A stretch of DNA of 64,000 nucleotides from a virus (taxonomy: Duplodnaviria > Heunggongvirae > Uroviricota > Caudoviricetes). The notes beneath the pieces were generated by a model. It saw only the letters and a program-made list of their open reading frames with translations. It made no database searches and was not told where the DNA came from. The stretch lies in IMG/VR virus record IMGVR_UViG_3300049830_000314; one strand, written 5' to 3'. Position numbers and translations under genes: made by a program. The first letter of the stretch is position 1. Every line of letters starts with the position of its first letter. Of this stretch, positions 1 through 64,000 are shown in pieces.

Positions 1-1033
1 TTTCGCGAATGAAATCAGCAACTGCTTCTCTTGAGTCTCTTAATCCCATTCTTTGTTTTTCTTCTTCGCCCCATGATGTAACCTCAGTTTTCATTGTTTT
101 CAACGTTTTTAACGCTTCATCATAAGTATCCTCAAACACCACAACAGCAACAAATAGTTCTTTCAAGTGTGCGATTGAAAAATCTTGAGTGTCTTCCACC
201 CATTTATCAACATCAACAACCTCAAGTGGCTTGTCACCCAATAAATATTCAAGATACAATTTTCTTGAAGCTGCATTGGGATATCCAACTTTATATCGTT
301 TGTCAAATCGACTTGGGCGATTCATGATTCTTTGCCCCAATTTTTCTGGATAGTTTGTTGTAGCAAGAAAAACTATCTTATCCATTCTGTCAACACCATC
401 CAGAATATTGATAACTTCTGTTTCAGAATAGTGAACAATCGTGGAATCAATGTCTTCCATTAAGACTACAACTGGTGTCTCTGGTTGAATCTCGCGCAAT
501 TTTCTGATTCCAGCGCTAAAATATCCAGGAGCGGTGAATTTAATCACAATGCCGCCTCTCTCAATAACATCCCTGCTAACAAGCTGAAGCGTGCAGCTTT
601 TTCCGCCGCCCGGTGGCCCCCAAAGAATGATTCCTCGCTTATATGTGAGGTTTCTTTCACGGAATTTATCTTCACTATTCCAGAACTTCTTAATTTCTGT
701 CGTTACACGCTTAGTGTTAGCATCTGGAAATTCCAACAAGCCATCTGTCTTAACTGGTATTTTCTCAAAATACAATCCGATATTTGGATGTGCTGCTATT
801 TCGTAGTAACCAGGCTTCAATACATCAACAGTATGTCCCGTTGGAATATAGATAACTCCATTTGAAGTAGACCATTGTACCATGGTGGTATCAAACTTAT
901 CTTCAGCTTCTTCTACGGGCGGACTCTGACAAATCTCAGAAGGCTCGTTAAATCGGCGTTTCATTCTGACGCCAACGTCATCGGTTGGTGGAGCTGTTGC
1001 CAAAATATGATTAAGTTCATCGTTTTCGTCCAT
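1..1033 (-). CDS. AAA+ family ATPase (runs off the left edge; absent from ORF track)
   Basis: Manual translation from ATG at 1033: Walker A YKRGIILWGPPGGGKS, Walker B VVVLMEDID, ATTNYPEKL, arginine finger NRPSRFD; open to base 1. Confidence 0.9.
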   Translation of the reverse strand, partial: MDENDELNHILATAPPTDDVGVRMKRRFNEPSEICQSPPVEEAEDKFDTTMVQWSTSNGVIYIPTGHTVDVLKPGYYEIAAHPNIGLYFEKIPVKTDGLLEFPDANTKRVTTEIKKFWNSEDKFRERNLTYKRGIILWGPPGGGKSCTLQLVSRDVIERGGIVIKFTAPGYFSAGIRKLREIQPETPVVVLMEDIDSTIVHYSETEVINILDGVDRMDKIVFLATTNYPEKLGQRIMNRPSRFDKRYKVGYPNAASRKLYLEYLLGDKPLEVVDVDKWVEDTQDFSIAHLKELFVAVVVFEDTYDEALKTLKTMKTEVTSWGEEEKQRMGLRDSREAVADFIRE

Positions 1034-1035
1034 AA

Positions 1036-2076
1036 TTATTCAATTGTATTAATTGTCTTGACGATTCGTGCCACAATACGATAAGGGTCTGCATTAGAGG
1101 CTGGTCGTCGGTCTTCGAGATAGCCCTTTACTGCGGCTGCGGTTGTTTGTGGAATCCTAATAGATGCGCCACGGTCGCTTACACCAACCTTAAATTCATT
1201 AATAGAGGCTGTTTCATGCTTTCCGGTGAGTCGAAGCTCATTCTTACTTCCATATTCTGCAATATGCTCTGGATGAAGTGCTTGAAATGCTTCACAAATC
1301 TGCTCCAAGTATTCTCCGCCTTCTTCGCGCATTCGGTCATTTGAGAAATTACAGTGCATGCCACTACCATTCCAATCACCATCAACTGGCTTTGGATGAA
1401 GGTCAAATAAAACTTCATGTCGCTCCGAGATGCGATACATGAGATATCGAGCTAGCCACAACTCGTCTGCCGCCTGTTTAGCGCCATAGCCGAGCATTTG
1501 AAATTCCCATTGCCCTTTCATTACTTCTGCGTTGATGCCAGTTACATTTAATCCAGCAAAAAGGCAAGTGTCAAGATGTGATTCGACAATTTCACGCCCA
1601 ACGGCATTATCGTATCCGACGCTGCAATAATATGGGCCTTGAGGTTCGGGATATCCGGCCTGCGGGAATCCCAATGGTAAACCTGTTCCTGGGTTTATTA
1701 AAACATATTCTTGTTCAAAACCGAACCAAAAACTTTCATCGTCTTCTGGGATTGTTGCGCGAGTGTTCGAAGGGTGTGGAGTTACACCATCTGGCATCAT
1801 TACCTCACACATAACCAGATAAGCCTCGCTATTCTCTGTTGTGCGATTTGGGTCATAAATCATATGAACTGGTTTAAGTGCGCAATCGGAATAATTGCCT
1901 TCTGCCTGCCCTGTGCTTGAACCATCGAAGAACCAAATGGGTAGGTCTTCGACTGTTGGCGACAAAGGGAAGATTACCCCTTGTATGTCTGGCATGTTAA
2001 TTATTTTAGTCTTACTGCGAAGGTTGGGCTCTGGAGTGTTGCCATCAAGCCAAATGTACTCAAACTTATATTTCAT
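1036..2076 (-). CDS. glnII: Glutamine synthetase type II
   Basis: EYIWLDG...LRSKT, WFFDGSSTGQAEG, FGFEQEY, PQGPYYC, INAEVMKGQWEFQ, DWNGSGMHCNFS, RLTGKHET, RGASIRIP, GYLEDRRPASNADPY. Confidence 0.95.
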   Translation of the reverse strand: MKYKFEYIWLDGNTPEPNLRSKTKIINMPDIQGVIFPLSPTVEDLPIWFFDGSSTGQAEGNYSDCALKPVHMIYDPNRTTENSEAYLVMCEVMMPDGVTPHPSNTRATIPEDDESFWFGFEQEYVLINPGTGLPLGFPQAGYPEPQGPYYCSVGYDNAVGREIVESHLDTCLFAGLNVTGINAEVMKGQWEFQMLGYGAKQAADELWLARYLMYRISERHEVLFDLHPKPVDGDWNGSGMHCNFSNDRMREEGGEYLEQICEAFQALHPEHIAEYGSKNELRLTGKHETASINEFKVGVSDRGASIRIPQTTAAAVKGYLEDRRPASNADPYRIVARIVKTINTIE

Positions 2077-2107
2077 ATTGCTTCCCTAAAGGTTAATATA
2101 GTATACC

Positions 2108-2938
2108 TTATGGATTTGGTGTAAACCCAGCCATGCCATCAAAAACAGTAAAATCTAATCTTTCTCTTAAATTGTATTTCAAATGTTCAAATGCCTTGCT
2201 GCCATAAAACCAATCATAGTTTTCAGCGACTCCATAGGCCTCTGGTGATGTTTTAGTTAATCCACCGTCATGAAATTCTTGAACGACAAGGTGTGTGAAT
2301 GTGGGTAGTTCTCTAATTCTGTCACACCATTTATCAAGCTCTCTTAAATCTATACCGCCAGCTTCTTGTTCATCGCGAATAAATGGTAATGTTGGTGTAG
2401 CCGTAATACAAACTGGTACGCCTTTCTCAGATAATAACTTGATAGCTCTCCATCTGGCTTCAAGTCCCGGCGCACCGGGAGAGAAGCTTTTTCTTACTGT
2501 CTCGTCATTGGTTTCGATGGTGAAATTCACCCGCACATTGTCACCAAACTTCACTAATGTATCAAGACTACCAACCACCAGTGGGCTGCGTGTTTGCAAC
2601 ACTAATTTACTTGGCAAGCCGACTTTCAGCATGGCTTCAAGCATAGCTTGAGTGTAAGGTAGGGTTTTTGGCTGATATGGGTCAGTCATTACGTTAGCAT
2701 ACACAGTCTTGCCAACAACTTGCGCCACTTGTTTTTCAAGTGCATCGCAATAAGCAAGGAGTTCGTGTTTTGGTTCAATTCCTTGTTTGAATGTTGCTAA
2801 GTCAGTATGCAGAATCGTAGGCGAATAGCAATATTGGCAACCGAAGAGGCAGCCGGGAGTTACTGACAACCCACTAACCGAAAAATCATAAGACTTCACA
2901 AAGCCGCGCCCTGGATTAAAGATATTGATTTTCTTCAT
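2108..2938 (-). CDS. Radical SAM protein, SplB/DNA-repair-photolyase-like
   Basis: GCLFGCQYCY (CxxxCxxC), MTDPYQP, QTRSPLV. Confidence 0.85.
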   Translation of the reverse strand: MKKINIFNPGRGFVKSYDFSVSGLSVTPGCLFGCQYCYSPTILHTDLATFKQGIEPKHELLAYCDALEKQVAQVVGKTVYANVMTDPYQPKTLPYTQAMLEAMLKVGLPSKLVLQTRSPLVVGSLDTLVKFGDNVRVNFTIETNDETVRKSFSPGAPGLEARWRAIKLLSEKGVPVCITATPTLPFIRDEQEAGGIDLRELDKWCDRIRELPTFTHLVVQEFHDGGLTKTSPEAYGVAENYDWFYGSKAFEHLKYNLRERLDFTVFDGMAGFTPNP

Positions 2939-3087
2939 TTCTTTTGATTCTTAAGCGCTTTTGCAATACGTTCATCAATTAAAGCAACGAGTGTTTTATT
3001 GGCAATGTGTTTTTCAACTTGCGCCACGGAATGTGGGCACATAGAGAAATCTCGCTTGCAAATCGGGCATGTGTCGTATTTAGCCAC
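2935..3087 (-). CDS. Small hypothetical protein (50 aa, CxxC)
   Basis: Manual: MAKYDTCPICKRDFSMCPHS...; fills gap and overlaps both neighbours. Confidence 0.5.
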   Translation of the reverse strand: MAKYDTCPICKRDFSMCPHSVAQVEKHIANKTLVALIDERIAKALKNQKK

Positions 3088-3235
3088 AACTTGCCAACCT
3101 AATTGCTAACGCCCGTATTTCGTGTAATTCTTCAATCAAAACGTCAACTGTCTCTATAAGCTTTTCTAGGTGTTCAGCTTGAGTCAGCGGCAAACCATCT
3201 TGATTTGCGATTTTTTCATAGATGTATGGTAGCAT
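3080..3235 (-). CDS. Small hypothetical protein (51 aa)
   Basis: Manual: MLPYIYEKIANQDG...; fills gap in the minus-strand gene run. Confidence 0.45.
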   Translation of the reverse strand: MLPYIYEKIANQDGLPLTQAEHLEKLIETVDVLIEELHEIRALAIRLASCG

Positions 3236-3244
3236 GACTGTATT

Positions 3245-3862
3245 CTACCCCAATTTACTCTCTCGCATAGCGCCCGGAGAAAGAATCATATATTCAAATG
3301 TGTCGCGCAATTCTTGAATGTTATATGCACCTGAATAAGCTAATCCCGCTTTTGTGCCGCCGATAATTTCAAGTAAAACTTCTTCTGTTCCACCCTTGAA
3401 TGGGACTAATCGGTCAATGCCCTCCGCAGCAATTCCTCGCCTTTTTCCATTCTTGTGTCTATCTTGTGCAGTTTTCGAAGACATGCCGTAATATTCTTTA
3501 AATTTCTCGCCGCTTGGCAGTTCAATAACTGTCCCAGGTGTTTCAGAAGTACCAGCCAGTATATTACCGACACAAACAGAACTTGCTCCAAACGCAAGAG
3601 CCTTAACGACATCTCCAGAATTTCTAAATCCGCCGTCAGCTATCATTGGCACGCCAGTTTCCGCTGATGCTTCAGCACAATCCATGACGCTCGCCAGCGT
3701 GGGCATGCCATGTCCTGTTACAAGTCTCGTCGTACAAGCGGAATTGTGAACGATTACACCTTTAATATTGTATGATGCGTGGTTTTCTACGCATAAATCA
3801 TGCACCTTTCCCTTGTAATGCCTTCTAGATACTTTTTCAATTTGTTTGAGCTTGAATTTCAT
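3245..3862 (-). CDS. guaB: IMPDH/GMP reductase C-terminal half preceded by split-intein C fragment (40 aa, 3743-3862)
   Basis: MKFKLKQI...VHDLCVENHASYNIKGVIVHN|SACTTR; then IADGGFRNSGDVVKALAFGA, YYGMSS, EGI. Confidence 0.92.
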   Translation of the reverse strand: MKFKLKQIEKVSRRHYKGKVHDLCVENHASYNIKGVIVHNSACTTRLVTGHGMPTLASVMDCAEASAETGVPMIADGGFRNSGDVVKALAFGASSVCVGNILAGTSETPGTVIELPSGEKFKEYYGMSSKTAQDRHKNGKRRGIAAEGIDRLVPFKGGTEEVLLEIIGGTKAGLAYSGAYNIQELRDTFEYMILSPGAMRESKLG

Positions 3863-4667
3863 AAATTTTTTCCTTGATTTTTTTTAGTTCTTGTAAATAA
3901 TCTGTTTTTCTACTTTCTGGTTCTAACACTCGATATAAATGATACCCGTTTTTGGTAGCTAATTCGTTTTTAAAATCGTCATTATTGCGAAAAAATCCAT
4001 GCCAATAATAACCATCATACTCAATTAAAAGCTTGTCAAACAAACAAACATCAAAAGTGTATCTTCCAAATCTTTTTTGGCGAATAGTGTTTTCTTCTCC
4101 AAATGCAGCGGCAAGCATAAGATACATTTTTTCTTCCGCCATACTTTTAAAAGCTTTATTTTGTTTGCAAACAGCTAAATCAGCGTATTCTTCTTTGGAG
4201 CAAGCATATTTTAAAAAATAAGATTTTAACGTTCTTCGGTTGATGTGGTGTTTTTCAGCAAGAGATGTCAGCGTTTGGTTGGTGTTTTTAAAATCATCAA
4301 AAATTTCAATTATTTGTTCTTTGGTTAAATTTAATAACTCCAATTGTTTAGCTTCTATCTTTTCCTTGTGGTCGTTTCTATATTTTTGGTTTTTCTCTTT
4401 TATGATGTTTAAAACTGCTTGAGAGTGTTTTTTTCCAAAAAATGGATTGTTTTCACCCTTGTTGTCCGGCTGTTTTGCCATCATCTTTTTCAATGATTCT
4501 TCTGAATGGGTGCAATTTTTAAACACAGGCTCGACAGCCAAGAGTGCATAGTAACATGATTTGTTACAATATTTCTGTCGCTTATCTTTTGTGCTGAATT
4601 CTTTTTTACATTGTGAGCATTGTTTGTTGTACGGCATAGGTTGTGAGTCTCCTTGCTTTATATTCAT
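3837..4667 (-). CDS. Free-standing Vsr-like/DUF559 homing endonuclease with Zn motif and NUMOD3-like repeat
   Basis: CSQC..YCNKSC; GENNPFFGKKHS; FDVCLFDKLLIEYDGYYWH...DDFKNELATKNGYHLYRV. Confidence 0.85.
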   Translation of the reverse strand: MNIKQGDSQPMPYNKQCSQCKKEFSTKDKRQKYCNKSCYYALLAVEPVFKNCTHSEESLKKMMAKQPDNKGENNPFFGKKHSQAVLNIIKEKNQKYRNDHKEKIEAKQLELLNLTKEQIIEIFDDFKNTNQTLTSLAEKHHINRRTLKSYFLKYACSKEEYADLAVCKQNKAFKSMAEEKMYLMLAAAFGEENTIRQKRFGRYTFDVCLFDKLLIEYDGYYWHGFFRNNDDFKNELATKNGYHLYRVLEPESRKTDYLQELKKIKEKIYEIQAQTN

Positions 4668-4685
4668 GCGCCATACAATGAATAC

Positions 4686-5558
4686 CTACTCCAATTCAAT
4701 TAAAAAATAATCTTCGTTTAAATCAGACGCCGAAACCCATTCAGCATACTGGTGTATATTTGATTCATTCACCAAGTCTTGACTATTCTTGTGAAGAACG
4801 TAAAATTCGTGATTTTCTGTGCATTCAATATCATTTATGACACATAGCTCTTCGTCTTTTTCGTAAATAAATAGTTCAATAACTTTTTGAAGCTCACCAA
4901 GATGGGTATAAACCATGTCGTTAACACAAATATCTTGAATAGGTTTTAATCCGCACTCTGTTTTTACTAAACAGTCAGGGGTAAAACACCCACCACCAAT
5001 ACCAACTCGAATCCCGTCAGCGCCAGCATCAACCATGCGCATAAAACCATCTCTCGTAGCGATATTGCCACCCACAACGTCAATGTGTGGATACTCTGCC
5101 TTAATGCGCTTCATTGTGTCTGCAACAGCCTTGCTGTCGCCATGCGCCACATCTACAACTACTGCGCGAACGCTATGATGGTCGAGCCATCCATTGTCTA
5201 TCTCTTCACCCTTAATGCCAACGCTGATAACAGATTCGATTGGGACAGAATCTCCAAACTTGTCAGCTATAAATACAAACTCATCCATCTGAGCGATATA
5301 TTTCGCAGAATCCATAAAACGATGCAAGATGCCAAAGCTACCATTGCGCCACATAGACACCATCATTGCGGCTTCTGTAACAGTTGCCATGTTGGTGGAA
5401 ATAATTGGATTGGCAATATCTATGTTGCGTGTAAATTTAGTTGCAACAGATGGAATTGCGCGAGATGGCACATTGCTCTCTCGTGGTAATAGCAATACAT
5501 CATCAAATGACAATGCATAGGGCATACGGCTATAAGTGGTGTCAAACCTGAATGGCAT
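4686..5558 (-). CDS. guaB: IMPDH/GMP reductase N-terminal half followed by split-intein N fragment (100 aa, 4689-4988)
   Basis: LSFDDVLLLP, PIISTNMATVT, GILHRF, VDVAHG, GGNIAT, GADGIRVGIGGG|CFTPDCLV...CTENHEF...LIELE-stop; no CBS domains. Confidence 0.92.
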   Translation of the reverse strand: MPFRFDTTYSRMPYALSFDDVLLLPRESNVPSRAIPSVATKFTRNIDIANPIISTNMATVTEAAMMVSMWRNGSFGILHRFMDSAKYIAQMDEFVFIADKFGDSVPIESVISVGIKGEEIDNGWLDHHSVRAVVVDVAHGDSKAVADTMKRIKAEYPHIDVVGGNIATRDGFMRMVDAGADGIRVGIGGGCFTPDCLVKTECGLKPIQDICVNDMVYTHLGELQKVIELFIYEKDEELCVINDIECTENHEFYVLHKNSQDLVNESNIHQYAEWVSASDLNEDYFLIELE

Positions 5559-5561
5559 ATA

Positions 5562-5593
5562 TGTGATTATAGTCTATTTTAACTATAATCACA
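5562..5593. repeat. Perfect 12-bp inverted repeat upstream of guaB-N
   Basis: TGTGATTATAGT-ctatttta-ACTATAATCACA; contains TATAAT on both strands. Confidence 0.7.
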
Positions 5594-5595
5594 CA

Positions 5596-5904
5596 CTATT
5601 GTGGGCGTGCTGCTTCAATATAATCATCCAGTAAGAAAGACACAGGTTCTTGATTGCCAAAGGAAATCACAAATCTATCCACCTTTCGTGTTTGAGCAAA
5701 CTCAACTAAGTCTCTCATATAACATGATTCGATAGCTGTTGGGTATGCGGCGGGGAAATAATCTACAAAAATGCAAATATATTTACACACATCGCTGGTG
5801 CAAATTAATGGCTCTTCACCGAAATTAGAATACGGATAGAACACTATTTCTTCGAACTTGGGCACGTACACATAAGTGTTTTCTATCACACCCAAGTCAC
5901 ACAC
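5596..5904 (-). CDS. Hypothetical protein
   Basis: ORF track; tiles the minus-strand run. Confidence 0.6.
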   Translation of the reverse strand: MCDLGVIENTYVYVPKFEEIVFYPYSNFGEEPLICTSDVCKYICIFVDYFPAAYPTAIESCYMRDLVEFAQTRKVDRFVISFGNQEPVSFLLDDYIEAARPQ

Positions 5905-5907
5905 CTG

Positions 5908-6585
5908 CTATTTACACAAATCATCTGCGCCACTAATGCCAGTCATTTTAGCACTGTGATGGTCTGATGCTCTAAAGTTTTTTGTTGCCATGTTCTTTTT
6001 AATATCTTGATAACTGTATGGGTGGTAGTTATTAGTGTCTACTCCAACATCCATGGATAGGGTAAATTCATAATCTTGCATTAAGTCCCCGAAGTCATTT
6101 TTTAAACCAGCATGGCTGTGTCCGTAAACATGCCAACTGCCATGATGTGATTTTGACCACACTCTGAGGGCGTAGTGGCACATGACGATTGATTGTTTAC
6201 CACGCTCCGTGTCTTCATCTTCAATTTGCACTTCGTATAACTGTGGAATAACTTTCCAATGTTTACGAATTATATCTAGCTGTGATTCGTGATTACCCGG
6301 TACGTACATTATCTTTCCGTTGAATGTTTGTATCAAGCTTTCCGCTTGTTTTAGAATTCTTGGGTCAGTTTCGCGCTTACCCTCAATTCTCGGAACCAAT
6401 AATGCGTCACCTAGATTAAAAATAATAGCATCCTTATCAAAGATGCTATTATGTCTGTCGCGAATCGCTTCGTTCATTTCCAATACATCCTTAAACGGAC
6501 GGTTGGAATACATTATTACGTTTTTGTGGAACAGGTGGTAATCCGAAGTAAAGCCGACCTGTTGCGTATTTGGATTTATTGTCAT
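5908..6585 (-). CDS. Calcineurin-like metallophosphoesterase
   Basis: FTSDYHLFH, NLGD, VPGNHE, MCHY, VYGHSH, DVGVD. Confidence 0.9.
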   Translation of the reverse strand: MTINPNTQQVGFTSDYHLFHKNVIMYSNRPFKDVLEMNEAIRDRHNSIFDKDAIIFNLGDALLVPRIEGKRETDPRILKQAESLIQTFNGKIMYVPGNHESQLDIIRKHWKVIPQLYEVQIEDEDTERGKQSIVMCHYALRVWSKSHHGSWHVYGHSHAGLKNDFGDLMQDYEFTLSMDVGVDTNNYHPYSYQDIKKNMATKNFRASDHHSAKMTGISGADDLCK

Positions 6586-6630
6586 ATCCTTTTTTCTCTT
6601 TGTTTTTCAATTGGATTATACCACAAAGAG

Positions 6631-6975
6631 CTACGTGTCATCCTTTTGTATCTTGCGCTTGGCGCGATTTGCCAAATCCAACCAAGCTGCGTTGGCTGTT
6701 TTTAAATTGGTGTTTTCACTTTCAAGCTTTTTTACTTTCTCTTCCAATGATTTGTAATATGCCAATTTTTCGCTACTAATCATTGCCATTGATACTGGTT
6801 TGACAATTTCAATATCAGGTGGATTGGCTGCCAGTTCCATTATGCCAGTTTCTCCGAGGAAAGATATTTTACCGTTCCATATGATAGAGTAAACGCTTTC
6901 CCCATCTATGATGTCAGAATGTTCAATTCGATAGCCAAGCATTTTCAGCTTGGCTATTGATTCTTGTAAATTCAT
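6631..6975 (-). CDS. Hypothetical protein with C-terminal coiled coil
   Basis: ORF track; heptad-like LEEKVKKLESENTNLK. Confidence 0.65.
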   Translation of the reverse strand: MNLQESIAKLKMLGYRIEHSDIIDGESVYSIIWNGKISFLGETGIMELAANPPDIEIVKPVSMAMISSEKLAYYKSLEEKVKKLESENTNLKTANAAWLDLANRAKRKIQKDDT

Positions 6976-6976
6976 A

Positions 6977-7861
6977 TTAACTCAAATCGGCTGGTGCTGC
7001 CCAACAATCGTATCCACAAACACCCAGGAAAGCTGGATATGTAATACCATCACGACTGAACCAAATAAGAAATGGCTTGTCCAAGAATAGACGAGGTTTG
7101 AAATCCATGGACATGCTTCGCGATTTAGTCATAACAGCCGCAGACTTGGCTGTTGCGCCTTTTTCATTTAATTTCAAAATGAATTGCTGAATGCAAGCAT
7201 CAATTCTCCACCCATCGGAGTTCATGCCGACAACCCAACCTTGTACTATTTGAAAATCCATGTTAATCATTGGAAGTTCTAAGCCATCATAGGCTTGTGT
7301 CGCATCGTAATAACCCATTTGAAGCTCACGCGCCAGTGTCAAAAGAGCCTCGTCGCCCATTTCTTCCATTTGCAATGGCATTGCTACAAAGACTTGTGTG
7401 TTATCTTCCTTTGTGGCAATTTGAGACATTCCCCATTGCGTTCCATTGACAGTGACTTTCTTACCTGGTAGTTTGGTAAAACTAGCGTAATCATAAGTAT
7501 TACCGTCGTTAGCTCTACCTTTGCTTTTTTCAGCTTCCTGAAGCCATTTCACCCACAATTTCACCACGCTAGCGGTTGCAAATCCACCAGGAAGAATTGA
7601 TGGACATTTGAGTGTAAATCCATGGTCTGATAGCCATTGGTTAATTTCTTCTTCTTTGTCAGAGGCAGTTGAGTCAAATTCTTCATCAGTGAGTGCTTTA
7701 ATTTGTGAACTAACTCCGAGATGCCGCTTAAAATCTTCTTGTTCTTTGTTGACAGGCTGCCAATCTTCTGAGATTGATTTGTATTCAGATGCTTTGAGCA
7801 AACAACCTACGAGTGGAATACGACAAACAGCGTGTGTTTTTACTTTGGTGATTGTATCCAT
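6977..7861 (-). CDS. Serpin-fold protein (N-terminally shortened)
   Basis: EINQWLSD (hF), VVKLWVKW (s3A), VFVAMP, LPMINM, IQQFILKLNEKGATAKSAA (s5A and hinge), LFLDKPFLIWF, AFLG. Confidence 0.75.
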   Translation of the reverse strand: MDTITKVKTHAVCRIPLVGCLLKASEYKSISEDWQPVNKEQEDFKRHLGVSSQIKALTDEEFDSTASDKEEEINQWLSDHGFTLKCPSILPGGFATASVVKLWVKWLQEAEKSKGRANDGNTYDYASFTKLPGKKVTVNGTQWGMSQIATKEDNTQVFVAMPLQMEEMGDEALLTLARELQMGYYDATQAYDGLELPMINMDFQIVQGWVVGMNSDGWRIDACIQQFILKLNEKGATAKSAAVMTKSRSMSMDFKPRLFLDKPFLIWFSRDGITYPAFLGVCGYDCWAAPADLS

Positions 7862-7879
7862 AGTGATTTAAGTATACCA

Positions 7880-8080
7880 CTATTCTTCTTCAATGTTGGG
7901 ATTTCCGCGCATTATTAGATTAGCAGACTTGTACAAGCCGTAATGTTCTTCTAAAATCATTTGGACTTCCATGCCAACGGCTTTTCGTGCCATTTCATTG
8001 GCGATAGGCCAGGTTCTTTCGAACGTGTGCATCTCGCCTTCGATTACCGTGGTGACTGTCACTGTAAACTCTGTAGACAT
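7880..8080 (-). CDS. Hypothetical protein
   Basis: ORF track; tiles the run. Confidence 0.6.
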   Translation of the reverse strand: MSTEFTVTVTTVIEGEMHTFERTWPIANEMARKAVGMEVQMILEEHYGLYKSANLIMRGNPNIEEE

Positions 8081-8112
8081 AATACAGAGTTACAGTGTTT
8101 TTCCACAAATAC

Positions 8113-8664
8113 CTAAAGCATTTGTGGAACATCGCCCAAAACAGCTCTTAAATTCTCAAGTCCGAGTGCCGTCAACTTGTGAACATACTGCTTGCTAACG
8201 TCAAGTTGTAAAGAAGCCTCTTCGTAAGTTAACCCCTCAAGGTAAATCAAACGAATAGCATCTCTCTGACGCTCTGGGATATCAGCCATAGCCTGATTCA
8301 AAACGATGGTCTTCTCAGAAGCAGAAGTATCATCAGCCGCAGCCTCAAACTCTAGGAGTGTAGCGGCGGTTTCAGAGTCAACAACTGTCACATAAGATGA
8401 CGCATCAGCAGCCTGTGGAACTCGGATTAATCCCCTGTCGTCTCGAATGTGCTTCTTAACGGAGTTCTTTGCGCAGTTCCATGCGTGCGTGATGAATTCA
8501 AATCCGAGGTCTGGATTGAATGTTCGGGCAGCATTAACAATACCCAATCGCGCAGCTTGGTACAAGTCGTCATACTCGTAACGACCCGCAGAGCGGTCAA
8601 AATAATATGTTGCCAACTTGTGTGCAAGTCGGTCAAACTTCTTTAGTGCAGTTGTTTCGTCCAT
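8113..8664 (-). CDS. Sigma-70 family RNA polymerase sigma factor (regions 2 and 4 only)
   Basis: DDLYQAARLGIVNAARTFNPDLGFEFITHA; IPERQRDAIRLIYLEGLTYEEASLQLDVS; SD AGGAG. Confidence 0.9.
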   Translation of the reverse strand: MDETTALKKFDRLAHKLATYYFDRSAGRYEYDDLYQAARLGIVNAARTFNPDLGFEFITHAWNCAKNSVKKHIRDDRGLIRVPQAADASSYVTVVDSETAATLLEFEAAADDTSASEKTIVLNQAMADIPERQRDAIRLIYLEGLTYEEASLQLDVSKQYVHKLTALGLENLRAVLGDVPQML

Positions 8665-8914
8665 TTTTCTATACTCCTGGTTCAGTCCGGTGGCTCACCG
8701 GAGTCCTGAACATTCTTCTTCTTGTTGTTCATTGTTTGTTTGTCCGTGAGAAGCGTTTATTTTGCTTCTCTTTGGCTGTGTAAGAGCCAAAATTGTGTTG
8801 CGCCTGTTTTGGCGTTGAGGAAAGTGGAAAGGGATTCCGCAGGAATCGGTTCCTTTAATCACATGCTTTTGGAAAATTCCAGAGCTTGTTTCTTTATTTG
8901 TGATTTTTACCGAT

Positions 8915-9307
8915 TTAGTTGCATCTACAACCCTGACAACTTTTCTCTTCGCTTTGCTGATGTTCTTCAGTTGTAAAACTTGAACCACAGCCACAGCTTT
9001 GTTTAGCATTTGGGTTATTTACCTTAAACCCGCCGCCGAGAATGTCATCTGTATACTCGATTGTAGAGCCGCCCAGATACTGGGCTGATTGGGAGTCTAC
9101 CACGAGCGTTATATCTTTATCCTTAATTTCCATATCGCCTTCTTCTTTAGTGTCATCTAAAGCCATGCCATATGTTAATCCAGAACATCCGCCACCAGCT
9201 ACCCAGACGCGCAAAAACGACGCAGTTTGATTTTGCTCTTCCATAAGAGTTTTTAACTGCTTCGCTGCTTCGTCTGTAATGTTAAGCTGAATGGTGTCAA
9301 CGCTCAT
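8915..9307 (-). CDS. iscA: HesB/IscA/ErpA A-type Fe-S cluster carrier
   Basis: LRVWVAGGGCSGLTYGM, GFKVNNPNAKQSCGCGSSF; extra C-terminal CQGCRC. Confidence 0.93.
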   Translation of the reverse strand: MSVDTIQLNITDEAAKQLKTLMEEQNQTASFLRVWVAGGGCSGLTYGMALDDTKEEGDMEIKDKDITLVVDSQSAQYLGGSTIEYTDDILGGGFKVNNPNAKQSCGCGSSFTTEEHQQSEEKSCQGCRCN

Positions 9308-9345
9308 AATATATCCTTTGCGATTACCGCTATTTGATTATACCG

Positions 9346-9376
9346 CAATACTTAGTCAAATCACTGCTTTGAGGAT
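9346..9376 (-). promoter_or_regulatory. Recurrent phage promoter (TCCTCA-N18-GTATTG) for iscA
   Basis: Copy of the window-wide motif; a divergent TTCCTCA copy is on + at 9392-9398. Confidence 0.55.
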
Positions 9377-9449
9377 TTTTCTATTGGAACTTTCCTCAAA
9401 TTGAAATCTCATTGTATATTACAACTTAGATTTAGGATATAATAGAAAG

Positions 9450-10616
9450 ATGCGAGCACCGGGAAAAACAGTAAAGGAGCGCCAAGAACATCAACGTAAA
9501 ATTGAAGAAAAATATGCGTTGACTTTAAGAACGGCGAATGAAAAAAAGGCAAAAAAAGAGCCCAAGCGCCAACCCGTCGATGTTTTGAAAGACAAGGTGA
9601 TAACTGATGTCACGTATGACCATGTTATCCGACCACCTGAGACGTATTTAAATCGTTCGTACAATCAAGATAAACAAATTGTTGGGTTAATTAGACACCT
9701 TTTCGTCAAATACCCTACGCCTAGTTTTCTCTACGAAGTATGCCGTAAAGATTATAAGCCGAAGATGAAGAAATTCCACGCAGATTACATTTTATGGTTT
9801 TTGGCGCTAGCTCAAGGAAAAAGCTTCACCAAACTTGTGAAGCCTTATATGACATCTAAGGAAGCTTATCATTTTCTCTCTGCTCCATATACAGAAGTTC
9901 ATGAAAATGTTTGGTGGGCTAAGTTAAAAACAGCAGATATTCCCGCTGGCGTTGCACACAGACTTATTGAACGAGTGTTTAAAAGCCAATCATTTGATGA
10001 CAAATCTGGAAGACTTGCAGAACTCATTGTGTTCTATGCTCATTACCATCAAGATATGGACAAGGGAACATTGGATGCGGTAAATGATTTTGTTGTCTGG
10101 AAGCTTCATAATGACAATGATTTTCGCTTTAAAGGGCGAACAGCTTCATCCATGATTAAATTGTCTAATGAATGGCACGAGTTGATGCAAAAGGCTAAAC
10201 TCGGTAAATACATTGTTTGGAACGGTTTGGGTATTCCAGACTGGACTCATTATGAAAAGCAAGAAATTTGGACAATGGAAGAGCTTCTTGACAACAAAGA
10301 ACTAGCTAACGAAGGTCGAAAGCAAAAACACTGTGTTTTCTCTTATGTGAATCAATGCGCGGCTGGTACTTGTAACATCTTCTCTCTTCGAGGGTGGTCA
10401 AAGGGTCACTTTGGCAACGATGAGGAGGGGGAACCAATTTATCGCCCTGTTTCTGAATTCTATAGGATTACCGTTGAAGTTAGAAACAGGGAGGTGGTTC
10501 AGGTTAAGGGTGCGCTTAATCGGGCAGCCACTAGTCGCGAACTTGACATGCTCAAAATGTGGGCTGGTGAAAAAGGTTTAACTATTTCACAATACGCTTT
10601 AAGCCGCCGCTGGTAA
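9450..10616 (+). CDS. PcfJ domain-containing protein
   Basis: ELANEGRKQKHCVFSY...IFSLR...TVEVRNREVVQVKGALNR. Confidence 0.8.
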   Translation: MRAPGKTVKERQEHQRKIEEKYALTLRTANEKKAKKEPKRQPVDVLKDKVITDVTYDHVIRPPETYLNRSYNQDKQIVGLIRHLFVKYPTPSFLYEVCRKDYKPKMKKFHADYILWFLALAQGKSFTKLVKPYMTSKEAYHFLSAPYTEVHENVWWAKLKTADIPAGVAHRLIERVFKSQSFDDKSGRLAELIVFYAHYHQDMDKGTLDAVNDFVVWKLHNDNDFRFKGRTASSMIKLSNEWHELMQKAKLGKYIVWNGLGIPDWTHYEKQEIWTMEELLDNKELANEGRKQKHCVFSYVNQCAAGTCNIFSLRGWSKGHFGNDEEGEPIYRPVSEFYRITVEVRNREVVQVKGALNRAATSRELDMLKMWAGEKGLTISQYALSRRW

Positions 10617-10922
10617 GAGCAGGTTGGATAATCGCTCTTGAAACTCACATAGAGTCTCAAAATCCATTGGCATTTGTGGCTTGGCTCCAAGTTTCTCAAG
10701 CAATGGCGTATATGACTCTGTAGGCTCGGCTGGGATATTTGATGGAATCCCAGCCCACCATTCCTCTTCTTCCTTTGCTTCTAGTCCCTTTTTATCCATT
10801 GCTTTGACACTGGAATAAAAGCTTTCGACAAAGGCGTCAGCTTCCATTAGCCGACGACAAGAAACAAGTCTCGCTAGTTCATTGTTGACAAACGAGATTA
10901 GGTTGATTTGCGTGTCGTTCAT
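10599..10922 (-). CDS. Hypothetical protein, last gene of the ABC/OmpA unit
   Basis: ORF track; 4-nt overlap with upstream gene. Confidence 0.65.
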   Translation of the reverse strand: MNDTQINLISFVNNELARLVSCRRLMEADAFVESFYSSVKAMDKKGLEAKEEEEWWAGIPSNIPAEPTESYTPLLEKLGAKPQMPMDFETLCEFQERLSNLLLPAAA

Positions 10923-11662
10923 AGTTTGAATGGGTCTGGAGTAGTCGAGGCAGTTGGTGCCAATTTAGAAGCGCCAGAGTCTGCACTAAAGAATTCGAGA
11001 GCATCATCGAGCTTGTTGCCTTCGCGTTCACACCATTCGGTTATTTTCGCAACACGGTCTTGTGCTGTCTTTAAGGTTGTTTCCTCAAGTGTAATTTTAG
11101 CCCTTGCATCTGCAATAGATTTTTCACGAGCAGTAACAAAAGCGACAAGTTGATTCTTTACACCTTCGTTGTACACAGAGAGCGATTTAATCTTAAGAAG
11201 TGCATCGTTCGCAATACTAGCCGAATTCACTCCTGGTGTCGATTTAGACATAGCGTTTAACATTGTGCCAATCATTGTACGCTTCGCTGGAAGCGGAATG
11301 TCTCCGAGGTCTTCGACCATCTTGAGAAAATCCTCGGCTGTCAATGCTACAGGTGGTAAACCAGCCTCAACATAAATCGGTGAAAAATCAACAATATCGC
11401 CAGTTACGATAGGTGCCGCTGGTGCCTTTGGTATTGTCGTTTCTGGACTCACGGATGCCTGATTGGTGCCAATTTGAATATCAGATGCTGACGCCCCTGG
11501 CATTTGTTGATTCATTTGTGAAAGCGTCACTCCAGAATTGAGTTGCTTCAATAAATCATCTGGAAGTGCCGTTAAAGCTCCGCCTGATTTGGGGTCGAGT
11601 GTTCCGCCAACGTCTTCAAATAAGAGTCCGCCAGCTTTTCTTACAATGTCTTTGAGTGCCAT
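10919..11662 (-). CDS. Helical hypothetical protein of the ABC/OmpA module
   Basis: Low-complexity linker then helical/coiled-coil C-terminus; operon position. Confidence 0.75.
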   Translation of the reverse strand: MALKDIVRKAGGLLFEDVGGTLDPKSGGALTALPDDLLKQLNSGVTLSQMNQQMPGASASDIQIGTNQASVSPETTIPKAPAAPIVTGDIVDFSPIYVEAGLPPVALTAEDFLKMVEDLGDIPLPAKRTMIGTMLNAMSKSTPGVNSASIANDALLKIKSLSVYNEGVKNQLVAFVTAREKSIADARAKITLEETTLKTAQDRVAKITEWCEREGNKLDDALEFFSADSGASKLAPTASTTPDPFKL

Positions 11663-11674
11663 ATTATTTGTTCC

Positions 11675-12610
11675 TTATCGTGATAAAAGTAGTCGTTGTG
11701 TCTCGTCTTCGAACGGAGCAATGTCCTGTAGGAAGTTTGAAACAGTTTCTGATTGGTCAACAAGATTCTCAATGTCAAGCAACACTTGTCCTGGTTGCTT
11801 AGACTTGATTTGCCCATTGATAAGACGAATGGTTTCTTCCATCAATGCCATTTGCTGATTCAAATTCACCAAGCCTTGACCAATCTTTTCAGCTTGTTTT
11901 AGCATCATGTTTTGAATCTCAATTCGCTTTTGTAGCGTGTCGCGATTATTTTGGTTGCCAGTACCAGCAGCAATTCTCATTTCCTCTTCATTCACAAGTT
12001 GTTGAATGGAATTGATTTGGCTTTGGAAGTACAAGCGGATAGATGACATTTTGCTCTCCACCCATCGTACAGTTTCGTCGCTAAAATTATTTGCTGCATC
12101 CTGACCTTGAGCCAAACGACTGCGCAATTCGTCATTCTCTTTTGTCTTTGGTTTTAACAACCCAGGAAGCTCTTGTTCAGCTTGCGCTGATAGAGTTGTA
12201 ATATATTGTCGCAAACGGTAATCTTGCAATCCGAATTCAAGATACTTGCTCAAGAGCGTATCGAGTCTGTCAATAACATCGCGCCAATCTGGACGCGCTG
12301 TGTAATCGTCGTCTAGCTGAGAGCGCACAGCTTCAAGCTCACGGTAATGAGAAGCAAACTCACTATCTGTCGTTTGAAAAACTTTTTGCTTTAGTGCCTC
12401 TCTATTATCTGTGGTTTCTTTTTTCCTTTGTATGTCAAGCCGAGAAGCATAAAGCGCTGAATCTGGCACAAAAAGCATATAGACAGCTTCGAGAGCAGCC
12501 CCTAGAATAAATGGAATGGGATTCAAGAGCATAATCGACAAAGCTGCAAAAGCAGATATGCCGATTAAATTGGCTGGTTCATTAAAGGCTTGAGAATAAT
12601 TGCTTTTCAT
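11675..12610 (-). CDS. Membrane-anchored coiled-coil protein
   Basis: N-terminal hydrophobic hairpin LIGISAF...VYMLFVP, then long heptad helices. Confidence 0.8.
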   Translation of the reverse strand: MKSNYSQAFNEPANLIGISAFAALSIMLLNPIPFILGAALEAVYMLFVPDSALYASRLDIQRKKETTDNREALKQKVFQTTDSEFASHYRELEAVRSQLDDDYTARPDWRDVIDRLDTLLSKYLEFGLQDYRLRQYITTLSAQAEQELPGLLKPKTKENDELRSRLAQGQDAANNFSDETVRWVESKMSSIRLYFQSQINSIQQLVNEEEMRIAAGTGNQNNRDTLQKRIEIQNMMLKQAEKIGQGLVNLNQQMALMEETIRLINGQIKSKQPGQVLLDIENLVDQSETVSNFLQDIAPFEDETQRLLLSR

Positions 12611-12616
12611 ATACTA

Positions 12617-13567
12617 TCACACAGATACCCTTACTTGACCACCACCGTCTTGGTTTTTGAGGATTTTTAAGAGTTCGTGTGAGAAATCAACAAAATCTTT
12701 TTGTCCAGTTACATCTTCGGTGCGCGGACGACCAAACGGTACAATAATGTCTTTCACCACCGAAGTTGGTCGTGGACTCATGACAAGGATTCGGTCAGCT
12801 AGGATGACAGCCTCGGTGATATCGTGAGTGATGAAGACAATCGTGTTCTTCTCTTCACTCCAGATGTTTAACACCAGTTGTTGCATTTCTTCACGGATGT
12901 TGGCATCCAAAGCGCCGAATGGTTCATCCATTAAAATTAGTTTTGGCTTCATGGCAAGCGCACGAGCAATAGCTACTCGTTGCTTCATGCCGCCAGAAAG
13001 CTCCTTAGGGTATGCATAAGCTCTATCGGCTAGTCCCACCTTTTCAAGATAGTGCATTGCAAGCGCCTCACGCTCTTTCTTAGCCATTCCCTGAATCTCT
13101 AAGCCTAAAGTTACATTAGCTAGTACATCGCGCCAATCAAAGCATGTATAAGCCTGTTGAACAGTTACCGCATATGGATTATCGCCATTACCAACTGTCT
13201 GTCCAAACGTCTTCACTGTTCCTGTATTTGGTTGAGTTTGACCAGCAAGCATATTCAAGAGAGTTGACTTACCGCAACCAGATGGGCCGAGGATGGCAAT
13301 AAATTCACCATTTGGACTATCTTCAACTACCAGGCTAACATCATTCACAACTTCTACTCGCGCATTTTTATCCTGCGGTGTTGGTACGTCGTACCACTTA
13401 CTAACGTGTGAAAGCTCAATGACTGGAGGCGAAACTGCTTGTGCTGTCGCAACACCCATCGTAGCTGTTGCAGTACCAATAGGTGCGACGGGTGTTTGAA
13501 TCGCGATTGGACTCTGTGCGTCTTGTAAAATTTCTTCTAATGTTTTGTTTTGTGCCATGTTTACCAC
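12617..13567 (-). CDS. ABC transporter ATP-binding protein, SsuB/TauB/NrtD family
   Basis: GPSGCGKST, LSGGMKQRVAIARAL, ILMDEPFGALD, FITHD. Confidence 0.95.
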   Translation of the reverse strand: MVNMAQNKTLEEILQDAQSPIAIQTPVAPIGTATATMGVATAQAVSPPVIELSHVSKWYDVPTPQDKNARVEVVNDVSLVVEDSPNGEFIAILGPSGCGKSTLLNMLAGQTQPNTGTVKTFGQTVGNGDNPYAVTVQQAYTCFDWRDVLANVTLGLEIQGMAKKEREALAMHYLEKVGLADRAYAYPKELSGGMKQRVAIARALAMKPKLILMDEPFGALDANIREEMQQLVLNIWSEEKNTIVFITHDITEAVILADRILVMSPRPTSVVKDIIVPFGRPRTEDVTGQKDFVDFSHELLKILKNQDGGGQVRVSV

Positions 13568-14331
13568 GAGAAATAGCGTTTTGCAATCTGATTCATAACG
13601 AAGTCGAACGAGACGGAAATCAAGACAATCAAGATAAGTGCGCCATACACCATACCCGATTCCTGAGTTCTACTGCCAATCTGCAATAGATATCCCAATC
13701 CGATTTGTTCTTGGCTTGAGTTAATGAACTCCGCGAGAACAATATAAGTCCACATAATGCCGCTACAGATTGTGACTGCTTCCCAAATCTGTGGCATGGC
13801 TCCAGGAATTAAAACTTTAGTGATGACTTGAATGTTATTAGCACCCATGTCTGTGACTACTTTTACATATTCTTCGCGAACATTTTGAACAGCGTTCTTT
13901 ACCAAAAGAATCAAGTAAAAGATAGCGCCAAGAAAGAGGAAAATGACTTTGGCTTTTTCTTCAATCGAGAACCAAAGAACAATGAGTCCAATCAAAGCTG
14001 GTGGTGGAATCGCCTTACCAGCATTGACAATCTTTCTTAGAAAAGCGTCTACAGGTGCGAAAGCGCCCATCAGAATACCGATAGGGACTCCCACAACAAT
14101 GACAAGGAAAAGTGATTTAATAACTCGCCATGTACTGGAAATGATTGCTTTATCAAGCCAGCCTTTATGGGCGAAACTCATTATCCCTTCCCAAACTCCA
14201 GAAGGAGAGGGAAGGAACAATGGCTTGATGAAACCGCCGTAGGTGAGTACACACCATAGTCCGATGAATGTGGCTAGTCCAGCCAGACCCAAGATAAGGT
14301 CTTTTCGTGGTGATAGTTGTCCGCGTACCAT
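13561..14331 (-). CDS. ABC transporter permease, SsuC/TauC family
   Basis: FLPSPSGVW, multiple TM helices, EAA-like EEYVKVVTDMGAN...VLIPGAMP. Confidence 0.93.
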   Translation of the reverse strand: MVRGQLSPRKDLILGLAGLATFIGLWCVLTYGGFIKPLFLPSPSGVWEGIMSFAHKGWLDKAIISSTWRVIKSLFLVIVVGVPIGILMGAFAPVDAFLRKIVNAGKAIPPPALIGLIVLWFSIEEKAKVIFLFLGAIFYLILLVKNAVQNVREEYVKVVTDMGANNIQVITKVLIPGAMPQIWEAVTICSGIMWTYIVLAEFINSSQEQIGLGYLLQIGSRTQESGMVYGALILIVLISVSFDFVMNQIAKRYFSW

Positions 14332-14342
14332 GGTGTGTTCCT

Positions 14343-15944
14343 TTACTTAGCGATTACCTTAATGTCGGTGCGTCGATTTCGCGCTCTGCCCTCGGAGGTT
14401 CCGTTCGATGCGACAGGATGATTAGGGCCGTTTCCGACAGGAATCAGACGACCTGAGTCAAATCCCTTAGAAGCAAGGTAGTTGACAACTGCCTGGGCTC
14501 TTCGTTGGCTTAAGCCTACGTTGGAGTCAGTGTTGCCCTGTGAGTCAGTATTGCCTTCAACTCGCAAGAATGCGTTGGATGCAATCTCAGCGATGCCGAC
14601 AACGTTCTTGTCAAGAGAAGCCTTTGCGCCACTAGTTAGCTCAGCGCTATTCGTTGCAAAGGTGATGGTGATTTGCTTTGTGAACGCAGGTGATGCATTC
14701 TTAGCGACTTCACGTTGCTTTGCGGGGAATTTGAACTCTTCTTTTGGAGCAGCTTTTTGGTCTTCTGGCGTAAGTGTTGCATAATAGGTCTGCAATACAC
14801 CAGCATCCTTTGACTCTGATGCAGAAATTCGACTGTCAAGAACTCCTCGCGAAGCATACATTTCTGTGGCATCGTTGAAAATCTTGTCATATAGCGGTGC
14901 GTTACCGTTCAAACCGAACGTCTTAGTGTTATCACTCATATCCGTGATTTTAACTTGCGCGAAGGTATCAAGCGTCTTGTTTCGACCAAGTTGCTTGAAC
15001 TGTGGCATATTAGCCATCATCAAGTCAACTGCACCCTGGGTGTTTCGGTTAACCTCTCTGGCACCGGAGAACCAAGATTTCGCAAAAGAGCCAATAACAT
15101 CAGGGTGTTGCTGAACGAATTCAGAACGAGCCATAAATACGTCACCGACTGCATTTGAAATAGTAGACGTTGACAAAATAACATGTGCGCCTCGGTCAGA
15201 TGCGCTTTGAAGCACAGCACTGATGTTGGGTTCCCATGTTACGATTGCGTCAACTTTACCAGCGGCAAAAGCGGCAATAACTTGGTCAGGTGTATCGTTA
15301 CCAACCATTCGAGAAAGAATAGCCTTCTGCTCAGTCTCGTCAAGGCTGGAATTTCGCAATCCGTATTGGAGTAAAAACTCCGATGGACTTTGAGTGATAA
15401 GAGCGACTGTCTTACCTTTAAGGTCTTCGATACTATTAATGCCTCGGGCAGCTACGATAGCGTCTCCGCCTCGACTCCAGTCAACTTGCATAAATACCTT
15501 AGTGGGCGCTCCACCTTTCTTCAAGCCACCAAGTTGGGTAGCAGCAGAGTCGATTGTTGACCAAATAACGTCAATATCTCCGCTTGCATAAGCTTTAGTC
15601 ATTGCGATAGGGTCATCCATAACAACGTACTCAACCAAAAGATTTTGGTCTTTCCAGTTCATGGAGTTTTTGTTGGCAGCCAAACCGTTGTTTGACACCA
15701 AACCAGGTGAAAAACCAGGCCATTGGTTGATAGCTACCCTAAGAGGTCGCCCCAATTTACCCTGGTCGCTTCCGAGAGCGATGGTGCTAACACCACCTGC
15801 TGCCTTGCCTGTAATCTTTTCGACAAGTGTTCCTTCGTGACCGCGACTTCTCCACAAGTTGAAGCCGCCGCCGAGTATTGCCACAGCAAAAATAAGGAAA
15901 ATTATCTTGGCTGCGGGTTTCATGCGTCGTGTAGTAGGTTGCAT
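14343..15944 (-). CDS. NMT1/SsuA-type substrate-binding protein fused to an OmpA-like peptidoglycan-binding domain
   Basis: N-terminal TM; DWSRGGDAIV, IEDLKGKTV; C-terminal ITFATNSAEL, VEGNTDSQG, LSQRRAQAV, GRARNRRTDI. Confidence 0.9.
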   Translation of the reverse strand: MQPTTRRMKPAAKIIFLIFAVAILGGGFNLWRSRGHEGTLVEKITGKAAGGVSTIALGSDQGKLGRPLRVAINQWPGFSPGLVSNNGLAANKNSMNWKDQNLLVEYVVMDDPIAMTKAYASGDIDVIWSTIDSAATQLGGLKKGGAPTKVFMQVDWSRGGDAIVAARGINSIEDLKGKTVALITQSPSEFLLQYGLRNSSLDETEQKAILSRMVGNDTPDQVIAAFAAGKVDAIVTWEPNISAVLQSASDRGAHVILSTSTISNAVGDVFMARSEFVQQHPDVIGSFAKSWFSGAREVNRNTQGAVDLMMANMPQFKQLGRNKTLDTFAQVKITDMSDNTKTFGLNGNAPLYDKIFNDATEMYASRGVLDSRISASESKDAGVLQTYYATLTPEDQKAAPKEEFKFPAKQREVAKNASPAFTKQITITFATNSAELTSGAKASLDKNVVGIAEIASNAFLRVEGNTDSQGNTDSNVGLSQRRAQAVVNYLASKGFDSGRLIPVGNGPNHPVASNGTSEGRARNRRTDIKVIAK

Positions 15945-15989
15945 AGATTTTTTGTTATCTCCGTACCCAATTGAGTTGGGACATGTTTA

Positions 15990-16020
15990 TGTATCATTGA
16001 TTGAAAATCGTTTTGAGGAA
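15990..16020 (-). promoter_or_regulatory. Recurrent promoter (TTCCTCA-N18-GATACA) for the ABC/OmpA unit
   Basis: Motif copy in the intergenic gap. Confidence 0.6.
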
Positions 16021-16024
16021 AATC

Positions 16025-17284
16025 CTATTTCCTGAAAATTTTGGCGAATAAACCTTGCTTTTGCTTATGCGGACACACCAATGTATAACTTGCTTGATTG
16101 GGTTGACACGAAGCTCGAACATAGTCAATAACTGCATTGCTGGTTACATTTCGAATTGGCGCTATATGCATATCAATTGAGCGCTTTTCGCCAAATTTAA
16201 TTTCATCGTTTGCCGTTTGACCCATAATCGACATCGGTGTTTCGCGAGATAATTTAATTTGACCAATCATAGTGTTTTTAGCCATTTCCAACTCCTCTTG
16301 ATGTAAACCATTAGCGGATATGTCTTTCATTTCAGATATGACAATATTTTGCACTTCGTCCCAGTGTTTTGGATTAATACCACCGTAAGCAATAAATAAT
16401 CCGCCAACCTTGCTGTGACCAGTATAACTGCCAACCGAGTATGCTAAACCGCGTTTTTCTCTAATCTCCTGAAATAGACGACTATACATTTCGCCACCAA
16501 ATGCAGTATTAAGAACATATGAAGCAAAACGAGCGTCGTCAGAGGAACTAGGCGCATCCCAACCAATGCAAAAATATGATTGTTCTGTGTCCCAATGCAA
16601 TATCTCAGATTCTATTGTTGAAACCAGCGTCAGTGGTTGATTTTGCACACTTATGTCACTGGATAAATTTTCAAAATACTTTTCGACTTCTTTTAGCGCT
16701 TCTTTGGGGTCAAAATTACCCGCGATAGAAATGATGGTGTTGGGGGCGGTATATTTCAGCTTAACATGATTGTGTAAATCAATAGCGGTGAGGGCTTGCA
16801 CGGATTCTTTGCTTCCCAAAACTTCTCTGCCATAAGGAGAAGTTTTCCAGCGTTTGCTAACAAATAAACTGTGTGAATAACTCGAAGGGTCATCTAATTC
16901 TCGTGCAATCTCTTCTTGAACTACACCTTTTTCGAGTTCTAGCTCAACAGGGTCAAAAACAGAATTCTGATACATGTCGGCAAGTATTTCTAGTGCAGTT
17001 GAAAATTCATCATCCACAGTATGAATAAGATAACATGTTCTTTCTTTATCTGTATAGGCGTTTAGTGACCCGCCCCTACCTTCAATCGCAGATGCTATGT
17101 CTTTAGCAGAACGAGTTTTCGTTCCCTTGAACAACATGTGTTCGACAAGGTGTGAAATACCAGATTCTTTTTCTGTTTCATTTGCGCTACCCGTTTTGGC
17201 ATAAACACCAATTGCAATCGAGCGCACATGTGGAAGAGGGCTCAACAATACAGTGAGCCCATTTTTAAGGATATGTTTTTGCAT
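16025..17284 (-). CDS. M16 family zinc peptidase (pitrilysin/MPP-like)
   Basis: SHLVEHMLFKGT (HxxEH), LNAYTDKE, SRLFQEIREKRGLAY. Confidence 0.93.
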   Translation of the reverse strand: MQKHILKNGLTVLLSPLPHVRSIAIGVYAKTGSANETEKESGISHLVEHMLFKGTKTRSAKDIASAIEGRGGSLNAYTDKERTCYLIHTVDDEFSTALEILADMYQNSVFDPVELELEKGVVQEEIARELDDPSSYSHSLFVSKRWKTSPYGREVLGSKESVQALTAIDLHNHVKLKYTAPNTIISIAGNFDPKEALKEVEKYFENLSSDISVQNQPLTLVSTIESEILHWDTEQSYFCIGWDAPSSSDDARFASYVLNTAFGGEMYSRLFQEIREKRGLAYSVGSYTGHSKVGGLFIAYGGINPKHWDEVQNIVISEMKDISANGLHQEELEMAKNTMIGQIKLSRETPMSIMGQTANDEIKFGEKRSIDMHIAPIRNVTSNAVIDYVRASCQPNQASYTLVCPHKQKQGLFAKIFRK

Positions 17285-17289
17285 TCTGT

Positions 17290-17877
17290 TTATCTTACCT
17301 CAAGACGTTTATAATCATATCGGTCTTCTGTTGGTAAAACACATTCTTTTACAATTCTCGCCAAGTTATAGGAATCGTCAGGTGCTTGGTGATGTCGCCC
17401 CTCGAATGACATACCCATCAATCGCAATGACATATCTAATCCCATTCTCAACGGCAATCCAAGAATGATAGAAGCCATATCCTGAGCATTAGTGTAAGAT
17501 TCCGAAAAAGGAAAATGTTCAACCTCAAGCTCATCGCATTCCTTTTGTAATCCGACCGCATCATAGCCCCACGTCATCCACGGACGTGCCTTTGTCCCAT
17601 GCTTGTTGATAAGCGTCTTGCACACATGAGCCAATGGTGGAGCAGAATTTACCTGCTTATATGTGATACCAGTTAGCTCAGTGCAATACTCACTTACTCG
17701 CGAACGAGTAGGCTTGACATACATCCATTCTGGTTTCGTGATTTCGAGACTTGGCAACATCAACCAGCACCATCCAATTTGGATAATATCTGATTGTTCG
17801 CCGGGGGGGAACGCATTATCTTCATAGCAAGTGTGTTCGGTGTCCAGACACAGGACTTTTGTAATATCTCTAATCAT
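17290..17877 (-). CDS. DEDDh 3'-5' exonuclease (ERI-1/KapD-like)
   Basis: CLDTEHTC, IIQIG, HHQAPDDSYN. Confidence 0.85.
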   Translation of the reverse strand: MIRDITKVLCLDTEHTCYEDNAFPPGEQSDIIQIGWCWLMLPSLEITKPEWMYVKPTRSRVSEYCTELTGITYKQVNSAPPLAHVCKTLINKHGTKARPWMTWGYDAVGLQKECDELEVEHFPFSESYTNAQDMASIILGLPLRMGLDMSLRLMGMSFEGRHHQAPDDSYNLARIVKECVLPTEDRYDYKRLEVR

Positions 17878-17892
17878 GCCTGGATACCGCCA

Positions 17893-18297
17893 CTATTGGG
17901 CGTTTTGAGGAATATCAGCTTCTAAAGCTCTTAGCCTTCTGGCTGCACTTGCCATTTGTTGATGCAATGCCTGAACTTCTAGATAGCTACTAATTTGCTT
18001 CTGTTGTTGCTTACCTTTTCTAATTTTTTGAACAGCACTGGCTACTCTTGCCCCTTCATCTAATACAGTTTCAGTCGTATCAAGTTGAATTAAAGCTAGA
18101 TTTGGCTTTGGCAAATCATTGTCATAGCAAATTCTAGAAACAGTTGTAATCGCGCCACGGGCAGGCCCGGGCTTGGGATACACTTTGATGTCTTGAACAT
18201 CATTTGTCCAAATCTTTTGCATTTCATGCTTGTTTTGCGGGACGCGACACAGATATTGCCCAGTGTCCAGGTTTTTTATGGTATAAAAAGTCAACAC
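17893..18297 (-). CDS. Hypothetical protein
   Basis: ORF track; TTG start behind GATATACT. Confidence 0.6.
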   Translation of the reverse strand: MLTFYTIKNLDTGQYLCRVPQNKHEMQKIWTNDVQDIKVYPKPGPARGAITTVSRICYDNDLPKPNLALIQLDTTETVLDEGARVASAVQKIRKGKQQQKQISSYLEVQALHQQMASAARRLRALEADIPQNAQ

Positions 18298-18309
18298 AAC
18301 GTCAGTATA

Positions 18310-20724
18310 TCACAAAATCCGCGTTATTTCATGATTGACATTGATTGGATAATAAATAGGTCTGTCTTGATAGATGGTTAAATCATGATTCACCGAGAGA
18401 GCCAGGTTTTTGTTTTTGTCGGCTCGCGTCATGGATTCTTCAGACATTGGAATAGCAAATAGAGTTTTTTGAGCTTCAGTTCTCGTTTCAACATTCCAGA
18501 TATAATCAACACAGTTAATAGGTGCTGCATATGGTTGAGATAAGCTTGTTAAACCAGCCTTTTGCGCCCTCAGAGTTAAATCTGTATGCTCAGTGCCATA
18601 AGCTCCATAAGCTGTGCAAAAACCTCCCAATTTCTCATACATTTCTTTTGTGAAGAACAATAAAACGCCAAAACCTTGATTGTAAAATTCGATACCATCT
18701 GCTCTTCCCGTAATAGAGCAGTGAGTATCATTGCCATATACCAAGTGCTGGAACCCGCTGCTGTGTCGAGCAGCTATGTAAAGTTCTATCCAATCTTTTT
18801 TAATTGGAAATGTGTCATCGTCAAATAAGAAATAGTAATCATAGGTGTTGCCAAGCAAATATAAACAGCAATTTTTTGCTTGTGCTACTCCAACTTGTCG
18901 AGTGCCAACATAATACTGGTCTGCCAGATTATGTTTTTTAACAACCTTCTGATTCTTGAGCCTTAAATCATAATCACTTGAATCATCATAAATAACCAAG
19001 TGTTTTAACGCCTCTTCGCTGGTGAATGTTTTAAAATGAGTTAAACAAGCATCAAGCATTTCGGGTCTGTTTCTAGTTGTGATAGCTATTCCAGATTTTA
19101 CTTGTTCTTCTGACATCGCTTCTTTTAACATTGATTTAATGTCGCTGAATGCCGCGTTGTTTGACCACGAACCATTGGCAAACCACTTCAATCTATATCG
19201 AATCAAATTGTTCTTAAAGAAATCAGATTGAGTCTCGCCACCAGAATTGTGATTCACTAAAATATCTGTTATCCAGTTTCTATATCCAGCAGCTTTGGCA
19301 ACGTTACACATCCATGCATCTAAAAAATGAACATGCGGCAACGATTCAGGGAAATTAAATTTCTTATCTGAAATCATCATAAGACCGTCAATTAAACTTG
19401 CCTCACCGTTGTAGATGGACAAATTCACTGCTTCGTATCTATTCTGCACAGCCAACCCTCTACATAATGGAGCGCCTTCATGAAACCACACGGATTTGGC
19501 TTTATCGTTAGTGAGACTACCTATTACCCCAACGAACCCTAAATCTGAGCGGGAATCAAACACCTGAGCAAGTTTTGATTCAAACATGGTATCTAGAATT
19601 TCAACATCTTGATGGACATATACCAAATATGTACCATTCGCCATTTCAGTGCCAGCATTATATGCTTGGGACATAGAGCTGAATTCCTGACCAAGACGAA
19701 TATATTCGACCTTAAGATTATGAGAGCTTTTTAACAGATTTCTATAGTGAACTTCATCATTCACCCATGTAATAAATGACAACAGCGGTTTTTGTAAATA
19801 ATTTTCCACTTGTATTGCTTGTGTGTAATTTATATACTGAGGTATATCACCTATACTGTCGTGTCCAGAAAAAGAATCGGTTGATTCAGTCAGTAGTTGG
19901 ATTTTAGAAAATGGTTTTTTTTGCCTGACTTCTGTTAAACATTTTTGAATATCACTTGTGGATGCATCGTGACATTCAATTAATATTCTCTCTCCTAACC
20001 CGTTGGCTTTATGATTCCATTTGTTTATGAATTTTATCCGCTGTTTGGCAAATAATGCACTCATGTCCAACACTCTAATAGAGGTTCGGGCAACGTAATG
20101 AAAAACACAATCTGGAATGATTTTCCATTTATATCCAGCTTCTTTTACTCTTAGGCTCCAATCATTATCTTCCCAATAGGCTGGCGAAAATAATTCGTCA
20201 AAAGCTCCAACTTTGTTCCATAAATCTCGCGTAAATACAATACAGTAGCCACCAAGATAATCAGATTCTTCTGCATTGTAAGTGCTATAAGCATAGCAGA
20301 AATCAGTATTCATGCAAGCACCCTCATTACCAGCCACACCTGTTACAAGTGCTGCTTCCACTAATCTTTGTAATCCACTCGCGTGAACTAAAACATCATT
20401 GTTAAGTACGCACAACATGTCGCGTGTTGCAATTTTGATACCCGCATTCCACGCTTTTGAGACGCCAAGATTTTCAGCCCAGTGGATTTTTTTAACAAAG
20501 TCTAAGCTATCCAGATATTCTTTTGTCTCTGGTTGGCTACCGTTATTGACGATAATAATTTCAGCGCCTGGGGCATGTTTTTGAAGACTCTCAATACAAT
20601 CTTTAGTATAATTGAGCGAATCATAAACTGCAATGATAACAGAAAGCTGTGAATCGAGGTTATTGATGACTGCGTTATCTAAGATTTGAGCGACTTGTTG
20701 ACTTGCTGTTTTAATTTCACTCAT
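18310..20724 (-). CDS. Multi-domain glycosyltransferase (three GT-A/GT2-like domains)
   Basis: SVIIAVY...NNGS...LNNDV...WEDNDWS; SMSQAYNAG...YVHQDV; IAITTRNRP...YDDSS...LFDDD...EHTDL. Confidence 0.85.
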   Translation of the reverse strand: MSEIKTASQQVAQILDNAVINNLDSQLSVIIAVYDSLNYTKDCIESLQKHAPGAEIIIVNNGSQPETKEYLDSLDFVKKIHWAENLGVSKAWNAGIKIATRDMLCVLNNDVLVHASGLQRLVEAALVTGVAGNEGACMNTDFCYAYSTYNAEESDYLGGYCIVFTRDLWNKVGAFDELFSPAYWEDNDWSLRVKEAGYKWKIIPDCVFHYVARTSIRVLDMSALFAKQRIKFINKWNHKANGLGERILIECHDASTSDIQKCLTEVRQKKPFSKIQLLTESTDSFSGHDSIGDIPQYINYTQAIQVENYLQKPLLSFITWVNDEVHYRNLLKSSHNLKVEYIRLGQEFSSMSQAYNAGTEMANGTYLVYVHQDVEILDTMFESKLAQVFDSRSDLGFVGVIGSLTNDKAKSVWFHEGAPLCRGLAVQNRYEAVNLSIYNGEASLIDGLMMISDKKFNFPESLPHVHFLDAWMCNVAKAAGYRNWITDILVNHNSGGETQSDFFKNNLIRYRLKWFANGSWSNNAAFSDIKSMLKEAMSEEQVKSGIAITTRNRPEMLDACLTHFKTFTSEEALKHLVIYDDSSDYDLRLKNQKVVKKHNLADQYYVGTRQVGVAQAKNCCLYLLGNTYDYYFLFDDDTFPIKKDWIELYIAARHSSGFQHLVYGNDTHCSITGRADGIEFYNQGFGVLLFFTKEMYEKLGGFCTAYGAYGTEHTDLTLRAQKAGLTSLSQPYAAPINCVDYIWNVETRTEAQKTLFAIPMSEESMTRADKNKNLALSVNHDLTIYQDRPIYYPINVNHEITRIL

Positions 20725-21227
20725 AGAATTGTCACTACTACATTGGTATTTCGCAGTATTCCTTCTACGACACCTTTAATCTCTTCTGCGCGGCTGGCGA
20801 ATCCACCGAGGCCTATAAGTGGACAATTAAGTACAAGTTTGACATCTGGATTATCTTGACACCATGCGGCTAGTTGCGTCAAGCTTTCTATTGCAAGTTG
20901 CAAATCTCCGTCATTCGCAAAATGTCTCTTGACTTGTAAAGCGAACACATAAAACGGACTATCTGGCTTGTTAGCTCTTTTAAAAGTAACACCAGCAAAA
21001 TGGTAATCTGGCGTTACTCCAAAAGTATCACCTGGCGCGACTACATTAGCCAAAGCAGAGGGCAATGAATCTGGAAAATATTGTTTAACTCTAAGAGCGG
21101 CACCACTACCAACTACAAGCTGTCTTATGCCATTTTTATTGCATATGACAGAGTTAGCAGTGAAAACTACACCATCGGCATCAAGCTCTTTGCATACATT
21201 GATTAAATCGCCTGTTCGCCATTCCAT
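20721..21227 (-). CDS. Macro domain protein, DarG-like/phage type
   Basis: GDL...VVFTANS...VVGSGAALRVKQYFP...CPLIGLGG. Confidence 0.7.
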   Translation of the reverse strand: MEWRTGDLINVCKELDADGVVFTANSVICNKNGIRQLVVGSGAALRVKQYFPDSLPSALANVVAPGDTFGVTPDYHFAGVTFKRANKPDSPFYVFALQVKRHFANDGDLQLAIESLTQLAAWCQDNPDVKLVLNCPLIGLGGFASRAEEIKGVVEGILRNTNVVVTIL

Positions 21228-21229
21228 GA

Positions 21230-21928
21230 TTATTTCTTATATCCAAATAAAGACAGCATCCAACTAATGAATCCATCATTTTTGGCGCTTGCAATTCGAG
21301 CAGCTTTTTCTGCTGCTTTGCGAGCTTTAATCTCAACAAGCTTTGGTTTGAGCAATTCAAAAATCGCATCCAATCCAGCATCATCCCAGTTAAATTCACC
21401 AGTCGGTGATACTTTAACTGTAACATATGGAATGTTATTATCATCAAGAATGGCCCTGGTTTTTACATCTATTTCCATAGCTTGTTCTTCAGTTTGTGAA
21501 CGTCCCATTGGATTATAGGGGTGACTTTCTCCATCGCGAATAAGAAAAATGTTCAGGTTGTTAAATTCCGCGAAAGTCTCAAGCACCCACTTTTCCCAGC
21601 TTGGCGTGCAACCAAAGCCTTGATAAAGCATTCCAGTGATTATAGGCGAGTCTGTAACAACAACATCAACCTTACCAAGTAATCTAACAATACGATACCA
21701 CTGTTTGCTCGTAACATATGGCTGACATTTTTTGGTGAAATTTATTTCTCGCTCTGCATTCTCATGGTCTTCTTCCCATGTTTTATCCTTGGCGTATTCC
21801 TGAATGTATTCGCAGTTAATTCCGCGTCGTTTCATCCGATAGAATATACCAGCAGCGTGAGTGCTTTTACCTGTGCCTGGGCCGCCCATCAGGTTAAGAA
21901 CTAGAGTGTTTTTAGCTAAGTCTTTCAT
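21230..21928 (-). CDS. P-loop NTPase, NadR/Ttd14 (AAA_28) type
   Basis: NLMGGPGTGKST, QEYAKD, VTDSP, YNPMGRSQ. Confidence 0.8.
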   Translation of the reverse strand: MKDLAKNTLVLNLMGGPGTGKSTHAAGIFYRMKRRGINCEYIQEYAKDKTWEEDHENAEREINFTKKCQPYVTSKQWYRIVRLLGKVDVVVTDSPIITGMLYQGFGCTPSWEKWVLETFAEFNNLNIFLIRDGESHPYNPMGRSQTEEQAMEIDVKTRAILDDNNIPYVTVKVSPTGEFNWDDAGLDAIFELLKPKLVEIKARKAAEKAARIASAKNDGFISWMLSLFGYKK

Positions 21929-21949
21929 GGCGATATTTAGTATACCGCA

Positions 21950-22225
21950 TTAATGCACTCTTCCCCATGGTGAGACAGACCTAGATTCCGCTGTTTTGCT
22001 TGCTTCCACCATTTTAAAAACACATGTTTCGCAAATTTGCATCTCAACGTATTGACAATCATGGTCGCTGCCATACTGACCATGAAACTTCAATACGCCA
22101 TAAGAGAATTGTTCATAGTCTGTGCCTTCGCTAACTAGCGTCGAAGCTCCGCAAACATCACATGTTACATCTGCTTCTACTACTGTTTCAATTGTTTTCT
22201 TTGTCAGTGTTTTCATTTGTGTCAA
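21950..22225 (-). CDS. Hypothetical Zn-ribbon protein
   Basis: CDVC...ICETC. Confidence 0.65.
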   Translation of the reverse strand: MTQMKTLTKKTIETVVEADVTCDVCGASTLVSEGTDYEQFSYGVLKFHGQYGSDHDCQYVEMQICETCVFKMVEASKTAESRSVSPWGRVH

Positions 22226-22517
22226 ATGCCTGCTGAATCAAAGACGATTCGGCTAAATAAAATGGTTCAGGTGAATAAGTATCTTCACCCTCTTTGAAAT
22301 ACAAATTCCACCATCGCTGAGCATTGGCTGGAATAGCACAATTTACTGGGGCGCGACCATCAACGGTTACAGAGATGTTTTCTAAATCTGCGCCACCGTC
22401 TGCGAAAAAAGCTATCCATCGAGACGCCTTGCTATCTGAGCAACTCTGTATTTTTGCAAGAAAATCCTCTACAGCCATTTCTTGAGCCTTTGTTAATCCT
22501 TCAATTTTAATATCCAC
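22188..22517 (-). CDS. Hypothetical protein, apparent paralog of 54269-54499
   Basis: IQSCSDSKASRWIAFFADG...VTVDG. Confidence 0.65.
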   Translation of the reverse strand: MDIKIEGLTKAQEMAVEDFLAKIQSCSDSKASRWIAFFADGGADLENISVTVDGRAPVNCAIPANAQRWWNLYFKEGEDTYSPEPFYLAESSLIQQAFDTNENTDKENN

Positions 22518-22629
22518 AACAATCTTCCATTCCTTCTTCGTAGTCGCACTCTTCGTTGAGTCTCAACAAAAATGCAGCACTGACGAGTAATAATCCGACG
22601 AGTATTCCGCATGCCACGTATTTTTTCAT
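22507..22629 (-). CDS. Small membrane peptide (40 aa)
   Basis: Manual: MKKYVACGILVGLLLVSAAFLLRLNEECDYEEGMEDCCGY. Confidence 0.5.
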   Translation of the reverse strand: MKKYVACGILVGLLLVSAAFLLRLNEECDYEEGMEDCCGY

Positions 22630-22666
22630 TTCTTCCTGATTTACTTACGTTGTAACTAAATTTTCA

Positions 22667-23953
22667 TCATGCGCCTTCTACAGCACATGTTTTAACAACA
22701 TGGGAAAGTTTCTTTTCAGCTTCAAACAAACGATTCATTACTTCTTCACCGCTTGCAGCTTTATTTGTTCCATGTTTGTCAATTACCAACGCAAATTCTA
22801 ATGTTCTTGCTCTATCACTCGGGCGCTGTTTTGAGACTCGGTAGCGTTGATATGGTTCCATCACACACTTTAGTTCTCCAACTTCAGCACTTGCGGCAAC
22901 AAGTTCATGTACTGGTATGTTACCCTCTGTGCTATATGATACTACAATAAATCGAGAATGTAATGCATCAATTAGCTCAGAATATGCACCAGTTGAGCTT
23001 TTAGAATAATTGTAGTTTGACCGTCTAGACTCCTGCCAGTCTTTTCTAATAGCAGATTTGTTTCCTCGCTCAATCACTTCTGTTAATTCAGGCTTATCCC
23101 AAAGTGCAATACTATTCAAAACATGATAGTTGCTGCCGTAAGAATGTTGGTTGTAAGGAGGGTCGAGATACACCACATCAAGCTCAGTATCTTTTGCCAA
23201 ATCATGTGCAAGACTCGTTGCCTCTTGACAAAATGCCACGTTTTGCTTTTTGTTATCATACAAAATTGGCTTCTGCAAATTGATGCAACTTTTGATTCGA
23301 TTGAGTCCCGTCTTTGTGCCGCCGCCAAAACCAGCATGAAATGCATTAAACAATCCGCTGGTGTTAGACACATAGCTGGCAGAATAAAGCAACGGTGCGA
23401 TTAAGTAAGAGTATTCATCTGAATCAATCTTTCCACTGTCACTCCAGTCTTGAATTTGACTACGCATTGCATCTATTAACATTCCATTTTCGCGAGTAAA
23501 AAATAAACGCTCGCGAGCTAAATCAGGATTTTCGTCATCGTCAGGGCATAGGTATTTTGTCACCCAATCTTCTAACGGGTCAATATCATTCAGCAGCCGA
23601 AAAACGCGGTCTGCGCCGCCGAGAGAAGCAAACTCTGGCTCTTTGTTTAGTGTGACAAAACAGCGATTGAGCTGATATGCATATGGCTCCCAGTCATTGA
23701 CATAAGTCTGGAAACCCATTTCCTTAGCCATTCGACCAACGACAGTGCTACCGGAAAAAATATCTAGAAATTTACCACCGCGTAAACCAGTTTCGCGCAA
23801 GCCATCAATGATTAAAGGTAAAAGCTTTCGCTTATTACCGATATAGGGAATAAGTTGAGAAAACGCATAATCTTGAGTCGATTGTGCTGCGTGTTTCTTT
23901 GAATGATATGTGAAATAAACCTTGCTCTTGTCGTAGAAATCCATCTGTAACAC
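22667..23953 (-). CDS. DNA adenine methyltransferase, D12/FokI-like
   Basis: YIGNKRKL, FLDIFSGSTVV, VNDWE, VVYLDPPY. Confidence 0.9.
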   Translation of the reverse strand: MLQMDFYDKSKVYFTYHSKKHAAQSTQDYAFSQLIPYIGNKRKLLPLIIDGLRETGLRGGKFLDIFSGSTVVGRMAKEMGFQTYVNDWEPYAYQLNRCFVTLNKEPEFASLGGADRVFRLLNDIDPLEDWVTKYLCPDDDENPDLARERLFFTRENGMLIDAMRSQIQDWSDSGKIDSDEYSYLIAPLLYSASYVSNTSGLFNAFHAGFGGGTKTGLNRIKSCINLQKPILYDNKKQNVAFCQEATSLAHDLAKDTELDVVYLDPPYNQHSYGSNYHVLNSIALWDKPELTEVIERGNKSAIRKDWQESRRSNYNYSKSSTGAYSELIDALHSRFIVVSYSTEGNIPVHELVAASAEVGELKCVMEPYQRYRVSKQRPSDRARTLEFALVIDKHGTNKAASGEEVMNRLFEAEKKLSHVVKTCAVEGA

Positions 23954-23985
23954 CAGTTAATGATGTTATACATATTCACTTCTAT

Positions 23986-24204
23986 TTAAGCACGTTTATC
24001 CCAATCTTTACCAAAAAATTCCACAATGATTTCTTCTAAATCACCGGGATTCAAGCGTTTAGCCATAGCTAAGACAAATTTTTGTGCAACTTCTTTGTTG
24101 ACTTCTAGCGTAATAGACTTGCCATCTAACACAAACCCCATATGAAATGGTGCCACTAGTTCATCACCAGTGGCATCACATACTCTAACTGTCTTTACGC
24201 CCAT
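23986..24204 (-). CDS. Hypothetical Zn-ribbon-like protein
   Basis: ORF track; abuts upstream stop. Confidence 0.6.
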   Translation of the reverse strand: MGVKTVRVCDATGDELVAPFHMGFVLDGKSITLEVNKEVAQKFVLAMAKRLNPGDLEEIIVEFFGKDWDKRA

Positions 24205-25703
24205 TATTTGTCGATTTTACCCAACTTAATCTTAGCAGTTACACCAACAACGAATACTCTTTGTTTTTGATGTCCACCGTTGTCAATGATTGTTATTGAT
24301 TTTAATTCTTGAGTGGCAAATTCAGCGGGGAGCTTAAACACTTGTGAGTCGAGAAACATAGAATTGTGCTCTCCTCTTCCCGGAGTTGGTCGCACCCAAA
24401 TGGCGTGTGTAGGAAGTTCTATCTTATCAAAACTTGAAGTACACATATCCCGGATATCGCGATTTAGTTTTAGTTCTTTGCGATAAATAGCACCTTTTGA
24501 GCCAAGAAACTCAACTAAGACTTTAATATCCTCAGAGTAAGCATACGTGAGATTCATAATGGTGTGAACCTCAGTAACATTGTCCAAACCAGCTTTAATA
24601 GACAAGCTATGTGAATTGTTATCAGTAAAGAAATCTGCATCCCAGACATTATTCTTGTCTTTCGGAAAATAGAATGGTACGCGACCAAAAAGGAACGCTC
24701 CACCCTCAGTGATTTTTGGTTCATTAGTCGATTTTGCGTCTGGATTACCGACTCCGTTTAACTTAGAAAGGGCTTGTTTTATCGTAATATTGCCTTCAAA
24801 AGTTAAAGGAACATACAACTCGTCGGCAGACTGATAAGCTGATGGCTTTGCGGCATCAGCGGTTGGCTTCTTACCAACTTGCTCACCCTCATTAATGTAA
24901 TATGTTGGGTATTCAAACCAAAGCGCATTTATCCATGTAAACACATTTGTGGTTGAATTAGTTGGCGGTTTTGGTAACGGTTTACCTTCACCACCCACAA
25001 CAGGAACGGGAACTGGTTTTTGAGATTGAGCAACAACCAGCTCGTCAGGCTCAAAATTGTAATTCATTTCACTGCTGACTCCGGTGATAACGTTCACATT
25101 GTCAACACCATACCATGCACTTCCCCAATATCCGCCAGCTTCGGCGTCCCATGTACCAGCTTGCATACTAATAATGTCCAGTTTTGCGTTTGGATAAACA
25201 GATAGCCAGTTGCCAAGAGAACGCATGTCTTTAACACCGCTCTTGTTGTTCCACCACAGCCCCTGTAAAGGAGCCCAAGTAGTCCAACGTCCCTTCGGAA
25301 TAGTTAGTCCATTGAGACAAGGATTGTATTCAAGCCAAATATCGCCCTTATTATCTCCATCAATATCAATACAAAGGTTCATTGTTGGCGCAATATTTTG
25401 CAACCCCCTTGGTGTGAAGGTACTATATGTTAAGCGACTAATGCTGTTAAGCAAAGTGCCACGGTAAAGTTTGGTTTGTCCATAGCTTAAGCCGTCTCCT
25501 CTCCCGCTATAGAGCCACAAGTCTCCGTTTCCAAGCTGTGGCATTTGATTCATTTGACCAACAAACCAACCAGCGGAATTTCTTTGAAATGGCGAGGATG
25601 TGCCAAAATACCAACCATTAGGTTGACTTGGCGTCACGACAGTTTCTTGCGCGAAACCCAGGGTGGCGCAAGCTAACAACACTAGTGAAAATAAATTTTT
25701 CAT
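24204..25703 (-). CDS. Secreted hypothetical protein (signal peptide, two beta-rich domains)
   Basis: MKNLFSLVLLACATLGFA|Q; Trp/Gly-rich domain, Pro-rich linker. Confidence 0.75.
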   Translation of the reverse strand: MKNLFSLVLLACATLGFAQETVVTPSQPNGWYFGTSSPFQRNSAGWFVGQMNQMPQLGNGDLWLYSGRGDGLSYGQTKLYRGTLLNSISRLTYSTFTPRGLQNIAPTMNLCIDIDGDNKGDIWLEYNPCLNGLTIPKGRWTTWAPLQGLWWNNKSGVKDMRSLGNWLSVYPNAKLDIISMQAGTWDAEAGGYWGSAWYGVDNVNVITGVSSEMNYNFEPDELVVAQSQKPVPVPVVGGEGKPLPKPPTNSTTNVFTWINALWFEYPTYYINEGEQVGKKPTADAAKPSAYQSADELYVPLTFEGNITIKQALSKLNGVGNPDAKSTNEPKITEGGAFLFGRVPFYFPKDKNNVWDADFFTDNNSHSLSIKAGLDNVTEVHTIMNLTYAYSEDIKVLVEFLGSKGAIYRKELKLNRDIRDMCTSSFDKIELPTHAIWVRPTPGRGEHNSMFLDSQVFKLPAEFATQELKSITIIDNGGHQKQRVFVVGVTAKIKLGKIDK

Positions 25704-25707
25704 ACCT

Positions 25708-25737
25708 ATATACCTATTAAAATTCGATTATGAGGAA
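25708..25737 (-). promoter_or_regulatory. Recurrent leaderless promoter (TTCCTCA-N17-GTATAT-4 nt-ATG)
   Basis: Read directly from sequence. Confidence 0.65.
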
Positions 25738-25744
25738 TTTTTGA

Positions 25745-26548
25745 CTAAGGCAAATTATACTCTTGTCGGAAGTGCGAAATGGTTTTGCGCATTGAAAGCG
25801 GCAATAATAGAAATGCTACCGAACGAAGTTTTGTGGGAACGCCCTTATAGTATGCTTCTGCAATACTTCCTGCCATCGCTGCAATCGTATCAGAGTCTCC
25901 ACCCATAATAACTGCACGCCTTACTGCATCTTCATAACTATTTGAGTCAACGAAAGCTTTAATAGCTGGTGGAACAGAAGCCTGACATGCCGCAAATGAA
26001 CTACTCGGAATAAGTTCTAGAACAGTGGCATCTAAGTTATAATCAAACTTATTAGCCATTGTCTTACCTATCTCTTCTTTGGAATACCCCTTACGTGCCA
26101 TAAAAATGCTTCCTGCAATAGCTTGAGCACCTTTCACGCCCTCCTCGTGAGCATGACTGCATTGTGCCGTTACAGCGGCTAATTCAAGCACTTCGTCAAA
26201 ATCTTCTGATATCCAGCCTATCGGAGAAACGCGCATAGCACTTCCATTGCCGTAGCTGTCTCCAATAACACCGACTGGTTCATCCGCCCAAGCCTTAAAG
26301 CCTCTGCCATATCCACGGTTTGGAAAACGTTTGTAGAACTCTTTATATTCTGCACTAAATAAATCAGAAGTCAGGGGAATATTATTGGCTTTTAAGATGG
26401 CGCTAGCTGTCGCAACAGTCAAAACACTATCATCGGTGAATCTGGAATTTCTCGTCCCAAAAAACTTATAGAACGGAAAGTTATAATCCGTCGTATTGTG
26501 GCGCTCGTAAAGGCTACCAGCCATGTCTCCAACTATTGCACCGTACAT
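25745..26548 (-). CDS. ADP-ribosylglycohydrolase (DraG/ARH family)
   Basis: GAIVGDMAGS, FTDDSVLT, SYGNGSAMRVSP, GGDSDTIAAMAG. Confidence 0.93.
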   Translation of the reverse strand: MYGAIVGDMAGSLYERHNTTDYNFPFYKFFGTRNSRFTDDSVLTVATASAILKANNIPLTSDLFSAEYKEFYKRFPNRGYGRGFKAWADEPVGVIGDSYGNGSAMRVSPIGWISEDFDEVLELAAVTAQCSHAHEEGVKGAQAIAGSIFMARKGYSKEEIGKTMANKFDYNLDATVLELIPSSSFAACQASVPPAIKAFVDSNSYEDAVRRAVIMGGDSDTIAAMAGSIAEAYYKGVPTKLRSVAFLLLPLSMRKTISHFRQEYNLP

Positions 26549-26550
26549 TT

Positions 26551-27231
26551 TTAGTTTGTACTCCGAGTTCGCCCTGTGGCTTTTGTTATTGATTGGTCAT
26601 ACATAACTTCCGCCCAATTGTTGGCTGTAACAGCGTAGTGTTTAGCTACTTTATTATGTATGCCAAGTGATTCAATAAATTTTGTTACTATTCCATCAGT
26701 ATCGTTTTTATATCCTGAAAGTGTGTTCTCAAGTCCCATCTCATATAAATGATTTAAAATTTTACCAATTGCCATGGCTAAATTTCTATCTGCTTTAAGT
26801 ATTTTCTCAGCAAGATATGCGCCAACATATGTGCCGTATCCAGCGTCTGAATATCCATTTTCTTTGACATCAAAATATTTTTCAAGCATTTCTTGAGCAT
26901 TTTCTGGACAAGGAACTTCGATTAATTTAACTTTTTTCTTTATCACTTTTTCCAAAGCTTCTAAGCCAAAGATTTCAATGATATTAAAGTGTTTTTCAGC
27001 TCCATCGAGAAAATCGCGATGTAATTTATTAAATGATTCCCAACAATAAAAACCTTCTTGCCATTGTTCTCGTGCTTGTGATAAATCTAGTCCTATTCCA
27101 TCTTTCAACACATAAACAGATGCTCCATTATCTCTGATTGTGCGGATTAGCAATGTATCCATTCCTTCTCCTTTACAATTACATAATGCGCCAGGGACAA
27201 TCCAGCTTACATCTTGTGTTTCTTCACTCAT
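26551..27231 (-). CDS. Hypothetical protein
   Basis: ORF track. Confidence 0.7.
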   Translation of the reverse strand: MSEETQDVSWIVPGALCNCKGEGMDTLLIRTIRDNGASVYVLKDGIGLDLSQAREQWQEGFYCWESFNKLHRDFLDGAEKHFNIIEIFGLEALEKVIKKKVKLIEVPCPENAQEMLEKYFDVKENGYSDAGYGTYVGAYLAEKILKADRNLAMAIGKILNHLYEMGLENTLSGYKNDTDGIVTKFIESLGIHNKVAKHYAVTANNWAEVMYDQSITKATGRTRSTN

Positions 27232-27494
27232 TTTTTCTTCTCCTTTTCATGGATTTGGTTAGCTTTTCGAACTAGGTCGGCAAAATCATTACCGACTGGT
27301 TTTAAGGCAAACTCGCCAACGGCCATACGACTTAATGCATTTTCCCAGGCGTCTTTTTGTGTTTTTCCTGAACCAATGCCATGGCGCTCTTGTGTCGGAT
27401 GAGCCCAAATTGCCCACCCAGTAAGACTTCCGAGTCCAACTTGATGCGCTTCCGCCGTTGGACATAACTTCAACACTTCGTCACGATACGTCAT
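27228..27494 (-). CDS. Hypothetical protein
   Basis: ORF track; ATGA overlaps. Confidence 0.65.
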   Translation of the reverse strand: MTYRDEVLKLCPTAEAHQVGLGSLTGWAIWAHPTQERHGIGSGKTQKDAWENALSRMAVGEFALKPVGNDFADLVRKANQIHEKEKKK

Positions 27495-27811
27495 TTTGTA
27501 TCTTCTCCGATTTGAGTCTCAATTTTATAAATAGTGGCATTTGGAAAACGACTTCCGCCTTCCACCGGGGCACCAGGATTCCAGTTTGAATCTCTTTCAG
27601 AACAAAATCGCTCTTCATATTCTGGGAAGAATTGGCTTATAGTATTCCAAATATCTGTTTCAGAATGTGCTTCAAAAGCGGCGCAACACGAATAATCGCC
27701 ATCGTCTCCACGATATCCGCTAACAAAATATTGAAAAGGCACATCTGGGCCGGGATTATCCTTATCAATCCCAGAATCATTTGCCCACCAACTAACCCAA
27801 AATTTATTCAT
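27491..27811 (-). CDS. Hypothetical protein (start revised to MNKFWVSWW)
   Basis: ATGA overlap with upstream stop at 27808. Confidence 0.65.
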   Translation of the reverse strand: MNKFWVSWWANDSGIDKDNPGPDVPFQYFVSGYRGDDGDYSCCAAFEAHSETDIWNTISQFFPEYEERFCSERDSNWNPGAPVEGGSRFPNATIYKIETQIGEDTK

Positions 27812-28005
27812 TGTCCACTCCACGTGTCGCCGTCTTTGTATTTTCCAGCCTCGACAACAGTATACCAGCATTCTTCGACGCCACGGCGCATTATTGCCAT
27901 TTCTTCAATAGCATCAGCATTTTTCCGTGTCTTACCAACTCCCATCATCTGAACAATGTTAGTGGTGAAATTGACAGCAACAGTATCGTAAAGTGTTTCG
28001 CTCAT
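27808..28005 (-). CDS. Hypothetical protein
   Basis: ORF track; coupled overlaps on both sides. Confidence 0.65.
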   Translation of the reverse strand: MSETLYDTVAVNFTTNIVQMMGVGKTRKNADAIEEMAIMRRGVEECWYTVVEAGKYKDGDTWSGQ

Positions 28006-28121
28006 TTATTGCACTCATGGCACTCATGGCACTCTTCTGGATGCCCACATTTTAGGCATGTTCCCTGGTCATTATCTGAAAAGTTGCCACACACTAATCC
28101 GTCATGGTCGCAAACACACAT
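28002..28121 (-). CDS. Cys/His-rich micropeptide (39 aa, metallothionein-like composition)
   Basis: Manual: MCVCDHDGLVCGNFSDNDQGTCLKCGHPEECHECHECNK; ATGA overlap with next gene. Confidence 0.6.
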   Translation of the reverse strand: MCVCDHDGLVCGNFSDNDQGTCLKCGHPEECHECHECNK

Positions 28122-28186
28122 TTAACCCACTCCGCCGACAAGTTCACTCATGATTGTTTACGTAAAGTATAAATGGGTTTGAGGAA

Positions 28187-28456
28187 TTATTCGTAGCGTA
28201 GAGAAACTCCATCGCAGCTAATACAATCACAAAATAAACAATGAAAGGTGATTTGGTACTGACCTTCAATCGTCACCTTAGCGCCGTGTGTCACCATGTC
28301 GCATCCTATGCATTTACAGCTACCAAAATCCGGTCTGTCGATACTCCATTGATATTGGCACATATTACAATCAAAATAATACGCCGTCGTGTCTTTGGGA
28401 TTCACACTAATTTTAAAATCATCACAACCGCAGCAGGAACATGTTCTTCGTCTCAT
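28187..28456 (-). CDS. Cys-rich Zn-ribbon protein
   Basis: CSCCGC...CNMCQYQW...CKCIGC...CLFC. Confidence 0.7.
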   Translation of the reverse strand: MRRRTCSCCGCDDFKISVNPKDTTAYYFDCNMCQYQWSIDRPDFGSCKCIGCDMVTHGAKVTIEGQYQITFHCLFCDCISCDGVSLRYE

Positions 28457-28464
28457 ATGAATAA

Positions 28465-28635
28465 TTATACACTACCCTTCGGTCTTTGCTCAGTCCATTT
28501 ATAATCGCATACACAGCATTTTAAATGATATGTGTTTTTATCATCTAAATTAATACTTGCGCGAATATCTGTGCTACCGCATCGTGGGCATTTCCGCGCA
28601 GAATTACTACGAATATAAGCTGGACGCGGGTTCAT
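28465..28635 (-). CDS. Zn-ribbon micro-protein (56 aa), paralog of the 28187-28456 N-terminus
   Basis: Manual: MNPRPAYIRSNSARKCPRCGSTDIRASINLDDKNTYHLKCCVCDYKWTEQRPKGSV. Confidence 0.65.
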   Translation of the reverse strand: MNPRPAYIRSNSARKCPRCGSTDIRASINLDDKNTYHLKCCVCDYKWTEQRPKGSV

Positions 28636-28642
28636 GCCAATT

Positions 28643-29839
28643 TTATACCACTAATGAGTTGTGAATCCCATCATTTGTTGCAGAATAAATAATTTGCTGC
28701 TCATCTGAGCGGTCAACCCATTTTTCAGGAAGACTGGTATTGATTTTTATTTCTTTGTTGTATTCGTTGGGAACGATATTAGCATCTAAGTATGCTCTCT
28801 CCATTGCTGTTTTTTGAGGCGCTCTCAATGATAAACCAAGCATATATTTGGTAAAATGCCAAGTCTGCCCCTCTTGGTGCCCAGTTTGCATCTTTTTATT
28901 AGGCAAGATGTATCCGCCGAGAATTTCAGAGTTATCTTTGCTCCAATCAGCGTGCATTGACATCTTGTCTAATCTGAGGCGATATGATTCAGGGAACTGA
29001 TTAATCAAATCAGCAAAAGCCTTGAATAGATTCTTAAATACCGTCGAATGCTCTAAAACAATATTCGTATTTTTGCGAAACCTAAAATTCTCTTGCAAGC
29101 AAAGGCTGACATAGCAATAATCCAGCATTTCGACCATTTTGTCAAAAGAAATATTTTTCTTATCACATGTTTTAACAAATGTGTTGGTGATTGTGAACAG
29201 TTGATTAAAATGCATTCTGAATCTTGCATTATTCTTAAAATCTTCCGCACACATGGCTACGTACTTGCCGTTAAAATACTTAGAATGCTCAAAGATGTAT
29301 TTGATTCTGGCGTATTTTGGCTTGGTGCTGGTTAACTTTATATAGCCAGGGTCAACAACGCGACATGTGTTCATGTCGGTAAAACGTTTAAGCGAAGTCG
29401 CTGGGTTGACGTATTCCATTAACTCAATGCCGCTGTAATGACTTTTGAGTAAGTTCATTAACATTTCATCATTGTTGTTTAGAGCCGTGTCTCGAACGAG
29501 CATACATCCACCGAGTCTCGCTTGTCCGTCCAATGCAATGGCAGCTTGTTTGATGGTTACAAAGCAGATATTTGGGTCATCCGTTGGGGCAAAATCAACT
29601 GTTCCTGGGAAAAATTCACATATTGGACTTGCCCATCCAGGATTTAAGTCGTCCATTACATAATTCGCTACAGCTTTTTCTGCGATTTCGCTTCTATTCC
29701 TATTGTGCATTTTTTCCAAAATGTCGCCGCTTGGAGCAAATGTTACAAGCTGCGTGTAGTCATAAAAACTTGTGCCGATAAGAGTCCATGTTGTGACGCC
29801 AAATTTTTGTCCGATAATTGCTTTGAATGTGATGTTCAT
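28643..29839 (-). CDS. DndB/DGQHR-like (ParB-superfamily) protein
   Basis: FKAIIGQ, IALDGQARL (DGQHR variant), RFTDMN. Confidence 0.6.
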   Translation of the reverse strand: MNITFKAIIGQKFGVTTWTLIGTSFYDYTQLVTFAPSGDILEKMHNRNRSEIAEKAVANYVMDDLNPGWASPICEFFPGTVDFAPTDDPNICFVTIKQAAIALDGQARLGGCMLVRDTALNNNDEMLMNLLKSHYSGIELMEYVNPATSLKRFTDMNTCRVVDPGYIKLTSTKPKYARIKYIFEHSKYFNGKYVAMCAEDFKNNARFRMHFNQLFTITNTFVKTCDKKNISFDKMVEMLDYCYVSLCLQENFRFRKNTNIVLEHSTVFKNLFKAFADLINQFPESYRLRLDKMSMHADWSKDNSEILGGYILPNKKMQTGHQEGQTWHFTKYMLGLSLRAPQKTAMERAYLDANIVPNEYNKEIKINTSLPEKWVDRSDEQQIIYSATNDGIHNSLVV

Positions 29840-30342
29840 ATTGTCTTGTTTTGTTTTATGTGTTCAACAAGCAATGGCATTAAAATGTCATACACCTGCT
29901 GAACAGAAAAAAGGTCGTTTTGATAAAAACACATTGTTTTATGATGGTTTTTTTCAAAGTTTTTAACTGTTTTAATGTTTGAATGATTTTTTGCAAACCC
30001 ATCTCCAGAGAAAAAAACAACTCTGTGTGCGCCATGTTTTTTACACACGGATTCACTTTCACTCAAACACGTTCCAATGCGCTCGTATGCATTGCCAAAA
30101 GCATTATTAAATTTGGCTTCAATCACCAAAATCAATGATTTCGAATGTAGTGATTGAAGCCAAATCGCTCCACCATCTGGTCGCTGTTTTCGCCCATTAG
30201 AACACACCAATGTTTCTTCGCGAAAAATAGTTACACCAGGATAGATTCGAGCAATATCTCTTATTACATGAGTTACTGCTAAATTAATCCTTTTTTCCAT
30301 ACCTTGAACCATGGATTTAGATGAAGCTGACACTTGAGCCAT
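29836..30342 (-). CDS. EcoRI/MunI-like PD-(D/E)xK restriction-endonuclease-fold protein
   Basis: RPDGG...VIEAK...GNAYER. Confidence 0.65.
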   Translation of the reverse strand: MAQVSASSKSMVQGMEKRINLAVTHVIRDIARIYPGVTIFREETLVCSNGRKQRPDGGAIWLQSLHSKSLILVIEAKFNNAFGNAYERIGTCLSESESVCKKHGAHRVVFFSGDGFAKNHSNIKTVKNFEKNHHKTMCFYQNDLFSVQQVYDILMPLLVEHIKQNKTI

Positions 30343-30347
30343 AATCT

Positions 30348-30377
30348 CTTATCGCGTCAATTATTTTTTTTGAGGAA
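30348..30377 (-). promoter_or_regulatory. Recurrent leaderless promoter (TTCCTCA-N17-GATAAG-5 nt-ATG)
   Basis: Read directly from sequence. Confidence 0.6.
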
Positions 30378-30403
30378 TTACTTGATGTCAATTAATTATT
30401 TCA

Positions 30404-30450
30404 TGGAGGCGAAGGGAAATTGGTGGAGGCGTTGGAAAAATGGTGGAGGA
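30404..30450 (-). repeat. Three stacked imperfect 20-bp repeats resembling tmRNA 3' ends
   Basis: Minus strand: TTTCCTCCACCA, TTCCAACGCCTCCACCA, TTCCCTTCGCCTCCA; the last is 14/15 identical to the tmRNA end TTCCCTTCGACTCCA. Confidence 0.75.
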
Positions 30451-30477
30451 AATGAGCGAAGTTGTGTATAAAGATTA

Positions 30478-31053
30478 GTGATGTCATGTAAAGTTATAAA
30501 ATGCGACCAATGTCAAAATGATTTCAATATGCAAACCAAGGAATTTAATCGTCATACAAAAATGCAATGGAAATACAAATTTTGTTCTAAAGAGTGCAAA
30601 AAAAATCATCAAAAATTGAATGGTTCAGAAAACATGAAACAACTTCTTCCGTGGATTCAAAGCGAAGCAAATAAAGAACATTTAAGAAAAAACGGCGGGT
30701 GGAATCCCGATAATTCTGGATACATTGAATTCCTTAGACGAGTGCGAAACAAAAAGAAGACTCATGAGAACACTATCACGCTGGAACAGTTGAAAGATTT
30801 ATGGGACAAGCAGAAAGGAATTTGTCCATATACTGGCTGGGTATTGGAATTACCACATCATCGCAATAAAATACGCAATCCGAAAATAGCGAGTTTAGAT
30901 AGAATTGATTCCTCAAAAGGATATGTTATCGAGAATTTACAATTTGTTAGTATGATGGCAAATTTTGCCAAAAATAATTTCACCGAAGATGAAATGCAAC
31001 ATTTCTGTATTTCCGTTGGTTTAATGGCTCAAAAAAGAGCCAATAAACAATAG
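30478..31053 (+). CDS. HNH-like (phage homing-type) endonuclease
   Basis: CDQC..FCSKEC; CPYTG...ASLDRIDSSKGYVIENLQFV. Confidence 0.8.
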   Translation: MMSCKVIKCDQCQNDFNMQTKEFNRHTKMQWKYKFCSKECKKNHQKLNGSENMKQLLPWIQSEANKEHLRKNGGWNPDNSGYIEFLRRVRNKKKTHENTITLEQLKDLWDKQKGICPYTGWVLELPHHRNKIRNPKIASLDRIDSSKGYVIENLQFVSMMANFAKNNFTEDEMQHFCISVGLMAQKRANKQ

Positions 31054-31057
31054 GTTT

Positions 31058-31407
31058 TGGAGTCGAAGGGAATCGAACCCTTTTCCAAAATGACTAACTA
31101 CCAAATCACCACAAGATTCTTCTCTATTTTTTTCTCGTGATAAGCTTTGGAAGAGACCAACCCGTCTTATCACCAGTTCGATTGTTTTTCGTCCCTTTAT
31201 CTACGAACAGAAGCGTCGGGGCTTATTCAGATTTGACTGCACTCCATACCCGTTACTGAACCACAGGTACTTCATGTCGCTTCAATTAAGCAGCGAAAGC
31301 AAAGTTTGTTTTGCCATTTGTTTTTTCTCACCATTTTTGCGTGGCCAAGATGAGTTCCACGTCTTGCAATTTGATGCTAACGCATCCTGTCGAAGCCTGA
31401 CGACCCC
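31058..31407 (-). ncRNA. ssrA: tmRNA, tag peptide (A)GKTNFAFAA
   Basis: 5' GGGGTCGTCAGGCTTCGAC; 3' GGGTTCGATTCCC-TTCGACTCC-A; acceptor stem with G3-U pair; tag ORF 31286-31315; 350 nt; CCA not encoded. Confidence 0.93.
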
Positions 31408-31448
31408 ATACATGTTTATTATACCACAAATCTCAAGGAATATCCTGC

Positions 31449-31589
31449 TCAATCGTTATCTTCGTCGTAGTCTTCGTTCTCATATGCTTCCTGGACACTA
31501 GTGCCACATTCTTGACATTGAGACCGACCCATAGTTGGTGGCAACTCGCCAGCGAACATCGAAGTATAACAATCTTTACAATAAACCAT
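31449..31589 (-). CDS. Small Zn-ribbon protein with acidic tail (46 aa)
   Basis: Manual: MVYCKDC...CQECG...YENEDYDEDND. Confidence 0.6.
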   Translation of the reverse strand: MVYCKDCYTSMFAGELPPTMGRSQCQECGTSVQEAYENEDYDEDND

Positions 31590-31614
31590 TTTGATTTGTC
31601 CTGTTTGTATTTAA

Positions 31615-31740
31615 GGAACGGTTTCCCCTGCCGAGTGTGTGCGTAACTACACCATAGCCTGCTTCTAAGGCAGGAAGATTACTTTATCTGACTCCTGCGA
31701 GCTTCCGCCGTTCCCGAGCTGGAGAATGACTCCAGCAAGG
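31615..31740 (-). ncRNA. Candidate structured RNA of unassigned family
   Basis: Hairpin GCTGGAG/CTCCAGC; closing stem GGAACGG/CCGTTCC; internal GCAGGA/TCCTGC, AGAT/ATCT, GTGT/ACAC; downstream of promoter motif 31768-31774. Confidence 0.45.
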
Positions 31741-31794
31741 TCTATATAATACCTAACTTTTCAATCTTGAGGAAAAATCGAGGATTAACTCAGA

Positions 31795-31895
31795 CTTTTG
31801 CGGTATATTATCCTTACTCTCATTATTGGGGAATCTGGTGTGAATCCAGAACTGTATCGCAGCGGTGTGTTGAAAGACGAGTCCGAATGCCAGAG
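31795..31895 (+). promoter_or_regulatory. Cobalamin riboswitch (class II-like, short P6)
   Basis: GGGGAA-TCTGG-TGTGAAT-CCAGA-ACTG-TATCGCAG-CGGT...GTT-GAAA-GAC-GAGTCCGAATGCC (B12 box). Confidence 0.85.
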
Positions 31896-31965
31896 AGTGA
31901 CAGCGCCGCGAGTTACGGTAGCCGGGATGAAGATTCATCGCCTCTACAACTCTCGGAGGTATAAG

Positions 31966-32733
31966 ATGAAAAAAGCATTCACACTAATCGAACTTCTCGT
32001 AGTTATCGCCATTATTGCAATTTTGGCAGCCATTCTCTTTCCGGTTTTTGCACAAGTTAAAGCAGCCGCTAAAAAAACCCAAACTCTCACCTATCTGAAA
32101 CAAATTAATTTAGCTTCTAGCATGTATTCAGATGATAATGATGGCATTTTGATGCGCGACCATATTAACAGCGCGAGTAAAACTTACTATTGGTGGGGAA
32201 GCTGGGACGGCACAACTCTCAAGCCTGAAGAAAGCTACCTATATCCGTATATTAAAAGCACAGGAATCTCTTCTGACCCTGTGTTCCCAAATAGTCTTAG
32301 AACAGCGTTGGGTTTAACTGGTTTTGGATATAACTACGCTTATCTCTCGCCAACTAACTATGATTCAAATTGGAATGAAGTCCCTGTTTCCGTATCTAAT
32401 ACCGCAGCAGGAAGCCCCGCAGAGACGATTTCTTTTGCCACAGCAGCAAGAATCAATAACTGGGCGTTTAATCCCTGGAAACTCGAAGGAAGCACCCTTA
32501 TTGACCCGCCTAGCTATCAATACCCCGGTGTCCATGCGCGGCACGTCGGTGAAAAAGCTATTGTTGCTTGGCTGGATGGACATGCCAATGCAAAATCGGT
32601 ATCTTATCGCAAAGGTGCTTTTGGCTATGGGTTTGATGGAGATTGGTATAAAAAAAGCACACTGGGAGATATAATGAACTCCCAATGCGCTTTTGATTCA
32701 GATTGTCAAGACTTTTATTACGACTTGAATTAG
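31966..32733 (+). CDS. Prepilin-type N-terminal cleavage/methylation protein with DUF1559/H-X9-DG C-terminus (start revised)
   Basis: SD GGAGGT; MKKA|[26 protein letters not shown]; VAWLDGHA. Confidence 0.9.
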
Positions 32734-33593
32734 TTACAAGGATTTGCGTTCCAAGGTGCTGAGCTTGGATAGAATCTGTCTCCGTACTCATAGTTATCTG
32801 GATTAAGAGTCTGCTCAAGCTTTTGGAATTTTGCATGTCCATCAGCGAATGAGTAGTTAGCTCCACCTTCCCACTTTTTACCTGAGTGTCTATCCCAAGC
32901 CACTCGGGTAACGTCAACGTCTTTGTAATCAGCTTTCTTTCCACTTAAATTAGCTGCCTTCACCAATTGTGCATCAGTGTAGCTGTAAGTGAAAGGCGCT
33001 GGGAATCGACCACCGTAAGGAACGAATGTCCAATTTGGACATGGCTGAGAAGGCAAGAACCCACTCAATCCCTTATGGGCGTCACCAGAGTCACCCGTGT
33101 CTCGCTTCTCTGTCACCAAAATGGTAGTAGCTGGTGTGTTAAACGATGTCATAGAAACTGGCAACCAATCATGTGCTGGCATCGCGTTATAGTTAGGAAT
33201 ATAAGAGTATCCCTTGACTGGAATCCAGTCACAAATCATTGGCAATTGACCGAGTGCGGCATCACTAGCGCATGCAACCGCTGGCTTTACAGGCGCGGAA
33301 TCAGATGGACATTGAAACATCTGAAAACTCTTGATGTACGGCTGCATTAAAAATGACCAGTGTACTTGTTTAGGGTAAGTGTTGCTCTTTTCCCAACTTG
33401 TTTGACAAAGCATGTCGTCGTTGTCTCCAGCATACATAAACAAGGCAGTCGCCATTTGTTTGTCGTTGCTAAGACAAGATGTTTTCTTTGCAGCTTCCTT
33501 TGCCTGAGCAAAGACAGGGAAGAGAATAGCGGCTAAAATTGCAATAATTGCAATTACCACCAATAGTTCGATAAGTGTAAAACCTTTTTTCAT
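32730..33593 (-). CDS. Prepilin-type N-terminal cleavage/methylation protein with DUF1559/H-X9-DG C-terminus
   Basis: MKKG|[34 protein letters not shown]; FQCPSD; [11 protein letters not shown]. Confidence 0.92.
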
Positions 33594-33691
33594 TTAAGTA
33601 AATCCTATGAGCAGCTCTTTGGCGAGCCACGGATAGTTTTACATTTCAATTGTTAAGAAAACTGCAACACACGGCAGTACCTGGTAACTTC

Positions 33692-34024
33692 TTAATCAAC
33701 CCTTAATAAATTTTTCTTCACTTCTTTTGGGTCGCCATCTTCAAACAATTCAACCAATGCTTCGCTTGTATGTTCTTTTACAGCACGTTCCATGCTATTG
33801 AAAATAGCTGTCATTGTCCATGGAGAAATTTCATATGTTTTAGCCAGTGCCAGCATTTCAATGACAGTCATACTAGTGCCATCGCGCTCAAGACGATGTA
33901 ATCTAGTGCGATTAATGCCACTAACTTCTGACACCCTATCAAGCGTTGCCTTGTTGTAATTGCGCAAACAGCGAAACCAAGCTCCAACCATCGCGCCAAA
34001 AGAATATTGTTCTACTGTGTCCAT
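33692..34024 (-). CDS. XRE-family helix-turn-helix protein
   Basis: LRNYNKATLDRVSEVSGINRTRLHRLERD. Confidence 0.8.
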   Translation of the reverse strand: MDTVEQYSFGAMVGAWFRCLRNYNKATLDRVSEVSGINRTRLHRLERDGTSMTVIEMLALAKTYEISPWTMTAIFNSMERAVKEHTSEALVELFEDGDPKEVKKNLLRVD

Positions 34025-34063
34025 AACATTTCCATTATACTACATTTTTTCATATATGAAAAA

Positions 34064-34246
34064 TCATGATGAAAAATCTGTGTTGTTATATGCTTCGTCA
34101 AGTCTCGCGCTTTGCTCAACTTCAAACATGAGTTCTTTCACATAGTTCTTTTCTCGCTCTGGCAGAGCTTCTATCCAGGTATTAATTTCGTCACATCTTT
34201 CCTGGCTCATTTCGCTCTGCCAATGCAACTCTAATTTAGCGTCCAT
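34064..34246 (-). CDS. Hypothetical protein
   Basis: ORF track. Confidence 0.55.
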   Translation of the reverse strand: MDAKLELHWQSEMSQERCDEINTWIEALPEREKNYVKELMFEVEQSARLDEAYNNTDFSS

Positions 34247-35171
34247 AATGTAGTCCTGGACATGCCAGTGAATGCTTTGCCACCCAATCCAAAAATCGCT
34301 TAAGAACTACATGGTGGTCTGGAGTAATGACTTCATACAAGTCGTGGTTGCGCATGTCAAATAAGCGAACTTCTTCTAGGTCATCCCCAGCCTTTAAGTT
34401 TTCTTCGTCAAATTTCACCATTCCAGCAAACATCGTGGTCATGATTTTATCTCGACCTGGATATCTGCTATCGGGAATAATAGAAGAACACACATATTCT
34501 GGATGAATTAACCATTTGCCGATACCACCTGGCACTTCTTCTTTCAACTCTCGATACCATGCTTCTTCCTTGGAATCATCGGTGGGGTCAACAAATCCAC
34601 CTGGGAATCTCCAAAGTGTTTCATTCTTTTTTCGACCGAGTAAAACAAAATTAAATGTTTTATCAATCAAGCCGATATCCACAGTGGAATACACCAAAGG
34701 AAATGCTCGTTGCTCAGCGTACATGATGCCTTGTCGGAAATCATTGCTTGTAGATGGCTTCACTGGAACTGGGTTAGTGACATCAGTTAAACCAGGAATA
34801 TCTTCCATGCGCTTTACTGCGTACTTACCAACATACTTGTCAGCAAGCGAGCTAGCTGCATAGAATTCTACACTCACATCCTTCGGTTTGGCGTTATCAA
34901 TGGTTTCATCCAAAAGCATTGACCATCGCTGATTATCGCGAATGTGAAGATGTTCAGTTACACTGGAGAAAATATGCTTTTTATTGCGCAGAATATCCTG
35001 GCGCTGATTGGGACGCAATGGTTGCTCGGCAGTACATGCTCCGCGCTTGACATCCAAAATTGCCATCATTGAGCCATGTTCTGGCTTCAGTGACATTAGG
35101 TAATCGGTGTCTTGTTGTGTTAAATTGATGTTCTGGAAATAGGCTAACACCACCGTAAAGGTTTTCTGCAT
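34236..35171 (-). CDS. NadM-like adenylyltransferase domain (degenerate) fused to a Nudix hydrolase
   Basis: SNDFRQGIMYA, YSTVD, WRFPGGFVDP...RELKEEV, AGDD; HxGH motif absent. Confidence 0.8.
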   Translation of the reverse strand: MQKTFTVVLAYFQNINLTQQDTDYLMSLKPEHGSMMAILDVKRGACTAEQPLRPNQRQDILRNKKHIFSSVTEHLHIRDNQRWSMLLDETIDNAKPKDVSVEFYAASSLADKYVGKYAVKRMEDIPGLTDVTNPVPVKPSTSNDFRQGIMYAEQRAFPLVYSTVDIGLIDKTFNFVLLGRKKNETLWRFPGGFVDPTDDSKEEAWYRELKEEVPGGIGKWLIHPEYVCSSIIPDSRYPGRDKIMTTMFAGMVKFDEENLKAGDDLEEVRLFDMRNHDLYEVITPDHHVVLKRFLDWVAKHSLACPGLHYGR

Positions 35172-35178
35172 GTATGTG

Positions 35179-35207
35179 TTATACGGCTTCCTCTACCCAA
35201 TGAGGAA
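35179..35207 (-). promoter_or_regulatory. Recurrent promoter (TTCCTCA-N16-GTATAA)
   Basis: Read directly from sequence; 7 nt before ATG. Confidence 0.6.
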
Positions 35208-35235
35208 AAAAAGAGCCTGGAAAAATTCCAGGCTC
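35205..35235 (-). terminator. Intrinsic terminator after groEL
   Basis: GAGCCTGGAA-ttt-TTCCAGGCTC followed by a U run. Confidence 0.8.
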
Positions 35236-35267
35236 ATATCAATGTAAAGTAATGCAAGAAATGTTTT

Positions 35268-36920
35268 TTACATTTCTTGCATCATTGGCATCATCTGCAT
35301 AGGTGGTTCTGGTTCGTCGGCAATCATAACCTCACTCGTTAACACCATGCTTGCAATAGACGCAGCATTTTCGAAGGCTGAGCGAGTCACCTTAGCTGGG
35401 TCAATAATTCCAGCAGCGTGCATATCTACATAATCGCCTGTTCGGGCATCATATCCCCAACCAGCCTTACCTTTGGTGATAGCATCAACCCAAATGTCAG
35501 CTTTAAAGCCAGCATTTTTAGCAATCTGTGTGATTGGGGCTTCAAGAACTTCACGGATGATTTTCACACCCATTAATTCGTCTTGAGTCAAAGTGCTATC
35601 TTTCAACATAGCCTCAATAACATCAATGCATTGCAATGGCGTTACACCGCCGCCACAAACGATACCCTCTTCGATAGCAGCGCGAGTGGCGGAAAGCGCG
35701 TCATCATAACGATACTTTGCTTCCTTCAACTCTGCTTCACTCATTGCACCAATTTCGATGATAGCAACTGAGCCATTAAGCTTTGAAAGTCGTTCCTGAA
35801 ACTTCTCTCTATCATATGTGCTATCTGTGCTTTCCATCAATACCTTGATTTGTTCGCATCGCTCGTCAATTTTCTCTCTATCTCCCTCTCCTTCGATGAT
35901 GGTGATAGAATCTTTAGACACAGTAACTCTTCGAGCCTTACCAAGAATGGAAGGTGTCTTTTCCCCAAACTTAATTTGACAGTTTTCGAATGTGATACCA
36001 GTTTCATCTGAAACAATAGTTGCGCCAGTAGCTACAGCAATATCTTCAAGCATTTGCTTTCGTCGCTCGCCAAAACCCGGAGTTTTAACAGCTACGTTTT
36101 TGAATACACCATTTTGTGTGTTCAACACCAATCCAGTTAATGTATCTTGCGAATAATCTTCAGCAATAATAATCAAAGGCACGCCTCTACCATCTGTCTT
36201 AACATATCTTTCCATGAATGGAAGAATGTCAAAAATAGAATTGATTTTCTTGTCAACAAGTAACAAGTTAGCCTTTTCATAATCAACGGTCATTGTCTCA
36301 GCGTTATTAACAAAGTGGCGACTAATATAGCCTCGGTCATATTGCATACCCTCCACCAATGTTACAACGGTTTCATTTCCGCGTGTTTCTTCAATGGTAA
36401 TAACTCCGTCTGTGCCAACTTTTTCAATGGCTTCGGCAATGTGCTTACCTACTTCAACGTCGTTTCCAGCGATAGTAGCCACGCGCTCAATCTGCTCACG
36501 TGATTCGATATCTACTTTTAGCTCTTTAATTCTTTGAATAATAGCCGAAGTAGCCTTGTCAATACCCCTTTTCACTTCAAGCGGGTTTCCGCCAGCAGTA
36601 ACATATTTCATACCGCGATTAACGATTGCTTGAGCTAATACAGTTGCAGTGGTTGTACCGTCACCAGCGATGTCATTTGTCTTGGATGCTACCTCGCGAC
36701 AAAGCTGTGCGCCTGCGTTTTCGAATTTGTTTTTTAAAACAATTTCTTTAGCTACTGTGACACCATCTTTGGTGAAGATGGGTAGTCCCCATTCTCGCAC
36801 CAAAACAACATTACGACCACGAGGCCCAAGTGTTGTTTTAACAGCGTCTGCTACTACGTTAATGCCTCGCTCTAAAGCTCGGCGTGCATCTTCTTGATAA
36901 ACAAGTTCTTTAATTCCCAT
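35268..36920 (-). CDS. groL: Chaperonin GroEL
   Basis: [49 protein letters not shown]. Confidence 0.97.
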
Positions 36921-36955
36921 ATTTTTTTCACTCCATAGTAGAGTCTTCTAGTTCC

Positions 36956-37270
36956 TTATACACCAAGCGTAGCAAGAATCTGTTCTTCGTTTATAAGAAT
37001 ATAAGTAATGTCTTCAAATTCCAATTCTGCACCAGCATGAATACTAAATGCAACTTTATCCCCCACAGAAACGCCGGGTGGAACTCGTGTACCGTCTTGC
37101 AACAGGAAACCTGGCCCTACTGCCTTTACGACACCTGTTTGTGTGTTTGTCTTTCGAGCTTCACCTGGAAGTTCGATACCAGACGCCGTTTTACGTGTCA
37201 ACGGGTCTGCTAAAATGGCGATTTTGTCACTTAATGGATTAATGTTTGACATTTCTTCTATGTTATACAA
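36956..37270 (-). CDS. groS: Co-chaperonin GroES
   Basis: PLSDKI, TASGIELP, VKAVGPG, VGDKV. Confidence 0.93.
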   Translation of the reverse strand: MYNIEEMSNINPLSDKIAILADPLTRKTASGIELPGEARKTNTQTGVVKAVGPGFLLQDGTRVPPGVSVGDKVAFSIHAGAELEFEDITYILINEEQILATLGV

Positions 37271-37281
37271 AATGTTGGTAA

Positions 37282-38496
37282 TTAGCCCTGTAAATCTTTA
37301 TCTCTTTCAGCAAGAGCTATTGGGAAACGTGGTACAACTTGAGTTGGGTCAGGATTAGTGGTGTATCCAAAAAATTGTACTGTCCACTCTTTGCCAATCA
37401 CGAGTTCTGGTTTGTCGTATAACTCTTTGCGGAATGCAAAAGAGCCTTTTGGCGCTGCTGAGAACTGTTTGCCGTGTTCTGTTTGAAAAACAAGAATAGC
37501 CAACCCTTCAAACTTGCCCACACCAGTTTCTACACCAATGACTTCAAATTCTTCATCATCAAAAGATTTGTATTTTAGAAGTTGGCTTGCACGTTTGTTA
37601 ATTTCATATCCGTTTGTATCTGTTCGCACAATAACGCCTTCCCATCCTTCGGCAACTTTGGCTTCATGATATTGTTCAAGTTCTTCCTCGCTATGAATAA
37701 GAACAGTTTCGGCTAATACGATGTTGTCGGATGAATCTTTAATGATTTCCTTTAATTTCTCAAGTCGCTCTGAAAAATGTAGGTCTGGAATCATGATATC
37801 ATATACTCGATGGAGAAGCAGCGGAGATGTTTTTCTATCGAATCTCTTACAAGCGCTTATCGTATCCTGAAAAGAATATGGTGCAGGCATGATTAACTCA
37901 CCATCTATGTTATGACCTTGTGTGTCAATCATAAGATGTTGAATACAATCTTGAATAACAACCTTGCCCTTTCTCGACCACATAATTTCGCCGTTGGTGA
38001 GCATTCGCACACCGTCAAATTTAGGTTGAGCCCACACAGGAAATTGAATTTTTTTCTTTTTGTCTTGATATTTGTGCGCAAGCATTGGAAGTGGATAATT
38101 GCCAGCGGTGGATGCTTCCAGAACTTCGCCCTCAAGTCTATATTTCTTATCTCTCTGCTTGTTTACGATTGAATTCAGCTCTGAGTACGCTTGCTGCTCT
38201 AAACTCGTCTCATTGGCTTTGCCGATGTTTTTTTGAGTTACTCGCGTTGCAGCACTGGTTTGTCGTTTTGACTCGCCGCCGTCAGAGGTTTCTTGCCAGA
38301 ATGTAGTTTGTGTGTACCAATCCACACCATCGGTGGCTACGTGACCAATCCAATACTTTTTGTTCCCAACCTTATCACCAATGTTTTCATTCTTCGGTGC
38401 CCAAAAAGTTTCGGTAGAGTGAACGATGTTTAAATCCCCGCGAACGGGTGTTGGGGAATTATCCCCAAGCAAAGCGCCTAATGTAAACTGCTTCAT
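37282..38496 (-). CDS. ATP-dependent DNA ligase
   Basis: LPMLAH, QPKFDGVR, IDGEL, YDI, WEGVIVR, LLKYKSF. Confidence 0.92.
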   Translation of the reverse strand: MKQFTLGALLGDNSPTPVRGDLNIVHSTETFWAPKNENIGDKVGNKKYWIGHVATDGVDWYTQTTFWQETSDGGESKRQTSAATRVTQKNIGKANETSLEQQAYSELNSIVNKQRDKKYRLEGEVLEASTAGNYPLPMLAHKYQDKKKKIQFPVWAQPKFDGVRMLTNGEIMWSRKGKVVIQDCIQHLMIDTQGHNIDGELIMPAPYSFQDTISACKRFDRKTSPLLLHRVYDIMIPDLHFSERLEKLKEIIKDSSDNIVLAETVLIHSEEELEQYHEAKVAEGWEGVIVRTDTNGYEINKRASQLLKYKSFDDEEFEVIGVETGVGKFEGLAILVFQTEHGKQFSAAPKGSFAFRKELYDKPELVIGKEWTVQFFGYTTNPDPTQVVPRFPIALAERDKDLQG

Positions 38497-38504
38497 GCTA
38501 TTTA

Positions 38505-39206
38505 TTATCGTTCATTTTGAAGGATAATAAGCTCAGCTTTCATATTTATTCTTGCTTTTTCTTCATATTTGTCATAGAATTCATTACTTTGAAAAATTCT
38601 AGGCTTTTCTAACATGTGTTCCAAGAATTCTGCACGCTTCTCATTCCAAACATCCTGAGATACAACTCCATATTCCTCGCGAATATTTTTGATATACTGC
38701 TTGTAGTCTTCTTCCTCTGCTCCGAGTATCGAAAGGTCGGCATCCAAAAGTTCCGACACCAAGAATATTCTATTTGATGTAGCGTGAGTGCTTAGCTCAA
38801 TAGCGTTGCAAACAAAATCAGGGATGTTGTTAAAATCTTTGGTGCTAAACCCCATGTCCAGCATTCGTTTCCTGGCTTCCACAGAGCTTCGAGCTTCATT
38901 ATCAGATGCTGGAATATCATAGATGCAATCGTGAAAGAAAAAGAACAATATCTTCTCAACCAAAAATTGATATCCATGTTCTGTTCCTGGCGGAAGTTTG
39001 AACAAAAACAGAAGATGGTTCAGGTTGTGATACTTTCTGTGAGCCTCTTGATACTGAGTAATCAACCAATTAAACGTATCATTTGCATGAAAATCCGCCA
39101 TAGCATCTGAGCGTCTGAACTTAGATGCTTCGTCGGTGAACAATGCGATGTGCCAAAAGGTTCTCAAAAATGTGATATCTTTATTATCCAATGTATGTTT
39201 CTCCAA
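38505..39206 (-). CDS. HD-superfamily phosphohydrolase (COG4339-like)
   Basis: RKYHNLNHL, FHDCIYD, DNEARS, LDADLSILG, IREEY. Confidence 0.85.
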   Translation of the reverse strand: MEKHTLDNKDITFLRTFWHIALFTDEASKFRRSDAMADFHANDTFNWLITQYQEAHRKYHNLNHLLFLFKLPPGTEHGYQFLVEKILFFFFHDCIYDIPASDNEARSSVEARKRMLDMGFSTKDFNNIPDFVCNAIELSTHATSNRIFLVSELLDADLSILGAEEEDYKQYIKNIREEYGVVSQDVWNEKRAEFLEHMLEKPRIFQSNEFYDKYEEKARINMKAELIILQNER

Positions 39207-40203
39207 TAAACCAACCGCCTTGTTGCAACGAACGACACATTCTCAGGTAGTCCATACCAAGCGGAGTGATTTCACGTCCCTTCGTGGTTCTCTTTACCAA
39301 AGAACCAGTCATGGTATTTCCGTTAAAATGCCACGTTGTTTCTTGCATAAGAAATGGCTCTATGGCAAATTCAATAGTTTCAATCTGTTCAGAAAGCATA
39401 GTAGCCAATCCCTTCGCGCCCATTGAACCCTCAGTGGCTAGAGCCATAAGATATCGTCTTTGTTGGCGATTCAAACCAAGCTCAGGGTCAAGCTCTTCAT
39501 ATCGCAAAGTTCGTGTTACAACATCTTCTGTGATTACACCATTGATTGATTGAGCTACCTCGTTTACACACTTAAGCAAGCCACGTGCCACACGTGGAGT
39601 TCCTTGTGCCACCTTTGCAATTTGAACTGCAACGCTTGGTGTGATATTTAAGTGAAATTGCTTTACAGCAGCTTGACTAATCAAGGTGGATAATTCGGCT
39701 ACACTATAAGAACGCATTCGAACGGTGTTTGGAAAACGATTTCTTAAAGGCTCATTTAATCGACCCTCGTGAGTTGTCGCGCCAATCATCGTAAACGGTG
39801 GAAGTTGAATAACAACATCCATTCGAGTAACCTTATTTCTGATTCGCAGAACATTATCTTCCAAAGGTGTGTACAAAAGTTCTTGGACGCTTGAGGGCAA
39901 AGCATGGATTTCATCAACAAAAACAATGCTATTCGGCTTTATTCGCATCAATGTGTCAATCAATATTTCGGGCGTCTTCATCGTCGGCCCAAAGATTTCG
40001 CAATAAGGTGCGTTGAGTTCATTTGCGAGAGCCTTGGCGAAGGTTGTCTTACCAACACCGCTTGGGCCCAAAAAGAGCGTGTGACCCATCAGATTACCGC
40101 TTCGCTGTGAAGCAGCAATCTTAATTCCTAAATATTCTCTAACATCATCTTGACCAATGATTTCAGCAAGTCTAGCTGGTCTGTAGTTTTGAGTCGTTTC
40201 CAT
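39184..40203 (-). CDS. ruvB: Holliday junction branch-migration helicase RuvB
   Basis: RPARLAEIIGQ, GPSGVGKTT, FVDEIH, IGATT, GTPRVA, EPFL, RTTKGREIT. Confidence 0.92.
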   Translation of the reverse strand: METTQNYRPARLAEIIGQDDVREYLGIKIAASQRSGNLMGHTLFLGPSGVGKTTFAKALANELNAPYCEIFGPTMKTPEILIDTLMRIKPNSIVFVDEIHALPSSVQELLYTPLEDNVLRIRNKVTRMDVVIQLPPFTMIGATTHEGRLNEPLRNRFPNTVRMRSYSVAELSTLISQAAVKQFHLNITPSVAVQIAKVAQGTPRVARGLLKCVNEVAQSINGVITEDVVTRTLRYEELDPELGLNRQQRRYLMALATEGSMGAKGLATMLSEQIETIEFAIEPFLMQETTWHFNGNTMTGSLVKRTTKGREITPLGMDYLRMCRSLQQGGWFIGETYIG

Positions 40204-40207
40204 ATTT

Positions 40208-40238
40208 GTATACGACATGTATTCACGCGCTTGAGGAA
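40208..40238 (-). promoter_or_regulatory. Recurrent leaderless promoter (TTCCTCA-N18-GTATAC-4 nt-ATG)
   Basis: Read directly from sequence. Confidence 0.7.
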
Positions 40239-40239
40239 A

Positions 40240-40701
40240 TTAAGTGCGAATCAAAAGCTTTTCTTTTGGGATATCTTTTGAGTGACACCATGTGTACTTC
40301 GCGTTATTGTTAATAACGCCGTATTGAACGTGCTTTCGAGCCATTTTCTTTGTTAGCGCCAAAACAATTAAACTTCCAGGTTGTCGCCCCTTATCCAAAA
40401 CAATAGCGGGACATAAATGAGTTTTGTTATGAATAAACACCGTTGTGCCTCTGTACACCAACTGCGGATTATGTGAAATCACAATATCACTTGGCACAAC
40501 ATTAGGTTTCATAACCAAATTTAACTTTGAAGAAAATTTTCTAACTCCACCCTCTTTCTTTTTCACCCACGTTGCCAATCCAGGTGTTTCACTCATTTGG
40601 TCAAGCGTTGGCATGACGTTGGGTGTTCCATTATCAATGGCTATTTGTCGTATCGTGGCAGAGAGGCTATCAGCGTTAGCCCACACCGATGTACGCGCCA
40701 T
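40240..40701 (-). CDS. Hypothetical protein
   Basis: ORF track. Confidence 0.65.
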   Translation of the reverse strand: MARTSVWANADSLSATIRQIAIDNGTPNVMPTLDQMSETPGLATWVKKKEGGVRKFSSKLNLVMKPNVVPSDIVISHNPQLVYRGTTVFIHNKTHLCPAIVLDKGRQPGSLIVLALTKKMARKHVQYGVINNNAKYTWCHSKDIPKEKLLIRT

Positions 40702-41597
40702 TATTCAACCATCCGTCGCTCTGCAACATAAATCATCGTGGATGCTGGTATGTACTTTTCATCATTCATATTAGTCATTGTAAAATCACCTTCCCACTTG
40801 CCACGCAAGAACTCAAGTGTGTATGTATTTGAGTCTACCTCATGCATGCCAGCTTCTCCACTTGCGAGTGCATTTCTGATAGACTTAGGGTCAGCCCACC
40901 CAAATTGTTCAGTAGTCTCAATGTTCCAATTCTTTTCGTAGAAATACTTAGTCAAAAATTCAAACAAGTGAGAGGCATGCATCTTAATTCTGTCTGATTC
41001 AGAAGAGTAACTAAACTCAATCTTGAATGGAGAAAAATCATCCACAAACCTAAAGAATGTATCACGTTGCTCTGGCGTATCAAATTCGATATAAACCATT
41101 TCATCAGCGGGTCGGATGCCATCTCTAATCACCAATCGACCGCCGTCTTCCAAATATTCAGCACATAAATGGTCAATAAAGTCCATCGTATCTTCAAATG
41201 CGTCAATAGCGGGATTCTCTGCGACCGAACGAGCTAGGAATCCAGAGAAGATTTCGTGCAAGACAGAGCAAAATACAAGAGTGGAAAACTTCTCAGGAGC
41301 GTCACTGATTGTGTTTAGCTTTCGCGCATCGCAGCAAAACAGGTTAACATTTCCGTCATATTTGCGCTGTGTGGCGAGTCCCAAAAGCTGCGCAGATAAG
41401 TCTACGCCGTAAATATTACTTTCTGGGAACTGCTCAGAAATCATTTCCAATACTGTTCCGTTTCCACAACCTATCTCAAGGATATTTCCCGGCTTAATAT
41501 ACTTTAAAATCCTTGACTTGTCGCCCACGGATGCATTCATTCCCTGTGCATATGTCTGGATACCCTCTGGCGAGTGTAAATCTTGTCTGATACTCAT
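40701..41597 (-). CDS. Class I SAM-dependent methyltransferase
   Basis: ILEIGCGNG, YGVDLS, CDA, SVLHE, LVIRDG. Confidence 0.85.
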   Translation of the reverse strand: MSIRQDLHSPEGIQTYAQGMNASVGDKSRILKYIKPGNILEIGCGNGTVLEMISEQFPESNIYGVDLSAQLLGLATQRKYDGNVNLFCCDARKLNTISDAPEKFSTLVFCSVLHEIFSGFLARSVAENPAIDAFEDTMDFIDHLCAEYLEDGGRLVIRDGIRPADEMVYIEFDTPEQRDTFFRFVDDFSPFKIEFSYSSESDRIKMHASHLFEFLTKYFYEKNWNIETTEQFGWADPKSIRNALASGEAGMHEVDSNTYTLEFLRGKWEGDFTMTNMNDEKYIPASTMIYVAERRMVE

Positions 41598-41613
41598 GCT
41601 TTGTTATCTTACC

Positions 41614-41985
41614 CTAATTGGGATTTGAGGAAATATCTTCACCACAGCCACATTCAAATTGGCTAAATGCATCTAGCATGGCATCCATGCCTTTAAAGTT
41701 TCTCGCATCATCAAGTCTTTGTTGCCCTTCATCAGTGTCCAAGGCGATGCATATTAGTGCTTCTCTTTCAGCTTCTGTGCGAGAAGATTTCGATTTGATA
41801 ATATTTTGAAATAGATTCTCTATCTCTGATTCATAAATAATTTCCGATTCGTCAAGAACGCGCTTTATCGCGCTGATGGTGTTAGCTTGTCTTTGTTCCT
41901 TCGTTAAAGGCGTGCATACTGGTATATCGCCAAGTAACTGTTTCTTTAAAATATCAAATTTTTGTTGATTCATTGTGTTGCACAC
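41614..41985 (-). CDS. Hypothetical protein
   Basis: ORF track. Confidence 0.6.
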   Translation of the reverse strand: MCNTMNQQKFDILKKQLLGDIPVCTPLTKEQRQANTISAIKRVLDESEIIYESEIENLFQNIIKSKSSRTEAEREALICIALDTDEGQQRLDDARNFKGMDAMLDAFSQFECGCGEDISSNPN

Positions 41986-43013
41986 TCTTTTAATTGATTA
42001 GGGATGATTTGCTGATGTCGCCAATGATTACTAGTCGTAACATGGTTTTTCCTCACCCATTTACAAACGACTTTCTTAAATTCAGAATAACTAAACGAGC
42101 GAGTTGGGCGGACAACAAAACCTTCTTGCTTCGATGTGTCAATATTTTGAGACAACGCTTTCAACGCATCGCGATTAAATTTACCACGAAATAAAACAGG
42201 AACAACGTTCAATCCCAAAAGCGAACACCACTCAGTCATTTCATCCCATGATAGACACTCATTTTTCTCATTCCAAATGGAAAACACATAAAAATAAGAA
42301 TCTAATTCATTATACTCGATTGAGTGCTTAGCATATACGTTTTCACCACATATGCGCCAACCCTCTGGAATGTCATGGGCTATTTGAGCATGAAGGCTTT
42401 TCACCCAACCTCTGTCTTGTCCAGTTAAAAACTCCAAAGAACGAGCGTGAACATAATCTTTGTAGAGCGAAGTATTTTCGCCGTCCATTTTTTCTGTTGC
42501 AATAATTTCTTCATCGACTAGGGAATTGTAATCACCCAACACTTTATCATCTTTAGGTGGATGACTAAAATCTAAATGATACGTTCGGGGATATTTCACA
42601 TAGTCTGCGAATAACGGTAATACACCGCCATCTTTCAGTATTTTCTGAACAGACTCGTCATAAAACAACTCGCCGCGAAGTCTTGTACCATTGGCTTGAA
42701 TGTAATTTCCCCATTTATCAAGGTCAACATCATCATAATATTGCTCCGGGTGTAGGACTTTGTTAATACCAGCGGCTTCTCGTATTGCATCGCACGAAAG
42801 TGTTGTTTGCTCGGCAGCAATATGATGTTCTTGACAAACACTTGCGCCATTGTCTAAGAAATATCCGCCAAATTCATGCTCCGCTGTAAAAAGTCGGCGT
42901 TCAATTATATGATGTGCGTCCAACTTACCATCAGAGCCGCATATCACGCAACGATGATTGTCTCGTGCGAGTACACCCTCTCTAAATTCTGTTCTGGTAA
43001 GCAGTTTTTGCAT
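41970..43013 (-). CDS. HNH domain fused to ATP-dependent RNA ligase (Rnl2-like)
   Basis: RCVIC...DAHHII...NGASVCQEHH; KYPRTYH, TEKMDGEN, ICGEN, EGFVVR, KWVR. Confidence 0.85.
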   Translation of the reverse strand: MQKLLTRTEFREGVLARDNHRCVICGSDGKLDAHHIIERRLFTAEHEFGGYFLDNGASVCQEHHIAAEQTTLSCDAIREAAGINKVLHPEQYYDDVDLDKWGNYIQANGTRLRGELFYDESVQKILKDGGVLPLFADYVKYPRTYHLDFSHPPKDDKVLGDYNSLVDEEIIATEKMDGENTSLYKDYVHARSLEFLTGQDRGWVKSLHAQIAHDIPEGWRICGENVYAKHSIEYNELDSYFYVFSIWNEKNECLSWDEMTEWCSLLGLNVVPVLFRGKFNRDALKALSQNIDTSKQEGFVVRPTRSFSYSEFKKVVCKWVRKNHVTTSNHWRHQQIIPNQLKECATQ

Positions 43014-43049
43014 AGCTGTTTATTATATCCAAGACACGTTATGAGGAAT

Positions 43050-43517
43050 CTACTCAATGACCTTATCTTTCAACAATTCACTGATTTCTTTACAGAGTTC
43101 ACTGCTTAATGTCACCCACAACGCACCTTTTGATGGAGTAGCGTGATTAGGATTGGCAAGAATTTTATTCAATGTATCATTGTTCAATCCAAACAGCAAC
43201 AGCAAAGCTCGCAAATTCTGTACATGTTCCCATTCCAAGTGAGCATCAAATCGTTCATCGCCCATTTCAGCCATAAGGATTTGATATGATTCTAATTGAA
43301 TCTTGGACACTTTGGGATTTTGAGCTAGTTTGTATCCTATGTTTCGATTACTTGTGTCAGTGCCATCACAGACTTGACAAACAATTTTCATTTTTCCCGC
43401 CATGTCAATTAGGGCATTGACAACCGATTGGTCTGTTGCATTAATTGAAATTTGTATGATTGATGCGCACTTGTCGCACTCAACCACTAAACCGTGACTA
43501 AAACCTAACTCCGCCAT
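43050..43517 (-). CDS. Hypothetical protein with Zn-finger motif
   Basis: CDKC...CQVC. Confidence 0.6.
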   Translation of the reverse strand: MAELGFSHGLVVECDKCASIIQISINATDQSVVNALIDMAGKMKIVCQVCDGTDTSNRNIGYKLAQNPKVSKIQLESYQILMAEMGDERFDAHLEWEHVQNLRALLLLFGLNNDTLNKILANPNHATPSKGALWVTLSSELCKEISELLKDKVIE

Positions 43518-44476
43518 GTTTCAAACAACTCACTTACTGATTCATGGTTATGGCATCGAGAAATAGCTTCTCCAATCAATGGAGCAACTGGTAAAACGAT
43601 TGCGTTCTTTGGCAAATGGTCAGACTTGTGAGTAATCGTATCAAGGCACACAAATCGTTCAATCGGGCTTAATTCTATTTTTGATACAGCGTCTTTGCTT
43701 AAAATTGCATGTGTACAAGCGACTTCGACACTTAAAGCACCTCGCTCAAGAAGAGCCTTCGCACCGTTCAAAATGCTACCACCTGTATCTACCATATCAT
43801 CAAGCAAGATACATTTCTTACCCTGGATATCTCCAATAACTTCAATAATAGCTGATTTATTTGGCTCTGGTCGTCGCTTGGCAATGATAGCAAGTGATGC
43901 GTCAAGTGCGACAGCAAGGTTTCTAACTCGCTCCACGCCAGATACGTCTGGACTTACTAGACAAATGTTTGGTTCTTTGTCATATCCCAAACTTTGATAA
44001 TATTTTCCAATGATTGGCCCGCTATACAGATTGTCCACCGGAATGTTAAAAAATCCTTGAATTTGCTCAGCGTGTAAATCGACTGAAATAATTCTTACTG
44101 CTCCCATTGTTTCAATAAGATTCGCCATCACACGAGAGGTGATTGGCTCTCGTGGCTTCACTTTCTTGTCCTGTCGCGAATACCCCATGTATGGCATAAC
44201 AACTGTGACGTTACTTGCTGATGCTCTTCGAAAAGCATCCAACATAATGAACATTTCCATATAATTGTCGTTAACTGGCGGACAAGTTGATTGAATCAAA
44301 AATACATCGTCTCCACGAATACTCTCTTCAATTTTAACTCTAATTTCTCCATCAGCGAACGTTGACACCATTGCTTTGTTTAAAGGAACTTTAAGATAAT
44401 CACAAACTCGTTGAGCAAGTTCAGGATTACCATTGCCGCTAAAAATCTTTACGTCTTGTAAGTCTCGTATTTTCAT
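43505..44476 (-). CDS. prs: Ribose-phosphate pyrophosphokinase
   Basis: FADGEI, PYMGYSRQDKK, DLHAEQIQGFF, SPDVSG, LDDMVDTGGS. Confidence 0.95.
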   Translation of the reverse strand: MKIRDLQDVKIFSGNGNPELAQRVCDYLKVPLNKAMVSTFADGEIRVKIEESIRGDDVFLIQSTCPPVNDNYMEMFIMLDAFRRASASNVTVVMPYMGYSRQDKKVKPREPITSRVMANLIETMGAVRIISVDLHAEQIQGFFNIPVDNLYSGPIIGKYYQSLGYDKEPNICLVSPDVSGVERVRNLAVALDASLAIIAKRRPEPNKSAIIEVIGDIQGKKCILLDDMVDTGGSILNGAKALLERGALSVEVACTHAILSKDAVSKIELSPIERFVCLDTITHKSDHLPKNAIVLPVAPLIGEAISRCHNHESVSELFETWRS

Positions 44477-44480
44477 GTTA

Positions 44481-45083
44481 TTAGTTTACCACCTTAGATT
44501 GGAGTGATTCGATATATTCTCGAATTGGGGCTGGAAGCTTTGCGATATTTTCGGGAGTTGGCGTCCAATCCATGTCTTTTGCAATGGATTTTGCCTCTCT
44601 TGATTTTTCAAGAATAGAGGGATAAAGTCTAATGAATTCTTGTGTGTGTCCATAGCTTCCTCGTGCATTTTTAAACACCATTTCAGCAGCAATCATAGCA
44701 ACCTTTAGTTCCCAGGTGTCGAATGTCATCCTCGCCATGGCACCGTCGCATTCAGATAAGTCATTCAACATGTCTTCAAAATCTTCTACAATAGGAATAT
44801 CCACTCCGTTGACTGTAACGTATGGTCTTGCTGAGCTATTCAATTCAACACGAACTCCATTGTCTATAATCTTTGGTGTAACCGGATTTGCTGCATCAAA
44901 TAAAGGAATAAATGGTTCGTATGTTGTGTGAAGTTCTTCGAGAGAACACCCACCGCCGTCATAGAACAAAACATCAGCCAATTTCAATTCACAGTCAAGA
45001 CGACTGATTTTTCTTGGTGACTTAGTGGAGCCTTTTGCTCTAACTAAGTCACCAACTGCGTATTCATGTAAAGTTGCGCTCAT
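44481..45083 (-). CDS. Hypothetical protein
   Basis: ORF track; preceded by TCCTCA-N18-GTACAA-4 nt-ATG. Confidence 0.7.
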   Translation of the reverse strand: MSATLHEYAVGDLVRAKGSTKSPRKISRLDCELKLADVLFYDGGGCSLEELHTTYEPFIPLFDAANPVTPKIIDNGVRVELNSSARPYVTVNGVDIPIVEDFEDMLNDLSECDGAMARMTFDTWELKVAMIAAEMVFKNARGSYGHTQEFIRLYPSILEKSREAKSIAKDMDWTPTPENIAKLPAPIREYIESLQSKVVN

Positions 45084-45117
45084 AATGTTGTACTATGAAC
45101 GCAACTCATCTTGAGGA

Positions 45118-46314
45118 TTAATCCTTGAAAGGGTCAAAGACTCCAGACGGACTCATAGCGACACCAATCGGTCTAAGTTCATGGACTATTTTAATTGTTC
45201 CTTCATGATGCTTTAACACCTCTGGTAAACGCTTATAGACAAAGGGTGATTCGTCCACGTCGCCGCCGCGAAGTTCAACGCCTGATTTTTTCACCCAGTC
45301 ATTCATCATTTCTTGGGTAACAGAACCAGCGTTTTTTGGCTTACCGTCAAAATCCAATATCAGCTCACCAGTTTTCCGATTTCTTTTACCTTTTGCTTGA
45401 GTTCTTGACATAACCCTGCCCGCACCGTGAATAGTTGAATAGAAAAGCTTTTTAGACAAATCTGATTCAATACCTTCAACAATTACGCAAGGCTCGCACA
45501 TGCTAGCTCCCACCATTCCTTGCTGACCTGGGAAAGCTGGAGTGGCTCCCTTTCTGCCAACCCAAAACATTTCGCCGTTATGCTCTTCTTTCCAAAGAAA
45601 GTTGTGGTGTAAATGAATTTCATGCGCAATATCTGTGTTAAGAATTCTAGCCAATTCTCCACATACCCAATCTCTTCCAGCATAAGCATACTTTCCAGCC
45701 AATTCAATAGCTTGAATATATTCTTCACCAAGAGCAGATTTTTCATCCAATAACAAAGGTAATGAATCCATGTCATCTTTTGAGCCCATTTTTTCAAAAA
45801 ACCAAGTAGCAGTTTTATGCCCCAAACCACGGCTACCGAAGTGACAACACGCCCAAACATTATCGTCTTCATCAACAGTGTAAGAAGCAAAGTGATTTCC
45901 ACCACCGACAGTTCCAAGTTGTGACCGAGCAGCATCCTTCATACCACAAAAAACAGACATCTTCCAAGTATCGTCATCAAATAAATCATGGTCTACCTTC
46001 GTATTGTTTGCTCTACCGATTCCAAAAGATATTCGATTAGCAACATCGTCCATAATCTTGCTAATATCGCCCTGAATATCTTTAGACTTGACATTAAGAC
46101 GCACAGCTTTCATGCCACATGCGATGTCAAAACCGACCGTGCAAGGAGCAAAAGATTCTCTTGACACTAAAACTCCACCTATCGGCACTGAGTAGCCTTT
46201 GTGCCCATCGGCACAAAGAACTCCTGCATGAATTCTTTCATCATACACAGCATTTTGCATTTGAGCAATAGTGTTTTCTTCGTGATTACCAACAACAATC
46301 AATTTTTCATTCAT
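45118..46314 (-). CDS. rtcB: RtcB 3'-phosphate/5'-OH RNA ligase
   Basis: ADGHKGYSVPIGG, VGFDIACG, LGTVGGGNHF, HFGSRGLG, HRKGAT-like, HGAGR, DESPFVYK. Confidence 0.95.
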   Translation of the reverse strand: MNEKLIVVGNHEENTIAQMQNAVYDERIHAGVLCADGHKGYSVPIGGVLVSRESFAPCTVGFDIACGMKAVRLNVKSKDIQGDISKIMDDVANRISFGIGRANNTKVDHDLFDDDTWKMSVFCGMKDAARSQLGTVGGGNHFASYTVDEDDNVWACCHFGSRGLGHKTATWFFEKMGSKDDMDSLPLLLDEKSALGEEYIQAIELAGKYAYAGRDWVCGELARILNTDIAHEIHLHHNFLWKEEHNGEMFWVGRKGATPAFPGQQGMVGASMCEPCVIVEGIESDLSKKLFYSTIHGAGRVMSRTQAKGKRNRKTGELILDFDGKPKNAGSVTQEMMNDWVKKSGVELRGGDVDESPFVYKRLPEVLKHHEGTIKIVHELRPIGVAMSPSGVFDPFKD

Positions 46315-46336
46315 GAGTTCATACTACCACATAATC

Positions 46337-46558
46337 TTAGATTGAGGATTTTTTTAAACGTTGCTTTCTGCATTGAAGCGCGGCGTAGGTGCGATTAAGT
46401 ATTTTGAATGCTTCACAAAGTTTATGATTCATTAATACATAATCTTCCTTTTCAGTCCATTCAGCCGCGCACCATGTGCGTTTTCGAACATTATTCGGTC
46501 GTGTCCATGCATCAATCTCCAGTGCCATCTGGAACTTGTGACGATACTGTTTTACCAC
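46337..46558 (-). CDS. Hypothetical protein (possible Myb/HTH-like)
   Basis: WTEKED...LNRTYAALQCRKQRL. Confidence 0.55.
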   Translation of the reverse strand: MVKQYRHKFQMALEIDAWTRPNNVRKRTWCAAEWTEKEDYVLMNHKLCEAFKILNRTYAALQCRKQRLKKSSI

Positions 46559-46582
46559 ATCTGTTGCAATGTATTTGTTCCA

Positions 46583-46861
46583 TTATTTTGTCATTTCCGC
46601 TTTGATTTTCAGAATATCTGCTTCGTTTTTATTGCTAAGACTTCCAGCGTATCCCACTAAATCGTAATCCTCTCGTTGTTGCTGTGATAAGCTTTCAAGA
46701 CGATTGTGTACAAATTTAAAGCTCACGCCAACCCCAATCATTAAGAATAAGAATCCACCATTGTTAGTGGCAGCGAAGCCAATAGCACAACCTATGAATC
46801 CAGCGAAAATCAAACATGGTAGAACGAGATTGTAAAACCAATTGTTATAATAATTTTTCAT
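46583..46861 (-). CDS. Two-TM membrane protein (start revised to MKNYY)
   Basis: Two hydrophobic segments; ATGA overlap with macro gene. Confidence 0.65.
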   Translation of the reverse strand: MKNYYNNWFYNLVLPCLIFAGFIGCAIGFAATNNGGFLFLMIGVGVSFKFVHNRLESLSQQQREDYDLVGYAGSLSNKNEADILKIKAEMTK

Positions 46862-47577
46862 TTTCCACCAATCCAACTTACAAACAAATTGTTCCAAATC
46901 TTTTTCCAGATTGTTTTTGGCTGTTCGACTGGCAATGGCTCTGGCTCAAGAACCTCTTGCTTTTCCGCCCAGTCTTCAGCAATTGTATGAAGCGAATGAC
47001 AGAATGCCGAGAATTCAGATTCTCTGAACATAGCGAAGTAGATGGTCTTGATGTGGAAGCTATCGACATCATTTACAGCACTGTCTACATAATCCAATAC
47101 TGTCTTCATTGCAATATCTGCCGCCTCTTGTATTGGATAACCATAGATGCCAGTAGAAATCGAACAAAAACCAATATCCCAGCAATGCAGTTTATTTGCT
47201 TTATTCATACAGTTCCAGTAGCAATTGGACAATAAATCAGCCTCACCAGTGGTACCGCCTTTATAAACTGGGCCTGGTGTGTGAAGGATGTGTGGCACGA
47301 AGTTGCCACCGCTTGTGACAACAACTTCTCCGGTTTCACAACCATTTGGTGCTACTGTTTCGAGTTCCCTAAGCAAGCTCTCGCCAACTTTTGCGTGAAT
47401 AATGCCATCAATGCCACCACCGCCTCTCATGCCACAATTCGCAGCATTAACAATGCAATCCATATCGTATTTTTCAGCGGAATCAATCAAGCTAGACCTT
47501 TCTACATGAATGACGAGTTCTTTGCGATTTGGAAGGGTAATCGTAAGAGAATGATATTCGCAGTTGTGTTTTGTCAT
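46858..47577 (-). CDS. MacroD-type macro domain (ADP-ribose/O-acetyl-ADPR hydrolase)
   Basis: IVNAAN...GGGGIDGIIH, ILHTPGP, FCSISTGIYGYP. Confidence 0.92.
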   Translation of the reverse strand: MTKHNCEYHSLTITLPNRKELVIHVERSSLIDSAEKYDMDCIVNAANCGMRGGGGIDGIIHAKVGESLLRELETVAPNGCETGEVVVTSGGNFVPHILHTPGPVYKGGTTGEADLLSNCYWNCMNKANKLHCWDIGFCSISTGIYGYPIQEAADIAMKTVLDYVDSAVNDVDSFHIKTIYFAMFRESEFSAFCHSLHTIAEDWAEKQEVLEPEPLPVEQPKTIWKKIWNNLFVSWIGGK

Positions 47578-47614
47578 GCCAATGTACCTTCAAGATTGCA
47601 TATGTTGAGGAAAA

Positions 47615-48259
47615 TCACTCTTCGTCATATTTCATGCCCTCAATAATCTGCGATTTAATTTGTTCGGCAATCAGTGAATGCTCTTCGTAATTTGTGGTTT
47701 GACATCCACGATACACGTCTCCAATCCAAATGTCTCTGCGAGTATTTTGAAGAAATGCCAAAACATATAGCAATTCTGTAAACCATGAAGATATTTGAAT
47801 GTCGTCTGGGTCTTCAGCCTCTCTGCCACTGAATAGATTGTCGGGAAATTTACTTATGACTGAATCTCGGTTGAGCCATATGCATGTTTTGAAACAAGAA
47901 ATATAATGTTTATATTCCCACCCAGCATATTCATCTGGTGAATTTATTTGGCCATCAACATATGAAACAATAGCATTCCACGCATCACCTTTTGCAAAAA
48001 AATACTGATAACCTTCTAAATCCTCTGGTAGCTCAAATCCATCACCGATGCTCTGATAAACTTCAAGGCTGCCATAATCATCATAATCACCAGCAAAAAT
48101 GTTTCTAAAACACTTCACCATTGTATCTGGGTCAGTTACCATGCGCCGAAGTGAATAATCATCGTTGGAAAATGGCTTAAACACCACCATTTTAACGTCT
48201 TTTTCACTCGAACGAATTGGTAGATTTGTTATTACACAAGTTTCGTTCCAACTTCCCAT
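47615..48259 (-). CDS. Hypothetical protein (start revised to MGSWN)
   Basis: TAATG coupling with argS stop. Confidence 0.7.
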   Translation of the reverse strand: MGSWNETCVITNLPIRSSEKDVKMVVFKPFSNDDYSLRRMVTDPDTMVKCFRNIFAGDYDDYGSLEVYQSIGDGFELPEDLEGYQYFFAKGDAWNAIVSYVDGQINSPDEYAGWEYKHYISCFKTCIWLNRDSVISKFPDNLFSGREAEDPDDIQISSWFTELLYVLAFLQNTRRDIWIGDVYRGCQTTNYEEHSLIAEQIKSQIIEGMKYDEE

Positions 48260-49932
48260 TATGCTTCTTTCCTCATGACCTTTGGCGCAGAAATACCAAG
48301 TAGCTCCAAGCCACTTCGCAGTGTTTTGATACTCGCTTCCATCAAATAGAGCCCAGCCAGCCATTTTTCCAAAGGTTGGTCAATAATCTTTTCTTGCTCG
48401 TAAAACGAATGAATAATCTGTGCCAGTTCATACAAATATATTTTCAAAGGCTGAACGCTAGATGTTGACGCCGACCTTTGAACGATTCGATTATATCCGT
48501 CCAGTTTTAGCATCAATTCATAAGCAATCACAGAATTGTTCAAATCAAGATTAACAAACGTTTGAGTAGCATCTACACCAGCATCGTAAGACTTTTGGAC
48601 AATGCTGCACAACCGAGCGTGTGCATACTGAACATAGAACACTGGATTGCTCATGTTTTGTTCTGTCGCTTTTTTGACATTAATTGTAATAGCGCTTTGA
48701 GGGTCGCCAGACAAGAAATACCACCTTGCCGCGTCAACACCCACTTTGTCCATGAAATCGTCTTTAAGCAGCAAATATTGCCCTTCTCGCTTACTTCCCA
48801 TGAAGACAACAGTCTCGCCATTCTCTTCAATCTCCAAACTCACCATTTGAGTCAGAATGGTTTCGATATCTTTTTGCCCCCACATTCGCATTACAGCATT
48901 GAGACGAGATAAATAGCCATGGTGGTCAGCACCAAGAATGTTAATCAATCGCTCTCCATCTGGTAGCTTGAGTAACTTGTCGGCGTGATAGATGATGTCG
49001 TTGTGAAAATAAGTATTTCGCCCATCTTCTCGCGTAATCACCCTGTCTTTATCGTCACCGTATTCTGATGTTTTTAGCCATATTGCTCCATCAAGCTCAT
49101 AAGTGTAATCTTCGAGCTTTTTGCCGAAGTATGTGAAGGCTTCATTGATAGTTATTTTTTTTATAACCTTGCTTTCTCGCGTAACATCTGAGTAATGAAT
49201 GCCCAAATCTTCTAAGTCATTTATTTGCTTGTTTGCCAAACGCCCGACACCATAGTGCAGTATCTTCTGCGGCAAACCGCCATGTTTCTTCATCTTGTCG
49301 TAATATTCCCACGCTTGTTTGATAAAGTCGCCTTTGTATCCATCTTCTGGAAATTCGCTTGATTCTCCAGCTTTCAGCTTGTCATAATGGTCAAATGTGT
49401 TCTTGAGCGCGATGATTTGCCCGGAGTCTGGATTATCATTGATGTAATAATGAGTATAAACACACGCACCACTAATTGTAAAAATTTGTGCCAGCGTATC
49501 ACCAAGAACTCCAGCTCTCCCGTTGACAACACTTAGCGGGCCAGTAGGATTGGCGCTAACAAATTCTAATGCAATAGATTGATTAGTTAATGCAAGATTC
49601 CTGGAGATATCTCCAACATGCATAAGAGTCCAAAGAGACTGAGAAACAGCAGACTGAGAAACAATAATATTAAGATGTCCGTTTTTTTCGCAATAGGAAT
49701 CCGCATAGATATTAAAACTACTAAGATTTTCTTGCAACTCCTTGGTTATTTTCAAAACAACATCTGTTGGTGATTCACCCACTAGCTTTCCAAGCTGGAA
49801 GGCAAAATTTGAAGTAAGATGCCCCATGCCCTTGCGCGTAGGAGGTTGTACAATGATTGATAAATCAAGCTGAGAGCCGTACACATTTTTGACAGCCTGT
49901 GTCAAAAGGTCTTCAAATATTTTTGAAAGCAT
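48259..49932 (-). CDS. argS: Arginine--tRNA ligase
   Basis: GHLTSNFAF, LEFVSANPTGPL, YYIND, DKDRVI, GADHHGY, YVQYAHARL, LGISAP..M. Confidence 0.92.
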   Translation of the reverse strand: MLSKIFEDLLTQAVKNVYGSQLDLSIIVQPPTRKGMGHLTSNFAFQLGKLVGESPTDVVLKITKELQENLSSFNIYADSYCEKNGHLNIIVSQSAVSQSLWTLMHVGDISRNLALTNQSIALEFVSANPTGPLSVVNGRAGVLGDTLAQIFTISGACVYTHYYINDNPDSGQIIALKNTFDHYDKLKAGESSEFPEDGYKGDFIKQAWEYYDKMKKHGGLPQKILHYGVGRLANKQINDLEDLGIHYSDVTRESKVIKKITINEAFTYFGKKLEDYTYELDGAIWLKTSEYGDDKDRVITREDGRNTYFHNDIIYHADKLLKLPDGERLINILGADHHGYLSRLNAVMRMWGQKDIETILTQMVSLEIEENGETVVFMGSKREGQYLLLKDDFMDKVGVDAARWYFLSGDPQSAITINVKKATEQNMSNPVFYVQYAHARLCSIVQKSYDAGVDATQTFVNLDLNNSVIAYELMLKLDGYNRIVQRSASTSSVQPLKIYLYELAQIIHSFYEQEKIIDQPLEKWLAGLYLMEASIKTLRSGLELLGISAPKVMRKEA

Positions 49933-49967
49933 ATAATCTTATTTCCCGCGAAGTTTTTTTGAGGAAA

Positions 49968-50102
49968 TTAACTCTTTGACTTCCAAATTCCGATATCCTT
50001 AAGAAAATCTTTGATGGTGTCGCCAAAGGCACCCCATAGGATAGCAAGAAAAAAGAGTGAAAATATAATTTCAGTAGCGGCGTTGAAAAAGTTATTAAAC
50101 AT
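49968..50102 (-). CDS. Small membrane protein (44 aa)
   Basis: Manual: MFNNFFNAATEIIFSLFFLAILWGAF...; overlaps upstream stop. Confidence 0.5.
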   Translation of the reverse strand: MFNNFFNAATEIIFSLFFLAILWGAFGDTIKDFLKDIGIWKSKS

Positions 50103-51114
50103 TGATTGTTTCCTCGATTTGATAGTTTACCACATCTGAGGGCAAAATATAATCGGGGATTCGATGCTTAATCACAGAGTGCCCATATCGAAGCCTTTCT
50201 GTAAATGTATGTGGGGTTGGGCGTTCTTTACAATTCTCAAAACTCCAAGGCATAAATAACGTGACGTGATTCATACGGTCGCTGAGCTTTGGGAATACAA
50301 TATAGTATCCACTCTCAATTAACTTACCGCTTTTGTCAATACCAAAGCGCAAAGATGGTCGCACTGGTAAATGGTCATGTGGTGGAGCTTCATATGGTGC
50401 TGTCAGGGGCAATACCTTGGGTTCTAATAAAAAGTCTGGTATCAACTCTTCGTCTAAGCTCAATAATTGATTCCGTATTAAAGCTGCACGCGGGTCTTCT
50501 AGCACCCAACCATAACCGAAGTGGTGAAACATAAACAAATATAAACTATGCCACCAATTAAGATTCGCATGGCGCATTTTTCGGTCATATAGATATGATT
50601 TCCAAAGTGTAAAATCATCTGGATTACCGTCTTCATCCCTGGTTACGAAATCATCACACTGCCCTATAATTAAATCTTGCGAAATATCTTGAGGAATATC
50701 AGTGGAGCGAAATTTTGGAACTGGCTCACCCTTATCATTCCAACCTATTTCAGTAAAGACACTAAATTGTCCGCCGTCTACGTCGAACTTAGTTCGCGCC
50801 AAATATGAACGATGCTGCCATTTAGCTAATCTGAGATTATGACGTAAAATCCTCTCGGAAGACGCCAGTGTTGAACCAAACTTACCGTCACATTTAATGC
50901 AACATAAAGTATATCCAGCATTTAAGAAACTCTTGGGAACAACATGTGCCACAATAATGGCATTACTTCCGGGTCTGGAAATAAGATATTCGGGCGGAAA
51001 CAGTTCTAAACAAACAGGGCATTTAAAAAGTCCAGTATTTTCTGGCTCGTGTAGTGCTAGATTTGAAGAAAACTCTTCAAAAAGCTTTACTCGCGCTTCA
51101 TGCCAACGCGCCAT
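50095..51114 (-). CDS. Hypothetical protein with N-terminal HNH-like Zn motif
   Basis: CPVC...AHVVPKS...TLCCIKCDGKFG. Confidence 0.65.
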   Translation of the reverse strand: MARWHEARVKLFEEFSSNLALHEPENTGLFKCPVCLELFPPEYLISRPGSNAIIVAHVVPKSFLNAGYTLCCIKCDGKFGSTLASSERILRHNLRLAKWQHRSYLARTKFDVDGGQFSVFTEIGWNDKGEPVPKFRSTDIPQDISQDLIIGQCDDFVTRDEDGNPDDFTLWKSYLYDRKMRHANLNWWHSLYLFMFHHFGYGWVLEDPRAALIRNQLLSLDEELIPDFLLEPKVLPLTAPYEAPPHDHLPVRPSLRFGIDKSGKLIESGYYIVFPKLSDRMNHVTLFMPWSFENCKERPTPHTFTERLRYGHSVIKHRIPDYILPSDVVNYQIEETINV

Positions 51115-51302
51115 TTATCGAACTCCTAACATCTATTTCTTGCGAGTAAGTCGCCCTTTAATCCAGAGTTTTACAGAATCTTTATCTGGATGCTGCATCC
51201 AAGCTTCTGCGCAGAAATATACTCCAATCGCAAAAAGAGGAGCATATGTCTCAAATGTAAGAGAATCAAACATGTTAATTGTTATATACAAGATTTCACG
51301 TC

Positions 51303-52514
51303 TTAATGACTCTTAGCATTAATTCTATTGATAGTTTGTCGAAGATATGTTAAATATGCTTCGTCGTCGCACATTTCCTTCCCGGCTGAATCACTAATCT
51401 TTGCGACAGGTTGTCCAGCACATTCCACCATCTTAATAACGATGGACAATGGCTTTACATCGTCTCCCATGTCGTTGGTGAGGTTGGTGCCGATACCGAA
51501 GAACATCTTAAACAGCTTGCAGAACTCAACGTAGAGGTCGAAAGATTGTGGTAAGTCAAGTCCGTCGCTGAAAACAGCAGTCTTCGAGCGTGAATCAATC
51601 CACATTTCATCATAGTGCTTAACGAGCTTATATCCCCAATTTCTTGGGTCGCCGCTGTCTTGACGTGCGCCGTCATAAGCTTTCGCCAAGAGCATGTCAA
51701 AGTCTGCGAGGAAGGCATCAAAACCGATTACATCAGAAAGAGCAATACCGAGACAGCCACGAAATTCGTGCATCCAAACTTCAAGAGCCCGCTTTTGAAA
51801 ATCCTTCAATGGAGCTAAAGCCTGGTGCGCTTGAAGCCATTCGTGAGCCATAGTTCCGATTGCCTTCAATTTAAGCAATCGAGCCAAGTATACATTGCTG
51901 GTACCGATGAAATTATTTGGCATTTCCTTAGCCAAACGACTTACAACAGTTTCTTGCCAAGCACCGGAGTATCGTCTTCGAGTGCCCATTTCGGTTAGCT
52001 GGTACGGTGAACAAGCGCCTGTAGCATCATGATTCGCAATAGCTCCGTTAATATATTCAAGCTTATTGGTGAGAAGCTGATTGGCAGTTGCTTCACGTTC
52101 CGCTGTGAAAGGGAACATGTTGCGCATGTAAACTTCTTCAACGATGGCGAGTGCAGGAACCTCAAATAAAATCGTATCGCGCCAATAACCGTCAATGTCC
52201 ATACCGAGCTGATTATCAAGCTCCAAAAGCTTAACACAAGCTGGGTTAAAGCGATATGACCGCAGCGAATCGAGATAACTTGCCTTTGACCATGGCTGAG
52301 CCTCAAGATAGGTCAAATCTTCGTCTGTGAAAATCACGCCTTCAAGTGCATCAATTTCCGCTTGAATTTCCTTTAGAAATGGACGCAAATCAATTCCCTT
52401 ACTTCGGCATCGAAAACGATATTTTACTGGAACATCGGGGTAGTTATGAAACACAGCCTGCTGTTGCGTAAATTTGTACAAATCCGAGTCTAGTGCCGAC
52501 TTAATAATAGCCAT
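51303..52514 (-). CDS. pncB: Nicotinate phosphoribosyltransferase
   Basis: LDSDLYKF, EMGTRRR, GTSNV, GTMAHEW, RQDSGD, FSDGL, GIGTNL, KISD. Confidence 0.95.
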   Translation of the reverse strand: MAIIKSALDSDLYKFTQQQAVFHNYPDVPVKYRFRCRSKGIDLRPFLKEIQAEIDALEGVIFTDEDLTYLEAQPWSKASYLDSLRSYRFNPACVKLLELDNQLGMDIDGYWRDTILFEVPALAIVEEVYMRNMFPFTAEREATANQLLTNKLEYINGAIANHDATGACSPYQLTEMGTRRRYSGAWQETVVSRLAKEMPNNFIGTSNVYLARLLKLKAIGTMAHEWLQAHQALAPLKDFQKRALEVWMHEFRGCLGIALSDVIGFDAFLADFDMLLAKAYDGARQDSGDPRNWGYKLVKHYDEMWIDSRSKTAVFSDGLDLPQSFDLYVEFCKLFKMFFGIGTNLTNDMGDDVKPLSIVIKMVECAGQPVAKISDSAGKEMCDDEAYLTYLRQTINRINAKSH

Positions 52515-52532
52515 GTATGTTTACATCATACC

Positions 52533-53222
52533 TTATTTTATTTGAGGAATTCTTAAACAAGTCCACCCTTTATGTTGAGGTCGCTGTCCGTTCGCAACCT
52601 TAATCATATTTGGATGAGTCAATTCTTGTTCTTCGCAGAATTTTTTTAATCCCTCTGTAGTTATATATTCTTTTCCATCAGGGCTTGTGCAAACATATTG
52701 TTTAATATTAATCTTTCCCTTGCTAGTTTTGGATGCTTTTGAGCTGGATTCTTTTAATTGCTCCGGTGTGCGCTTCCAGGCTTTTCGGAGTGATTCTTTA
52801 TGTGAATCACTTTTTGGCACACCAATATGAGCTTGTGAAAGTTTTCGCTTAGTTTCTTCGGTGTGAGCCAATGTACCATTTTTTCTTCTGGTTTCTACGC
52901 CCTTTTTGGCAGTCTCCGATGAACAACCGTTTTCTCCACCATCAGTAACATTAACCATCCGCAGCCCCATATCTCTGAAATGCTTAATATAGAAGCGCTC
53001 GCGTTCTTCCCACGTCAAAATATCGCAAATTTCTAATATTTGAAATTCCAAAACCCATCCCCGAGATTGAAGTTTTCTAATTTTATTATAGAGCGGGGAC
53101 ACAAATCCAGTGTTTGCTTTACCTTTATGCCCTCTTTTTCTTTGTTTTAAACAATGCGTTTTTCCAACATAGAATGGCGTGCCGCTTAAATCAAGCAAAG
53201 CATAAATATAAATAGTATCCAT
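52533..53222 (-). CDS. GIY-YIG homing endonuclease with NUMOD3 repeats (start revised to MDTIYIY)
   Basis: YIYAL...FYVGKT...R; ERERFYI; NVTDGG; HTEETKRKLSQAH. Confidence 0.88.
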   Translation of the reverse strand: MDTIYIYALLDLSGTPFYVGKTHCLKQRKRGHKGKANTGFVSPLYNKIRKLQSRGWVLEFQILEICDILTWEERERFYIKHFRDMGLRMVNVTDGGENGCSSETAKKGVETRRKNGTLAHTEETKRKLSQAHIGVPKSDSHKESLRKAWKRTPEQLKESSSKASKTSKGKINIKQYVCTSPDGKEYITTEGLKKFCEEQELTHPNMIKVANGQRPQHKGWTCLRIPQIK

Positions 53223-53283
53223 AGATACATATTTATACAGTGCTGCCATCCGCACCTTTGCGATTTATATAAATATGTATCTA
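53222..53283 (-). promoter_or_regulatory. 16-bp inverted repeat covering the GIY-YIG start, with embedded TATAAATA
   Basis: TAGATACATATTTATA-30 nt-TATAAATATGTATCTA(TG). Confidence 0.65.
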
Positions 53284-53287
53284 CAAA

Positions 53288-53593
53288 TTATACTGTCCAA
53301 AATGGAGGATGATTTTCATAAAAATTTTGAAGAGCCTCTTCTGACTTGGAATAAATACCGTCAGCATATGAACCAAAAACTGGTTCATATCCCTCTTTAT
53401 GCGCATAAAATCCTTCAAATCCACTGCCGTCAAGACTTTGAAAGAAAGAATCACTCAACACTTTCCAGCCAGAGCGAAGCAAATGGTCACTGCCACAGAA
53501 ACCATCTTCAAAATCTCTTGAGTCCATAGACGCTGCTATACCGTGAATTGGCATAGCTTTAATACAAAACAACTCTGATTGTTCGATTGTCAT
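53288..53593 (-). CDS. Hypothetical protein
   Basis: ORF track. Confidence 0.6.
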   Translation of the reverse strand: MTIEQSELFCIKAMPIHGIAASMDSRDFEDGFCGSDHLLRSGWKVLSDSFFQSLDGSGFEGFYAHKEGYEPVFGSYADGIYSKSEEALQNFYENHPPFWTV

Positions 53594-53616
53594 ATGTTAA
53601 CCTTTTACATGATACC

Positions 53617-54228
53617 TTATTTTGGCGGACAAATATCACGACAATAATTATGTTCTTTGCGAACGCCTTTTGTATATAGAATTTTATTATCCTTCACCCA
53701 ATCTTGAAATACCCATTCATGTGTAAGGCTGCAAAAAATAGGCGACATGCAAACACCAATGCCAACCAAATTCATATCATTTATTTGTTCTGAGTTAATT
53801 GCAGATGCAGAAAATAGCGTTTTGACTTTTTTCCAATCTGTTTTTTTGTTTTGCCTGGGAGTAAAAAAATATCCACATTCTCCCGCCCATGGGTCGCGCT
53901 CATTTCTAAGCCAAAAATACTCTCCTTCTTTGCGCCATTTTACATATGAAATCCACGTACCGATATTTCGTTCATCAACATCTTTATCAGCTAAATCTGA
54001 GTGAGCGTCCAAGTTAATCAAACGCCGTGCTTGACTCGAATCAACATGCTTTAGCATTTGATTGTGATTCATCATTGCATGAATTGGCACGTTTTTTGTC
54101 GTAGCAAAATCTCTAATCAAATTAAGAAATGCCAACACTTCTTCATCGCTAGCGTAATATGGTGGCGCAAAGAAGTCAATATCCACCGACAGATATGTTG
54201 GCACTTGGTCTTTGGGTAATATTAACAT
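53617..54228 (-). CDS. UPF0489/arginase-deacetylase-fold protein (start revised)
   Basis: LSVDIDFF, NHNQM, INLDAHSDL. Confidence 0.6.
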   Translation of the reverse strand: MLILPKDQVPTYLSVDIDFFAPPYYASDEEVLAFLNLIRDFATTKNVPIHAMMNHNQMLKHVDSSQARRLINLDAHSDLADKDVDERNIGTWISYVKWRKEGEYFWLRNERDPWAGECGYFFTPRQNKKTDWKKVKTLFSASAINSEQINDMNLVGIGVCMSPIFCSLTHEWVFQDWVKDNKILYTKGVRKEHNYCRDICPPK

Positions 54229-54268
54229 TTTTTGGATTATGCCAAGGCTGCGACAGTTTGAGGAAAAA

Positions 54269-54499
54269 CTAGTCAATGAGTTTTTTCCAATTATCTGAAC
54301 CAGGGAGCTGATTACAAGGAACTTCCTTTCCATCAATCGTCACTTTGTTGATTTGCGGAGAACTTCCATCACCATCGCACCAATATTTCAATACGCGACT
54401 TGCCCCAGCACTACCGCAATACTTAATTGCTCTGAGGAGTTCACATAAACCATTATTGGAATATTCATCAACTTCGAATTCAACTGTTATTTTTGCCAT
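54269..54499 (-). CDS. Hypothetical protein, apparent paralog of 22188-22517
   Basis: IKYCGSAGASRVLKYWCDGDG...VTIDG. Confidence 0.65.
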   Translation of the reverse strand: MAKITVEFEVDEYSNNGLCELLRAIKYCGSAGASRVLKYWCDGDGSSPQINKVTIDGKEVPCNQLPGSDNWKKLID

Positions 54500-54758
54500 T
54501 TTTTACCTTGTTTAAAAGCAGCATTGTTCCAAAACTACTTAATATTGAAATACCCATCATGCTGAAAAGATTGTATGATTCAAATAGCTGAATACCCAAG
54601 CGATGCAATGAATATCCACCCACAATCATCATGAAAAACATGAAACCATAAATGGATAACATCTGTAATATTGGAGTTTTCAGCAACAATGAACACCAAA
54701 CAATAAATGATGAAATAACACCAAGCGCGATACTAGCTAATATCATTGTGATGAGCAT
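54480..54758 (-). CDS. Three-TM membrane protein
   Basis: Three hydrophobic helices. Confidence 0.7.
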   Translation of the reverse strand: MLITMILASIALGVISSFIVWCSLLLKTPILQMLSIYGFMFFMMIVGGYSLHRLGIQLFESYNLFSMMGISILSSFGTMLLLNKVKNGKNNS

Positions 54759-54772
54759 AATGTAAGTATACC

Positions 54773-55564
54773 TTAAACGACAATATCCTTTCCATCTCGA
54801 TTAATCACCAATATGCAGCCACGCTCTTCATCGTTGCGATAGCCCTTGCTCATCACAGCATCAATATTAATCACCATATCGTCCAAATAGCGCTTTGGAG
54901 TATTGCCAGGAAAGCCAGTGTGACCGTGAACAACAAGTTTCGCGCCAAATGATTCCAGGTAATCAGGCATTAATTCACCACTATGATTCCAACGTCGCTC
55001 CATAGTGAGTCTATCAAATAGATTCCAAGCACCCCAAGATGATTCAGCACGCTCTAAACAATCTTGATTAGCTCTCTTGATTTTTTCTTCTGGTGTGCCC
55101 TTTCCAGAAACCTGATTGTACAAATCAAATCCATCAGCATGTTGGAACAAGATGTCTCCTACTCGGCACATAAGAGGAAACGATTGCACAAAGTGACGCA
55201 AGTCATGTAAACGAGATAACGAAACAGCCTCGTGCATTTTTCCACCATTACCTTTAAACACATATGTGTGTTTATAGTCGTAGTCGTTATCTAAATTATG
55301 CAAAGCGATACATAAAATAAGTGCATCGTGATTCCCCATTAAATGAATCACTCTACCGCCTTTTTCAAGAGCTTGTTTTGTCAAATTAAATAACAGACGC
55401 AAGACTTTAATTCCATCTTTGCCTCTGTCCGTGCTATCACCAGCAACGACTAATGTGCTATCACCAGCAATCCATTGGTCATCTTCATTGATGATATTAT
55501 ATTGACGAAGCAATTTTGTTGCCTGTTTATAATCACCGTGAATGTCACTGATTGCGTAAATCAT
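54773..55564 (-). CDS. Metallophosphoesterase, Shewanella-like (Shelph) PPP type
   Basis: ISDIHGD, GDSTDRG, LMGNHD, FQHA, VHGHT. Confidence 0.88.
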   Translation of the reverse strand: MIYAISDIHGDYKQATKLLRQYNIINEDDQWIAGDSTLVVAGDSTDRGKDGIKVLRLLFNLTKQALEKGGRVIHLMGNHDALILCIALHNLDNDYDYKHTYVFKGNGGKMHEAVSLSRLHDLRHFVQSFPLMCRVGDILFQHADGFDLYNQVSGKGTPEEKIKRANQDCLERAESSWGAWNLFDRLTMERRWNHSGELMPDYLESFGAKLVVHGHTGFPGNTPKRYLDDMVINIDAVMSKGYRNDEERGCILVINRDGKDIVV

Positions 55565-55582
55565 AATGACATTGTACCACAA

Positions 55583-56026
55583 TCATTTGTGGAACAATGC
55601 TTTAATTTCTAATAGCCGTCTTCGAGCTTTGTGATATTTCTTCATTCGGTTGAAGTCTTTTTGCTCTAAGGTGACGATTCTTGAAACCTGCATATTGTCC
55701 TCAATATCATCCAATTTACCTTCGAGTGAAATTAAATGCGAACCACAACGCTCAATGAAATCATCATAATGTTCATCGTCGCGTCTTGATAAATTGTCAA
55801 TGCATTGAACGACTGTTTCGTTAAATCCTTCTTCACGCAAACGTTCTAAAGTCCAGTCTTCACTATCTTCAACAACATCGTGAAGAACGCGAACAATTCT
55901 TTCTTCATCTGTGGAACCTTTCAACATGATGCGAAGGGGGTGTAAAATGTAGGGTTTTCCGCCTTTATCTAAAACACCAGCATGTGCTTCAACGGCGATT
56001 TGTATTGCTCTTTCGAGAGTAGCCAT
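55583..56026 (-). CDS. Small HD-domain hydrolase, SpoT/Mesh1 (small alarmone hydrolase)-like
   Basis: AHAGVLDKGGKPYILHP, LHDVVED, KLDDIEDN. Confidence 0.8.
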   Translation of the reverse strand: MATLERAIQIAVEAHAGVLDKGGKPYILHPLRIMLKGSTDEERIVRVLHDVVEDSEDWTLERLREEGFNETVVQCIDNLSRRDDEHYDDFIERCGSHLISLEGKLDDIEDNMQVSRIVTLEQKDFNRMKKYHKARRRLLEIKALFHK

Positions 56027-56060
56027 AGATTAGTATAGCACGAAATTACATAATGAGGAA

Positions 56061-56096
56061 AAAAAGATAGGACAACTTATGTTGTCCTATCTTTTT
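56061..56096. terminator. Bidirectional intrinsic terminator
   Basis: AAAAAGATAGGACAAC-ttat-GTTGTCCTATCTTTTT. Confidence 0.85.
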
Positions 56097-56122
56097 GCTA
56101 TGCAAACATACAGAGATTTCGA

Positions 56123-56581
56123 TTAACCCAAAGGAATCGAAATACCAAAACCAAACACGAAGCTGTTCTTGCCGCTTTGGAACTTGAATCCGTCAGCAAC
56201 ATTGAAGCCCTTTGGCCCTGCGAACAAGTCGAGTCGGAATCCACTTGCAGCATTGAAAAGGTTGTAGCCCAACCCAGTGGTGAGATAAGCCTTATGGCTT
56301 GTATCGGCAGGGTCTGCTGCCCCAAGAGCTTGAAGTCGGAGGCGACCATTGAAACCCTTGATTGGAGAAATTGTATAGCTGATAGCTGACAAATTACTCT
56401 GACCGTCGTTGAGATAAAGGAAGTTTACTCCCTTTTCATCCATCGAAAACGAACTTGACTGTGCTGAAACCTGACCAGGCTTCGCCTTTGGTGTACCAGC
56501 ATCAATCGGAAGCTTGTTATTCTGTCCAAAAGAAAGTGCGGTCACAATAACGAGACCGAGTGTAAGGAGAATTTTTTTCAT
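56123..56581 (-). CDS. Secreted, putative outer-membrane beta-strand protein (start revised to MKKILL)
   Basis: Signal peptide MKKILLTLGLVIVTALSFG|Q; amphipathic strands ending FVFGFGISIPLG. Confidence 0.7.
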   Translation of the reverse strand: MKKILLTLGLVIVTALSFGQNNKLPIDAGTPKAKPGQVSAQSSSFSMDEKGVNFLYLNDGQSNLSAISYTISPIKGFNGRLRLQALGAADPADTSHKAYLTTGLGYNLFNAASGFRLDLFAGPKGFNVADGFKFQSGKNSFVFGFGISIPLG

Positions 56582-56739
56582 ATTTTGTTCCTCTGAGGTG
56601 ACAACGGAACCACTATCGTTGTGCTGTGTCCTAGTTACCAACACAATTCAAAATAGCTCCTTTTTTGCTTGTCTTGTATATTATACTCTCTTTTTTAAGC
56701 AAATGTTACAAAAGGCGCAAAAATCTGTAGAATCTACTT

Positions 56740-57543
56740 ATGGCTCAAGACACGCTCATAGTTCTTTGCAAGACCCTTAATGATGCTATGATGGCGTCAT
56801 CTCAGCTTGAAAGAAAACATGACCTAAATCGTTTATTCATTTTTTTGGGTAGAAAACCACAGGAAAAAGATTTGAAATGGATGGGCAACACCGACAGTTC
56901 ATTCTCTCTTGAAAGAACACTTGAGTGGAGTCTTAACCCGGAGATAATTGGCATAAGAGCTGGCTTAACTTTCGCAAATGGGTGGGATTTAATCTTTTGC
57001 TGGGCAGACAATTGCCCGACGACAATAGATGTAGATTGGGTGAGAGGCAAGTTGAAGACAGATGGTGTAGCGCGTCTTGCCAATGTATGGGGATTAACTA
57101 GAGACCACTATATTTTACACGGGCTAGGAGAAGACATTCAATTGCTAGCTGATAGCACATCTCATGAATCCAGCGCCATCGTAAATGGACTCAATATTGC
57201 TGATGCTCTTGACGGCAAACCAGTGGGTATCGAAATTGCCATGAAAGTTTTGCAAGAAGTTATTGCGATATCACCCCTTGCTGTTCACGAGTCTGCTTTA
57301 AGAGGCTTAAAATCACTTGTAGAAGCAATAACTAACACTGCGACTTATATTGATGATGTAGCACCAGTTAGCGCCTTAATTGGCGAAGACTGCGATGAAG
57401 CTACGCTCGTGTCTTTAAAACAAAAAATAGCCAACCATGGAACTTTAATCCAGGTGGCTACTATTTTGCCTGCCTATACTTTCAAGCCATACAGAACGAT
57501 TTTGATTACCGATGGTTCAAAAATCGCCCTGTACGGAAAATGA
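56740..57543 (+). CDS. Hypothetical protein
   Basis: ORF track, 267 aa, convergent with thyX-like gene. Confidence 0.7.
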   Translation: MAQDTLIVLCKTLNDAMMASSQLERKHDLNRLFIFLGRKPQEKDLKWMGNTDSSFSLERTLEWSLNPEIIGIRAGLTFANGWDLIFCWADNCPTTIDVDWVRGKLKTDGVARLANVWGLTRDHYILHGLGEDIQLLADSTSHESSAIVNGLNIADALDGKPVGIEIAMKVLQEVIAISPLAVHESALRGLKSLVEAITNTATYIDDVAPVSALIGEDCDEATLVSLKQKIANHGTLIQVATILPAYTFKPYRTILITDGSKIALYGK

Positions 57544-59094
57544 TTATTCTGGTTCTGCTGAACCTTCGATAATTAAGCCTTTTGTTTCCTTGAATTCTTG
57601 GTACCACAAACTAAGTACGCCCTTTAAGTGAGCTGCATAACGATAGTGTGCGCCCATTCCTGTGCGCAACTCAGCTTCGTAAATGAACTTATTAGCCGTA
57701 GTTGTATGCTCAAACGGGAATTGTGTTCCCAAGAAAGTGTCATACATATAACCCCAGTCACCGTTCTTAAAGTTTTCACGAGCTACGGCAGACATATCAT
57801 ATCCCCATCGAGCCAAAGCACTGAGTTCATCACAATTTACCCCACTTGGAACTTGGTCTAACGCTGCATAAAAACCGAGTGGTACTAGTGGACAATATTT
57901 TTCTCCAGTTCTGTGTCGATTTAGGTCGCGAATTTCAGCCATCGCCACTGCGTTCCAGCCAAATCTTACCATAGTTCTTCGAATGGCTTGTCCAAATCGA
58001 GAATATCTGTTCTTTCGATGAGCCATGGCTTGCGGGAAGTCAACTGATGGATTAACGTCTGACGGGTAGTTAACAAAAAGACGAGGAATTGGAGCTGTGG
58101 AACCTGGGAAATCTTCTATGTTCTTAACTGCGTTCCAGATATCATCAACTTTATGTTGCAAGCTTTCATATTCATCAATAATCAAGTCTATAGTTGGCGA
58201 TGATGCCTGAGCGTGCTTAATCATTCGAGGAGTGATAAGAGCCAACTCTGGAAGCAGAATTTCGCCCAATGTGTTAAATTCCTTGTGTGGATTCGAGAGT
58301 AAATCATTTACCAAAGCAACCCATTCTCGCGCTGACATAACCATCATAACATTTGTGGCAGCGCCCATTGGAAGGAAGTATCGCGAACGGTCAAAGACAT
58401 AGTTGCGGCGCATTCTATCAATAACTTTGAGTCCCTTTTCGCTTGTGTCATTTAGCACAGATTCGGGTATTCGCATGACTTCGGGATTATCTGTCGAAAG
58501 CTTTGTCCAAAAATCAACAGACTTTTGATAATTAACAAATCCGTCTTCAACATTTTTTCTCCAAGAAGGGAGTTTGTCCGGGGAAATACCAAGTTGAGTA
58601 TGGTCAATAATTCCGTCAATAGAAATCTTGATATATCGAGTTGAAGATTCTTGCCCGCCAACAACAGAACACATGCTCCAAAGATGATAAGCTAAGTACA
58701 AAGACACATCATCCATGAAAACGGCAACGGGGCACATGTCAGCAATAGATTGATGACCGTAATCAATCATCTTAAAGATTCCATCTACACCTTTATCAAG
58801 ATTAGCTTTTGTTGACTCTGCAAGCTTAGTTGCTAATCGACACAACACTTCCATTTCATCATTGGCATCAAGGCTTTCTAGCCCATCTTCATGACAGCTA
58901 AGCATCCATTCTTCAATAGAATTAATAACACCAGTTCTGGTGCCAAAGTCTATCTTTGAAATGATGGATTCTAAACCTTCATTGTTGCGCGAATATTTAG
59001 CGCCAGTGGCAGCTAACATTTCTGGTGTTAAACATGGGCGACCCGCTTCTACAGCGGCTTCTGTTGGTGCAATACATGCGAGTGTAGCTTTCAT
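57544..59094 (-). CDS. thyX: Flavin-dependent thymidylate synthase-like protein (tandem ThyX domains)
   Basis: GAKYSRN, YGHQSIAD, QESSTRY, DRSRYFLP; second domain EIRDLNRHR, YEAELRT. Confidence 0.75.
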   Translation of the reverse strand: MKATLACIAPTEAAVEAGRPCLTPEMLAATGAKYSRNNEGLESIISKIDFGTRTGVINSIEEWMLSCHEDGLESLDANDEMEVLCRLATKLAESTKANLDKGVDGIFKMIDYGHQSIADMCPVAVFMDDVSLYLAYHLWSMCSVVGGQESSTRYIKISIDGIIDHTQLGISPDKLPSWRKNVEDGFVNYQKSVDFWTKLSTDNPEVMRIPESVLNDTSEKGLKVIDRMRRNYVFDRSRYFLPMGAATNVMMVMSAREWVALVNDLLSNPHKEFNTLGEILLPELALITPRMIKHAQASSPTIDLIIDEYESLQHKVDDIWNAVKNIEDFPGSTAPIPRLFVNYPSDVNPSVDFPQAMAHRKNRYSRFGQAIRRTMVRFGWNAVAMAEIRDLNRHRTGEKYCPLVPLGFYAALDQVPSGVNCDELSALARWGYDMSAVARENFKNGDWGYMYDTFLGTQFPFEHTTTANKFIYEAELRTGMGAHYRYAAHLKGVLSLWYQEFKETKGLIIEGSAEPE

Positions 59095-60110
59095 TAATTT
59101 CCTTTTTCTTTTGCGTGGGTGTCTACGAACGAAATCATATCATCGCACAACAAAGCTGTGCCCATTGTTAACATTTCGGGTGTTAACAACGCGCCAGCGG
59201 CATATGGATGACCACCGCCGCCGTCAAATGTTTTTGCGATATCATTTACGCCAAAGCCTAATTTTGCAATTGCTTCTTTCGTTGTTCTAAATGACAAATT
59301 TTGCTTTTCAACATTGATGAGTCCAACCAAGGTTAATGGATTTTCTTGCAAGAACATGTCGCCAACTTCACTTTGACAGCCTATTGTAAAAGCAGCAACA
59401 ACGGTAATTCCATGTAGTGTTTCAGTTAGCTTGGAAAATTGCGCAAGAGTTTTTGCTTTCTCCACTGATTCGTTAGCAATTCGAATACAGAAATTCATCA
59501 AATCAGAAAAATTCTCTTTGTGTATTCGATTAAACTGCTCCATGAAATGATGGTAGCTTTTCTCAGCTCCAAGCATGGCAATAACAGCAGATAAATCAGT
59601 TCCTTCCTGAACATCATTTATCCACAAATCTCTTGAGCGTGTTGCATTTTTAAGATGAAACAGTTCCGCCTTAAGCTGTGTGTTCTCTTCGTCTGGTAAA
59701 TCAGCATCATAAGAGCAACCGTCAAAAAGAGTTGGTTCAATAAAATCATAAATCAAGTCCGCTGCACATTTTGTTCCATCGGATACAAAATTAATGGTGG
59801 CGAAAGATGAAATAGCATCAACAAAAATTTGAGAATCTGGATGATGGTCGAAAAAATGTAATGTATCTGGTGTGTAAGATGATAGAATGGCGGCTAATTC
59901 TAAGTCTCTGATTGACAAATCTGAAATCCAAAGATGACTGCTATCAACTGATGCTTGCTCTACAACATCGCATACATGGTCGTAATCGGTAAAATATACT
60001 TCGGGTGTTACACCAAATGTACGCTCAACGTAAATTGCTAACAACATCGCGGAAGCCACTCCGTCGAGGTCAGTATGTGACACAATTCTGTGGGTATTGG
60101 GTTGACTCAT
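59094..60110 (-). CDS. DHH/DHHA1 phosphoesterase (NrnA-like)
   Basis: SHTDLDG, ISDLS, FDHH, DLW, GGGGHPYAAG. Confidence 0.88.
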   Translation of the reverse strand: MSQPNTHRIVSHTDLDGVASAMLLAIYVERTFGVTPEVYFTDYDHVCDVVEQASVDSSHLWISDLSIRDLELAAILSSYTPDTLHFFDHHPDSQIFVDAISSFATINFVSDGTKCAADLIYDFIEPTLFDGCSYDADLPDEENTQLKAELFHLKNATRSRDLWINDVQEGTDLSAVIAMLGAEKSYHHFMEQFNRIHKENFSDLMNFCIRIANESVEKAKTLAQFSKLTETLHGITVVAAFTIGCQSEVGDMFLQENPLTLVGLINVEKQNLSFRTTKEAIAKLGFGVNDIAKTFDGGGGHPYAAGALLTPEMLTMGTALLCDDMISFVDTHAKEKGN

Positions 60111-60123
60111 TTTGTTCCTCTTT

Positions 60124-60192
60124 AAATAAAAGAGGGAGCGCCATAGCCCCCCATAGCCTTATAAGCGGAAGATGTCACGCCCTCTTTTATTT
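60124..60192 (-). terminator. Terminator-like long hairpin in the DHH/thyX leader
   Basis: AAATAAAAGAGGG...CCCTCTTTTATTT (13 bp), immediately before SD AAGAGG. Confidence 0.55.
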
Positions 60193-60421
60193 TCTTGGCA
60201 AATCAGTCTTGTTGTCTGTTCGCCATACCGTAAACAGTTTCCTGCCCACTTAAAAACTATACCACATTCAATACGCACAATTCAAAATCGAGGATGTTTT
60301 CGTGGTGTTTTTACATTATACTCCGAGATAACAGGAAATTAACCAGAAATCCAGAAATTATTCAAATAGGTGTAAGACTGATTCATTTCAAAGAAACCAG
60401 TAGGCGCTGAGTGGAAAAATC

Positions 60422-61831
60422 ATGAGCATAGTATCATCTCTAAACCGTCAAAATCGAGTATACACCGTATCGGTGACAACTCCTGTGGCTGACGGGACAT
60501 CAACAATCTTGTACGCAAGTATTGGCAATTTCCCGAACGTAGCCACTATTAAGTCTGTTAAGGCAACATTGAGCACGGGCGCACTTACAAACCCAACTGT
60601 ATCTATTCTAAATAACGGAGCGGCACACAAAATCGCGCCAACTGCAATTTTCACAACTACTGCTGCAAGAGTTGCAACTACTGCTGTCCTACCATCTACT
60701 GCTGCTATTATTTATTCTAATGGCGCTTCTGGTGTTGGAGCCACACTTACTCGTGGTGAAAACGGAGCACTCGGTGTCATTGATGGTGTAACACTTTCTG
60801 TTAGTGACAGAATATTGGTCAAGAACCAAGCAACTGCTTTTCAGAACGGTATTTATACAGTTACTGCTGTTGGTAGCGGTGGTGCTCCGTATGTTTTGAC
60901 ACGAGCCACAGACGCTGACCAAACTTCAACTGAATTAAGATATGGATTAGCAACAACAATCACTGTTGGTACTTTGAATAGCAATAAGAAATTCTTTATG
61001 AATAATACTGCCGCTATCACCGTTGGTACCACTGCTGTAACATTCGCTGAGTACACAGCCTTAGTTGATAGCTTTATTGAAGGTGCTGGAACGGGTGTTG
61101 CGTCGGGACAGGATGCAACAGTTACTTTCACAACTCCTGGGATTAACTGGCAAGACAATAACCACGCAAGCACATTGACACTTGCAGTCTCTATGGCTGG
61201 TGCTATTCCAAGCGGTGGAAAATTTACACTGGATGTTGAATATACTCCTTTACAAGAATTTTCTATTCCTGGTGTTGATGTCACTGGCATTAAAGCCGAT
61301 AATACTTGGAGAGTATTGCGACAGCCTACTGCTGGGAATGCAACAGATTTAAGCGAAGTTGCAAAACAAAATGGCAATCCATATGGCTTGGGCGCTGATA
61401 ACAATAGCTTAAATTTCCTTGCTTTGAGCACCACAACCGACAAAATGTACATTGGTTCGGCAACTACATTTAGTAAATTTTTGGTTCATCCTCATGCGTC
61501 ATACTATATCGCCGCTGGTATTCCACTTACGCTTGAATATTGGAATGGAAGCACTTGGGTGGCTTTGACTCAAGTATTTGACAATACCTCAGACCAACAG
61601 GCAACAGCATCTACCATGTCATATGCTGGAGTTATTTCATTTACTCCACCAACAGACTGGATGGCACAAAAAATTGCTACTGACCCTATGACAGTTTATG
61701 AAAATGGTATTATTGCTGGAACTGAATATCCACCTGGTATGTTCATTAATCCCGCACGATACTTCTTGCGTTTAAGCATTGCAGCTTTGGCTTCGCCATT
61801 GCGTCTTGTAAAACTTGTCCCGATTGTATAA
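60422..61831 (+). CDS. Putative virion structural protein (tail/decoration-type)
   Basis: Thr/Ala/Gly-rich; DRILVKNQATAFQNGIYTV...LTRATDAD motif seen in large-phage fibre proteins; LEYWNGSTW. Confidence 0.65.
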   Translation: MSIVSSLNRQNRVYTVSVTTPVADGTSTILYASIGNFPNVATIKSVKATLSTGALTNPTVSILNNGAAHKIAPTAIFTTTAARVATTAVLPSTAAIIYSNGASGVGATLTRGENGALGVIDGVTLSVSDRILVKNQATAFQNGIYTVTAVGSGGAPYVLTRATDADQTSTELRYGLATTITVGTLNSNKKFFMNNTAAITVGTTAVTFAEYTALVDSFIEGAGTGVASGQDATVTFTTPGINWQDNNHASTLTLAVSMAGAIPSGGKFTLDVEYTPLQEFSIPGVDVTGIKADNTWRVLRQPTAGNATDLSEVAKQNGNPYGLGADNNSLNFLALSTTTDKMYIGSATTFSKFLVHPHASYYIAAGIPLTLEYWNGSTWVALTQVFDNTSDQQATASTMSYAGVISFTPPTDWMAQKIATDPMTVYENGIIAGTEYPPGMFINPARYFLRLSIAALASPLRLVKLVPIV

Positions 61832-61863
61832 ACTTGACATAAAATATGTCATAATAGGTAATC

Positions 61864-62229
61864 ATGATTTACCTAATACATCGTGGCTGGGGCGGAAGAT
61901 ATACTAACTACGTGTCTCAAAATGTAAAAAGCATTTGCCGAATGCGTCGAATGGAATTAACTCCACATTCACCCTCTAACGGCGGCTATAAAGTTGCTGT
62001 TTGCGCATCTGGCGAACCACTCACTGATGCTCATTTGAAAGCTATTTTGGATAACCCTCGGGTGTCATTTTATATTGGCGACTCCAAAGGGTTGCCAGAG
62101 GATGTTGTGAGTGAGGCTGATGAAGTTGTTTCTGTCAGTGAACTCAATATTTATCATCAACTTGAAGCAGCTATTCTAACGGCTTCAGTGGAAAACACAT
62201 TATTGAATAGCGTCACATGTCGTGTATAA
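61864..62229 (+). CDS. RlmH-like SPOUT methyltransferase (minimal)
   Basis: SFYIGDSKGL...ADEVVSVSELNIYHQL. Confidence 0.6.
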   Translation: MIYLIHRGWGGRYTNYVSQNVKSICRMRRMELTPHSPSNGGYKVAVCASGEPLTDAHLKAILDNPRVSFYIGDSKGLPEDVVSEADEVVSVSELNIYHQLEAAILTASVENTLLNSVTCRV

Positions 62230-62239
62230 AGGAGATGTC

Positions 62240-62692
62240 ATGTCAAAAGAAGTCCAAATCGTAGAATTATCCCCAGACCAGATTCAACAAATGTTAAACA
62301 CGCAAGCCCAACTGACAGAAAAAGCAGTCTTGGAGCAAAAAGCCCAAAGCGAAGCAATGGAACAAGCTATTCTTAATATGACGCCCAGCGAAATTTCCGA
62401 CTACTTATCAGACCATTTATCGCAATCTAGTGTCATCATTGAAGCTACAAACATTGTCAGTGAATTTAATCTTCACGATGCTATTTTTATTGCCGCTCTT
62501 AACAGAACTCGAAACGGATTAGATGCCGCACTTTCATGGATAGAAAATCATTTTTCTCTTAATGAATTGCAGGCTGAAGATACCAAAAATGAGAATGAAA
62601 CAGAGTCGCCCAAACAACAAAAACAGGGTAAACGAATCGTCTACGGTAAGAACTCAAAAAGTAACACCGCAGATGAATCAGAGCAACTATGA
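62240..62692 (+). CDS. Hypothetical protein (start revised to MSKEV)
   Basis: SD AAGGAG upstream. Confidence 0.7.
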   Translation: MSKEVQIVELSPDQIQQMLNTQAQLTEKAVLEQKAQSEAMEQAILNMTPSEISDYLSDHLSQSSVIIEATNIVSEFNLHDAIFIAALNRTRNGLDAALSWIENHFSLNELQAEDTKNENETESPKQQKQGKRIVYGKNSKSNTADESEQL

Positions 62693-63054
62693 GCTTCACA
62701 GAAATCACTTCTTTCGAGGATGAATTCATAAGCAGGGTTAAAGAAAACCTGCCAAAAGAATTTAATATCAAAGACTTGACAGTTCTATCAAACGGACTGG
62801 TGTTGATGCCAAATTCCACTACACAAAAACAGGGATATCGCCCATTGGGTTGCCCTGAATGTCTTGGTGTTAAAGTATCACAAAATTCTGAAGGATATCC
62901 AGCTATCGGAAATAAAAAACTGCTTACGCCTGAAGAGGCTAATCATCCAATTAACAACATCTCACCAGAATTGGTAACGAATCTGTGGTTGTGTCCAAAT
63001 TGTAAAATTCCCATATCAGCGTTATTACCTGAGTTCGATTTATCTGCTTTGTAG
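62689..63054 (+). CDS. Hypothetical Zn-ribbon protein
   Basis: CPEC...CPNC; ATGA overlap. Confidence 0.7.
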   Translation: MSFTEITSFEDEFISRVKENLPKEFNIKDLTVLSNGLVLMPNSTTQKQGYRPLGCPECLGVKVSQNSEGYPAIGNKKLLTPEEANHPINNISPELVTNLWLCPNCKIPISALLPEFDLSAL

Positions 63055-63078
63055 TTTGGTGATTTATGGAGAACAACT

Positions 63079-63288
63079 ATGCAACTCAGTACAAGATGGC
63101 TTCAGCACTTAAAGTCCCTACCCAAAAATCGAAGTGGATTTCACGATGTAGTGGTATTTTACCAAGATGGCGATAAACAAAAAATCGCAAGGGCGGCGGT
63201 GTGGAAGGATGGAACCTTGCAAACGGTAATCCCAGAGTCGTTTTCAGAGCGACAAATCACCAATATCAAAGCTGAATTCTATGCTTGA
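63079..63288 (+). CDS. Hypothetical protein
   Basis: SD GGAG; ORF track. Confidence 0.6.
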   Translation: MQLSTRWLQHLKSLPKNRSGFHDVVVFYQDGDKQKIARAAVWKDGTLQTVIPESFSERQITNIKAEFYA

Positions 63289-63313
63289 TAAATAGCCCGA
63301 AAGGGCTATTTTA

Positions 63314-64000
63314 CTATACAGTCGCAAGCATTCTACTCTTAATGACTTCATTAAGAGTAGAGACAAACAAGTTGGGGTCAAGTTTATACAATCCAGCGCA
63401 ACTAATCGGATTCACTTCAAGGAAGAACAAATTACCTTGAGATTCACACACATCAAAAATGAAGGCATCATCAGGTGCAAAGCCCTCGGTACAAGCTGTT
63501 TCTGCAAAATCAATAACGTTTTGAGGAACATCTTGAGTTCTGATTGACTGACCGCGATTGCGATATTGACTTCCAGTAACGAACTTGCCATTGGCAATCA
63601 TAAGCCTGTATTCAGCATCAATCTTGAATGCATTAGCAACCAAACACATTGAAGTTGGTGTACTGTATTCACTAAGATACACATATTCTTTTTCAAAGAA
63701 TTTTTTATAATCTTCCACCACCTGGCCGGCAAACAATTTATCAGCGCCGTCTGGACGAGTGAATAAACACTCACTGTCAAAACTCTTTTGAAGAAATGGC
63801 CAAAGGCGCTCTAAATCTCCGAATGGAACAAAGACATGCTCAGAGCTTAACATCTTATCTCCGAGTTGAGAATAGAACGCCGAACAGCGATAGTTTGGAA
63901 AATTACCGATGATTCCCGGATTCCAGATATTGCGTTCTTGGATAGCCTTAGCTACTTGAATAGAACCATAGAAGAATACACATTCTCCAGCGGGGAAGTG
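63314..64000 (-). CDS. ATP-grasp protein, R2K family (5' end beyond window)
   Basis: Frame open to 64000 (FFYGSIQ...); FTRPDGADKLFAGQV, EYRLMI, FIFDV, LEVN. Confidence 0.8.
   Translation of the reverse strand, partial: HFPAGECVFFYGSIQVAKAIQERNIWNPGIIGNFPNYRCSAFYSQLGDKMLSSEHVFVPFGDLERLWPFLQKSFDSECLFTRPDGADKLFAGQVVEDYKKFFEKEYVYLSEYSTPTSMCLVANAFKIDAEYRLMIANGKFVTGSQYRNRGQSIRTQDVPQNVIDFAETACTEGFAPDDAFIFDVCESQGNLFFLEVNPISCAGLYKLDPNLFVSTLNEVIKSRMLATV

Follow-up and report, generated by a model that had tools for sequence, protein, structure and literature searches.

A phage-borne class-II cobalamin riboswitch upstream of a prepilin-type gene with a proposed role in corrinoid capture

The 64,000-nt stretch of viral DNA analysed here, called the window below, carries a class-II cobalamin riboswitch directly upstream of a gene encoding a prepilin-type, pilin-like protein of 255 amino acids. 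In the reading that we consider probable, a functional class-II riboswitch was captured together with its gene from the bacterial host and, in a huge phage, turns off the synthesis of a pilin-like protein that captures corrinoids. Riboswitches are rare in phages. No cobalamin riboswitch in a phage was found described in the searchable literature, nor was anything found there that joins prepilin-type or DUF1559 proteins with cobalamin or B12. The new elements are the phage-borne riboswitch-pseudopilin unit, its fusion with DUF6580 in sister phages and the re-tuned sequestor of the window. The features of the locus are the following.

31055-31407, minus strand: phage tmRNA with the tag GKTNFAFAA, next to the riboswitch locus (RF00023, 138.9 bits; ARAGORN)
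31804-31809, plus strand: -10-like box TATATT, 4 nt 5' of P1, a putative promoter element with no good -35
31814-31900, plus strand: class-II cobalamin riboswitch aptamer (RF01689, model R2, covariation)
31814-31819 with 31895-31900, plus strand: aptamer helix P1
31855-31859, plus strand: aptamer loop L5, UAUCG
31905-31919, plus strand: P13 regulatory hairpin, stem GCCG/CGGU, 4-5 nt 3' of P1
31909-31915, plus strand: L13, CGAGUUA, predicted kissing partner of L5
31906-31956, plus strand: alternative long hairpin, predicted ON state (minimum free energy, MFE, fold of short constructs)
31906-31914 with 31948-31956, plus strand: base of the long hairpin, CCG-GAGUU pairing with AACUC-CGG
31918-31921 with 31944-31947, plus strand: middle helix of the long hairpin, GUAG pairing with CUAC
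31926-31939, plus strand: apical hairpin of the long hairpin, GAUGA/UCAUC
31934-31945, plus strand: 12-nt sequestor strand UUCAUCGCCUCU (constrained folds with P13 formed)
31955-31968, plus strand: Shine-Dalgarno sequence (SD) GGAGG (31955-31959) and start ATG (31966-31968), conserved in alignment A2
31966-32733, plus strand: prepilin-type pilin-like protein, 255 aa (PF07963, TIGR02532)
32730-33593, minus strand: convergent paralogue, 287 aa, prepilin-type H-X9-DG with weak DUF1559 similarity (TIGR04294, PF07596)

The cobalamin aptamer

A cmscan of the whole window gave a match to RF01689 (AdoCbl-II) at 31814-31900 on the plus strand, covering the full model (positions 1-81) with 38.7 bits, for a gathering score of 36.5 bits, and an E-value of 1.2e-5, which becomes 5.5e-7 when the scan is made on the local 2.9 kb. 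Two RNAs of the window exceed the gathering score, the tmRNA and this aptamer. The initial annotation had read a complete compact B12 aptamer upstream of the pilin-like gene and had proposed a scan with cobalamin models; the full-length RF01689 match, together with the covariation found in two alignments, upholds that reading. In the RF01689 alignment, the aptamer presents GGGGAA (J3/4), a 3-bp P5 and the GCCA core, its P4 bears the GUGUGAAUC T-loop, and its P6 is lengthened by a GAAA-capped stem (GUU-GAAA-GAC). The GGGAA junction, the T-loop-like L4 and the GCCA "B12 box" core are invariant columns of alignment A7 and agree with the Rfam consensus.

The aptamers of relatives score between 40.6 and 62 bits with RF01689, with 40.7, 40.6 and 44.2 bits for the phage relatives L001, L029 and L030. 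The window copy lies only 2 bits over the threshold of this family; with our own covariance model, R2, it reaches 82 bits.

Eleven class-II aptamers, those of the window, L001, L029 and L030 and seven high-scoring marine members of RF01689 (72-93 bits), were then aligned. For the 22 base pairs of the Rfam structure, 95.8% of the cells were paired and 14 pairs were altered on both sides, while none of 500 shuffles was as good and slid partners gave 26-45%. In the same way, 29 aptamers located 5' of pilin-type genes had 91.1% of their cells paired, with changes to both partners in 14 of 22 pairs, and 122 cells were compensatory. Helix P1 occurs in three differing sequences among the phage loci, with pairing kept. 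The aptamer is 89% identical to that of L030 over 128 nt, compared with 71-72% for the flanking protein genes. The -10-like box is kept as TATATT or TATAAT in all four phage loci of alignment A2; no promoter was detected in the leader by a sigma-70 consensus scan.

The class-II riboswitch env8HyCbl, of the AdoCbl-variant type (RF01689), was reportedly described by Johnson and co-workers in 2012. As analysed by Polaski et al. 2016 (PMC5028336), it has in common with the window RNA a compact four-way junction, a short P6 and a P13 placed a few nucleotides after P1. The kissing of L5 with an L13 that keeps unpaired nucleotides, and translational control, are further common traits, which for the window are predicted. 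The window RNA differs from env8HyCbl in an L5 shorter by one nucleotide, in the small GAAA-capped extension of P6, and in being phage-borne and placed 5' of a pilin-like gene.

Expression platform and predicted polarity

The leader is predicted to be a translational OFF switch acting on the 255-aa prepilin-type gene. The hairpin of L034 homologous to P13 is aligned as P13 in the curated Rfam family RF01482, and across about 29 orthologous leaders the P13 stem varies with its pairing kept (CCG/CGG, CACCUA/UAGGUG, GCCAA/UUGGU, CCCUU/AAGGG, GCCUG/CAGGC). The loops L5 and L13 co-vary in these leaders, UGCCG being found with CGAGCA, UAUCG with CGAGUUA, UGUCG with CGAAUCA, UCCCG with CG(A/C)GAGAA and UCGCG with CGCGNNA. 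In most of these types position 3 of L13 stays unpaired in the proposed pairing, in line with the published rule by which L13 keeps some nucleotides unpaired in cobalamin kissing loops and must sit on a stem-loop (PMC5028336). From this co-variation, we infer that L5 and L13 form a kissing pairing in the window; the loop proposed for L030 contains one A.C mismatch. Two other partners considered for L5, the 3' strand CGGU and the apical loop of 31926-31939, were replaced by L13 after the comparison of the ~29 leaders.

Each of the four phage leaders presents two near-isoenergetic folds. In short constructs, ending at AUG+5, the long hairpin is the MFE fold in all four; it pairs just 2-3 of the 5 SD nucleotides (3 of 5 in the window) and leaves the AUG free in the window and in L001. 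Its middle helix shows a compensatory A-U to U-A change between the window and L001, L029 and L030. When P13 is constrained to form, the sequestor strand of the window pairs with the SD GGAGGU (31955-31960) and with the start region GAUGAA (31965-31970), so that 5/5 SD and 3/3 AUG nucleotides are paired, at -20.9 kcal/mol compared to -21.1 kcal/mol for the long hairpin. Over the four leaders the P13-compatible fold pairs 4-5 of the 5 SD nucleotides and 2-3 of the 3 AUG nucleotides. The GCCUC:GGAGGU pairing that had been noticed at the outset is recovered in these constrained folds as the inner half of the 12-nt sequestor. The relatives' sequestor differs, with the pairing UUGUUUCA:UGAAACAA fitted to their own start region, and therefore the sequestor of the window (UUCAUC:GAUGAA) appears to have been re-matched to its own start region. 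By MFE folding the whole leader was indistinguishable from shuffled sequences (z 0.04).

These elements suggest the following mechanism. Bound cobalamin would stabilise the kissing of L5 (UAUCG) with L13 (CGAGUUA), which would lock nucleotides 31906-31914 into P13 and leave the long anti-sequestor hairpin without its base; the freed strand 31934-31945 would then pair with the SD and the start codon, and the 255-aa prepilin-type protein would no longer be translated. Unlike that of env8HyCbl, the ribosome site of the window does not lie in L13 and is found about 45 nt downstream, so that the signal would be relayed via the competing long hairpin and the 12-nt sequestor. As an RNA it belongs to an established family; its relay platform is unusual.

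Considering that the two folds are nearly isoenergetic and that the long hairpin itself pairs 2-3 SD bases, the OFF polarity is a prediction. With the opposite polarity, which we judge improbable, the ligand-free long hairpin would hide the SD, and a cobalamin-stabilised P13 would draw off the CCG-GAGU strand, so that the protein would be made only with B12. The MFE folds of the short constructs agree with it, the long hairpin pairing the first SD guanines in all four leaders, as does the cost of about 6 kcal/mol for a forced-open SD. Nevertheless, once the first codons are included, the P13-compatible fold hides both SD and AUG at equal or lower energy, and the same type of riboswitch precedes MetE, class-I ribonucleotide reductase and CobU genes in the phylum of the presumed host. 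To our knowledge, nearly all known cobalamin riboswitches are OFF switches. Among them, env8 is of the OFF type (PMC5028336).

The pilin-like protein and the origin of the riboswitch-gene pair

The 255-aa protein matches PF07963 (30.6 bits, cut-off 21.2) and TIGR02532 (31.8 bits, cut-off 16.3). Its leader, MKKA/FTLIELLVV, has Ala, not Gly, at position -1, like most orthologues, and an RH-X10-DGH sequence is found near the C-terminus. A TTG start at 31798 is an artefact of the mechanical list of open reading frames, and the controlled frame begins at ATG 31966. The DUF1559 or H-X9-DG label attached to this protein by the initial annotation needs qualifying for the protein itself, which gives no match to PF07596 (DUF1559) or TIGR04294 (H-X9-DG) at their thresholds and has an H-X10-DG motif; the label does apply to relatives, since the orthologue P0012 reaches PF07596 with 26.3 bits (cut-off 23.3) and several orthologues are labelled H-X9-DG by JGI. 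The convergent paralogue scores 20.9 bits with TIGR04294 (cut-off 19) and 22.9 bits with PF07596, and is 42% identical to the riboswitch-controlled protein over 171 aa; the local 2.9-kb scan gave no cobalamin riboswitch match upstream of it. A tblastn search of GenBank phages with the 255-aa protein returned no match.

In the AF2 model of the protein (pLDDT 88), an N-terminal helix of 50 residues is followed by a head rich in beta structure. Pilins and pseudopilins make up all of the 25 best structural matches, the similarity being weak (best Z 5.3, rmsd 3.5, 122 residues), and no solute-binding or B12-binding fold was detected by the Foldseek and VIA searches.

The window probably comes from a huge phage infecting Armatimonadota of a Fimbriimonadales-like type. 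Besides the tmRNA, it codes for Cpn60, a Nudix protein, an ATP-dependent DNA ligase, RtcB, and NAPRTase-like proteins, and has methyltransferase and glycosyltransferase genes as well as a virion-protein-like frame with PHROG hits. In L030 the gene order is that of the window (tmRNA, riboswitch, pilin, Nudix, Cpn60, Cpn10, ligase) at about 71-72% DNA identity, so that there too the tmRNA adjoins the riboswitch; in L002 the tmRNA adjoins a pilin homologue that lacks the riboswitch. L001 belongs to the IMG/VR record G001, a genome of 478,840 bp with direct terminal repeats rated 100% complete by CheckV, in which the same riboswitch-gene cassette stands in a rearranged neighbourhood. The synteny with L030, this complete relative, the PHROG hits and the presence of tmRNA, Cpn60, DNA ligase and RtcB support the placement of the locus in a phage.

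Fimbriimonadales orthologues bearing this riboswitch share 54-57% identity with the 255-aa protein. Among the orthologues made of the pilin part only, L279 and L280 score 56.1 and 62 bits with RF01689, and L031 and L033 score 34.5 bits with RF01689 and 40.5 bits with R2. L034-L036 reach 44.6 bits with RF01482 (E 2e-5), a score below the gathering value of 50, and 38.9 bits with R2. The aptamer was also located roughly 100 nt 5' of the orthologue in three contexts that are bacterial chromosomes, with contigs measuring up to 1.3 Mb and with Lnt, PEPCK, poly(A) polymerase and KpsF-like genes as neighbours; two of them are labelled Fimbriimonadales or Fimbriimonadaceae. The possibility of an assembly chimera, raised with the first description of the cassette, is removed by the recurrence of the same aptamer directly 5' of the orthologue in L279, L280 and these three chromosomes.

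The pair is also found across the phylum. An aptamer match is present in 61 of 121 Armatimonadota genomes, and for the best 31 loci a prepilin-type gene follows within 25-300 nt in 22, its product being 33-57% identical to the window protein. Of the other genes downstream of these 31 loci, Pfam identified CobU, MetE and the class-I ribonucleotide reductase (NrdA), which are textbook members of the B12-repressed regulon. In the genomes G007 and G008 the aptamer of the pilin orthologue is the sole R2 match. The prepilin motif was absent from all 80 DUF6580 loci and from all 30 cobalamin riboswitch loci of another phylum, a sample of small genomes, probably not Planctomycetota, which serves as a negative control only. 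The question, raised with the first description of the locus, of whether host homologues bear the same riboswitch is thus answered by its occurrence in Fimbriimonadales chromosomes and throughout Armatimonadota, beside classic genes of the B12 regulon.

In a maximum-likelihood tree, which is midpoint-rooted only, all phage and metagenome copies fall into a single clade (support 100/99), which lies within the Fimbriimonadales orthologues. Because the pair is present in bacterial chromosomes and the phage clade is nested in this way, the riboswitch and its gene appear to be host-derived, and their capture by the phage looks like a single event.

DUF6580 fusions and the proposed role in corrinoid uptake

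In the closest relatives of the window protein (72-75% identity), the product has 423-426 aa, with a DUF6580 domain (PF20221) ahead of the prepilin leader, and its gene follows the same riboswitch. This in-frame fusion occurs, intact, in at least 6 distinct sequences, and fusion and non-fusion forms interleave inside the phage clade; on the evidence of the tree, DUF6580 has been both gained and lost within it. The AF2 model of DUF6580 (pLDDT 90) has as best matches 17 entries with Z 11.1-14.2 and an 18th with Z 8.5, all of them ECF S-components, compared with Z 6.9 or less for unrelated folds. The top match is a tie between BtuM (Z 14.1) and ThiT (Z 14.1-14.2). BtuM of Thiobacillus denitrificans is a solitary S-component-like B12 transporter (PMC6072759; PDB 8C7P, 8OVV), and the DUF6580 of the sister phages shares its six-helix S-component fold (Z 14.1, rmsd 3.4, 159 residues) and is found in association with B12 riboswitches, BtuR and TonB receptors. 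It differs in having no sequence-level relationship with BtuM, its invariant Cys and His residues being at other positions: the invariant Cys131 belongs to the final helix and does not occupy the position of Cys80, the cobalt ligand of BtuM (PMC6072759). Neither phmmer nor profile searches matched DUF6580 to any PDB chain.

The genomic surroundings of DUF6580 point to cobalamin. In species-representative genomes, an RF00174 riboswitch lies within 1.5 kb at 13 of the 40 DUF6580 loci scanned, the second batch of 20 having been enriched by a motif pre-screen and the unselected first batch giving 3 of 20. MAGs of the Omnitrophota type show the succession BtuR, DUF6580, riboswitch, TonB receptor. 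Within IMG/VR, a class-II aptamer accompanies 16 of 80 DUF6580 loci (15 directly upstream, the 16th downstream), and a terminase was found in 4 of 5 of the aptamer-bearing records. Based on its modelled fold and these associations, DUF6580 is a putative B12 carrier.

A role of the pilin-like protein in corrinoid acquisition, as already suggested from the sequence of the window, is well supported by comparative genomics, through its membership of the regulon in Armatimonadota, and by the DUF6580 fusion. As only a pilin-like fold and no B12-binding fold was seen, the case for corrinoid capture is genomic (regulon and fusion) and not structural. The host prepilin peptidase would process the 255-aa protein, whose N-terminal helix would anchor it in, or display it from, the inner membrane; its most likely job would be to bind corrinoids in the envelope and hand them over to an importer. 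The Bacteroides BtuG and BtuH are surface B12-capture proteins encoded in riboswitch-controlled btuB loci, and are lipoproteins that adopt a beta-propeller or another fold. The role proposed here is of the same kind, an accessory envelope protein under a B12 riboswitch that catches corrinoids ahead of a transporter, but the window protein is prepilin-type and no structural similarity to them was found.

It is less likely, though a reading of some weight, that the riboswitch is real and the pilin-like protein has no part in B12 uptake, being a B12-repressed envelope or pseudopilus component. It could, for example, provide a B12-independent substitute function, change the surface or, in the phage, mask a pilus-type receptor or exclude superinfection, and the DUF6580 fusion would be the mere insertion of a mobile riboswitch-transporter cassette alongside. 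Such a reading agrees with the pilin model, in which a B12-binding fold was not detected, with the MetE and class-I ribonucleotide reductase genes, which are not uptake genes and are also repressed by B12 riboswitches in the same phylum, and with the second pilin-like paralogue of the phage, which has no riboswitch. Five host-like Fimbriimonadales genomes also gave no DUF6580 in a search whose positive control worked. However, in many Armatimonadota the switch is followed by this gene alone, as a monocistronic unit, and a pilin-like protein that is exported would hardly serve as an isozyme replacement. The recurrence of the intact, in-frame S-component-like fusion and its interleaving with non-fusion forms in the tree also argue against this reading, since the interleaved forms imply repeated selection on the pair.

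The fusions raise a further alternative, namely that the riboswitch of the window is an evolutionary leftover, DUF6580 having been deleted in frame from an ancestral fusion and the switch being no longer under selection. The SD and "ATGAAA" of the window align with the start of the DUF6580 frame in L001, L029 and L030 (alignment A2), which fits a loss of DUF6580 in the window lineage, and the window branches beside fusion-bearing sequences. As a general account, in which the switch would belong to DUF6580 and the window would be the relic of its deletion, this was dropped because pilin-only orthologues (L279, L280, L034, L031 and those of the bacterial chromosomes) carry the aptamer. For the window itself we find it very improbable, given the aptamer identity of 89% as opposed to 72% for the flanking genes, the sequestor re-matched to the window's own start region, and the riboswitch standing directly before the pilin gene in the bacterial hosts, L279, L280 and L034.

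Our preferred reading, the captured OFF switch on a corrinoid-capture protein, can be extended to a broader and more tentative proposal. Pilin-like proteins of the very large DUF1559/H-X9-DG superfamily would be envelope modules for nutrient capture, with the present subfamily as the corrinoid receptor, and huge phages would have built from it a self-contained, riboswitch-gated B12 importer, made as a DUF6580-pseudopilin polyprotein that the host prepilin peptidase cuts at the internal G/FTLIE site. The riboswitch is a direct functional label that puts this pilin-like family into the B12 regulon of a whole phylum, and the joining of this protein with a putative B12 carrier in phages is independent, "Rosetta-stone" evidence for the link between pilin and B12. 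The H-X9-DG subfamily and DUF6580, both uncharacterised, thereby become testable parts of a B12 uptake route, and the data point to an undescribed B12-capture system exploited by phages.

They also suggest that huge phages manage the vitamin supply of their host, probably for B12-dependent nucleotide synthesis. A metabolite-sensing RNA that times a phage gene has a counterpart in the glutamine riboswitch borne by pelagiphages and by Melnitz (PMC9004378), also large phages; the ligand class and the target are different there. With an OFF switch, the phage would raise B12 uptake only in an infected cell that runs low on the vitamin, and a possible use of it would be an AdoCbl-dependent ribonucleotide reductase. 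Neither NrdJ nor DUF6580 was found within the 64-kb window, which is part of a contig of at least 161 kb. The complete relative G001, which has exactly one RF01689 match, encodes the adenosylcobalamin-dependent ribonucleotide reductase NrdJ (TIGR02504, 454 bits, cut-off 400).

DUF6580 as a pilin fusion and as a stand-alone gene

Three related phage loci, which carry the same aptamer as the window, encode fusions of DUF6580, a putative B12 carrier domain, to a pilin.

L001 2485-3765: DUF6580-pilin fusion, G|FTLIE at junction
L029 and L030 4001-5281: DUF6580-pilin fusions, G|FTLIE at junction
G001:C1:426896-428647 (locus L278 1129-3834): NrdJ, AdoCbl-dependent ribonucleotide reductase, 901 aa

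The basic prepilin-type leader with G|FTLIE is retained at the fusion junction in all three loci, and the product could be cleaved by prepilin peptidase to yield a carrier and a mature pilin. In L001, the sole junction read, an internal Met is present (..YTMARRKAG|FTLIE), which hints that the two parts were formerly separate genes. The complete 479-kb relative G001, which contains L001, encodes NrdJ, and both BtuR and the PF02310 B12-binding domain are absent from this genome.

RF01689 aptamers, with scores of 72-93 bits, were also found directly upstream of stand-alone DUF6580 genes on marine IMG/VR contigs (L149, L120, L124, L118, L142, L126, L150-152, L170, L171 and L176). Terminase is present in four of five such records tested (CheckV completeness 14-55%) and was not found in the fifth (completeness 10%). 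The predicted kissing-loop partners L5 and L13 co-vary in the marine aptamers, UCCAG with CUGGA versus CCUG with CAGG.

Class-II aptamers in Armatimonadota

G110:C12:243049-243121 and downstream: aptamer of the bacterial orthologue locus L310

In L310, only 24 nt separate P1, the closing helix of the aptamer, from the start codon, and the putative L13, assigned by eye (CUUCGAGAA), seems to include the ribosome site GAGA. On this reading of the sequence, the L310 switch would share the direct mechanism of env8, unlike the phage leader, for which a relay is predicted. In Armatimonadota genomes (L302, L306, L297, L296), class-II aptamers of this type also lie ahead of genes for MetE, class-I RNR (with ATP-cone) and CobU, and these targets outline the B12 regulon of the phylum.

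Neighbouring genes and structured RNAs

Window 31055-31407 (-): phage tmRNA, tag GKTNFAFAA
Window 32730-33593 (-): second prepilin-type H-X9-DG paralogue, without riboswitch
L127 202-249: glutamine riboswitch RF01739, 44.2 bits
L127 3006-3080: freshwater-2 RNA RF02980, 53.2 bits
L031/L033 7818-7870 (-): Acido-Lenti-1 RNA RF01687, 38.4 bits (gathering 37)

Since the riboswitch of L030 has the homologue of the second paralogue upstream, encoded on the opposite strand, the locus is rearranged between the window and L030. The tmRNA adjoins the riboswitch locus in the window, and the L030 riboswitch likewise has a tmRNA as neighbour; in L002, a tmRNA lies beside a pilin homologue without riboswitch, with tRNAs nearby. 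The glutamine riboswitch and the freshwater-2 RNA are borne by an IMG/VR contig together with DUF6580, and the Acido-Lenti-1 RNA lies near the riboswitch-pilin locus of a bacterial-looking contig.
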